Virus record (IMG/VR): IMGVR_UViG_3300027732_000003
Coordinates: 1-40,767 of that record
Origin: a virus
Taxonomy: Duplodnaviria; Caudoviricetes
DNA length: 40,767 nt
Strand: one strand, 5' to 3'
Position numbers and translations under genes: made by a program. Below are positions 1-40,767 of the stretch, piece by piece (the first letter of the stretch is position 1; the number at the start of each line of letters is the position of its first letter). The notes under the pieces were generated by a model. The model worked only from the letters and a program-made list of their open reading frames with translations, was not told the DNA's origin and ran no database searches.

Positions 1-127
1 ATAGGGGTAAACCCTAATAGAATGATTACGGGGCCATCATCCAGCCCTTGGGAAGGCAGGTAGCTTACCAACCCAGATAAACGTACTGAATCTATCAGTC
101 TCTCTAGTAAGCAATGAACGGGAACAT
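1..127. repeat. Terminal direct repeat, left copy (circular assembly overlap)
   Basis: 1-127 is identical to 40641-40767; 127 is a common assembler k-mer size. Confidence 0.95.
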
Positions 128-271
128 ACAGGTAGAGCCTCTCAGAGGTTAAGTTAGATAAACAAGGTGCTACTGCTTGAAAGTTTTCTTTCTAAGTAAA
201 AACAGTGGATGCCATAGTTCGTCCACAGTTAACCATCACACAATCCCTCTCCCTACTAGTTATTAAGCAGT
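30..271 (+). ncRNA. Candidate structured non-coding RNA
   Basis: Lies downstream of the promoter with no credible ORF. Short stems at 46-56, 85-99, 102-106/133-137, 138-148 and 60-64/169-173. Confidence 0.3.
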
Positions 272-420
272 GTTGTTTGTTTGCAACAGGAAAAGTTTTA
301 GAGAAATTTCGGGAATGGGTGAGTGGGCCCCCCCTTTTTACGGGGCTTCCAGTGCTACCCCCCCCACTCTTCCCCAGCCGAAAAGGTGCAGGGCATACAG
401 TGGCAGGGTGAAAGGCTGGT

Positions 421-440
421 GCAAATGAGAATCATTCTCA
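421..440. promoter_or_regulatory. Fur box 1
   Basis: Perfect 7-1-7 palindrome TGAGAAT-C-ATTCTCA (426-440); 15/19 match to GATAATGATAATCATTATC. Confidence 0.75.
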
Positions 441-452
441 ACTAGGGGCTTT

Positions 453-471
453 GGTAATGAGAATCATTCTC
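453..471. promoter_or_regulatory. Fur box 2
   Basis: GGTAATGAGAATCATTCTC, 16/19 match to the classical Fur consensus; shares a 16-mer with box 1 at a 32 bp offset. Confidence 0.75.
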
Positions 472-524
472 GTTTAGGACGGCTCGAAGGGGCTCAGATA
501 ACCCCAGCAAGGGGCAGCGATCAC

Positions 525-537
525 AATCAAACTCTTA
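525..537 (+). promoter_or_regulatory. IHF consensus site
   Basis: AATCAA-ACTC-TTA matches WATCAANNNNTTR exactly. Confidence 0.5.
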
Positions 538-745
538 AAACGGCTCAGTGAATAGGCAAACCCAGCGCAAAGCCCCGTGAATGCTGGCATTGTGCTAGCA
601 AGGCAAAGCTAATCACTTATGACATTTAATGATGTAATGATGTGGCCATTAGATAACTATTAGACACAAATAAAAAGCCCTTGATTATTTTGCAATATTC
701 AAAATGTAAACGGCCACTGACCACAAAATGAGTACTGTAGTTCTA

Positions 746-767
746 AGGGTAAACCCTGATAGGGTTT
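746..767. promoter_or_regulatory. AGGGTAAACCCT palindromic operator-like site
   Basis: AGGGTAAACCCT overlapping the inverted repeat AAACCCT-GAT-AGGGTTT; related copies at 3-15, 6134-6147 and 8319-8333. Confidence 0.6.
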
Positions 768-782
768 TGGAGGGGTCAATAG

Positions 783-795
783 AATCAACAACTTA
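783..795 (+). promoter_or_regulatory. IHF consensus site
   Basis: AATCAA-CAAC-TTA matches WATCAANNNNTTR exactly; upstream of a TATAGT -10-like hexamer at 825-830. Confidence 0.5.
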
Positions 796-882
796 AGAGA
801 GTTGGCACGATTCTATTATGCTTATATAGTGAAGGCCTTGATTTTTAGCCTTCTCTTTTTAACCTAAGTCCGAAAGTAAACC

Positions 883-1083
883 ATGACCGATTCTCAAGCC
901 CTTTTAATTTGCCGTCATATTCAAGCCGCCAATTATGGAAGCTTTGTCAGCGCATTGTCTTGCGCTTATCTATTGGCCGATTCTGATAACCGCCTGAAGC
1001 TTCTAGGGGCCTTCTCAGATCTTTTTAGCAGAATTGAAGCCGATATGATCGCTTATGCTGAATTCACGGCTAAAGCCGTTTAA
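883..1083 (+). CDS. Early hypothetical protein
   Basis: 66 aa ORF preceded by the GTCCGAAAGTAA leader. Confidence 0.75.
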   Translation: MTDSQALLICRHIQAANYGSFVSALSCAYLLADSDNRLKLLGAFSDLFSRIEADMIAYAEFTAKAV

Positions 1084-1113
1084 ACCCTTTTTTAACAGTC
1101 CGAAAGTAATTAA

Positions 1114-1452
1114 ATGTCAAACTCAAACGTAAACCCCGTTTTCTCTTCTATTCTGGCCACTATTGGCGGCCCTTCCACTGATCTAGTGCTGGCCGTTGAT
1201 CAATTGGGGGCTTTGGATACTCAAATTAAAGCCCTTACTAAGCAAGCCGAAGCATTAAAAGCTCAGATTAAGGCTCAAGGTCCCGAGAGATATCTAGGCG
1301 CAGCATATAGCGCCCTAGTGTTTGAGAGTGAAGGTCGCACAATCACCGATTGGAAGGCTATAGCGGAAAAGTTTAACCCTTCCCGCCAATTGATCACGGC
1401 TCACACTGTAACGGGTGAACCCGTTCGTTCTATCAAGTTGGCCAAGATCTAA
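1114..1452 (+). CDS. Early hypothetical protein with coiled coil
   Basis: 112 aa; same leader; heptad segment VDQLGALDTQIKALTKQAEALKAQIK. Confidence 0.8.
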   Translation: MSNSNVNPVFSSILATIGGPSTDLVLAVDQLGALDTQIKALTKQAEALKAQIKAQGPERYLGAAYSALVFESEGRTITDWKAIAEKFNPSRQLITAHTVTGEPVRSIKLAKI

Positions 1453-1462
1453 GGGGCTCACA

Positions 1463-1672
1463 ATGAACACCAAAAACCTATCGTGGGCCCTTTTCGATAT
1501 TGCATTAGGCCGTGGATATAACGCACAAACCCTTCAAGCCGCCTACAGTAGCAAAGCCCTTGATATATACGATAAACGGGTTTTGCTTCGCTATATTGAA
1601 GGGGCTCAGTTATCAACTGATCATTTGAACCTACAAACCATTGCAATCAAATTGAATGAGATCACACCATGA
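1463..1672 (+). CDS. Early hypothetical protein
   Basis: ATG at 1463 after an AAGGGG RBS (track starts at 1415). Confidence 0.7.
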   Translation: MNTKNLSWALFDIALGRGYNAQTLQAAYSSKALDIYDKRVLLRYIEGAQLSTDHLNLQTIAIKLNEITP

Positions 1673-1752
1673 ACAAAGACGATATATATGACATTCTCGC
1701 AGCCGTGGCCGTGGGCCTAATGCTGGCCTTTTTTCTGACAATCAGGGGTTAA
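1669..1752 (+). CDS. Small membrane peptide (27 aa)
   Basis: MNKDDIYDILAAVAVGLMLAFFLTIRG; ATGA overlap with the upstream stop; one hydrophobic helix. Confidence 0.6.
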   Translation: MNKDDIYDILAAVAVGLMLAFFLTIRG

Positions 1753-1754
1753 AA

Positions 1755-1961
1755 ATGCACCAACTATCAGAACAACAAAAAGCTTTTATAGAAGCTTATT
1801 CACAATCAATTTGCGAGTGTCCAAAAAACCTATTGATAAAGTATTTTGAAGACTCAGAAAAGTTTGGCCGTACTTATAGGGAATATTACTCAAATGTTGA
1901 AGACTGTTATTCAGTTTGGGTTATGGCCCTTGAATACGCCAACAAAACAGTAAAAGCTTGA
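1755..1961 (+). CDS. Early hypothetical protein
   Basis: 68 aa; AGGGG RBS. Confidence 0.7.
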   Translation: MHQLSEQQKAFIEAYSQSICECPKNLLIKYFEDSEKFGRTYREYYSNVEDCYSVWVMALEYANKTVKA

Positions 1962-2010
1962 AGGGTTCAAGGTGAAGCGGCTCACAATGGGCCGTTTTTC
2001 CGTGGGCCTT
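1962..2010 (+). promoter_or_regulatory. Long intergenic RNA hairpin (possible processing site)
   Basis: GCGGCTCA/TGGGCCGT inner stem and AGGGTTCA/TGGGCCTT outer stem; G-U pairs work on the plus strand. Confidence 0.45.
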
Positions 2011-2037
2011 CCACGTTATCAAGTTGAAAGTAATTAA

Positions 2038-2685
2038 ATGATCAAAATCTCTCAAACTTCAAAATTGAATGCCCGTTCATGGTCTCTTCAAGCTTTAGAC
2101 ACTTGTCCTGGTTCATGGGCTTCGCCTGGTGTTCTGGTGGACGCTTGCAAGGGCTGCTATGCAACAACGGGAAATTATAATTATCCTAATGTGAAGGCCC
2201 CTAGAATCTCGAATAGGGAAGATTGGCAGCGGCTCGAATGGGTTTCCGATATGGTTCAAGAATTAGATTCTGACCGCTATTTTCGTTGGTTTGATTCTGG
2301 GGACGTTTTCACCCTAGGTTTAGCCGAAAAGATTCTTGAAGTAATGATACAAACCCCGTGGGTGAATCATTGGCTGCCCACCAGAATGCACAAATTCCCA
2401 AAGTTTGCCCACGTTTTTGCACAAATGGAAGCGCTGCCAAACGTGAAGGTTCGTTTTTCCAGTGATTCAATTCAAGGTGAATATATTGAAGGCCTTCACG
2501 GCTCAGTAATTGGCCCTGATGCGGCTTCATTTGTGGCCCGTAAAGGGGTTCAATTATGCGAAGCATACAAACATGGTGGAAACTGTAACGGCTGCAGGGC
2601 TTGCTGGTCTAAGGACGTGCCATTGATAGCGTATCCAGCCCACGGCCAGAAAATGGCACGGGTTATCAAGTTAAAGCAAATTTGA
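2038..2685 (+). CDS. GP88-family protein (Cys-rich, radical-SAM-like)
   Basis: SWSL..LDTCPG, CKGCYA, YFRWFDSGD, HWLPTR and C-terminal CNGCRACW motifs. Confidence 0.8.
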   Translation: MIKISQTSKLNARSWSLQALDTCPGSWASPGVLVDACKGCYATTGNYNYPNVKAPRISNREDWQRLEWVSDMVQELDSDRYFRWFDSGDVFTLGLAEKILEVMIQTPWVNHWLPTRMHKFPKFAHVFAQMEALPNVKVRFSSDSIQGEYIEGLHGSVIGPDAASFVARKGVQLCEAYKHGGNCNGCRACWSKDVPLIAYPAHGQKMARVIKLKQI

Positions 2686-2695
2686 AGGGTGAATT

Positions 2696-2815
2696 ATGCA
2701 AAGAACCTTAATTGAAGCTAAAAACGCTGGTTTTTTCATTCCTGAAATACAAACGTATTTTTGCAAATATGAAGACTTTAAAGTTGAACACATTGTTATT
2801 TACGAATTCCATTAA
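2696..2815 (+). CDS. Small hypothetical protein (39 aa)
   Basis: MQRTLIEAK...YEFH after a GAAGGGTG RBS; ends at the terminator. Confidence 0.5.
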   Translation: MQRTLIEAKNAGFFIPEIQTYFCKYEDFKVEHIVIYEFH

Positions 2816-2837
2816 AGGGCCTTAGGGCCTTTTTTTT
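2814..2837 (+). terminator. Intrinsic terminator of the early operon
   Basis: AAAGGGCC-TTAG-GGCCTTTT stem followed by a T run. Confidence 0.75.
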
Positions 2838-2853
2838 GTTCTTTAGATAGGCT

Positions 2854-3079
2854 GGCCTAGTGCTGGCTTTTTTTGGCCGTATAGGTCAGGGTTTATTGTG
2901 GCCGTTTGTTGGCCAGTGTAGGCCGTGGGCGGTTTACTGTATCGGGCCACCGATAACGGGGCATTGTGAGCCGTGGCCGTTTGCTGGGTGAATGCATAAG
3001 GCCGTTGATATCTGGCCATTGTGGGCCGTTTGTGGCCGCTGGCCGTGCCATTGTGGCCGTGAATTGTGCCATTGTGGCC
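2854..3079. repeat. Non-coding degenerate (CA)TTGTGGCCGT repeat array
   Basis: 14 GGCC sites in about 225 bp. Confidence 0.8.
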
Positions 3080-3160
3080 AGTGAAGGGGCTTAGACCTAG
3101 GCGGTAGCGTGAGATTTTGCTAATAAAAACAATGGTTTACAGTGATTTTTGAATGAAAAG

Positions 3161-3258
3161 GATTATATGAGATTCTATTTACCCATTAACTATTTGATTA
3201 TCTCGATTATGTCCCTGCCACTTTTCGATTATATCGATAATATTATGTCGATTATCTC
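3161..3258. repeat. GATTATNTC 9-mer direct repeats
   Basis: Copies at 3196, 3205, 3227 and 3250; degenerate copies at 3161, 3236 and 3241. Confidence 0.7.
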
Positions 3259-3328
3259 GTGTTCTGCCAATTTGCAAAGGACCCCCCCCTCAAAAAGTTT
3301 TGGGTCCTATTTTTTAGCATAGGGTTAA

Positions 3329-3688
3329 TTATGGAAATCTCAGGAGATAAAGTGTCGAATCTATTAAGGCTTGAATTTCATCGGCTATGTTCTGTATCTC
3401 AGAATCCTGCGGTAAAACCTTTCGTTTTTCCTCAAAGTACTCTGACAAATCATGCAGCTCACGTTTGCCAGTGTCGGCAGGTGTGTGATAGGTGGCAGGG
3501 AATTCTAGGGTTGAATCGTAACGGCCTTGAATGGCTTCCACTAGGTTGTCTATCAGGTCTGGTAGCTCTTCATAGAATGTCCCAAGGGCTTTATGCTCTG
3601 CATAAGACTTGGATTGCCAATGCAGGATGTGGGTGTTGGTTGCAGAGTGCAACAAGGTTAAAACGAGATCACCAATTTCATTGTCCAT
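3329..3688 (-). CDS. Ferritin/Dps-like helical bundle protein (DUF5856-like)
   Basis: HILHWQ..SYAEHKALG.FYE.L..LID.LVE motif resembles the Dps HW..H..E/D ferroxidase pattern. Confidence 0.7.
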   Translation of the reverse strand: MDNEIGDLVLTLLHSATNTHILHWQSKSYAEHKALGTFYEELPDLIDNLVEAIQGRYDSTLEFPATYHTPADTGKRELHDLSEYFEEKRKVLPQDSEIQNIADEIQALIDSTLYLLRFP

Positions 3689-4064
3689 ACGGGACTCCCA
3701 AGTGGGTTAAGACACGCCTAGCAGCTTCCCTGCGCCAAGGTTTGATTGTAATATTATCTGCCAAATCAAGCCATGCGTGAAGTTGTCTTTTGTAAGCTTC
3801 TTGAAACGCTAGATTTTTCTCATCATATTCTGCATAGGACGAGTCTAGCCATGTGTGGCATCTGCTGCACCCCCACACCGAATAGTGGTCTTCTGCCTTG
3901 ATTGAGCGCCCTTTGCCATGGCTCAAAAGGTTAGAGTGACAAGCCACTGTTGTGGAACCATCCCCCCCCAAACAATTTTTGGCCACCTCTAAAAGGCAAG
4001 GCTCACCTTGTGCCAATTTCAACAGATCTTTGTCTCTGTAATATTCAGTCTTTTGGTAGGTCAA
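3678..4064 (-). CDS. DUF1364/YbcO-like putative nuclease
   Basis: PCLL, TTVACHSN, HGKG..IKA.D and GCSRCH.WLD motifs. Confidence 0.75.
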   Translation of the reverse strand: MTYQKTEYYRDKDLLKLAQGEPCLLEVAKNCLGGDGSTTVACHSNLLSHGKGRSIKAEDHYSVWGCSRCHTWLDSSYAEYDEKNLAFQEAYKRQLHAWLDLADNITIKPWRREAARRVLTHLGVPYGQ

Positions 4065-4156
4065 AATGGCGAATCCTCATGGTTATCAGGATTAAATTTA
4101 GCCTTGCGCTGGTCTTTGTGCTTGGGGTTGGGAAATGGTGGGAATGGCCATGTCAT
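4061..4156 (-). CDS. Small Pro-rich peptide (MTWPFPPFP...)
   Basis: 31 aa; overlaps both neighbours by 4 nt. Confidence 0.5.
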   Translation of the reverse strand: MTWPFPPFPNPKHKDQRKAKFNPDNHEDSPF

Positions 4157-4359
4157 GCTTGTCCTCTTTCCCTGATCAAATCCATTTGGACATATCCAGT
4201 AGAATCTTCCAGAATTTGAATTATTTCATTGCGTTCATACTCTGCTATCAGCTTGGCAAAGTTTGTAATTGTGTCTAAGCCATGCAATTGGAATTGTCGA
4301 TCTGACAACTGCCCACCGCCAGCTTTGTTCACCATGCGAATGATGTCATCTCTGTTCAT
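4153..4359 (-). CDS. Hypothetical protein
   Basis: Likely start MNRDDIIRM at 4359, overlapping the upstream stop. Confidence 0.65.
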   Translation of the reverse strand: MNRDDIIRMVNKAGGGQLSDRQFQLHGLDTITNFAKLIAEYERNEIIQILEDSTGYVQMDLIRERGQA

Positions 4360-4673
4360 AACTTCATTTCCACTCGTTTTGTGTACTCTTCGGTTTTCCA
4401 CACTTCCACCCGTAGCTTGGCTGCCTCAAGTTTCCAACGTAATTCTTCTTCTTGGGCTATTGCTTCTTTGATCTCAAAAAGTAGGCCAACATAGTCTGCA
4501 TGGGCGTAGGCGTACATCTCTTTTGCGCCCAATGTGCCCTCCTCGTTTGACATAAGAATGGCCTTTTTGGACTTGCGATATTCCTCTAATTGCACCCGAG
4601 TAGCTTTAGCTGCGGCATATTTAGGTGCGTTTGTAAGGATGAAATTGATTGCTAAGTGTGCGGGATTTTCCAT
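4356..4673 (-). CDS. Conserved helical phage protein (weak resemblance to UvsY-like mediators)
   Basis: 105 aa coiled coil, EMYAYAHADY; the function is inferred. Confidence 0.6.
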   Translation of the reverse strand: MENPAHLAINFILTNAPKYAAAKATRVQLEEYRKSKKAILMSNEEGTLGAKEMYAYAHADYVGLLFEIKEAIAQEEELRWKLEAAKLRVEVWKTEEYTKRVEMKL

Positions 4674-4942
4674 TACATTGCCTCGTTGATTAACTTTTCT
4701 ATGCCTTTGTCGATGCTGCCATCGCCCATTTCAGCCAAAACTTTCTTTTGGACTGCATTGAGTTCTATTTTTACTATGGTGTTATAAGGTAGATATCTAG
4801 GTCTACCTGCGCCCTTGCGCTTACCACCCCAATCAAGTACAGGTCTGCCAAGCTTTTGGGATAGGGCTTCTTTGCGCCTTTGCTCCATGATTTCCCATGC
4901 TTTTTCCAGCACTTCGGGCGAGAGATTGTCCATAAAACTCAT
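4673..4942 (-). CDS. Small DNA-binding protein
   Basis: WGGKRKGAGRP motif followed by a ribbon-helix-helix-like segment. Confidence 0.55.
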   Translation of the reverse strand: MSFMDNLSPEVLEKAWEIMEQRRKEALSQKLGRPVLDWGGKRKGAGRPRYLPYNTIVKIELNAVQKKVLAEMGDGSIDKGIEKLINEAM

Positions 4943-5397
4943 ACGATCTCCACTACCCTGTCGTTATTGGATCTGATGTAGTCACGGGTTTTCTTTACAT
5001 ACTTCTCAAACTCACTTCGGCAAATACTGCCTTGTTGAAGGTCTGCATATTCGATTAATTCCCTGATTGCTTGAATGCCAACACCATCAAAACCCATTTT
5101 CATGGTTGCCTGGTAACGCATGGCCGCCTTGTGCAGGGCATCTTGCGCTTTCTCACATACAGGCAATACTTCGGGACCAATACCCGCTTTGGCCATGACC
5201 TCAGATAGGTTAAGCACATCAACTAGGGTGCGCCAATCCTGCACTGTACCTGCGCCTTTGGTCATTGCGTCCAATGCGGAATATTCTGTCATTCTTAGCT
5301 TGTCTAAGGTTTGCCTAGGGGTGATGGCAGCCCCCACAATCCCATGTTGGATTGGGTCAATCAAGTTCCACATTTTGCGTTTAGTGCGTTTACGCAT
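4939..5397 (-). CDS. Hypothetical protein
   Basis: Likely start MRKRTKRK at 5397. Confidence 0.7.
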   Translation of the reverse strand: MRKRTKRKMWNLIDPIQHGIVGAAITPRQTLDKLRMTEYSALDAMTKGAGTVQDWRTLVDVLNLSEVMAKAGIGPEVLPVCEKAQDALHKAAMRYQATMKMGFDGVGIQAIRELIEYADLQQGSICRSEFEKYVKKTRDYIRSNNDRVVEIV

Positions 5398-5575
5398 TTT
5401 TAACTTGGTTCTGTCTAAGGTATTTGCCTGTGATCCGCTTGTTCCAACACGATTGGCAGATCCACTTATGTCCCATGTCAATCCCACCTTCAGGGGGCTT
5501 GCTTATGTCGCATTTTGTACAAAGCTTAAACCTGTGATTAGAGAATCTTGCACCAATGTCTATTTGTGGCATCAT
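5390..5575 (-). CDS. Small zinc-finger protein
   Basis: CTKC...WICQSC. Confidence 0.6.
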   Translation of the reverse strand: MMPQIDIGARFSNHRFKLCTKCDISKPPEGGIDMGHKWICQSCWNKRITGKYLRQNQVKNA

Positions 5576-5577
5576 TT

Positions 5578-5757
5578 TTATTTCCTTGCAGGGCAATTTC
5601 TGCCTTGGTTACAGTTGCCATAGCATGGGGGGCAGACCTTTAAATTCCGAATGAGGATAGCAAAGCTTGAAATTGTGTCTTTGCCAAAAACAGTCATTTT
5701 TTCAATTTCTTTGGCCACTTCTTCTAAAGTGTCATTTCTTGATTGGTTTTCAGTCAT
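5578..5757 (-). CDS. Hypothetical protein with Cys-rich tail
   Basis: Likely start MTENQSRN; CPPCYGNCNQGRNCP. Confidence 0.6.
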   Translation of the reverse strand: MTENQSRNDTLEEVAKEIEKMTVFGKDTISSFAILIRNLKVCPPCYGNCNQGRNCPARK

Positions 5758-5840
5758 ATTTGCCTTGCAATGTAGATAACCCATGACCAAAAGGCCATGA
5801 GCATTGAGAGTATGGCTGCCCATACAAATTTAGTATTCAT
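5754..5840 (-). CDS. Small membrane peptide
   Basis: MNTKFVWAAILSMLMAFWSWVIYIARQI; ATGA overlaps on both sides. Confidence 0.5.
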   Translation of the reverse strand: MNTKFVWAAILSMLMAFWSWVIYIARQI

Positions 5841-6073
5841 GGCTCGTAGTTCACGATTTCCCAATGACGTTGGGTTTCAATGGCTAAAACGCCTTTGGCT
5901 TCAAGGTCAGCAAACTGCTCTTCAGTCATCAAACCCATAATGTCCATGCCGTTGTAGGTGACCATCTCAATGTTTTCAGCCCAAGTTGAATACTTGTCTG
6001 CCTTGAAAGACATAGTGACTTTGACTTCTGCTTCACCTGCGCCTGTTTTGGCTTCAAAATTGATTGTGTGCAT
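5837..6073 (-). CDS. Hypothetical protein
   Basis: 78 aa; AGGAGAAAGTA leader; own upstream promoter region. Confidence 0.75.
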   Translation of the reverse strand: MHTINFEAKTGAGEAEVKVTMSFKADKYSTWAENIEMVTYNGMDIMGLMTEEQFADLEAKGVLAIETQRHWEIVNYEP

Positions 6074-6133
6074 TACTTTCTCCTAAAAATGTGTTGATGT
6101 AGCTACTGTATCTTGAAATCTTGATTATTTATA

Positions 6134-6147
6134 TAGGGACTTACCCT
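6134..6147. promoter_or_regulatory. AGGG..CCCT operator-like site
   Basis: TAGGGACTTACCCT, upstream of a TACAGT -10-like hexamer on the minus strand. Confidence 0.5.
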
Positions 6148-6575
6148 TATTCCAGTTCTTCTTTGACCATAACCTCAACCATGCCAATAGTGCCGTAAAC
6201 CTTGGTAGCATGAAGTGAAACTACTAAGCTATCGTCCACAAACACAATGCCGTTCATGCCATCAAATATTGCTTTGCAATAATTATCAATGTCACTTTTC
6301 TTGGTTGGGCGCTCTTGGCCTGATAAACAAGCCTGTGTGCGTTTTTTACTGTATGAGGCTGGAACAGGCAGGGTTATGTAGATATAAGCTCCTACAGGCG
6401 TTTCTAGAGGCTCTGAAGCACCCATTGCAAGCTTTGCCGATTCTGAAACCTTAGACTCGTAATCAACTGTGGTTTTTGGACTGTAAGTTGAGACAAATTT
6501 GCCCCGTCTAGCAAACCTAGGTCTGCCTTTAGGTACTGGTGTGCCATCCACCATAAATGTGACCATAAATGTCAT
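6147..6575 (-). CDS. rusA: RusA-family Holliday junction resolvase
   Basis: PVPKGRPR, K.DIDN..KAIFDGMNG and DDSLV motifs. Confidence 0.9.
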   Translation of the reverse strand: MTFMVTFMVDGTPVPKGRPRFARRGKFVSTYSPKTTVDYESKVSESAKLAMGASEPLETPVGAYIYITLPVPASYSKKRTQACLSGQERPTKKSDIDNYCKAIFDGMNGIVFVDDSLVVSLHATKVYGTIGMVEVMVKEELE

Positions 6576-6784
6576 TCAAGGGTTCCTTCTCTCATTTGGG
6601 CCATATAAGTTCTTATTCTGTCTCTAGCACCGCTGCCATATATGCGTTCTGCTCTTTCAAGCCTAGCTCTGATAAGGTCCCTGTTTTGGGATGATTCCCA
6701 ATTGCGGTACAGCTCACGAGCTTCTGCTTTTTCAAGGATGACTCTGTCGCTAGGGTTCTCAATTGTTTTTCTGCTGTAGGTCAC
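6572..6784 (-). CDS. Hypothetical protein
   Basis: 70 aa ORF coupled to rusA. Confidence 0.6.
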   Translation of the reverse strand: MTYSRKTIENPSDRVILEKAEARELYRNWESSQNRDLIRARLERAERIYGSGARDRIRTYMAQMREGTLE

Positions 6785-6878
6785 CAGTAAGCTCCAAGGC
6801 CATCAGTATGATTTTTTCAGGGTAAGGCACTCCATCCCTTACCTTGTCCAAGATTCTCATTGCGTCAGCGTGTGTCAT
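6759..6878 (-). CDS. Small hypothetical protein
   Basis: MTHADAMRILDKVRDG...ALELTGDL, 39 aa, ATGA overlap. Confidence 0.55.
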   Translation of the reverse strand: MTHADAMRILDKVRDGVPYPEKIILMALELTGDLQQKNN

Positions 6879-7048
6879 TTGGCTTCCCTAACACCATTCA
6901 TTTGCTCAAAAATCCAATCCTCTTCTAAATCATCAATTAACTTTTCTAATTGGTTTTCAAGATTTTTTATTCTTTTTTCTTGTTCATCAAATCGATCTAC
7001 AACATCTTTAACAAATTGACCTACAAGTTCCCATTCTTCTTTTGTCAT
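6875..7048 (-). CDS. Small acidic coiled-coil protein
   Basis: MTKEEWELV...REAK, 57 aa, ATGA overlaps. Confidence 0.55.
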   Translation of the reverse strand: MTKEEWELVGQFVKDVVDRFDEQEKRIKNLENQLEKLIDDLEEDWIFEQMNGVREAK

Positions 7049-7803
7049 GCTTTTCTCCTGTAAGAGTTAAGAATTGCTCGTTCTTCGGGTGTTGGTGGGC
7101 GTGTTGTTTTTTCATCTGCCTTAATCTTCTCTAAAGCAGGGTCGGGCAGGTTGGATGGGGCAACAGTAACTCTGACAATGTCGGCAGGATTCATCTTTGG
7201 GGCTTTTTGGTTTCTCACCCAATTACGCCAAGTGGCTGCCCAATCCAACTTCACCCCATCTTTGCCAGGCTTGGCACACCAAAAATCTTTAAACTGATCT
7301 GCTACCTGCATGGCATTCAAATCAGGTCTTTCCTTGTTAGCCCAATATTCCCATTCGTTTGGCAAAACCCAATCATTGGCGAGGCGCAAGCCACGCTTAC
7401 TATTCTGTTTCTTATCTGTATCTGTATCTGCTTCTGTATCTATAGCGTTACTTGGACGTTTCTGTAACGTTTCATCAGTGTTACTTGGTTGTTTCTTTTT
7501 ATCACGATACTTGCGAACCCGCATGGTGCTTGAGTCTGAGACAAATTGACGTTTGTCCCAATTCAAAATGTTCCAGTGTTTATCAATAAAGTTTTTGCTA
7601 ATAAACAGTTGTTTTGTTTCTAGCAATTGCGCCTCATCTAAACGCAATTGAAAAGCAATCTCTGTTTCATGTAACGTTTCAAGTACTTCACTACATCTAA
7701 GGCATAAGAGCATGACATAACGTCTTTGCATTGCCTCTGGAAGCATTTGAATTTTGGGGTCGTGTGCGAACTCTGAATAGAGTCTGAACCATGGGTTAGC
7801 CAT
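7045..7803 (-). CDS. Phage replication initiator (replisome organizer type)
   Basis: N-terminal WFRLYSEFAHDPKI, central DTEADTDTD linker and C-terminal F.DFW...K.DW.ATWRNW. Confidence 0.85.
   Translation of the reverse strand: MANPWFRLYSEFAHDPKIQMLPEAMQRRYVMLLCLRCSEVLETLHETEIAFQLRLDEAQLLETKQLFISKNFIDKHWNILNWDKRQFVSDSSTMRVRKYRDKKKQPSNTDETLQKRPSNAIDTEADTDTDKKQNSKRGLRLANDWVLPNEWEYWANKERPDLNAMQVADQFKDFWCAKPGKDGVKLDWAATWRNWVRNQKAPKMNPADIVRVTVAPSNLPDPALEKIKADEKTTRPPTPEERAILNSYRRKA
7413..7488. repeat. Intragenic repeats, putative replication origin
   Basis: TATCTG x3-5 (7413-7442), GTTACTTGG x2 (7447, 7480), TGTAACGTTTCA (7463, also 7670); lambda O-type origins lie inside the initiator gene. Confidence 0.45.
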
Positions 7804-7833
7804 AATGTGTGCCGCTTTTTAAACACCCTTGAA

Positions 7834-7900
7834 GGAACTTCCAGCAGGAGAAGGGATAACTCTTTTCGGGTGGGTAATTAGTCCAACCTAGCTGGGTTCC
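7834..7900 (-). ncRNA. Structured 5' leader of the initiator gene
   Basis: GGAAC/GTTCC plus CCAGC/GCTGG closing stem enclosing two hairpins. Confidence 0.45.
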
Positions 7901-7908
7901 ATAATACA

Positions 7909-8106
7909 TTATTTAGGACTACGTTTCAAGCTTCTCATCTTGGTCGTTGAATGTCCAATGTGAAAAAACCCACAAGATGGACATTTGTAGATCTGAAAAG
8001 AATTATCTCTTTTTTTGTTGATTGTGGAATTGGCTATTAAAAAAGTGGGGAAGGGGTGCTTGCCCACGCATTGAACAGCAGGATCGAACTTATCGGTTGT
8101 TTTCAT
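7909..8106 (-). CDS. Small zinc-ribbon protein
   Basis: C.GK ... YKCPSCGFFHIGH. Confidence 0.65.
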   Translation of the reverse strand: MKTTDKFDPAVQCVGKHPFPTFLIANSTINKKRDNSFQIYKCPSCGFFHIGHSTTKMRSLKRSPK

Positions 8107-8282
8107 TGATACATACCAAAAATATTAATTGGGCGTTCGACATGAAGCTCTAAAGCTTTGGCTATTAAACCAACCATGGCAGCATCTCGGTCGTCAGGAC
8201 GTTGGTTGTAAGTTATAACTAAGTTATAGGCGTAAGCAAGTAATGCTTCAGCACAGGCTTGTTCGGATTGTTCGATGTTCAT
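8103..8282 (-). CDS. Hypothetical protein, probably leaderless; first gene of the leftward operon
   Basis: MNIEQSEQAC..., 59 aa; extended -10 TGCTAGTCT 7 nt before the ATG; no SD. Confidence 0.6.
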   Translation of the reverse strand: MNIEQSEQACAEALLAYAYNLVITYNQRPDDRDAAMVGLIAKALELHVERPINIFGMYQ

Positions 8283-8384
8283 GCCGAGAAGACTAGCAGA
8301 TATTTAAAAATCACATACTAGGGAAAACCCCTATGTTTTTATTTTAAAAGCCATGGCACATTAAAGGTTCTCAAGGAGAAAGTA
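8283..8384. promoter_or_regulatory. Divergent promoter region with a central TAGGGAAAACCCCTA palindrome
   Basis: Genes diverge at 8282 and 8385; palindrome at 8319-8333. Confidence 0.65.
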
Positions 8385-8585
8385 ATGGCAACACTAAACG
8401 GCAGAAAAGTTATCGACATCGAAGTGGATGGTGTCGATAGTAGGGATTATCCTGATTTCGCAGATGCGTACTTCAGTTACGCTTGCTACGAAGATGGCAC
8501 ACCACTTACAGATGAGGAACTAGTCAAACTAGCCGATCAGAATGGTGATGTCCTCTTTGACAAAGCATACGATTCACTTCACTAA
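8385..8585 (+). CDS. Small acidic protein
   Basis: 16 D/E against 5 K/R in 66 aa; AAGGAGAAAGTA leader. Confidence 0.8.
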   Translation: MATLNGRKVIDIEVDGVDSRDYPDFADAYFSYACYEDGTPLTDEELVKLADQNGDVLFDKAYDSLH

Positions 8586-8597
8586 GGAGAAAGTAAA

Positions 8598-8762
8598 ATG
8601 ATGAGCATGGAATTTACGAAAGTAATTGATGTTGAACTTGGTTCAATTGCAGAGATCTCTTCAGGCATCTACAGAGAACTGACTATCCGCACAAAAGATG
8701 GTGACATCAGAATCACTCTTGTTGCTGAAAGTGATGAGTCAGAAATTAAGATTTTATCTTAA
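8598..8762 (+). CDS. Hypothetical protein (54 aa)
   Basis: MMSMEFTKV...; AAGGAGAAAGTA leader. Confidence 0.7.
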   Translation: MMSMEFTKVIDVELGSIAEISSGIYRELTIRTKDGDIRITLVAESDESEIKILS

Positions 8763-8772
8763 GGAAAAAGTA

Positions 8773-8943
8773 ATGAACACACACGCACTCAAGTATGTCC
8801 GTCAATTGTTTCAGACATATGATGCACCCCCCCAAACAATTCGCAGCTACCAACGTCAATGGATTCGCTCTGTGCGTTATCTTGGCGACAATTGGTTGTT
8901 AGCCAAGAAAGTTGAACGACTTGAAACTCCAAAGCCTAATTGA
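8773..8943 (+). CDS. Hypothetical protein
   Basis: MNTHALKYVRQLF...; AAGGAAAAAGTA leader. Confidence 0.7.
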   Translation: MNTHALKYVRQLFQTYDAPPQTIRSYQRQWIRSVRYLGDNWLLAKKVERLETPKPN

Positions 8944-8959
8944 GCGCCAAGGTGATATC

Positions 8960-9157
8960 GTGAACAACTACATCATCGAATACAAAGAAGAGTACGCCCA
9001 CACAAAGTACTGCCCATATTGCGTTCAGCCCAAAGGACAAAAGTTTGTCTGCTGCGGTGAGATGGATTGGGTAGATTTCAAAGACCTTGATGACAACACT
9101 CAATTAGAGATCATTAAGGAAGAATATGACAATGCATTCAAAAACCACAAGGTATAA
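8960..9157 (+). CDS. Small zinc-binding protein
   Basis: YCPYC...CCGE; GTG start after AAGGTG. Confidence 0.6.
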   Translation: MNNYIIEYKEEYAHTKYCPYCVQPKGQKFVCCGEMDWVDFKDLDDNTQLEIIKEEYDNAFKNHKV

Positions 9158-9158
9158 C

Positions 9159-9728
9159 ATGACAGTAAATGATTTACTTAAGCTTGATGTAAACAAGAAC
9201 ACAGAGAAGAAAGGTAACCTGACCTATCTTTCATGGGCTTGGGCTTGGGCAGAAGCTCTTAAAGCAGACGCTAATGCCCACTTTCAAGTAATGATGTTTG
9301 GCGACAAATGTTATACCGACATAAATGGCACATATATGGTTTGGGTAACAGTCACTATGTTTGGCAAACCAATGACTTGCCAACTGCCTGTTATGGATCA
9401 CCGCAACAAGGCTATTCAACACCCTGATGCGTTTGCAGTGAATACGGCCATCATGCGTTGCATGACAAAGGCTTTAAGCCTCCATGGTCTAGGTTTGTAT
9501 ATCTATGCGGGTGAAGACCTGCCAGAGCAGGATACAAGTCTTGTAGATGCCGTTGTGGCAGCTATTAAGGAAAGATACGAAGCAGGTGATGAGCCTGGTA
9601 TGTATGGCGAATGGGAATCTATTACAGATAACGAAGTTCGTCTTAGGGTTTGGAATACGCTAAGCCCTGATAGTAAAGTAAGGTCGGCTATTAAAGCCTA
9701 CAAAGAAAAAATGAAGGAAAGCAAATGA
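9159..9728 (+). CDS. Sak-type single-strand annealing protein (DUF1071)
   Basis: LTYLSWAWAW, LPVMD.RN and RC..KA...HGLGLYIYAGEDLP motifs. Confidence 0.88.
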   Translation: MTVNDLLKLDVNKNTEKKGNLTYLSWAWAWAEALKADANAHFQVMMFGDKCYTDINGTYMVWVTVTMFGKPMTCQLPVMDHRNKAIQHPDAFAVNTAIMRCMTKALSLHGLGLYIYAGEDLPEQDTSLVDAVVAAIKERYEAGDEPGMYGEWESITDNEVRLRVWNTLSPDSKVRSAIKAYKEKMKESK

Positions 9729-9997
9729 AACGATTAGATGCAGTTGCCACAGTAGGCGAGTACAAAGACAAAAAAACTGGTGAAACAAAAAAACGCTATT
9801 CCAAATGTGGATCAGTATTTATTGATGATGAAGGCAATATCTCATTCAAAATTGATGTGTTGCCAGTTCATAGTTGGGATGGATGGATCAATGGAAAAGA
9901 ACCATTTGATGGTGAGAAACCCTCCCGTCAAAGTTCTGCACCCACCCGCAAAGGTGGCAATGGATTTGATGACATGGCAAATGATGTGCCGTTCTGA
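9725..9997 (+). CDS. Small SSB-like protein
   Basis: Follows the annealase; acidic C-terminal tail FDDMANDVPF. Confidence 0.7.
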   Translation: MKRLDAVATVGEYKDKKTGETKKRYSKCGSVFIDDEGNISFKIDVLPVHSWDGWINGKEPFDGEKPSRQSSAPTRKGGNGFDDMANDVPF

Positions 9998-10004
9998 TTA
10001 AAAC

Positions 10005-10079
10005 GGGGGAAAAGCGGATGCTAATTGTTAAGTCGAGGCTTTTTTAAGATCGCATCAATTAGACGTAGCGAGTACCCCC
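10005..10079 (+). ncRNA. Structured intergenic RNA with a loop-E-like internal loop
   Basis: GGGGG/CCCCC closing stem, AAAA/GAGTA internal loop and CTAATTG/CAATTAG stem. Confidence 0.55.
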
Positions 10080-10103
10080 ACCCAATTTTTTAAGGAGAAA
10101 GTA

Positions 10104-10403
10104 ATGATAGATTTGTTTAAACTGTTCCGTAAAGATGCTAAAGACACTTCAGTAGAAGCCGCCAAAAGCATCATGCTTGCCCTGCCAAACATTGAGGGGG
10201 CAGTCTATGAATATGCAGCCATGCGTGGCAGTAAAGGATTCACAGACGATCAAATGAATGAACACTTCCAAACCCACAAATCAACTTACAGAGCTAGACG
10301 TTCTTCTTTGGTAGAAAAAGGATTGATTGAAGATTCTGGAGTTTGTGTAAAAGGTCCTAATGGCCGTAACATGACTGTATGGAGAATAGTATGCAATTTC
10401 TAA
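10104..10403 (+). CDS. Winged-helix DNA-binding protein
   Basis: GFTDDQ..., RARRSSLVEKGLIEDSG and GRNMTVW pattern. Confidence 0.65.
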   Translation: MIDLFKLFRKDAKDTSVEAAKSIMLALPNIEGAVYEYAAMRGSKGFTDDQMNEHFQTHKSTYRARRSSLVEKGLIEDSGVCVKGPNGRNMTVWRIVCNF

Positions 10404-10597
10404 TAGATCTATTCTCTGGCCAAAGTTATACAAAAACTGACACCATGTTGATCAACCAAAATGGTGATGTGTTTAACAAGATTGGTGATAACTACATCGA
10501 CAATGAAGGCACATTGATGACCAAGATTGGCAGTGACTATCTCAATACCAAAACTGGAATGATGTCTAGCTTTGATGACCCATTCTTAGATGATTAG
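10391..10597 (+). CDS. Hypothetical protein with short internal repeats
   Basis: N.NG....KIGDNY / NEG....KIGSDY repeats; likely start at 10391. Confidence 0.6.
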   Translation: MQFLIDLFSGQSYTKTDTMLINQNGDVFNKIGDNYIDNEGTLMTKIGSDYLNTKTGMMSSFDDPFLDD

Positions 10598-11097
10598 CTT
10601 AAAAATAAAGCCTTCTCGGCTTTCCTGCGCTTAATTAAGCCTTTAACTTCTTTGCCGCCAGCCTTAGTCCACATCATAAAAGCGTGGGCGGCATCTTCCC
10701 ACTCACCACGATTGACCTTCATCCGAATGGTTGATCGTTGGTAGTTACCTAACCCAGCATTGTAGGCAAAAGAGACAACAGCATCGAATTTGCTTTGATG
10801 ACTAACAAGATTAGGAGAAAGTCGAAGAACACCACGTTCAAAAGAATTGATGTCCACCTTGAATAACTCGACCAGTTCCTCTTTCGACCATGCACGATTA
10901 TCTTCCCCCTTAAGTTGATAGTCAGACCTGATAAGCCCCGTATAACCCTCTTTACGCACGTTTGGAAGGGCTAATTGGTCTGAGTACATTGCGTGGCCCC
11001 AACCCACTGTCCAAATCGCAGCACTGCACCGATACGGGCGTGTCCTGTACCCCTCAAAAAAGTGCATCAAGTCTTCACCAGCTTTGCTGATTTTCAT
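10594..11097 (-). CDS. Endolysin, GH24 phage lysozyme
   Basis: FEG....Y.C.A.IWTVGWGH, FDAVVSFAYNAG and GL..RR.AE motifs. Confidence 0.93.
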   Translation of the reverse strand: MKISKAGEDLMHFFEGYRTRPYRCSAAIWTVGWGHAMYSDQLALPNVRKEGYTGLIRSDYQLKGEDNRAWSKEELVELFKVDINSFERGVLRLSPNLVSHQSKFDAVVSFAYNAGLGNYQRSTIRMKVNRGEWEDAAHAFMMWTKAGGKEVKGLIKRRKAEKALFLS

Positions 11098-11597
11098 TTC
11101 TTAGCCCAGCCTCTTGAGCCAAACCAAAAACCAATGATTCCACCCAACATGGCCATCTCATCGGTAGAGAAAATAATGTCAGACAAACGAATCAAATCAT
11201 CCATGCTTGTTACTAAGCTAGGGCGAGAGTAGATGTAGTAGGCAATCCAAGCGTTGATGGCGACCAACTCAAGCACAAAGATATAAGTCACTGTAGGTCT
11301 AACAGTACCGACATAGTTGGCAACCCATTGCGAAGCCTTCTCTAGCACCTTCTCATCGTGCTTTAAAGCCGCCTCGGTCATCTGAGCTTCAGACTGCATG
11401 GCAACTTGGTCTGTGCGGATTTCCTCTACTCTAGCTTGAGCCGCAAACCCTGCCGCAGCCAACTGAAGTTCTCTTTCTGTCTGTACTCTTGCCAAAGCCA
11501 ATTCATGCTTTTGGTCTGCTTTGTTTTGAAAGAAGTCTAAGAGTTTAGGTAAGCCTGAGATTAACAAGCCACCGAGGGTAGAAAATAAAGATAACAT
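11094..11597 (-). CDS. Putative holin (GTA 3TM-like)
   Basis: VRPTVTY and GFWFGSRG motifs; hydrophobic segments; adjacent to the lysozyme. Confidence 0.65.
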   Translation of the reverse strand: MLSLFSTLGGLLISGLPKLLDFFQNKADQKHELALARVQTERELQLAAAGFAAQARVEEIRTDQVAMQSEAQMTEAALKHDEKVLEKASQWVANYVGTVRPTVTYIFVLELVAINAWIAYYIYSRPSLVTSMDDLIRLSDIIFSTDEMAMLGGIIGFWFGSRGWAKK

Positions 11598-11746
11598 TAC
11601 AGTCCAATCATTCCAAGAAGTTTATCAACAATTTTTCCTGCCAACTCGTCAGGTAAGTGAGGTAGCAGACCAATCACCAGATATGCCACATAAAGTTTAG
11701 CAAATATCTTAAAGAATTTGTCTGCTTGTTTTTGGTACTCATTCAT
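11597..11746 (-). CDS. Small membrane protein (49 aa)
   Basis: MNEYQKQADKFFKIFAKLYVAYLVIGLL...; TAATG coupling. Confidence 0.6.
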   Translation of the reverse strand: MNEYQKQADKFFKIFAKLYVAYLVIGLLPHLPDELAGKIVDKLLGMIGL

Positions 11747-11824
11747 TTCCCAGCCTTGGATAAATAACTATCCAAAAAAAATAGTTTAAAGGCACAGCAG
11801 ACCAAAGCACTATATCAAGCCAAG

Positions 11825-12319
11825 TCATCTACCGCACCTTGCTGTAGCACATAGTTCGTTAATTTGTGTAAGTCCCCAGCCAACAGCACCAACGAACATC
11901 ACAATGATGACAATAGCAATTGCCCATTGCATTTGTTCTGCTTCTAAATCCTTTTGACGTTGTTCTTCTTCTTTGGCTTTACGAGCAGCTATGGCATCAT
12001 CTCTATCCATCTCTGCTGCTCTTGCTTTAATCTTATTCCACACGTCTATATTGCCCGTCTGCATGTAAAGCAGTTGAAGTTGAGATTCCAACTTAGCCGT
12101 TTCCATCAACGCATTTTCGATTTGCATGGCAACGCTAAAGTTGGATTTGTTGCCCGACCTTTTAGCCTCAACCATCGCCTTAGTTGCTTGGCTACGAGCG
12201 TCAAAGAGTTTGCCGACAACGCCAGCTAACCCACCCAAATCATTTGCAATTTTGGCGGCTTTTTTTACAACTGCTATTGCGCTTTGCAGTCCTTCTAATG
12301 CGCTTATTGGGTCAATCAA
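11825..12319 (-). CDS. Membrane-anchored coiled-coil protein, lysis region
   Basis: MIDPIS... with a C-terminal transmembrane segment. Confidence 0.7.
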   Translation of the reverse strand: MIDPISALEGLQSAIAVVKKAAKIANDLGGLAGVVGKLFDARSQATKAMVEAKRSGNKSNFSVAMQIENALMETAKLESQLQLLYMQTGNIDVWNKIKARAAEMDRDDAIAARKAKEEEQRQKDLEAEQMQWAIAIVIIVMFVGAVGWGLTQINELCATARCGR

Positions 12320-12468
12320 TTTCTATCTACCTTTTGCCATTCAAGACACACAACTTTGCGGTTATAAACATCACCTGTCCATGCCCATCTGACGCAACGA
12401 TATTCAGTTTTATCTTTACTGGATGCCACCAATGTAAACAAAATTGAAAGCACTATTAGCCATCTCAC
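12316..12468 (-). CDS. Small secreted or membrane protein
   Basis: GTG start, signal-like N-terminus, YRCVRWAWTGDVYNRKVVCLEW. Confidence 0.55.
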   Translation of the reverse strand: MRWLIVLSILFTLVASSKDKTEYRCVRWAWTGDVYNRKVVCLEWQKVDRN

Positions 12469-12557
12469 GGATACGCCCAAAGAATTATGTAACTACAAAA
12501 AATGACAAAACAACTGATACAGACTGCAGCAATAAATGCTTCAGCCCAATCTCTCAT
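12465..12557 (-). CDS. Small membrane peptide (30 aa)
   Basis: MRDWAEAFIAAVCISCFVIF...; coupled overlaps. Confidence 0.5.
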   Translation of the reverse strand: MRDWAEAFIAAVCISCFVIFCSYIILWAYP

Positions 12558-12844
12558 TTTTTATTTCTCGCAGAAATATTTTTAGCTTTTGATTTAGCGT
12601 CTGCTTTTGATGATGCACCCCAAGCCTTCAAAGACAACAACAACCTTGTAGGCTTGCCATCCTTGTACTCAGGACCTGCCATGTTGCCCATCCTAGCTAA
12701 GAAGCTTGCTCGTCTAGGATTGTCGCCCGACTTGACGGGAGCTTTAAGGTTCATGCCCTGTGCTTTTGCACTAGCCCTACCTTTGGCATTTAACCCACCT
12801 TTGGGATTCTTTCCCTCAGATCGTGTCCATGCAGCGGTCTTCAT
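12554..12844 (-). CDS. Basic phage protein (DUF6321-like)
   Basis: AWTRSEGKNPKGGLNAKGRAS and RRASFLARM motifs. Confidence 0.7.
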   Translation of the reverse strand: MKTAAWTRSEGKNPKGGLNAKGRASAKAQGMNLKAPVKSGDNPRRASFLARMGNMAGPEYKDGKPTRLLLSLKAWGASSKADAKSKAKNISARNKK

Positions 12845-12993
12845 TATTTAGCCTTCTTGGCAGTCTTTGCAGACTTAATGAAGTCTTTTTTGGTAGGTGC
12901 GCCCTTAGTGCCAGCCTTCTTCATTTTTTCGCCTGAACCTTCAGCAATGCGCTTACGTTTAGCATGAATGTTTGCGTACAAACCTGTGGCCAT
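12844..12993 (-). CDS. Small Lys-rich protein
   Basis: MATGLYANIHAKRKRI...SAKTAKKAK, 49 aa. Confidence 0.7.
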   Translation of the reverse strand: MATGLYANIHAKRKRIAEGSGEKMKKAGTKGAPTKKDFIKSAKTAKKAK

Positions 12994-13001
12994 AGTTCAC
13001 C

Positions 13002-13229
13002 TCAAAAATGTGATTTAAAGTTTTGCCAAGCTATGCCAATGCCAGTAATCACCGCACCAAACCAAAGCAATGGTTTAGCAAATGATGCAATCCAATTCAA
13101 TACTTTTACTGCGCCTTGGGCAGCCTGAATAGCCTCCACAAGACCACGAGTATTGTTGTCAATACGATCTACTTTTTCCTCTACCTTAACGAGGCGTTCA
13201 TAAATTTGAGCGTGTGATACTTCAGACAT
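13002..13229 (-). CDS. Small coiled-coil plus TM protein (possible holin/antiholin)
   Basis: ERLVKVEEKVD heptads and a C-terminal hydrophobic helix. Confidence 0.6.
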   Translation of the reverse strand: MSEVSHAQIYERLVKVEEKVDRIDNNTRGLVEAIQAAQGAVKVLNWIASFAKPLLWFGAVITGIGIAWQNFKSHF

Positions 13230-13231
13230 GA

Positions 13232-14803
13232 TTACCTCATATAAGCAGATGGAGGAGCTATGCCACGACCAGCACCAGCTTTTTCCTTTAATCGTTGATT
13301 CTTAGCCCATTCAGTTTGGGCATAAGGACTGCCAAGCAATGCAGAGCTTTCAATTCTTTGCTGAGATACAGTAGGTGCGCCAGCCTCACGAGGTGCTAAA
13401 CCTTGCTTCAATTGTGAAATCATTGGCAGATAGTCTGACGCTACATCAGCACTACGCATGGCCGCTTCACCATAATTACCTTGTTGAGCAGCTTTAGCAG
13501 CATCAGCAATAGACATCAATAATAAAGCAGGACCTCCCGCTTTAATTGCTTTAGGCACAGTATTAGGACCAGTAATCATTCCACCTTTTTTGCCACCAAT
13601 AGTTGCAGGTGTTCCAAGTGGTCCGTAATTGCCACCAATTTGAGCTTCTCTTAATTGAGCCAAATCTTTGCCAATTGCAGTCTCAGGAGAAATAGCTTTA
13701 ATAGCCGGATTTACTTTTGTTTCATAGTTGGTGTATGGACCAACCATTTGACCTTCATTAACTTCATTACGAATTCTCTTCATCATGTCAGAGCCGTAAG
13801 AGTTAAACAAGTTGTTGTCGCCAGAGCCAGCACCCAAAATACCAAAGCGACCTTCAGCAGCCAAAGACTTAGCTTGCTCTGGATACTGTTGAGCAAATGC
13901 TTCAGCACCTTGTTTGGCAGCAGAACTCATGCCTTTTGGATAGTCAATATTGCCATTGGCATCACGATTAAATGTGGCCAAAGTAGGAGCTACACCAGTG
14001 GCTTTATCAATTTCTTTAGCAACAACAGTTTGAACCGCTTGGGCAGTATTTCCAGTTGCTACACTTTCTTGAACACTAGGTGTCATGTATGGATTAGGTC
14101 TAGGTGCAAGTGGGTCTGTTGGCGCAACAGGTGCAACAGGTGCGGTAGCTTGTGGTGCAGTAGGAGCAATAGGCGCAGGAGCTTGTGTATACGAGCTTGT
14201 TTGATAAGGACTATTTACAGAAATGCCACCTTGATTCTTTAATGCTCCACCAATAATTGCAGCATCTTTAGGATTGGTAATTGGACCGCCTGTTAATCTT
14301 TCGGCATCAGCTAAAGGCACACCATAAGTTGTTTCAAACTGTTGAGCAAAAGGACTCATGTTCCTTTTTTCAATCGTATCCATAGGGATATCAATTGTTC
14401 GGTCTATTGGTTGTTGACCAATTTTGCGTTGGTTAATTCCGCTAAGACCTGTTTTTAATTTGCTTAAACCATACGCCCCGCCAACAGCAAGAGCGCCCAG
14501 TGCAGCACCACCTGTTACATAACCAACAGGTGAATTAAGGGCCTTCATAAAATCAAATGGCGGTGCAGCTAAAGTAGCTTCTTGCTCTTGCTTGGCAGAA
14601 GTTATAAGCTCCGCACCTTTTGCTTGTGCTTCTTTTTCGAAAGCAGCAGTAGTCTCTCTACCATCAGCAATAGGCACAATGTTTGGAACGGCAGCGCCAG
14701 CAGGTGCAGGTGTGCTTTTTAATTCTGCATCGATTTCTTCATCAGAATAACCAGCCGCTTTTGCGGAAGACCTAAATTTCTGTTCATCAAATTTTGCCAT
14801 CAT
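13232..14803 (-). CDS. Putative internal virion (ejection) protein
   Basis: 523 aa, Ala/Pro/Gly-rich, hydrophobic patch; position after the tail genes. Confidence 0.55.
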   Translation of the reverse strand: MMAKFDEQKFRSSAKAAGYSDEEIDAELKSTPAPAGAAVPNIVPIADGRETTAAFEKEAQAKGAELITSAKQEQEATLAAPPFDFMKALNSPVGYVTGGAALGALAVGGAYGLSKLKTGLSGINQRKIGQQPIDRTIDIPMDTIEKRNMSPFAQQFETTYGVPLADAERLTGGPITNPKDAAIIGGALKNQGGISVNSPYQTSSYTQAPAPIAPTAPQATAPVAPVAPTDPLAPRPNPYMTPSVQESVATGNTAQAVQTVVAKEIDKATGVAPTLATFNRDANGNIDYPKGMSSAAKQGAEAFAQQYPEQAKSLAAEGRFGILGAGSGDNNLFNSYGSDMMKRIRNEVNEGQMVGPYTNYETKVNPAIKAISPETAIGKDLAQLREAQIGGNYGPLGTPATIGGKKGGMITGPNTVPKAIKAGGPALLLMSIADAAKAAQQGNYGEAAMRSADVASDYLPMISQLKQGLAPREAGAPTVSQQRIESSALLGSPYAQTEWAKNQRLKEKAGAGRGIAPPSAYMR

Positions 14804-16374
14804 TAACCTCCGGCCTGTCTTCTAAGTTCTGACAAAGTAGGTTTCTTGTTTGCTGCTGCGGGTGGTGCTACAGGCGCTGCAGACTGACCTTGAGGTTTTG
14901 GTTTGGCAGCAGATTGTTGTCTTGTGGCACGAGCAACATATTCACCTTCCATGATCTTACCAATTTCATTGGACCACCGATCACGAATTTCATTAAAGAT
15001 TGGTTTGGCAGTGTAAGCCGCACCGATGGAACCAGGCACTGGCAAAGTCTTACTTTCATCGTAATACTTGGCATTTTTATCAAAGTGATCTCTGTAAGCC
15101 GCAATTTGTTCTGCGTTCTGCTTATGTTGAGCAAGTTGAGTCATTGCTTGTGCTTGCGTATCAGTAAATGATGCAGCAGTTGGCAAAGAAATAAATGTTG
15201 GTTTGCCGTATTGATCTACCGCTTTATTTAATTCAGAACCCACCTCGTTACCAAATTGAATTGCAGTTTTCATTTGCTGAATCAATTTAGCTTTTTCTTC
15301 AGGTGATTTGCCAGAAATAGAATCTTGAAACTTTTTAGAAGTAATAAGGCTTTCAAGTGTAGATTGACTATTTTGTGATGCTTCAGAAGCCAAGCTTGCA
15401 GAATCAGTCTGCTGCTTTAAAGCGCCATAATCATATTTTTGGTTGTTAGTTTTAGATACTAAAAAGTTTCCATCAATACTAAATTCAGTGCCAATTAGTT
15501 CTTTAGGAATGCCTAGTTTGGCAGCTAGACCAGCATCAACCTTTTGACTCTGACCTTTGCTTTTGTTGTCATTGATCTGGTTGAAATAAGTAGATGCATT
15601 TGACTTAGTGCTAGATTGACCAACACTGTTAGCAATAGCGCCAACCATCTTTGCATAATCATCAGGCGCAAGATCAGTCTTGGCTTTTCTGTAGAAGTTA
15701 TCCAAAAATTCAAGCTTTGGAGCAAGGCCAGCATAAGCCTCTGTCCACTTGTTTACTGCTACTCTTTCGTTTTGAAAGGACGAGTTGTAACGTGAACGAT
15801 TTTCTTCTGCACTTTTAATAGCAAAAGTTTTGTCGATGTCAGAAACGCTACCACCACGTTTTGAATATTCTTCAGGAGTAAGTACACGTTTTTGTTCAAC
15901 ATCAAAATATCCTTGTGGTTGGCCAAGAGCATTAACAGTTACTTGAATAATGTTGCCATTGTCTTTGGCATATTCAGTGGTAGTCTTTAAAGCACCACCA
16001 GTGGCTAAATTAAAAGCAGCCTCTTTTTGGCCCATCATAAAAGCAATTAATGCTTGGCCATACAAAGGTTCTTGGCTTACATTGCGTAAAGCAGTTGCCG
16101 CTGCAATGTTGCGTTCACCATCAGTTTTTGCTTTGTTAATTGGCTCAACAACTTTAGAAAAGTCATTAGCTCTTTGCTGCATCTCTTGAGCAGTTTTAAG
16201 CGTGGCATTACCTTCAGGCGTATCAACACCCATTTGCTGTGCAGCGTTGATCAAACCTTTGGTATCACGAGTTGCCAAAGCAGCATTAGCTGAATCTTTT
16301 ATAGATGCAGCATCTTGCAAAGCACTTGGATAAATCGTAACTGAAGGGGGTTGCTGTTGAATAACTTCTGCCAT
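14803..16374 (-). CDS. Putative internal virion (ejection) protein
   Basis: 523 aa, Ala/Gln-rich and helical; position. Confidence 0.55.
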   Translation of the reverse strand: MAEVIQQQPPSVTIYPSALQDAASIKDSANAALATRDTKGLINAAQQMGVDTPEGNATLKTAQEMQQRANDFSKVVEPINKAKTDGERNIAAATALRNVSQEPLYGQALIAFMMGQKEAAFNLATGGALKTTTEYAKDNGNIIQVTVNALGQPQGYFDVEQKRVLTPEEYSKRGGSVSDIDKTFAIKSAEENRSRYNSSFQNERVAVNKWTEAYAGLAPKLEFLDNFYRKAKTDLAPDDYAKMVGAIANSVGQSSTKSNASTYFNQINDNKSKGQSQKVDAGLAAKLGIPKELIGTEFSIDGNFLVSKTNNQKYDYGALKQQTDSASLASEASQNSQSTLESLITSKKFQDSISGKSPEEKAKLIQQMKTAIQFGNEVGSELNKAVDQYGKPTFISLPTAASFTDTQAQAMTQLAQHKQNAEQIAAYRDHFDKNAKYYDESKTLPVPGSIGAAYTAKPIFNEIRDRWSNEIGKIMEGEYVARATRQQSAAKPKPQGQSAAPVAPPAAANKKPTLSELRRQAGG

Positions 16375-16383
16375 GATTGTTCC

Positions 16384-16935
16384 TTATCCAAACATTCCAC
16401 CAGCCATGCCTTGAAAAGCTTTAGCTAGTTTGCCATAACCTGGTAATTGCTGGTATTCGTTACCAGTTAACGCTACTGGATTAGGTGTAGCTTGTGGCAC
16501 AAAAGGATTGAAATCTCTTTGCGCTTGTGGATTTACAAAAGATTGTTCATTACCATTGTATTTACCATCAAGAACATCTACTCCAATATTTGCAGGAGGT
16601 GTTGTTGACATAGGCGCACTGTCATAAACAGGAGTCGCAATAGCAGGTGGAGGCGGTGGCGCACTAGCCATTGGAGCATTAGGCACTACAGGTTGCATTG
16701 CAGCACCAGAAGGAGGCGCAGAGCCAGTAGGTGTAATTGGATTGTTGTAAGAAAACGTACCTGCTTGATTGGGCTTAACACCAAGTTTATCTAATGCGCT
16801 GATAGCACCTGATTGTTGTAAGCCATACAAAACCAAACCTGTTTTTGCAGCTTTACCAATTTCAGCTAATGGGCTTGAACCCATGTATCTGCGTGGATCT
16901 CCAAAACTTAAACCAAAAGGTGTATCTGCTGCCAT
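16384..16935 (-). CDS. Putative virion/ejection protein
   Basis: Pro/Gly-rich; AAGGA RBS. Confidence 0.5.
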   Translation of the reverse strand: MAADTPFGLSFGDPRRYMGSSPLAEIGKAAKTGLVLYGLQQSGAISALDKLGVKPNQAGTFSYNNPITPTGSAPPSGAAMQPVVPNAPMASAPPPPPAIATPVYDSAPMSTTPPANIGVDVLDGKYNGNEQSFVNPQAQRDFNPFVPQATPNPVALTGNEYQQLPGYGKLAKAFQGMAGGMFG

Positions 16936-16944
16936 GATTTTTCC

Positions 16945-17889
16945 TTAGAATCCAAAACCTTTGCTGGAAGACTTTTGGCCTTGTGTACCAGCAAAACTAG
17001 GTGTTGTAGAAGCTTGAGGTGTTCCGTAAATTACAGACGCATATTTGTTAAACACATCTTGTGGTGTCTGAGCCAAACCAACACGACTTGTTGCCAATTG
17101 GTTAGCCAGTGATGTAGAGGCCAAACCTTGTGTTCCAAGATTGCCGTACAAACCACCTGCTTGTTGCAATGCACCCTGACCACCACCAAACAAAGTACCA
17201 AAAGCACCTTGTGATTGAGCAAGAGCGCCTTGGCCTGTTCCTAGCAATGTATTGGCCGCTTGTTGACGTTGACCTTCCACCGCAGCAGAAGTTTGAGCCG
17301 CAGCAGATTGAAGACGTTGTTGGCCAAGTTGCTCAAGGTTTTTGTTGGCCAAAGCCATGCGAGATGAACCCAAACCACCCGAAGCGCCAAACATGGCATT
17401 CTGACCACCCAATTGCTCACGAATCTCTTCACGAGCAGGTTGCAAAGAAGCCTGAATTTGTTCTTGTTTATATTGTGGGCTAAACAAGTTTTGTAGTTGA
17501 TCACCACCAATTTTGCTTAAAAGCTCACCACGATTGGCTTGATTCCAACCTGCTTGTTGTAAACCAGTAGCACCCGTGCCAAGCAAATCTTGGCCAACAC
17601 CAGTTTGATAAGTGGCTAGATTACCTTGGCCTCGTGATCCGGCATACATACCAGCTTCACCAACTGCTTGGCCAACATTTGCTCCACGTTCTGCAAGACC
17701 TAAAGCAGTATTCATGGCTGGCATTGCATTGGCCGCAGTACCATAAAGCACATCTTTAGCGCCAGCAATTGTGTTTTGATAAGCAGGTAAAGCGGTTCCC
17801 GTCAGGAAGCCTGTTTGTGCTGCAATTGCGTCTTTTTGTTCTTGCGTGACTATAGGAGCCGAAGAACTACTTCCTTTTCCACCGCCCAT
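16945..17889 (-). CDS. Putative ejection (pilot) protein
   Basis: MGGGKG.. start; Gly/Gln/Ala-rich; FGASGGLGSSR motif. Confidence 0.6.
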   Translation of the reverse strand: MGGGKGSSSSAPIVTQEQKDAIAAQTGFLTGTALPAYQNTIAGAKDVLYGTAANAMPAMNTALGLAERGANVGQAVGEAGMYAGSRGQGNLATYQTGVGQDLLGTGATGLQQAGWNQANRGELLSKIGGDQLQNLFSPQYKQEQIQASLQPAREEIREQLGGQNAMFGASGGLGSSRMALANKNLEQLGQQRLQSAAAQTSAAVEGQRQQAANTLLGTGQGALAQSQGAFGTLFGGGQGALQQAGGLYGNLGTQGLASTSLANQLATSRVGLAQTPQDVFNKYASVIYGTPQASTTPSFAGTQGQKSSSKGFGF

Positions 17890-17891
17890 GA

Positions 17892-18254
17892 TTAGACTCC
17901 TTTACCTGTTTGTTTGGAGATTTGGTTTGTCAAACCGCCCAATCCTTTACCCATACCAGCTTGTGGTTGTTGGGCTTGATTATCCCATGGTTGTACAGTG
18001 TTTGAATAGGCATTAGGCATACCAAATTTAGGTTGTCCACCTTGACCAGGCATACTTATTTGCCCACCCATCATGCCAGTAGTGGGGTCTATTGCCTGAT
18101 TACTAGCTTGGGGTTGCATCATGCTATCTTCCATCTTTTGAGTTAAAGACGGATTAATAGGGTTCATGCCCAACTGATTGGCACTCATTCCCGCCCCTTT
18201 ACTAGCGGGACCTGAAACCTGATTAGGTTGCACTTGTGCTGAGAATCCACCCAT
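17892..18254 (-). CDS. Gln/Met/Gly-rich virion-associated protein
   Basis: Likely start MGGFSAQ at 18254 after AAGGA. Confidence 0.6.
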   Translation of the reverse strand: MGGFSAQVQPNQVSGPASKGAGMSANQLGMNPINPSLTQKMEDSMMQPQASNQAIDPTTGMMGGQISMPGQGGQPKFGMPNAYSNTVQPWDNQAQQPQAGMGKGLGGLTNQISKQTGKGV

Positions 18255-18256
18255 GA

Positions 18257-18529
18257 TTATTCCTTCATTAAATCGATAAAGTGCCACAGATCTTCATTAA
18301 AGTAGGTTCCAGCAGGTTTATCTGGATGCCATGAAGGATTGGCAGAATTAAGCTCAACGTACTGTTCGCCAGTAATCATGTACTCACGGCACTGGCTTGG
18401 CACAATAAATTCACCCTGTTGGGTAGTCACGCAGACAACTACTCGAACACTTTGGTTATCAGGTAATTCCTGCAAAGAGTAAATATCTTCATAAATCTGC
18501 TGTGCGGGTATATTAATTTCTCTTGGCAT
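18257..18529 (-). CDS. Hypothetical tail-associated protein
   Basis: 90 aa, coupled to the upstream fibre gene. Confidence 0.65.
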   Translation of the reverse strand: MPREINIPAQQIYEDIYSLQELPDNQSVRVVVCVTTQQGEFIVPSQCREYMITGEQYVELNSANPSWHPDKPAGTYFNEDLWHFIDLMKE

Positions 18530-20640
18530 TATGTTACCTTTGCTTCCAATGCTTCTACTTTAGCAGTCAATTCTTGTATTGCTTTGGTTAAAACAGCAAT
18601 ATACGAGGGGTAATGAATTGTTTTAAAACCTGTTTCATCTCCCACCTTCCAATTTGGTTCTTCATAAACCAAAGAAGAAGGGGTTGGAATCAAGTTTTCA
18701 ACTTCTTGAGCAATAAAACCATAGCCTTTTTGGTGCTTTGAATCGGCTTTTAGCTTGTAAGAAACAGGTCTTAGTTGTTTAACAAAAGCTAATCCAACAT
18801 CAATATCAGCAATTTCTTCTTTTAAACGTACATCAGACGGGCTTGTTGTTGATACTTCATAGTAAACATAATTTGAAAATACGCCTGTTCCCGCATAAGA
18901 ATAAACATAAGCACCCGCAATTCCTGTTGCTGTACTACCAACAAAATTCATTCCAGAACCAGCAGCATTTGCAGTTCCTGAATTAGTGGCAAAAATTCGT
19001 GCGTATTGAGAACCAGAAAAACCACCCAAATTATCAGAGTTTGTAGGCGTTCCTGAAAGGGTAAGAGTTACTGCGCCTGTAGATGCTGAAGCTGACAATG
19101 TCAATCCACTAGAACTATTGCTAGTTGCTAGGCTAGTTACACCACCGCCACCGCCTGATGGTGTTGCCCATTGGCCATCATTACGCAAGAAAGTGCTTGT
19201 TGAACCTGTAGGGGCAGCAATGTCATAAACACCCCAACGAATGGTTCCATTGGAAATGTACAAAGCAGGTAAAGCAAAGGCGTGTTCAGCACGGATAGCG
19301 TAACTAGTTGCGCCAAAAGAATAAGCTTCTAATCCATTTCCATTGAAACCATGCGTATAAACTCCAATTTTTCCTGTACCACCATTAGCTGAAATTGCTC
19401 TTCCACCAGTTCCTGCATTAAAAAAACCACCAATAGTTTGAGCCATTGATTGATTGACATTTATCGCACAACCCGTACCACCCGCATTATTAAATCCATC
19501 AAATTCAGCAATTCCTCGGCCATATATGCTGTTCAAAAACATATTGCCAGTAGAGCGTTGAATGTAATAACCTGCAGTGCCATAACTTGCAGGTGTTCCC
19601 ACTACAGGTGGAGTAGTACCATTCCAATTGTCAGATCGAATGTCTTGGAAAACAGAAGCAGCAGTAGGTGTTCCCCATTGAGTCTGTCCCGCAGGGATGC
19701 CACTGATTGTTCCGCTAGAAGAGTTGTACTGTCCAAAGCTATACCAAAGAACATCACCAACAGTTACAGCAGGAGCCGTTAAAGACCATCCTGCAGGAGC
19801 CGTTGGACCTGTTGTGTTACTTGGGGTGGCGGGAGCTGCAGTAGCTTGATTTTGGGATCTGTAGGCAGTAATAGCCGCCAAGCCATTTGCACCTGCCACA
19901 CCCGCAGTACCATTTGCACCATTAGATCCTGCCACATAAATGGCATAAGACGTATTAGTCCAATCCAATGTAGATGTGGTTGTTGTGGACAAAACTACCA
20001 AAGGTATCGTAATAGCCCAAAGATATGAACCTGCTGTGGTATCTATAGGCTGAGTTGTAGACCAACCTGCAGGAGCAGTGTATGCGCCTGTCGCCCATGT
20101 GTAGGTCGATGTAGTTGTTGGTCTAGCAGGAGGTGTAGAGCTTGCAGTCCATTGATAAATAGATGGCAAAGCACTATTAAACGAATTTACTGCTACTACT
20201 GTTGTAACAATATCTAGATCAATTGCAGGTCCTGATTCTTGAACGTAAGATGCATCAGGCGCAGCGGTTCCAACAAAAAAGTTAACCTGCCGACCACCAC
20301 TTGTTTGATACCAAAGAAACTTTGTAGTACCAAATCCACCTGCTGCCTGATACCAAATGTAATCAGCATAATCTGTAGATTCAACAGAACTACTAGTATT
20401 GCGTAATCCATAATACTGACGATTGGTTGGACTGTTGCTAAAGTTAACCGATCCATCAAAACTATCTGCATATTTGACTGCTAAAAATTGGTACAGATAA
20501 GCAATAATAACCCCTGACGGACCTGTAATAATGCCTGTCGTATTGTCAGCAACAAGGTTAGATCCAAAGTTAGCCAACAAATAATTGATAGCCTCAGATA
20601 CTTCCGATTGCGTGGGATTATTGGTTAAAGCGAATGTCAT
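18529..20640 (-). CDS. Tail fibre/spike with C-terminal intramolecular chaperone (peptidase S74)
   Basis: SDVRLKEEI, L.PVSY, YGFIAQEV and a terminal coiled coil; likely start at 20640. Confidence 0.85.
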   Translation of the reverse strand: MTFALTNNPTQSEVSEAINYLLANFGSNLVADNTTGIITGPSGVIIAYLYQFLAVKYADSFDGSVNFSNSPTNRQYYGLRNTSSSVESTDYADYIWYQAAGGFGTTKFLWYQTSGGRQVNFFVGTAAPDASYVQESGPAIDLDIVTTVVAVNSFNSALPSIYQWTASSTPPARPTTTSTYTWATGAYTAPAGWSTTQPIDTTAGSYLWAITIPLVVLSTTTTSTLDWTNTSYAIYVAGSNGANGTAGVAGANGLAAITAYRSQNQATAAPATPSNTTGPTAPAGWSLTAPAVTVGDVLWYSFGQYNSSSGTISGIPAGQTQWGTPTAASVFQDIRSDNWNGTTPPVVGTPASYGTAGYYIQRSTGNMFLNSIYGRGIAEFDGFNNAGGTGCAINVNQSMAQTIGGFFNAGTGGRAISANGGTGKIGVYTHGFNGNGLEAYSFGATSYAIRAEHAFALPALYISNGTIRWGVYDIAAPTGSTSTFLRNDGQWATPSGGGGGVTSLATSNSSSGLTLSASASTGAVTLTLSGTPTNSDNLGGFSGSQYARIFATNSGTANAAGSGMNFVGSTATGIAGAYVYSYAGTGVFSNYVYYEVSTTSPSDVRLKEEIADIDVGLAFVKQLRPVSYKLKADSKHQKGYGFIAQEVENLIPTPSSLVYEEPNWKVGDETGFKTIHYPSYIAVLTKAIQELTAKVEALEAKVT

Positions 20641-22253
20641 TAGAAGGCATCCTCGGTAACTGTAGCTTGCCAATTCATGGCGCTCATTTTCCAAGTATCA
20701 GTTGCATCGTTTGAGCCAAACTTAACCGCAACAGTACGCACAGAGTTTTGCTGAGTAGGAACCCAAGGCGTATCAGTATCAATATTGGTTACACCTGTCT
20801 CACCATATACAGGCGTTTGAGCAGTAGAGTTAGCACCGCCAACAGTAATGTCAATTTTTCCTGTACCTGCAATCTCAGGCAATAACCTGTGAACATATAC
20901 TTTGTTTGAGTAAGGAACAGGACCATTGGCAGTTTGCAAAGCTACATTGGTACGCTCAAATTGAGAATCAATGGCAGAACCAACAAAAGCATTGGTAATG
21001 GCAGTCTCAATCAATCTAGAACTTGAAACACCACCTTTAGCGTATACAACAGCCCTAGAAGCTAAATTGTAGTAATCGGGTGAGCTATCTATCCACCGAG
21101 GTCCTTCAGTGCCCATACAAGCGTTTTGAATGTCTTTAGGGGCATTCCATACTTGCAGGTCATATCTCCAAGATAACATCTTATTGCACCAACCTGTAGA
21201 TGTCAGATCAGGGTAATAAATCTCAATTTGATACTTTGAGGTGTTATTAACCATGAAGATACGATTTTGATACAAAGGACTCAAATTGGAAAAGAAATAA
21301 TCTTTGACTTTTTGGTTGCCCAATGAAACAAATTCTGAGCCGTTAAACATCCAGATATCACGAGCATCAACCCCGTAAACATTACCATCTGTATTTGTCC
21401 AACAATTATTGTTTAATAATCCACGGCCTTGGTTTAACAAGCGCAAACCAAAAATAGGCGCAGTACTGTTTTGATAGGAAATAGGTGAGAAAACTACTGT
21501 ATCCCAATAGGAACACACATAAAAGCTACCACCCAAAAAGAATCCATCAATCAAAGGTCCACGAACAGGAACCTCTTGCTCGTTGGCCACGTTAGACAGG
21601 GTAGGTTCCCACGTTGTTGGATAACCTTGAAGAGCAAAAGCTTGCGACCATCTTACAGTTGTAGGGTAGTTATAAGTCGTACCGCCAATAACCTTGGTTA
21701 TATTCCCTGCAATCAGAATATTGCCCACATTGGGAGAGCAATAGTTTCTGACAAATCCCGCTCTTGTTGAGGTAACACCAGGTTCGTAATTCCATGCAGC
21801 ATCTGAAGTAACTGTAATTTCATTGCTTGTTGGCAGGAAATACATGGGGTTTGTAAGAGTGTCATTTATAAAAAACACATTACCAACAGAAGAAAAAGTG
21901 ATGTTTATATCTTCTGTATAGTTTGGCAGGAAAACGGATGGATTAGCGCCAACGCCAGGCGTAATGTTGGTTATACCTGTAGAAGTAATCATGTACCATT
22001 TACCTTGGCTAGATGCATTACGGGTCGCTACGATATATACCCAAGATGTCTCAGAACGAAACCCACCTTCTACAAAGATAGGCATATCAGGAATAGTTGA
22101 AGCTATCTGAATCTCACCAAAGATTTTCTTAATAGAACGGGTATCAGCCTCTACATTTTTACCAATGTTGTACTCGTTTGGTCCCAAAGCGTTACTAGGA
22201 ACGTCAGGAGTGAAGGACATTGAGGTAAAAGGGGTGCGTAGAGGCGTATACAT
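20640..22253 (-). CDS. Tail nozzle / head-stabilisation protein (P22 gp10-like role)
   Basis: 537 aa, beta-rich, VRWS motif; podovirus gene order. Confidence 0.6.
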   Translation of the reverse strand: MYTPLRTPFTSMSFTPDVPSNALGPNEYNIGKNVEADTRSIKKIFGEIQIASTIPDMPIFVEGGFRSETSWVYIVATRNASSQGKWYMITSTGITNITPGVGANPSVFLPNYTEDINITFSSVGNVFFINDTLTNPMYFLPTSNEITVTSDAAWNYEPGVTSTRAGFVRNYCSPNVGNILIAGNITKVIGGTTYNYPTTVRWSQAFALQGYPTTWEPTLSNVANEQEVPVRGPLIDGFFLGGSFYVCSYWDTVVFSPISYQNSTAPIFGLRLLNQGRGLLNNNCWTNTDGNVYGVDARDIWMFNGSEFVSLGNQKVKDYFFSNLSPLYQNRIFMVNNTSKYQIEIYYPDLTSTGWCNKMLSWRYDLQVWNAPKDIQNACMGTEGPRWIDSSPDYYNLASRAVVYAKGGVSSSRLIETAITNAFVGSAIDSQFERTNVALQTANGPVPYSNKVYVHRLLPEIAGTGKIDITVGGANSTAQTPVYGETGVTNIDTDTPWVPTQQNSVRTVAVKFGSNDATDTWKMSAMNWQATVTEDAF

Positions 22254-22281
22254 ATCAGTCCATTGTATTGAGATTTGCTGA

Positions 22282-22524
22282 TTAGCTCAAGGATTGTTGT
22301 GCCTGATAAGCCGCAATAACTTCAGCAGTCCAGACTGTATTGCAGATTGCAACTACGTTAGCGGGAACGCCTGTCAGGTCTTGTGCGGGTGTGAGGCTTG
22401 AGCGATGGTAGGTCTTGCTCAGTTCATTGCCATCTTCCATGATGCGAGTAGCTTCACGATAGAGAATAGACCCATTTTCTTGAACAGTAATTTGGTCAAC
22501 GGCAGTTGTTTTAGTTAAAGACAT
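22282..22524 (-). CDS. Tail-fibre-associated small protein
   Basis: DQITVQENG....REAT...EDG.E....YHR and VWT.EVIAAY pattern. Confidence 0.7.
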   Translation of the reverse strand: MSLTKTTAVDQITVQENGSILYREATRIMEDGNELSKTYHRSSLTPAQDLTGVPANVVAICNTVWTAEVIAAYQAQQSLS

Positions 22525-22585
22525 TTTGATTTCCTTTTAAGTTAAGTGTCCGACTTGATAATCCAACCAAGTTAATTTAAATTTG

Positions 22586-23551
22586 TTATGAAGTAAAATA
22601 TGTTAATGAGCCTGAAACCCTTGCTGAATTTCCAAAAATAGCAGCATTTAAATTTGATGTTGTACCAGCCGCAGCCATGCTATTAAAGTAAATACTATTT
22701 GTGCCAGCTGCCCCATAACAAGTTAGCCCAATGACGTTAATTGCTATAGCGGAAAAATATCCTGTTGCACCATCATTGGCAGCACCGCTTCCAACACCAA
22801 AAGGAAGCCCTTGAATATTAGTTGTAGAACCTGTGCCTAATGTAGTTACTGCAATATCAAAAGTAACAGTTACAGTTTTTCCAATTTTTACATAACTTCC
22901 AAGTTGTGAACTGTGTGTTGCCGTACCACCAACAGTAGGTGTCCAAGTCCCTTCTTCATAGTCATCTAGCGTATTAGCGTTTGATGATGCTGATTGAGTT
23001 GCGGGGAATGTGATGCCTGCAGAATCTGATGGGATACGCAATCGTTCTGTGGCATTAGTTGAAAAGATAATTGAATCACCGGTGTTGTTGCAAAACAGTT
23101 CTAAATCAGCATCTGTTTTTAACGCAACTTTATTACTGGCATGAGTAATATAAAAAGAGCCAGTAGACGCATCTGAAAAATGACCACTTGTTGCACCCCA
23201 AGTTGCAAGAGTTACTGCACCACGAACACCAAATTTTCCAAAACTAGATGGTGTAGTTGTGCCAACTCCAACATTACCTGTGTTGTAGTAAATATCAGAA
23301 CCGCTAGTTGTCCATTGGCTTGAACCGCTTGTTGCCCATGTAGGAGGCGCACCTGAACCCGCAGAAGTTAACACTTGTCCCGCAGTGCCAAAGCTAGGCG
23401 TACTACCAACGCCAATTGCTTGTGAAGCGTTAACAGTAACCGCAGTTGTGCCATTAGTTTGCAATGCCAAAACACCGCTGTTATCTGCGCTTGTTTTAAG
23501 CCCTGCTATACCGCTTACTACGCCATTGTCGGCATTGATATTTGTTGTCAT
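22586..23551 (-). CDS. Tail fibre protein
   Basis: GNVGVGTTTP, TERLRI and NTLDDYEEGTWTP motifs. Confidence 0.8.
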   Translation of the reverse strand: MTTNINADNGVVSGIAGLKTSADNSGVLALQTNGTTAVTVNASQAIGVGSTPSFGTAGQVLTSAGSGAPPTWATSGSSQWTTSGSDIYYNTGNVGVGTTTPSSFGKFGVRGAVTLATWGATSGHFSDASTGSFYITHASNKVALKTDADLELFCNNTGDSIIFSTNATERLRIPSDSAGITFPATQSASSNANTLDDYEEGTWTPTVGGTATHSSQLGSYVKIGKTVTVTFDIAVTTLGTGSTTNIQGLPFGVGSGAANDGATGYFSAIAINVIGLTCYGAAGTNSIYFNSMAAAGTTSNLNAAIFGNSARVSGSLTYFTS

Positions 23552-24063
23552 TCAAATACTCCGGTTTGAACAGGCGCAACAACAGCCAAGAATTCTTCCA
23601 TTGTCGTACAGGCAAGAATAGCCACTTCTTTAGCATTGCACTCAGCCACAAGTCTAATTCGTTCAGCAGCAATGTCAGCAGGAATGTCAATATTACGTTC
23701 TGCCTTGCGAATAACCATCCAATCGGTGTAGCCCAACAATCCGTTTGTGGTTTGCTTATTCTGAGCAATCCATTGTGACTTCAAGCCTTTAGTCGTTACT
23801 GGCTCAGTCTGACCCTCTGGAGTCTCAGTCACATCCTCCAAAGCCTTTGGCGTATTGGTGTAGGTGCGAGTGACCACAGAGCCGTTCACTTGGTAACTGT
23901 CAAAAGTCACCCAATAAAAGCGTTGGTCTTTTTGCTCACCTTCAACCACTTCCAATGCACCTTGCTCAATAGCAAATGCGTGATTAGGGTTTGATGTGTT
24001 TGGAAAGAGAATTGATAGTTCACCAACTTGGGTGACTGCGTTGTTTTCAATGAGTGCGTACAT
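23548..24063 (-). CDS. Tail fibre assembly-like protein
   Basis: LL..TDWMVIRKAE motif; between fibre genes. Confidence 0.65.
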   Translation of the reverse strand: MYALIENNAVTQVGELSILFPNTSNPNHAFAIEQGALEVVEGEQKDQRFYWVTFDSYQVNGSVVTRTYTNTPKALEDVTETPEGQTEPVTTKGLKSQWIAQNKQTTNGLLGYTDWMVIRKAERNIDIPADIAAERIRLVAECNAKEVAILACTTMEEFLAVVAPVQTGVFE

Positions 24064-24071
24064 ATTGAGTC

Positions 24072-24563
24072 CTATCGTGCGAGGGAGAATTCGTCAAATG
24101 GTGTGTTTTCTAGATAATAAAGGGCTTTCTTTAAACCTTCAATATTATCGCCAAGGTGTCCAATACCAGTATTGCAACCAGTACACAAAAGACCCCTTAC
24201 TTTGCCTGTATCGTGGTCATGGTCAATGTTCATTCTGCGCCTTTCACCATCAATTTTTTTGTTGCAAATAGCGCATCCACCACCTTGGAATTCCAAAAGT
24301 TCATCAAATTCTTTAAGAGAAATTCCATATTGCCTACGAATAATTGCATCTTCACGAACAAACCCAGACCAATTAGATGGCTTGAAGTTTTTGCAAGACA
24401 TTGGTGAATTGCCTTGTTTTACTTCTCGCCCTGATTGTTCGTGCAGTTCATTACAAGATTTGCATCGGCCTAACCATTTGTTTGGTGCGCCTGCTTCCTC
24501 AACGATTACATAATCGTTTTCAAAGCCAATCAAGTTAATACGGGGTTTACGAACTCTTTTCAT
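24072..24563 (-). mobile_element. Free-standing endonuclease VII-family (HNH) homing endonuclease gene
   Basis: YGI...EF..L...Q.G.CAIC, IDHDH.TG.VRGLLC..CN.GIG motifs; N-terminal CxxC domain; inserted in the tail module. Confidence 0.85.
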
Positions 24564-26986
24564 CACCGAGCCAAACTGTACTTAAATGGCGATTCGGCAA
24601 ATGCCATGTAGATGTAGTTATCGCCACTAGCATTAAATCCAGCAGAACTATCAAGACATTTAAAGCCATTTGACAATAAATCTACATATTGAGAACCTGC
24701 CGTTCCTACGCCTTCAGCATCAGAAGCATTAGCGTTTAAATACTTGTTTGCTGAGTTAATTGGATTTCTAGCAGAATCAATTATTCCCCATCCTGCGGCA
24801 ACATTAGTTCTTCTAATCAACACATAAGCTGGTCTAAAGCCTGTGTAGATAAAATTAGTAGAACCATTGCCTGTGTAAGAGCCCATCTTGCTATACCCTG
24901 CTACTTCAGCAAACGCATAGCAAACATAAGTGCCACTACTTTGATTAGTACCAGTTGAGCCAGCACCACCTACCGATAACACAGTTGATGTTGGTGCAGT
25001 AGCGTTAAGAAACGCTGCATCGGTAAAAGCGGCAATTGTGGAATTAAGCAGAATGTTCGTAGATGCGCCAAGTGACTTGTGATACACATTCCAGTTTTCA
25101 GAGCCATTGCTTCTTGACTTAAAAATAAGCATTGAGGGCGCAACACCCAAGCCGTGACCAATCGTAGCCGCTGTTCCTGTGCCTGTATAAGTCACCACAC
25201 TAAACCCACTCGTAGTGTTTGCGCTTACTGTTGAAGTAATAGAGCCTGATGTGTTGGTTGAGCCAGAGCCGTTGGCTTTCCAGTTCCATGCGACATAGGT
25301 GCGACCGTTAACACTTTCAGCGGCGGCTTTGGTAAATCCATCTGTATTAAATGAAACAAAAGCGCCATATGCTTGTTCTGCACCTGTGCCGTTTGTAATT
25401 AAGATATTTCCAATCCCACGAATAGCATCAACAACCACATTGTTATCGACTGCACTTCTGGCTTTTGTCCAAATCATGTCAGGTTGGAAACCAACAGTTA
25501 CAGGCAAGTTTGAACCTGTACCTGTGTACAGAACTGGCGCAAAGTATTGACCCGCTTGCGTAGCCGTAGTCGCCCCAATCGTAGGCGTTGGCAAGTTCTG
25601 TGTGCAAAGTGCTTTGAAGCCACTTGGGGCTGTGTAGGCAAATGGGCGTTGACCGAAGTTGCAGTTAACAGTAATGCCAGAAGAATTGCCGTTAGCAGAA
25701 AACGCTGGGGCAAAAGTTCCAGACAATCCTGTAAACGCAACACCTTGGCTTGTACCATTTTTATAAAACGTAATTGTCCCTGCGTCCATATCAAGGGCAA
25801 CGCCAACTACATCATTGGTAGTGTATGAAGCACCATAAGCAGAACCAACCGTTGGGTAAGAGTATTTGTGGCCGTTTATGTAATAACTGTATGAATCTGG
25901 AACAAGCGCAAGATATGGAGTTACGTTAGCAGTTGTGGCAACAGGCAATTTAGCCACACCATGCATCTGCTCGTTTGCAGTTGTACCAGATACTTCCCAA
26001 TACCATTTACCAGAACTGACACCCATAGTTGCGTTAACCGTTGTCCAGTTTGCAACACCGGGCGTGAAAGCCATAGCCCCATTGTTAATTCCGGGGTACG
26101 CAGAGTTGTAAACGCTGGCAATTGCGCTAATAGGATTCAATGTGCAGTAATTCCCCCGCACAGTCCCACCCACACCAGTATCTACACCATACGATGTTGG
26201 TGAATCAACAAAAGAGTCATTACCAGCACCAGCAGTCACGCTGAAGTTATTGGGTGTCCAGTTGTTGCCGTTACCTGAGTAGTCTTTACCCAATGTAGCC
26301 GCTGTTGTGTTGCTGTTGTCTGAGAAGTTCAGATAGAAGCCGTTAGTGCCGTATGAGCCTGAGTAGGCTTTAGGTTGCCATACGCCAGTTTGTGCGTTTG
26401 TTTCACCAAATGATGATGGGGTTAGGGCTTGACCATCAATGAAGTTAATCTCGGTCATGTAGCCAGAGTAATAACCACCAATGCCATTCAAAACACCAAG
26501 AGCATGAACACTTGTGTTGTTAACTAATAAATCAGCATTTTGACTTGGATATGTTGCAGTTGAAAATGCAGTTACTTGAGTACCATTTACATACACTTTA
26601 AATCTATTAGAGTTTGTTGCTTGCGTTGTATCTAAAGCAAACACAATGTGATACCAAGCAGACACATCTCTAAAAACTGCCGTGGTTATGACTTCTAATT
26701 GATATGCACTTGATGAAAAATTGTAAAACTCTAATTGGTCTTGATTGGCATAAGAAAACCTAGCAAGGAAACCATTACCACCCGCATTAAAAATAGTTGC
26801 AGGGTCAGATAAACTTGCTCGTAAAGCACTGCGCTTAACCCAACCACTCCAAGTCCAAGTTTTTTGGTTTGTAGCACTCGCAGGAGTACGATTCAGATAA
26901 GCAGAGTCAGCACTATTAAAGCGCAAACTGCGTGATATTTGATAGCCGCCATCGGAGGCTGAGTCTGTTTTTGATGCAGCAAACAT
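24563..26986 (-). CDS. Tail protein with LamG/concanavalin-like and SPRY-like domains
   Basis: SLRFN, WTWSGWVKR, WYHIV, GKWYWE and VGVALDMDAG.I.FYKNG motifs. Confidence 0.8.
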   Translation of the reverse strand: MFAASKTDSASDGGYQISRSLRFNSADSAYLNRTPASATNQKTWTWSGWVKRSALRASLSDPATIFNAGGNGFLARFSYANQDQLEFYNFSSSAYQLEVITTAVFRDVSAWYHIVFALDTTQATNSNRFKVYVNGTQVTAFSTATYPSQNADLLVNNTSVHALGVLNGIGGYYSGYMTEINFIDGQALTPSSFGETNAQTGVWQPKAYSGSYGTNGFYLNFSDNSNTTAATLGKDYSGNGNNWTPNNFSVTAGAGNDSFVDSPTSYGVDTGVGGTVRGNYCTLNPISAIASVYNSAYPGINNGAMAFTPGVANWTTVNATMGVSSGKWYWEVSGTTANEQMHGVAKLPVATTANVTPYLALVPDSYSYYINGHKYSYPTVGSAYGASYTTNDVVGVALDMDAGTITFYKNGTSQGVAFTGLSGTFAPAFSANGNSSGITVNCNFGQRPFAYTAPSGFKALCTQNLPTPTIGATTATQAGQYFAPVLYTGTGSNLPVTVGFQPDMIWTKARSAVDNNVVVDAIRGIGNILITNGTGAEQAYGAFVSFNTDGFTKAAAESVNGRTYVAWNWKANGSGSTNTSGSITSTVSANTTSGFSVVTYTGTGTAATIGHGLGVAPSMLIFKSRSNGSENWNVYHKSLGASTNILLNSTIAAFTDAAFLNATAPTSTVLSVGGAGSTGTNQSSGTYVCYAFAEVAGYSKMGSYTGNGSTNFIYTGFRPAYVLIRRTNVAAGWGIIDSARNPINSANKYLNANASDAEGVGTAGSQYVDLLSNGFKCLDSSAGFNASGDNYIYMAFAESPFKYSLAR

Positions 26987-26996
26987 TTATCAGTCC

Positions 26997-27497
26997 TTAT
27001 GGTGTGTAATTTTGACCGACAACTACCCCATACCAGTTTGTGCCATCAGCAAAGAAACTCAGAATATCTTGTCTGTTTGCAGTTGATGTAATAGTCGGTG
27101 CAGTACCACCCGCCCATTTAACTGTTGACCATGTAACTGTGCGTGAGCCTGTTCCATCTTGCTTCAAATACATGATGAAAGACTTACCACTTGTTGCCGT
27201 TGGCATGGTGATAGTTACATTACCACCCAAAGTAATAATCTGTACTGTGCCATTAGTTAACGCTAATGTAATTGTGCTTGTTGGCGTTGCAGAAAATGGA
27301 GTTTCTGTGTAGTTTGTTACTGTTGGGTTTGTCAGGTTTAAAGTGTTCAATGTGCTAGTAAAACTAGGCGCAGTAGCACCATTAGACTGAAGCAATTGAC
27401 CCGATGTACCTGCACCAGTAAACGCTAAAGTTGTTCCGTCACCGACCGCAACCGCACCCGCTGTTGGTGTGTTATTTCCATTAAGAATGAGTGGCAT
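26997..27497 (-). CDS. Tail fibre-related protein
   Basis: GQLLQSNG and QDGTGSRTVTW..VKW.GG motifs. Confidence 0.7.
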   Translation of the reverse strand: MPLILNGNNTPTAGAVAVGDGTTLAFTGAGTSGQLLQSNGATAPSFTSTLNTLNLTNPTVTNYTETPFSATPTSTITLALTNGTVQIITLGGNVTITMPTATSGKSFIMYLKQDGTGSRTVTWSTVKWAGGTAPTITSTANRQDILSFFADGTNWYGVVVGQNYTP

Positions 27498-27507
27498 TTT
27501 TTATCCT

Positions 27508-30057
27508 TTAAAGAACAACGTATCGTTGGCCTGATGCGATGGTTACTGTAAATCCGCTTGCAATAGTCATAGGTCCTACTGAAAACCCATTTGAACCACT
27601 TGCAATTGTTTGATTAGATGAAACTGTATCTAAGTTCTGAATGATTGGTGTAGCAGTGCTTCCACCCGTTGATGCAATGGTCTGATTTGGCCATGAACCT
27701 GTAACAGTAATGTTTGTTCCTGCCACCAAACTAGGCGTTGCAGTACCACTACCACCATTTGCCACCGCAACAATGCCTGTGACGTTAGCCGCAGTGCCTG
27801 TTGTGTTTTGATTCAACGTAGGAATGTCAGCTACTGCAATTGGTCTAAATGTTGGTACACCTGTAGAACCATTAGGAGCAGCCAACACATAGTTAGCACT
27901 CTTAGACGCATATGGGTTTTGTGTATCGCCATAACCCGATGCCAAACTAATGTCAGGTGTTGCACCACCGCTAGACAATACAGGTGATGTGCCTGTTACC
28001 GATGTAACTGTACCGCTACCAGTAGCAGAGATAGAAATTGATCCTGCGCTATTAACAATAGAAATACCTGAACCCGCAGTTAGCGTAGATTTGGTTAAAG
28101 TATTACCTGTACTGTTACCAATTAATAATTGGCCATCGGTATATGTTGATTGACCTGTACCACCATTGAGAACAGGCAAAGTGCCATTAACACCCGCAGT
28201 TAACGAGACAGTATTCTTTTCCCACAAATTTGTTGCGCTATTCCAAACAATTGTCTGACCAGTGGTTGGGGATTGAGCAGATACATTATGGATTTCATCA
28301 AGCTCATATCCATTTTGCACTTTGACAAGTAATTTACCTTGCGTTGGGTGAGCATGAGCCACAACTGCCATGTATACCAAATGCTGTGGTGCATAGGGCT
28401 TGGTGGCCGTCAAAGTTCCTGCCGTAATTGGACTTAGATAAAGTTGCTCTCCATCTGTATAAGCTGATGTATTTAAATTGGAAACTAAACCAATAATAGT
28501 AACAAAACCATTAGAGTTGTTCGATATATCAGCAGTAATCAAACCTAAAGTTTGTGCAGATGTCGCATCACTTGTAGCTAAAGCTTTAGAAACAGTTGGG
28601 ATTTGACCTGTAGCACCCGAAATGTAAACCGCTGTACCTTTGGTAAGGGTTGCACCAGTGGTGTTTCTTACTTGCTCAACTACTACAGATGCAGGAGAAG
28701 TATTTGATACTGTTAAATCAATGTTTGTACCAACTTGAGTAACAACAATACTAGCATCAGAAGATGTGGCAGTAGCCAAAGCACCAACATCAGCCGCATC
28801 TAAAACAACAGTACCTGTTTGACCATTAACAGAAGTAACTAAGTTGGTTTGGTCAATCTTTTGCCATGTACTTCCATTGAAAATAGCCCAATCACCAACA
28901 ACCCAATCGGTAATACCATTTAAGTTGGTAGATCCTGAAACACTAACTACATAGTAAGTACCTGCAGTACCTGCGCTAGATGTTAATGTTGGCGTATTGG
29001 TAGAAGCATTCCACAAACCCTGATAGCTCAAACCACCAGTAATAGACAACCATGTGGTGTCATAGTTTGTATTGCTTAACTTAGCTAATACTTGGCCTGT
29101 TAGTCCACCAGTTGGTACACCTGCACCTTGTGGAATACTAAAGTCAAATACTGCGGCACTTGATGTGCCAGTGTTTGTGACTGTGGCAGAAGTGCCAGGT
29201 GCGCCCGTAGTTGTCGTACCCACTGCAATCGTAGCAGCAGTACCCGTAGCGCCCGTAGCGCCTGTGGCTCCAGTGTTTCCCTGTGGAATCGTAAAGTCAA
29301 AAATAGCCGCACTTGATGTACCTGAATTGGTAACCGATGCACTTGTTCCTGCCGCACCCGTGGTAGTTGTACCTGCCGCAATTGTTGCCGCAGTGCCTGT
29401 GGCTCCAGTGGCTCCAGTAGCGCCTGTGGCTCCAGTAGCGCCAACATCACCACGAGGAATCGTAAAGTTAAATGTTGCCGCAGACGTTGTGCCTGAATTG
29501 GTCACATTGGCAGAACTACCTGCCGCACCAGTTGTGGTGGTTCCTACCGCTACAGTAGCCGCAGTGCCCGTAGCGCCTGTTGCGCCCGTAGCACCTGTAT
29601 CACCACGGGGAATTGTGAAATCAAAAACTGCCGCACTGCTTGTACCAGAATTAACAACTGTTGCAGAAGTTCCGGCAGTGCCTGTTGTCGTTGTTCCCGC
29701 AGTAACAGTAGCCGCAGTTCCCGCAGGACCTTGTTGAACCAAAGGAGCAGAAGCAGTCCAAACTAAAGCCGCAGTATTACGACTGTTTACAAGCGCAATA
29801 GAAAACCAAACAGTTGTTGATGGGCTTGTTGGAGGAGCAGTTGTCCATCCCGCAGGAGCTGTTCCTACGTTTGTAGTGAAGTTCCATGAACCGCCTGTTG
29901 GCGTGGCTGGCGCAGTGGCTGATTGTTGAAAAATAAACCACTCAAAATATGTACCGCCAAAGTTTGTAGTGTTGCCGTACAAACCCGCTGACTCAGCGCC
30001 AGGTGCAGCAACCACCGCACCCGATGGACTGCTTCCGTAAAGACCACTTGTTGCCAT
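27508..30057 (-). CDS. Long tail fibre with collagen-like repeats
   Basis: GATGAT triplets, four F.F.IP.G modules, YQG.WNA.TN motif. Confidence 0.85.
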   Translation of the reverse strand: MATSGLYGSSPSGAVVAAPGAESAGLYGNTTNFGGTYFEWFIFQQSATAPATPTGGSWNFTTNVGTAPAGWTTAPPTSPSTTVWFSIALVNSRNTAALVWTASAPLVQQGPAGTAATVTAGTTTTGTAGTSATVVNSGTSSAAVFDFTIPRGDTGATGATGATGTAATVAVGTTTTGAAGSSANVTNSGTTSAATFNFTIPRGDVGATGATGATGATGATGTAATIAAGTTTTGAAGTSASVTNSGTSSAAIFDFTIPQGNTGATGATGATGTAATIAVGTTTTGAPGTSATVTNTGTSSAAVFDFSIPQGAGVPTGGLTGQVLAKLSNTNYDTTWLSITGGLSYQGLWNASTNTPTLTSSAGTAGTYYVVSVSGSTNLNGITDWVVGDWAIFNGSTWQKIDQTNLVTSVNGQTGTVVLDAADVGALATATSSDASIVVTQVGTNIDLTVSNTSPASVVVEQVRNTTGATLTKGTAVYISGATGQIPTVSKALATSDATSAQTLGLITADISNNSNGFVTIIGLVSNLNTSAYTDGEQLYLSPITAGTLTATKPYAPQHLVYMAVVAHAHPTQGKLLVKVQNGYELDEIHNVSAQSPTTGQTIVWNSATNLWEKNTVSLTAGVNGTLPVLNGGTGQSTYTDGQLLIGNSTGNTLTKSTLTAGSGISIVNSAGSISISATGSGTVTSVTGTSPVLSSGGATPDISLASGYGDTQNPYASKSANYVLAAPNGSTGVPTFRPIAVADIPTLNQNTTGTAANVTGIVAVANGGSGTATPSLVAGTNITVTGSWPNQTIASTGGSTATPIIQNLDTVSSNQTIASGSNGFSVGPMTIASGFTVTIASGQRYVVL
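29121..29730 (-). repeat. Coding repeats: four GTTTTG..GTSA.V.N.GT.SAA.F.F.IP.G units separated by G-A-T collagen triplets
   Basis: Visible in the translation. Confidence 0.85.
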
Positions 30058-30066
30058 GACTTTTCC

Positions 30067-31053
30067 TTACTTGAAGCTGTAGCGATAGTTACGGGGTTGG
30101 AACTCAGAAGTAAGATGTTGGTCACCACCAAGCCATTTACCTTTGAAGTTCTGATCCTCAATTAGACCATATGCATCTTCGTATCTAGCACTCCATTTTT
30201 GCGCTTCATCGGTGTTTTTATTCTTGTCGTAGTATGCCCACAATGTGCCATACATATAGCCTTCAGGAAATGAAGCTAAAGCCGCATTGCTTTGGACAAT
30301 AGGGTTCAATACATCGTCTGTTGGTCCAAACAAGAATGGGAATGTGCGTTGGTAGTACGCTTTAATCTGTACGTTTTCACCAGGATTTGGCGTAAAAATA
30401 TATTTATTGCCAACCTCAGAAAATGAAGCCCGAATAACACGGGGCACACCAAATGGACGAACATAAAGTTGGTCAATCATGCGTCTGCGAATGATTTCTC
30501 GGTCACCAACTCGGTCATAAATAATCCAAGGACCCATGGAGGCGGCAGGAGTGCCTGGTGGGACTGCGCTATTAGGCGTTTCTTGGAAAAACAAGATTGG
30601 TTTGTTCATATCCGCAGGGATAGTCGCAAAACCATTGGAATCTGTCAGCAATGTTGATGGCGTAGCGCCATAAGGGTCAGACCGCAAAGCTGGCAACTCA
30701 ATAGTACGCATTTTTAGTTCGCACAATTGAATAGAAGACAGAATTTCAGACGTTGATTGCGTGGGCAACTTAAGGATGGCAGTAGGATAGGTTGTACCTG
30801 CCCAAATGCCTTCAATATCGCTTACTGTGACGGAAGTACCGGAAACCGCTAAAACTGTTGTATAGGGCTTTAAAATGCTTGTCCCAATAAAGTCACCAAC
30901 CAAGATGATTCCATTTGCCGATGCGGAGGTTGTGATAACTCCGGTAGACGAATTGAATGCTGTGGCGTTTAAGCCTGTTGTGGTTGGAATGGCTCCTACC
31001 CATTGTGCTACACGGCTAACTAGAGCGTTACCGGATTGGATGAAAAGAGCCAT
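30067..31053 (-). CDS. Putative head-tail adaptor protein
   Basis: FPEGYMYGTL..YY.K...EAQKW..Y pattern; position after the capsid gene. Confidence 0.6.
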   Translation of the reverse strand: MALFIQSGNALVSRVAQWVGAIPTTTGLNATAFNSSTGVITTSASANGIILVGDFIGTSILKPYTTVLAVSGTSVTVSDIEGIWAGTTYPTAILKLPTQSTSEILSSIQLCELKMRTIELPALRSDPYGATPSTLLTDSNGFATIPADMNKPILFFQETPNSAVPPGTPAASMGPWIIYDRVGDREIIRRRMIDQLYVRPFGVPRVIRASFSEVGNKYIFTPNPGENVQIKAYYQRTFPFLFGPTDDVLNPIVQSNAALASFPEGYMYGTLWAYYDKNKNTDEAQKWSARYEDAYGLIEDQNFKGKWLGGDQHLTSEFQPRNYRYSFK

Positions 31054-31062
31054 AAGACATCC

Positions 31063-31573
31063 TTATTTGGTCGGGACTATTGGATTATAAGGCAGTGGAA
31101 TTTTTCCGCTAGGGTGGCAAACAAAATCACTGTAAAACTGATTCACGATGGCATAAAAAAGGATCTTGTCTTTTTTGTCCATTTTGATCAATTCCCAAGG
31201 TCTGTTGTTAAACCATTTTCCACTTATTTCATGGGCAAAACACTTTGGTAGGTTCATAGCTTCAAAAGTACCAGCAAACATCGGATTATCCGTTGTGCCA
31301 ATCATCTTATAAAACTCTCTACGTTCTTTGCAATATAGCTTGATGTTTTCTACGTTTTTTTGCTCATATTGAACATAACGCTCACCATCAATAGCGCCAA
31401 CCTTGTAATTCATGTTGGATGTATTAAATGTCTGCGACCATGTCCCCGATTTAACCTCGTTGAACATCTTGTCGTTTTTAATTAACGCACCTTCCATGCC
31501 AGCTTCGAGAATACCCTTTGTATAGTAATCCTCGCTTACTTTGGCTTCTTCATTGTTTAAGTTTAATTCCATG
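31063..31573 (-). CDS. Hypothetical virion-region protein
   Basis: Likely start MELNLNN after GGAG; start position uncertain. Confidence 0.65.
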
Positions 31574-31593
31574 CTTTGCTCCATGATTCTCCA

Positions 31594-31617
31594 AAGGGAA
31601 CCCTTTTGGATTCCCTT
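31594..31617 (-). terminator. Hairpin after the capsid gene
   Basis: AAGGGAATCC-AAAA-GGGTTCCCTT with a short U tail. Confidence 0.5.
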
Positions 31618-31631
31618 CAGAGACACTAGGA

Positions 31632-32795
31632 TTAAGACAAGTAACGCTTGACTTGAGCCGTAGGACGGGGAGTTGTTACAACAGCACCAGTTGTCATGGC
31701 AGCCAAAACAGCCACGCCAGCAGGGTTGCGAACAATCAATGTACCTTCCATGATGTACTGATCCAAAGAAGCGTCTGCATTTGAGAACACTTCGTTGTTA
31801 GGACCAAGTTCACGCAAAGAACCCCACTGAACAACATCAGGATTCAAGAACAGAATCGATGTATTGTCGGAACCTGTCTGATCCATAACCCATGAGTCAT
31901 CGATCTGATAGGTGTAGTTGAAGTCACCTTCGTATGTACCAATCGTGTCACCCTTGTCAGCAGGGTTAAATCGGTTGATAGAACGGCTCTGAGGAATGTT
32001 GTCAGAGATAGTAGTACGCAAAGATGTTGGAACCACCATGTTGGTGATCTTGGCATTAAAGCGTTGTTCAGCAGTAGTAACCAACTGCTTGTACAGCACA
32101 GGGCTGAAAGCTTGCAGTGTTACGCCACTTGAGAAGGTAAAATAACCCAAACCTGCGTTAGACAAAACACCATTGAAAGGTGTGTTTGTAGCAACTGCAG
32201 AAGTTACGTCATTGCTATCAGAAGTAGCCAAGTTCAACACTGAAGTGCCGTCTATGTCGTTACCAGAGCGTGTGCCAGCAAAGGAGAACAAAGAACCAAA
32301 TCTGCGACCAGAGTTAACAGTCGTAGAACCGGATGGTTGTGTACCAGCTTGGCCAGAGTACTTGATGGAAGCACCATCAGCACGGAGCATCTGCAACTCA
32401 ACGTCAAACATAATCTCAGTCAATTGCTTGACTTCTTGATATGCTTGTGGGTCACCACCAGCTTGTTCAACGGCACGAGCTGTACCTGTAGCACCAATCA
32501 CAGTCGTAAAGATCTGTGTGTAGTTGCCCAAGTTAGAACGTGTGTTGTCAGCGGCAGCAGACGCATCAACGGCAGCGCCTTCCAACTTAGCGTTCAGTGC
32601 GGGTACACGGAAATAGTCGTTAGGCCAAATGTGCAGAGTTGAATTAACTTTGCGTTTTTTGCTCATAGCCATGTTAGTAACCGGAGTGCGGTCTTTAACA
32701 TAGTTAGAAACAGTCATGTCAAGGTCTTTGACAACAATATCGGTGGCATATGCGCCATTGCCGTTACCGAGGGATGTCGAGGTAATCGTGGACAT
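31632..32795 (-). CDS. Major capsid protein (SU10/DUF5309-like)
   Basis: TP...M, H.W..D, LEG and GNYTQIF motifs; follows the scaffold gene. Confidence 0.85.
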   Translation of the reverse strand: MSTITSTSLGNGNGAYATDIVVKDLDMTVSNYVKDRTPVTNMAMSKKRKVNSTLHIWPNDYFRVPALNAKLEGAAVDASAAADNTRSNLGNYTQIFTTVIGATGTARAVEQAGGDPQAYQEVKQLTEIMFDVELQMLRADGASIKYSGQAGTQPSGSTTVNSGRRFGSLFSFAGTRSGNDIDGTSVLNLATSDSNDVTSAVATNTPFNGVLSNAGLGYFTFSSGVTLQAFSPVLYKQLVTTAEQRFNAKITNMVVPTSLRTTISDNIPQSRSINRFNPADKGDTIGTYEGDFNYTYQIDDSWVMDQTGSDNTSILFLNPDVVQWGSLRELGPNNEVFSNADASLDQYIMEGTLIVRNPAGVAVLAAMTTGAVVTTPRPTAQVKRYLS

Positions 32796-32809
32796 AAAAT
32801 TCTCCTGAA

Positions 32810-33919
32810 TTAACGCCTCCGCTTATTAGCGGCAAGCATGGTTGCTAAAAGGTCACGAGCCGCACCCTTATCACCGCTTTGCGCTTTCCTTTGAAGTTCA
32901 ACCGACTTGTCTTCAGGTGCTGTTTTGCCTCTTGCCATTGGTTTACTAGCGGCAGCTAATGAACCTCCTGCATTCTTCACTTTAGGACCTTCTCGGAATT
33001 TCATACCATCCCGAACAAGTCCTAGTAGATACTCATCACTGGATACCAAATCAATGTTTGGAACGCCAGGGACAAATGATCCATTTGCACCTTTCCAATC
33101 CTTAGACAACTTTTCCCGTAATTCGGTAAAAACTGCCTTGTTCGCCAATTCTTTGTCTGTGAAGTTTTGTCGGGCTTGTTCAAGCTGTTGCTTTACAACC
33201 CCACTTCGGTGATCAAAAAACTGTTGAACTTTCGGTCTATTCGCCTGAATGAACTGTGACTTTTCCTGAATCAACTCGTTGTTCTGTCGCATTGCTGCTT
33301 CAGCTTCACTTCGTCTAATTTCATCAGTAGCGTTGTCGTAGATCTGCTTCCATTGCTGGTTATATTGTTGGATTTTTACCAATTCATCAGCCGCTTCTTG
33401 CAACTGAGGAACCATTGTTAATTCCAACCCTATCTGAAGACCATCTAGTTCAGCCCTGCGTTTACTTTCGTATTCTTCAAAATCTGCTTTTTCGGCTTTA
33501 AGCTTACGAGCATTTTCATGGATAGCACTTCCTTGACCAAGAATAGCAGCCGCCTTTGATACAGGAATCTCAATAAAACCGCCTTCGGCTTCCTTATTGG
33601 GAATTCTCCACATCATGTCAGGATTCTGCTCTGCAAACTCTAAGAAATTAATTGGTTCGGTTACACCATCGGTGGCCTCATCCGTTTCCTCAGAATCTAC
33701 AGTTTCTGTAGTCCCATCAATACCATCTTCAGGTTCGAGCCCCTCTTCAGGAGTCGCCTCGGGGGATTTAGCTTGCGCTTCCTCTTGTCCCGCTGGTGGT
33801 GTAACTGCTTCGGGTTGGGGATTGTTACGCCTGTTGGCGGCAATCATCCCTGCGATAGCATCTACAGGATTCACACCAGTTTGCTCAGTGGCGGTCGCAC
33901 TTGCGATTACGTCTGACAT
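32810..33919 (-). CDS. Capsid scaffolding protein
   Basis: Acidic disordered N-terminus and long coiled coil; immediately before the MCP gene. Confidence 0.75.
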   Translation of the reverse strand: MSDVIASATATEQTGVNPVDAIAGMIAANRRNNPQPEAVTPPAGQEEAQAKSPEATPEEGLEPEDGIDGTTETVDSEETDEATDGVTEPINFLEFAEQNPDMMWRIPNKEAEGGFIEIPVSKAAAILGQGSAIHENARKLKAEKADFEEYESKRRAELDGLQIGLELTMVPQLQEAADELVKIQQYNQQWKQIYDNATDEIRRSEAEAAMRQNNELIQEKSQFIQANRPKVQQFFDHRSGVVKQQLEQARQNFTDKELANKAVFTELREKLSKDWKGANGSFVPGVPNIDLVSSDEYLLGLVRDGMKFREGPKVKNAGGSLAAASKPMARGKTAPEDKSVELQRKAQSGDKGAARDLLATMLAANKRRR

Positions 33920-33927
33920 ATATTACC

Positions 33928-34257
33928 TTATTTCGTTAAAGTTTCAACATTTTTGTTGGCTACCTTACCGAGATATTCAGTTCGTTCAATAAACTCAATG
34001 AAATCTCGTACTCCGGCAACACGCTGTGCATTATCTATTCGATTAACATCGTCCTTGCTTTCCTCTAGCATTTCTAACAAGTAGAACCTGTAGAGGTTAA
34101 ACAACAATGCAAAATCATCATTGCGTAAGAGCTTTTGTGCGCTCTCTCCATTTTCTATAACCAGAGTCTTCCGATTTACATGGCTCTCCTTATGACTGTC
34201 TATAACTTTTGTCCTGCGATTAAAATAATCACGGATATTCGATACCAAGCTTTTCAT
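33928..34257 (-). CDS. Hypothetical protein between portal and scaffold
   Basis: 109 aa; AGGA RBS. Confidence 0.7.
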   Translation of the reverse strand: MKSLVSNIRDYFNRRTKVIDSHKESHVNRKTLVIENGESAQKLLRNDDFALLFNLYRFYLLEMLEESKDDVNRIDNAQRVAGVRDFIEFIERTEYLGKVANKNVETLTK

Positions 34258-34265
34258 TGCAATCC

Positions 34266-36437
34266 TTAATCTACTTGTACAGAACTTAACTTGCCTCTCT
34301 TAGCTGCCAAAGCCTCAAACATATCATCTGTATCAATATCTTGAGCTTTCTTAATATTCAAAGCAGTAACTGATCCACTTTCCTCAACCTTGGCATTATT
34401 CAAAGCCACTTTAGATTGAGTTTCTTGTTGTTCAGCAGAAGGTCCTTTTGACGCTTGAGCTTGCATAATCTTAACGGCTTCTTCCATAGTAGGCAAATAA
34501 GCATCTACATCTTTAACACCCAAAACCCGCAAAGTATCTTCAAAAGGTCTACGAACCTTGATAAACATTTCAGGCACTTCAGGTGGAATTTGCATCATGG
34601 CTTGGGCAAATTGCTGTTGGGCTTGCAAAATCATTTGTTGGCGAGTTAATCGGTTTTCTTCAGACAAGAAACCCAAAGCCAAATCAATATTGATCATTTT
34701 GCGATCAATGAACTCAAAGTTCTCAATTGACAGGGCATCCATAAATGGAGCGCCCTTTAGACAAGTACCTGCCAATTGCTGAATGTTGTAATCGTCAGAA
34801 TACTGAATCAATGTTTTCCAAGTGATGTAAATAACATCCCGCAAGCCAATTGCACAGTTTTTAACCATTTCATCTTGGATCAACTGATTGGGACCCATGG
34901 CCAACTGAAGCTTAAAGCCTGAGTTTCCGTCTTTCATTACTTCAGGGTTAAGCGTATCGCTTGGGCTAGTCATGCCAATCATGGCCATCTTGTCCGACTC
35001 AAAGCGGTTCATGGCCGATTCCACATATGCCAAGTTACCCTGCATAGGTTGGAATTCAAAGATATGCTTGGTAGGATCAAACTTACGATCCAAAATAAAC
35101 ATAGCACTTACGCCACGCTGAATTTCTTCGGCATCCAAAAATTCAGGATTGACACCAATTCGAGGCGTGGAAGACTGCATGGCAAAGGACATCTCTGCTC
35201 TGCGGATTGCCGTTGCATACTCTTGAAGAGGAACCAAACGCTCACCCAAAGAGTAACCAAAGAAGTTACCTGTAATGGGCTTGGGACACATATTGGCCAA
35301 AGGAATGAAGTCCACTTCCTTGGCGTACAGAATGTAGGAGCCTGAGAAGCAACATTCAACAATCTCTTCTTCTCCGTCATTGTCAATGTCCCTGCGAATC
35401 CATGCAGTGGTCAACATAATGACTCGGCTATAGCGGTCTGCGCCTTGGGAGGCGATAACGCCTTGACCTGGCACAGGGGTGGAGTCACGGGCGTGAAGCG
35501 CCAAATCGTTTTCCAAAGCACCCGCTTGGTAAGCTCCTGCAGGACCATAAGCCGCATGGTCAGCCAACAACTCTAAGTCCACAAATGGGAATTGCGCTTT
35601 GCATTCATGGATAGTCATTGGGTCATAAAAGCCCACAAAGTCTTGATCCTGAATAGTATTGATGGTTGGGTTGCAAACAAAATAGTGTTGTGCAACGTGC
35701 TTTACCCGAATGCTAGTTTCATAGCCTGTTAACTTGTACTTGGCACGATAGATGGTGTTGTTGCGTAAAGCTTCCTGAAGCTCATCACCCGTAGGTTCTT
35801 GCATAGCTTCTGTCTCATCAGGAGCCATGGCTTCTTGCATAGCGCCCTGAAGATCAACGTCAATCTTACGCATATTCTGACGTTTGGCAGTTAGCCCTTT
35901 ATCACCTGCCAAAGTTTCAAATGTTCGCAGTTGGTCACGAGTGCCTTCTACTTCTTTGTATTGAGTAATAGGACTACGGACGGGAGAAACCATCACAATG
36001 CCGTTTTTGTGCAACAAAGAATCCTGCGCCCAATCACGAATGACCTGATAAGAATCATTCTTACTGTTGAGCATATATTTGACCATCTCAGTGGCTTGAC
36101 GGGCTTGATCGCCATCCATCTCACTGAATCGTTCAAACTCAAAATTGATTTTGCCGTTGGGCATCAAACACTTGGTGATAACGGCAGTAGCGTAGTCAAT
36201 ACCAGGCGCAACAATCGGCTGAATGTAATCAATACCACGGATTGGTTCCGTAGAATTTGATACTGGAATATTAAGGTAGTGGTAATCAGTAAAACGATTG
36301 TATGTATTCTTGGACTGTGTAAGTCTCAAGTAATCAACCATTTTCACATAGACTTCATGGCAAACTTGTTCGGTAAGACCACGATTGCCAGATGAACTTG
36401 CAAGATTTTCTACAATTACGTTTTGTTTATCTAGCAT
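34266..36437 (-). CDS. Portal protein
   Basis: 723 aa after the terminase; D.LL.KNG, DIDNDG.EE and a Gln-rich C-terminal barrel. Confidence 0.85.
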   Translation of the reverse strand: MLDKQNVIVENLASSSGNRGLTEQVCHEVYVKMVDYLRLTQSKNTYNRFTDYHYLNIPVSNSTEPIRGIDYIQPIVAPGIDYATAVITKCLMPNGKINFEFERFSEMDGDQARQATEMVKYMLNSKNDSYQVIRDWAQDSLLHKNGIVMVSPVRSPITQYKEVEGTRDQLRTFETLAGDKGLTAKRQNMRKIDVDLQGAMQEAMAPDETEAMQEPTGDELQEALRNNTIYRAKYKLTGYETSIRVKHVAQHYFVCNPTINTIQDQDFVGFYDPMTIHECKAQFPFVDLELLADHAAYGPAGAYQAGALENDLALHARDSTPVPGQGVIASQGADRYSRVIMLTTAWIRRDIDNDGEEEIVECCFSGSYILYAKEVDFIPLANMCPKPITGNFFGYSLGERLVPLQEYATAIRRAEMSFAMQSSTPRIGVNPEFLDAEEIQRGVSAMFILDRKFDPTKHIFEFQPMQGNLAYVESAMNRFESDKMAMIGMTSPSDTLNPEVMKDGNSGFKLQLAMGPNQLIQDEMVKNCAIGLRDVIYITWKTLIQYSDDYNIQQLAGTCLKGAPFMDALSIENFEFIDRKMINIDLALGFLSEENRLTRQQMILQAQQQFAQAMMQIPPEVPEMFIKVRRPFEDTLRVLGVKDVDAYLPTMEEAVKIMQAQASKGPSAEQQETQSKVALNNAKVEESGSVTALNIKKAQDIDTDDMFEALAAKRGKLSSVQVD

Positions 36438-36439
36438 CT

Positions 36440-38032
36440 TTATATCCTTTGGACTTTACCTTCAGGCACATCAATTCGCCTAAAACTAAAGTTATTTGCC
36501 CTACTCACTACGGATTCACCATGGCCTTGAATCAAAGCTAATATGCCAATACGGGCAGAGTCAATATGATCGTCAGGATCAGAAAACTTACCCGCATCGT
36601 CAATAGCGTAATTCCGAGCCTCATCAAGAAATGCCTTGCATGACTCGTTAATCATAAAAGATTTACGTTCCATGCCCATCCGCATTATATTGATTCCATA
36701 GGCTTTGTGGTTAGTTACTTTGCCTTGATCGTTAGGTGGGTTTAATATAGCACCTGAAATACAGTTTAGTCCATAGGAATCTTCAAAAACTTCCCGAACT
36801 GATTGTTCTGTCAAAGTGTATCGACCTGCTAAACCCGCATCATGGGGTAGGGCAATAGGCACATCCCGAGTTTCCCTGTCTAGCAAATAATGCACATATT
36901 CATCCGGTGTTTCACCGCTAGGGATTGTAATTTGCTTATGGAGATAAATGATTTCTTCTACAGGATTCCTGAAAAAGAAAGAAATAACAGTAGGGTCATT
37001 CTTAATCCCCAAGTCAAAGCTAATCAAACGCTCTAGCTTTTCATTGTGTCTCAGCTCAATGTCTTCAGACTTGTAAGTAGGCCATTCAAGCAATGGGAAC
37101 ACCACGCCTTTGCCAACCAAAGGAATGCCATTTATACGGCAGTCTCTTTCCCAAGGCATAAAGTCTCGGGCTAATTGTTCTCGTTCCTTTTTGGGAAAAA
37201 AAGATTCTCCCCATTCGTTTTCGTAAGGGATATCGTCCCAAGTAACCCTGATGTGGGAGTAGCCGTCAATGTTGTCCCAAAACTTTCGGACAAGTCCCGA
37301 TAGACCTTTAAGTGGAGTGAACGAACAGATAACCTGCCCGTTTCTAGACGCTGTACGAACAACGAGTTCTGAGAAAGTCTCATCGGGTGGCTGCTCGTCA
37401 AGAACCACGAGGTCCAACTCAAAACCCTGCAAATGCCGGACTTGTTGGGTGTAGTTGGAGAAGTAAAGCTTAGACTTTCCTCCAGACTCATGCCAAATTT
37501 CGATGGCCAAGACGTTAGCTCCATCTGTTCGGATTGACTTGTCATCAATGGACTCCCTTGGAATAGAACCCGTTCCCAACTTGTAACTTTGCTTAATATC
37601 GTCACAACCTAATAATTTGGATTGTAAAGTCTTAGCAACCTGTTCCCAAGATTCGCCTGAACACATGGCAATGATGGGCTTGTCCCATCTTACGCCTTTC
37701 CAATCTTTGGGATACCGACCTGTTAAATGGTAGGCAGTCTCATAAGTTGAAGCAATTGTTTTTCCTGCACGATTGGCGGCAATCATTCCTCTACGGGAAA
37801 ACTTAGCGCCCATGTCAAAGAATTTTTTCTGATACTTAAACGGCCTAAACCATTTCAAAGTATTGAACTGCATATCTTGGGCAATTTTGTCTCTAGCAAC
37901 TTTCATTGCTCTGAGTTGCTCGGCAGAAAGATTCTTAACTTGATCTTTACCGCCAGCCAATTTAACCAAGTGTTTTATCGCCCTGTCTTTGTACAGAGGA
38001 AGGATATAGTCACTGGCTTCACTTTTTGCCAT
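36440..38032 (-). CDS. terL: Terminase large subunit (P22 gp2-like)
   Basis: Walker A AANRAGKT, Walker B LDEQP, FTPLKG, SFDLG and DDHIDSARI motifs. Confidence 0.93.
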   Translation of the reverse strand: MAKSEASDYILPLYKDRAIKHLVKLAGGKDQVKNLSAEQLRAMKVARDKIAQDMQFNTLKWFRPFKYQKKFFDMGAKFSRRGMIAANRAGKTIASTYETAYHLTGRYPKDWKGVRWDKPIIAMCSGESWEQVAKTLQSKLLGCDDIKQSYKLGTGSIPRESIDDKSIRTDGANVLAIEIWHESGGKSKLYFSNYTQQVRHLQGFELDLVVLDEQPPDETFSELVVRTASRNGQVICSFTPLKGLSGLVRKFWDNIDGYSHIRVTWDDIPYENEWGESFFPKKEREQLARDFMPWERDCRINGIPLVGKGVVFPLLEWPTYKSEDIELRHNEKLERLISFDLGIKNDPTVISFFFRNPVEEIIYLHKQITIPSGETPDEYVHYLLDRETRDVPIALPHDAGLAGRYTLTEQSVREVFEDSYGLNCISGAILNPPNDQGKVTNHKAYGINIMRMGMERKSFMINESCKAFLDEARNYAIDDAGKFSDPDDHIDSARIGILALIQGHGESVVSRANNFSFRRIDVPEGKVQRI

Positions 38033-38216
38033 AGTTATCTCGTATGGTTAACAAGATTTGTGCAGCATATGCAAGATAGTAAATCTCATCCGGCTCAAGC
38101 TTGTGCGATCCTTGAAGGTCTTTCTGCAACCACTCAAGAGTTTTACGGGCACAAACTTCAGCTTGGGATGATAATTTATTTTGGAAGATGTTTGATGGGT
38201 CTTCCATTACGCCCAC
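38019..38216 (-). CDS. Hypothetical protein
   Basis: 65 aa (start may be a few codons later); overlaps its neighbours. Confidence 0.6.
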   Translation of the reverse strand: MGVMEDPSNIFQNKLSSQAEVCARKTLEWLQKDLQGSHKLEPDEIYYLAYAAQILLTIRDNYGKK

Positions 38217-38848
38217 GGATCAGCAATATTCTTCTGAGAAATACTTGTAATGTTGCGATCAATCAATGACCACACCCCACCACCTTTTTCACCAACCAAA
38301 TATGAATACAGACCACGACCTTTTTCTGTAAAGGTTCCATCAGGTCTACGCATTAACAACTCTTCTGTACGGGGGTCAATCCAACTGTATTTCTCAGGAA
38401 TGGTTTGACCATACTTGTTGACTTTTTGGCCAACAGGAATTTGCTCCAATGGACCCATCACCTGATAGGTAATACATCCGTTGTCGTACTTCTTAAAATT
38501 AATGCCAACCTTCTTGTCCGACTGTGGATCAAGAGGGTGAGGCATATTGGTTGCGCCAAAGAAGTGAACCAATGAGCCTTCATCAGGCAAATCAACACTA
38601 CGCTTTGGAAGTGGCCTTACGGGGTCGCAAGGAATTTGATCTTTTTTGTCTACATAAGGATTGTCATCTGTAGCATACTCAGAAGGTATTTTCTTACCCT
38701 CTAGAGCATTCTTAGCGACAATGTACTGTTCTTCTTTTTTCTTACCAAGTAAGTCTAAAGAGACACCTGTTTTGTCATAGACAAATTGAGCAAGTTCTTT
38801 TGCTGTCGGAAGGTCTTCCTTGAGCGAGTCAATATCATACGTTGCCAT
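38207..38848 (-). CDS. Hypothetical protein
   Basis: 213 aa; AGGA RBS. Confidence 0.75.
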   Translation of the reverse strand: MATYDIDSLKEDLPTAKELAQFVYDKTGVSLDLLGKKKEEQYIVAKNALEGKKIPSEYATDDNPYVDKKDQIPCDPVRPLPKRSVDLPDEGSLVHFFGATNMPHPLDPQSDKKVGINFKKYDNGCITYQVMGPLEQIPVGQKVNKYGQTIPEKYSWIDPRTEELLMRRPDGTFTEKGRGLYSYLVGEKGGGVWSLIDRNITSISQKNIADPWA

Positions 38849-38862
38849 ATTATTCCTATAAA

Positions 38863-39096
38863 TTAAAGAGCGTAATTCTTGCTTGTGTTGCTAGGCTTAG
38901 TGAACTTGCCACTATTCTTAACTCCGTTAGTGTGTTGTGAAGACACTGTATTAACTGTGTAAGCATTGCCGACTGCTTTGGCAACTTGATCACGCCTACC
39001 ATTTTCAGCGGCATGGCCAGCTAATTTGTCATTGATGCCTTTAGAGACACCCTTACGCATTTGTGCGCCACCATTAATTACTGTTCCGTAGGACAT
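38863..39096 (-). CDS. Small basic hypothetical protein
   Basis: 77 aa. Confidence 0.65.
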   Translation of the reverse strand: MSYGTVINGGAQMRKGVSKGINDKLAGHAAENGRRDQVAKAVGNAYTVNTVSSQHTNGVKNSGKFTKPSNTSKNYAL

Positions 39097-39108
39097 ATTA
39101 ATCTCACT

Positions 39109-39384
39109 TTAGTAAGAAGAGTTTTTAAGATAGCCAGTGTTTCTAGCAGTGCCGTCATAGTCGCATTGCGTAACAACTGTAACTTTTTGGCCACGGCCAG
39201 CGGTAACGGAACCGCCAACAGAAGGTTTACCTTGATTGCCAGGCGCTTGCTTCAAGCCACCGCTACCACTAGTTACAGTAGTAACACCACCTGCTCCTGC
39301 TGTGTGCTTAGAAATATTGCCTTTACGATTGGGCGCTTGAGCCATCAATGTAGGGGCATTGTTGCCAGATGTATATCCACTCAT
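39109..39384 (-). CDS. Gly-rich hypothetical protein
   Basis: Likely start MSGYTSG after AAAGG. Confidence 0.65.
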   Translation of the reverse strand: MSGYTSGNNAPTLMAQAPNRKGNISKHTAGAGGVTTVTSGSGGLKQAPGNQGKPSVGGSVTAGRGQKVTVVTQCDYDGTARNTGYLKNSSY

Positions 39385-39423
39385 TTTGAGCCTTTCATAA
39401 AAGTACACATATATTACACGGGT

Positions 39424-39939
39424 TTAGACTTTACGCAAAGATTCCATGAAATCATTCAAGGCATCATCTGCATCTCCTTCATCTTCCCTAGTGACATTCT
39501 GAATATGTTCTACGGAAATGATTGGGGCACGGCTAGATTCAAACGGGGCAAGTTTATCAGCAATCTTGGCCTTGTCTTTGATATCTAGCTCATCTGACTG
39601 CATGGCATCAATCAAGACTTCCATGGCAGTTTTAAGAGGGGGCAGTCCACGGGAAGTACGCTCATCGTTTAGTTTGTTAAACAAAGCGCCATACTCGGTA
39701 ACCTTGTTGACTATGGATTTAGGGCGACCACCTGCTGCCTTTTGGGATCTAGGCACAAACGTACTCATGTCAAACTCATCCACCACAGGGAAAGTCTCTA
39801 TGGCTTTGGGTTCAATCTGACCTGTAGCTAGTTTCATGGCTTTCTTTTGGGCACGTTTGGCTTTGGCGTAATCACGAGCCCTTTGTTTAATTTCTTCAGA
39901 AGTAACAGTAGAGCCTTCGGGTCTTATTTCTTCAAACAT
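39424..39939 (-). CDS. Putative terminase small subunit
   Basis: GGRPK...NK motif and A..LAPF helix; upstream of terL. Confidence 0.6.
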   Translation of the reverse strand: MFEEIRPEGSTVTSEEIKQRARDYAKAKRAQKKAMKLATGQIEPKAIETFPVVDEFDMSTFVPRSQKAAGGRPKSIVNKVTEYGALFNKLNDERTSRGLPPLKTAMEVLIDAMQSDELDIKDKAKIADKLAPFESSRAPIISVEHIQNVTREDEGDADDALNDFMESLRKV

Positions 39940-40481
39940 TCCATACCCTTTTCAGTTCTTAACCAAGCATACGATCCGTGGACAGTAAAACCACGTTTCT
40001 TGTGGATTTTCATAAACCCATCATGCTCTGCACGAATAGAAGTGGAACATACCACGGGTATACCCCATTGATATGCCCACAGTATATGTTGGTCAATCAT
40101 CTCATTAATTAAGCGCACACGCAAGCGAGGACTTAATTTTATGTCAACATGGTGGAACTTGGCATTGCTAATTTCTTCATTGGCATAGGTGGTATACCCG
40201 CCCCTGTCAAACCAACAATAGCCAAGCAGCTCATCTTGAGTTTCCGCAGGTCCTAAGTAAGTATCAAACTTTCTATGCCCACGGCAGACCGCAATAAACT
40301 CTTTGCTTTTGTCAAACACTTGAACTGTCGTTGCAATAGTAACGTGCTTACGGAACACTGCCTTGTCCCTAGTAAGTATGCCATCAGCTTCATGGCCAAA
40401 GACTGAGTCTGCCATGCTCACAATATCGTCCACATCATGCAGTGGGTGTGCCAATGTCCATTCCATACAATACCTTTCCAA
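39924..40481 (-). CDS. Putative GNAT-fold acetyltransferase
   Basis: LLGY, WA..WG..V and K..KKRGF...G pattern; start may be 40466. Confidence 0.5.
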   Translation of the reverse strand: MERYCMEWTLAHPLHDVDDIVSMADSVFGHEADGILTRDKAVFRKHVTIATTVQVFDKSKEFIAVCRGHRKFDTYLGPAETQDELLGYCWFDRGGYTTYANEEISNAKFHHVDIKLSPRLRVRLINEMIDQHILWAYQWGIPVVCSTSIRAEHDGFMKIHKKRGFTVHGSYAWLRTEKGMECLKK

Positions 40482-40490
40482 TACAAATGA

Positions 40491-40537
40491 GGACTACAAA
40501 GGTTGGGCGACAAGAGCCAACATTAAGACGCTTAGTC
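40491..40537 (-). promoter_or_regulatory. Structured leader of the late operon
   Basis: GGACTA/TAGTCC outer stem and GTTGG/CCAAC inner stem. Confidence 0.4.
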
Positions 40538-40558
40538 CCCATGCGTATTAGTTAAACA

Positions 40559-40564
40559 ATTATA
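40559..40564 (-). promoter_or_regulatory. -10 element of the putative late promoter
   Basis: Perfect TATAAT on the minus strand; no good -35. Confidence 0.45.
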
Positions 40565-40606
40565 GCTACCCAAAAAGTTTTAAAGAAAAATTTTTATATA
40601 GTATTC

Positions 40607-40636
40607 TTATACAGAGTTATCCACAGGCTATCCACT
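40607..40636 (+). promoter_or_regulatory. DnaA box cluster
   Basis: Perfect TTATCCACA at 40617-40625, flanked in phase by TTATACAGA (40607) and CTATCCACT (40628). Confidence 0.55.
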
Positions 40637-40663
40637 TGCAATAGGGGTAAACCCTAATAGAAT
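40636..40663 (+). promoter_or_regulatory. Putative sigma70 promoter with a GGGTAAACCC palindrome in the spacer
   Basis: TTGCAA (40636-40641), 16 nt spacer, TAGAAT (40658-40663, equal to 18-23). Confidence 0.55.
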
Positions 40664-40767
40664 GATTACGGGGCCATCATCCAGCCCTTGGGAAGGCAGG
40701 TAGCTTACCAACCCAGATAAACGTACTGAATCTATCAGTCTCTCTAGTAAGCAATGAACGGGAACAT
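40641..40767. repeat. Terminal direct repeat, right copy
   Basis: Identical to 1-127. Confidence 0.95.

Follow-up and report, generated by a model that had tools for sequence, protein, structure and literature searches.

An Exchangeable Early-Gene Cassette Depleted in Asymmetric Four-Letter Words as Candidate First-Entering DNA of a Podovirus-Type Phage

Gene Content and Boundaries of the Segment

The analyzed window, the whole stretch of 40,767 nt from an uncultured freshwater phage, is a circular assembly whose 127-nt overlap reduces it to 40,640 bp. Its early segment lies between two conserved motifs. The left boundary motif (291..365, plus strand), aligned in seven genomes, comprises A/T tracts, GGGCCC with a C7 tract (328-334) and CCAG-TAC with a C8 tract (358-365). 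The right boundary motif (3279..3307, plus strand) consists of GGA and a C8 tract (3282-3289) followed by an A/T tract; it was found at 34 of the 40 terminase-anchored loci with enough flank, at 16 by a strict pattern, at 17 by eye, and at one more locus. These tract positions are as the first-pass annotation gave them; further C-tracts lie outside the segment (C8 at 3962-3969, C7 at 8827-8833).

All features between the motifs are on the plus strand. The non-coding leader (366..882) contains a sigma-70-like promoter match at 802-830 pointing into the cassette; it fits at 10 of 12 positions and is weak, since nine such sites occur against 6.7 in shuffles. A palindromic element of the leader (744-762) recurs at 2-20. 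The first ORF (883..1083, 66 aa) belongs to no family and has homologues at 8 of 81 gp88 loci. The second (1114..1452) codes for a 112-aa protein with a predicted long helix and beta-sheet, which has 72 homologues and whose family is present in 19 of 40 cassettes. Its model (pLDDT 82) matched an exonuclease in Foldseek (E 3.5e-3), and PADLOC gave a Cas4-like match (E 1.6e-4); the protein weakly resembles Cas4/YqaJ-type exonucleases of phages in their C-terminal portion. Family searches left three small ORFs (1463-1672, 1669-1752, and 1755-1961) and a 39-aa ORF (2696..2815) without a family, while the product of 2038..2685 matches the GP88 family (PF17338, phrog_1392). The operon ends at a predicted intrinsic-terminator-like hairpin (2814..2840), followed by a non-coding, G/T-skewed, GGCC-dense spacer with decayed short repeats (2841..3278). 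Averaged over 13 cassettes, the bin from 400 to 200 nt ahead of the right motif has a GC skew of +0.29 and an AT skew of -0.47. The spacer gave no Rfam match near threshold, and no RNA genes were found. Contrary to the first-pass annotation, the segment is not the sole early-looking operon: DnaD-like, RusA, HNH, and Dps-like genes follow at 3329-8106 (minus strand) and Sak at 9126-9728 (plus strand).

The GP88 family has 6,631 matches, and exactly one GP88/DUF7227 gene is present in 35 of 40 cassettes, in four types that never occur two together. The gp88 protein carries seven invariant cysteines and is predicted to form a partial barrel; C23, C37, and C40 are invariant, but their spacing is not CX3CX2C. 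Foldseek returned no match for it at E<=0.001, and neither its predicted model nor that of the 112-aa protein has a clear PDB match. The best structural match reaches Z 4.8 (rmsd 4.2, 153 aligned), and six of the 15 highest-ranking rows are radical-SAM enzymes; gp88 is possibly radical-SAM-like. No named anti-defence family was matched by the seven window proteins or by 53 cassette protein families from relatives, and comparison of sequences and folds gave no match to established inhibitors (Ocr, Ard, SAM lyase). In another phage type (MW202796), an ArdC gene comes after gp88. A literature search, mostly without subscription papers, found no work on gp88 function, no description of this clade's cassette and no host methylome papers. 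The host is probably betaproteobacterial, as indicated by one 2.4-kb MAG contig.

Depletion of Asymmetric Four-Letter Words

Between positions 380 and 3280, the words CATC, GATG, CTCC, GGAG, CCTC, and GAGG occur 0, 3, 0, 1, 0, and 1 times, exactly as counted in the first-pass annotation. Its flat expectation of about 11 for each word was wrong; the rate in the remaining genome predicts 16.9, 11.0, 4.3, 4.8, 5.2, and 3.8 in the same order, or 46 in sum against 5 observed. Windows without overlap to the segment contain 28-73 of these words. Of 136 four-letter pairs, none is more strongly depleted in any 2.9-kb window than CATC/GATG is here (p 3e-10); taken alone, CTCC/GGAG and CCTC/GAGG give only p ~0.001 each. 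Matches do resume right outside the segment, the first at 35 and 38 rather than at 36.

The top anomaly of the segment is an excess, GGCC occurring 39 times against 5.2 expected (p 2e-21). This enrichment, which extends to other palindromes, had been overlooked in the first-pass annotation. Type II enzymes usually target six-base palindromes, and the density of these is higher inside the cassette than outside (59 vs. 26 in the window), as in 22 of 22 cassettes (1.1-3.4x). Palindromic sites are not avoided in the segment.

The depletion survives the codon-preserving shuffles that had been proposed as a check. In synonymous shuffles of the seven ORFs, 21.0 six-word matches are expected, one is observed, and 0 of 3000 shuffles are as low; counted per gene, the observed and shuffled numbers are 1 and 18.3 inside, 97 and 112.9 in other early genes, and 457 and 528.2 in late genes. 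The losses are context-specific, CATC being absent but CATT present 22 times, and GAGG once but GAAG 25 times. Among close gp88 genes (n=47), 23 site-word pairs are held by at least three, of which the window retains one; 17 of the 22 losses in its gp88 are synonymous. Polymorphic six-words are retained in 1 of 18 cases, compared with 513 of 1543 for other words (p 0.010). A donor genome of the same composition was sought as a source, and none was found among 55 loci, where no low-density flanks occur (minimum 16.5 per kb). Because the losses are mostly synonymous and no donor composition appears among these loci, sequence comparison indicates that the depletion arose in place. BREX and Type IIG sites generally carry A at the fifth place. 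This rule fits 11 of 27 hexamers absent from a set of 17 cassettes, four of them picked for depletion, which is about chance.

Variation of the Cassette in Related Genomes

Between the conserved motifs, the cassettes of related genomes are 1.9-3.4 kb long and exchangeable in content, 40 of them yielding 63 protein clusters. Their six-word ratio to the flanks ranges from 0.13 to 1.33, with 16 of 22 independent cassettes below 1 (p 0.05) and six at or above flank level. Relative to shuffles, coding DNA of the independent cassettes has CATC at 1.02 inside and 1.15 outside, and CCTC at 0.87 and 0.75. The nearest subclade contributes 13 cassettes in which the density, non-coding spacer included, steps sharply at both motifs; across the right one it rises from ~4 to 17-23 per kb. 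The C-tracts belong to these two longer motifs, and the depletion has sharp edges at both. The six-word depletion is lineage-specific and not a clade-wide rule. A second cassette family, having at most 261 nt in common with the window, is likewise depleted (7/35, 8/48, 9/49, and 15/34).

The 4-mer shift of the window correlates with that of the annotated first-step-transfer repeat of T5 (0.40), and the genome-wide maximum of this correlation falls at the cassette. All 22 of 22 independent cassettes show a positive value, with a median of 0.31, the medians of same-size flanks being -0.05 and 0.00.

Exchange of this kind also suits a fast-turning, moron-like accessory cassette, whose word usage would reflect its own history, codon or ribosome-binding preference or local mutation, unrelated to entry order, and whose motifs would serve transcription, packaging or recombination. 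Cassette content and word bias differ even where terminases are 94-97% identical (49/42 in L096, 75/56 in L101), co-occurring strains swap the cassette over 594 to 3146, gp88 is 90-96% identical between phages with different virion modules, and near-chance palindromes resemble DNA unadapted to host Type II enzymes. Such an origin is nevertheless unlikely, given that the losses are synonymous and context-specific with no donor composition found, that unrelated cassettes have the T5-like shift in common, and that the non-coding spacer is purged too. Single-strand folding, considered as a cause of the palindromes, is not in excess (mean z -0.49 in 9 windows inside vs. -0.55 in 49 outside).

Terminase, Boundary Motifs, and Genome Ends

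The terminase large subunit gene (36440..38032, minus strand), is LUZ24/PaP3- and Kuravirus-like, and SU10-type genes for portal, capsid, and adaptor come after it; the SU10-type virion families matched are PF23899, PF17236, and PF24175. The terminase had been called P22-like, but it is closer to LUZ24/PaP3 (31% identity, ~210 bits) than to P22 (27-28%, ~130 bits), and its best cultured matches by pairwise comparison, in the LUZ24/Kuravirus group, show 29-33% identity. ORF 38207, considered as a LUZ24-type small terminase, has no similarity to LUZ24 gp68. Terminase relatives with recorded ends have repeats of 184, 193, and 105 bp at the divergent late/early junction, and the cassette sits at the junction where these nearest cultured relatives have their ends.

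The core pattern of the left motif is present in 34 of 38 related records, six of them chosen by motif scan. Six of 28 terminase-side contigs end inside this motif, as could also result from assembly breaks at the conserved-to-variable border. Because the left end of LUZ24 opens with a C-tract, the left motif is regarded as the putative place where the terminase cuts and as the genome end that would enter first. The right motif is a candidate entry-pause or second cut signal.

Cutting at both motifs would make the whole segment (~328-3281) a long direct terminal repeat, the left copy entering first as in T5. A GG(G/A)C7 core is indeed common to both motifs in one orientation and occurs nowhere else in the genome, although 7 of 100 shuffles reach two places. 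The layout is that of T5, where the operon is followed by a terminator, a non-coding injection-stop region, the repeat end and then converging genes, and the Ab15 record has a 5,018-bp repeat with a C-rich run at its end after terminator and spacer, a block in which the Ab15 relatives Bestia, AM24, and Mithridates have gp88. Palindromes in Ab15 number 17.1 vs. 12.9 per kb, and the redundancy of a repeat would account for relaxed palindrome avoidance. Depth shows no doubling, however: contig depth over the segment is ~1x in eight runs, and long identical unitigs inside and outside have depths of 9.6-11.3 and 10.1-16.4 (X1), 27-31 and 35-47 (X2), 91-92 and 91-119 (X3), 39-44 and 35-69 (X5), and 10-14 and 9-28 (X7), a weak argument as these are contig depths of mixed strains from DNA of unknown fraction. 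Moreover, none of 38 records has a true second cassette copy, G002 with its two left motifs is chimeric, its two cassettes differing from each other (71-79% alike), and the nearest cultured terminases produce short repeats. The long terminal repeat suggested in the first-pass annotation is not supported by depth and has a low probability.

P22-type phages pack by headful, and a Sak gene without DNA polymerase is reminiscent of them. If the right motif were a cos-like end or the start of P22-like headful packaging, the cassette would be packaged first and enter last or at random. This would agree with the complete record G001 (42,837 bp), which opens and closes at this motif without overlap, with the identity to the P22 terminase and with the Sak/Erf recombinase. 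It is highly improbable, as G001 is a single record, 0 of 26 loci anchored on the adjacent Dps-like gene end there, permuted ends would not be expected to produce a sharply bounded depletion (PMC12455610), and the word shift agrees with known first-entering DNA.

Proposed Model of Genome Entry

The preferred reading, for which the chances are about even, is that the segment is an exchangeable early-gene cassette, likely single-copy first-entering DNA behind a predicted fixed end near 328, from which restriction-type selection would have purged asymmetric A-containing words. The first-entry interpretation of the first-pass annotation is thereby partly supported, indirectly, by the sharply bounded depletion, the conserved motifs, the position at the late/early junction and the T5-like word shift. 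A single copy fits the contig depth of ~1x. The terminase would package along late transcription, cut at the left motif and leave a short repeat as in LUZ24/phiEco32; with this direction and this cut, the cassette would be packaged last and ejected first. Host RNA polymerase would transcribe inward from ~830 to the terminator (2814-2840); as the genes beyond are oriented oppositely, entry may pause in the region of the spacer and the right motif. Since only the cassette would be exposed during this pause, Type I, IIG, III or BREX-like sites would be costliest there, and G and C would gather in the G/C-only words that each lineage tolerates, GGCC here and GCGC or CGCG elsewhere. The cassette proteins, with the GP88-family enzyme as near-constant cargo, would blunt those defences, possibly, to speculate, by consuming or binding S-adenosylmethionine. 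The lineage-specific six words, the palindrome excess, the opening of G001 at the right motif, the P22-like combination of a Sak gene with no DNA polymerase, the word shift unlike that of T7, and the lack of an anti-defence family match are points against this reading.

In a bolder form, which is distinctly unlikely, a large clade of freshwater podoviruses, with 40-kb genomes and no polymerases of their own, would have a miniature T5-like two-step entry. A plug-in cassette of 2-3 kb between two cis-signals would enter first, recoded in each lineage against asymmetric-site defences, with palindromic sites tolerated or displayed, and one interchangeable GP88-family iron-sulfur enzyme would disarm SAM-dependent defences before the remaining DNA follows. 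If the preferred reading is right, word composition alone would flag first-entering DNA in uncultured phages, the missing words would predict methylated motifs of the host, and the clade would supply a limited number of candidate anti-defence genes (63 clusters) and a single GP88 slot.

Comparison With Known Phages

The preferred reading has experimental precedent (PMC12455610; PMC10644984), and its principle is already published for T5, T7, and Murciavirus. T5 and BF23 share with the window an early operon directed inward and closed by a terminator, then a non-coding spacer, a boundary and converging genes. Their 4-mer shifts are correlated as well, G/C-only words being commoner and mixed words rarer; the T5 repeat is rich in GCGC (55/5) and CGCG (29/6). 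Their first-step DNA is, however, 10.2 kb long against 2.9 kb here, where no 2x depth is seen, the virion genes are podovirus-type, content is freely swapped, and the 6-bp palindrome excess is stronger. The palindrome contrast is absent from the leading ends of LUZ24, phiEco32, T7, and (weakly) T5. Searches of PHROGs, Pfam, and NCBIfam found no homologues of the second-step-transfer proteins A1/A2 among the seven ORFs.

In T7 and Murciavirus (Autographiviridae; PMC12455610), likewise, restriction motifs weigh most heavily in a variable early region, which has small host-interaction genes after a host-type promoter. In contrast, the window gave no match to a phage RNA polymerase or to Ocr, its next genes are reversed, its zone is closed by a second conserved motif, and its word shift is unlike that of the first 3 kb of T7 (-0.07) and hardly like that of LUZ24 (0.11).

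LUZ24/PaP3 (Bruynoghevirus) and phiEco32/SU10 (Kuravirus) have the related terminase, the SU10-type portal, capsid, and adaptor, the divergent late/early junction and, in LUZ24, the C-tract at the left end. Their early genes, however, continue one way without a closed cassette, and they encode DNA polymerases, whereas the replication genes here are lambdoid-type. AM24-like Acinetobacter myoviruses differ in their unrelated virion and host, and in that their block is a 5-kb terminal repeat as given in the Ab15 record; they resemble the window in having an early block on the plus strand, which contains gp88 in three of them, and in the terminator, the G/T-rich spacer and the C-rich boundary.

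Genome organization

The phage genome is a complete circular assembly of 40,640 bp, and freshwater metagenome runs contain this phage. Late genes fill the minus strand between about 40,480 and 10,594 and include portal, capsid and adaptor families of SU10 type. Replication and recombination genes (DnaD-like, RusA, HNH, Dps-like and Sak) lie at 3329–10597; no polymerase, integrase or methyltransferase families were detected among the 59 ORFs scanned. The terminase, described as P22-like in the first-pass annotation, has LUZ24/PaP3-like enzymes as its best cultured matches (31–33%), followed by Kuravirus (29%), with P22 ranking third (27–28%). Seven plus-strand ORFs make up the early segment (about 328–3290), an operon divergent from the late genes and convergent on the replication block.

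The non-coding DNA upstream of the late operon carries a perfect DnaA-box-type 9-mer (40617–40625), adjoining A-tract arrays and kept across the nearest subclade. Non-coding positions 1–324, to the left of the left boundary motif, show strong conservation across the nearest subclade and are missing from more distant members; they gave no match in an Rfam search and represent a candidate small RNA or origin. A palindromic element occurs in two copies (2–20 and 744–762), and in the 601–900 bin contigs of other phages reach very high depth (up to 1,651 in metagenome run X4), indicating that the element or its surroundings are widely shared.

Word depletion in the early segment

The segment is real, sharply bounded and conserved. 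The first-pass counts of CATC, GATG, CTCC, GGAG, CCTC and GAGG in 380–3280 (0, 3, 0, 1, 0 and 1) were exact on recount, and the C-tracts that it placed at 328–334, 358–365 and 3282–3289 are all present. The five occurrences compare with 46 expected from the rest of the genome and with 28–73 in other 2.9-kb windows. The depletion also withstood codon-preserving shuffles, the seven ORFs holding one occurrence against 21 expected (0 of 3000 trials as low). Avoidance depends on context (CATC 0 versus CATT 22; GAGG 1 versus GAAG 25) and extends to ribosome-binding sites, GGAG/GAGG preceding none of the seven cassette genes and 13 of 40 others, numbers too few for significance.

Two features absent from the first-pass annotation are an eightfold excess of GGCC (39 versus 5.2 expected) and the abundance of 6-bp palindromes (59 versus 26.3, twice the density elsewhere). 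Dinucleotide shuffles give 49.8 such palindromes, close to the observed number, so their avoidance resides mainly in the flanks rather than in the segment. CGCG is missing from the whole genome and CCGG almost so, which suggests Type II pressure from the host.

This bounded depletion is shared by 13 nearest-subclade cassettes and is not a rule for the whole clade. In these 13, including a cassette family almost unrelated to that of the window, the six words occur about 4–6 times per kb inside and mostly 17–24 outside, with single low flank bins at 5.8, 6.5 and 9.6 per kb; strong depletion stops within 200 nt of each motif. An out-of-sample set of 22 independent cassettes, one per cluster, left out three window-homologous clusters, four miscalled ones and three with less than 4 kb of flank. 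Its median six-word ratio was 0.67 (range 0.13–1.33; 16 below 1, p 0.052), and CATC and CCTC were not depleted in its coding DNA; the specific words are thus lineage-specific. Common to cassettes are fewer mixed asymmetric words and more G/C-only and A/T-only words, with palindromes elevated in 22/22. The favoured G/C word varies: GGCC in the window's cassette, GCGC with GCWGC in a second family and CGCG in others.

Comparison of 47 close gp88 genes (77–93% nucleotide identity) gives 23 site-word pairs that are present in three or more; the window gene (2038–2685) retains one, and 17 of its 22 losses are synonymous (polymorphic words, Fisher p 0.010). Depleted flanks were found at none of 55 loci (lowest 16.5 per kb), the core lying below the flank in 53. 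These comparisons favour ongoing regional selection over import from a foreign donor.

Boundary motifs and cassette exchange

The C-tracts are parts of longer motifs conserved in relatives, as revealed by comparison of 79 gp88 loci and 80 terminase loci, plus motif scans. The left motif (291–365) is present in 34/38 records and the right motif (3279–3307) in 34/40 terminase-anchored loci having enough flank. Delimitation yielded 45 distinct cassettes, which fall into 32 sequence clusters; dropping four with a miscalled right edge left 41, of 1,853–3,435 bp. Unrelated cassettes occur in phages with 96–97% identical terminases, and in a co-occurring strain position 594 is joined to 3146 around different DNA, indicating that cassette content is exchanged. 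A single GP88/DUF7227 gene is found in 35 of 40 cassettes, and never two; the gene occurs in four types.

A second phage group (L002, L004–L010 and others) has a different virion module and a gp88 of 90–96% identity; a related C-tract motif precedes this gene, and the depletion is weaker (gp88, 6.7 versus 11.6). One cassette without gp88 encodes a sliding-clamp-like protein (L096:4573–5208; PF02767, E 6.5e-7). The 45.5-kb record G002 (L148) has a different cassette at each end and probably represents a chimeric assembly of two strains. GATTAT-type short repeats lie directly inside the right motif in the window (3196–3260) and in loci L056 and L060; an accompanying minus-strand promoter match (3270–3242) could yield antisense RNA over the spacer.

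Proteins encoded by the cassette

Gp88 has seven invariant cysteines. Its structural model (pLDDT 73) gave no Foldseek match, and radical-SAM enzymes head its weak structural matches elsewhere (Z up to 4.8). SAM is used by Type I, IIG, III and BREX systems, and phage T3 destroys it; a role of gp88 directed at SAM is a guess. The 112-aa protein (1114–1452) shows weak similarity to Cas4/YqaJ-type exonucleases in their C-terminal part. No cassette protein matched known inhibitor families. In a different phage, ArdC follows gp88.

Genome ends

Repeats lie at the divergent junction in LUZ24 (184 bp), phiEco32 (193 bp) and Phriendly (105 bp), and the LUZ24 genome starts with a C-tract; an end is therefore expected at the left motif. 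This motif is where six of 28 terminase-side contigs stop, and the right motif is where one complete record begins; neither observation tells ends from assembly breaks. The cassette has about an even chance of being single-copy. A long terminal repeat is rather unlikely: the layout parallels T5 and Ab15, whose 5,018-bp repeat ends in a C-rich run, but across eight runs the depth of identical unitigs is no greater inside than outside. Contig depth is not copy number, the strains are mixed, and replicating DNA would mask a repeat. The passages of PMC8878043 consulted make no statement on the ends of AM24.

Comparison with known first-entering DNA

With both arrangements of the ends taken together, the segment is probably the first DNA to enter the host; its ends, a pause and an anti-defence function are what we infer. 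In T5, the 10,219-bp repeat is annotated as the first DNA to enter. With 26 kb of other T5 DNA as the reference, the repeat has a 4-mer shift whose correlation with that of the window's segment is 0.38–0.40. Correlations are 0.31 for the phiEco32 early end and 0.25 for the Ab15 repeat, and hardly any exists for LUZ24 (0.11) and T7 (-0.07). The correlation with T5 is positive in 22/22 independent cassettes (median 0.31, minimum 0.05), whereas same-size flanks have medians of -0.05 (18 windows) and 0.00 (22), with a maximum of 0.21. A scan of the window genome for the T5-like shift peaks at the cassette. The T5 repeat is itself rich in GCGC and CGCG, so that an excess of G/C palindromes does not contradict first entry, but it lacks the general 6-bp palindrome excess (14.6 versus 12.4 per kb).

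Passages of PMC12455610 report that in Murciavirus phages Type I motifs count only in the first-injected region. According to parts of PMC10644984, T5-like phages withstand Type I–III systems unless sites fall within the repeat, whose border is non-coding and rich in repeats. For plasmid leading regions, codon adaptation is named as an alternative cause in 10.1101/2025.04.03.647016. The principle of first-entering DNA under restriction pressure is already known; for a plug-in cassette between two motifs, with a single GP88 slot, in this uncultured clade, no description was found in the literature searched.
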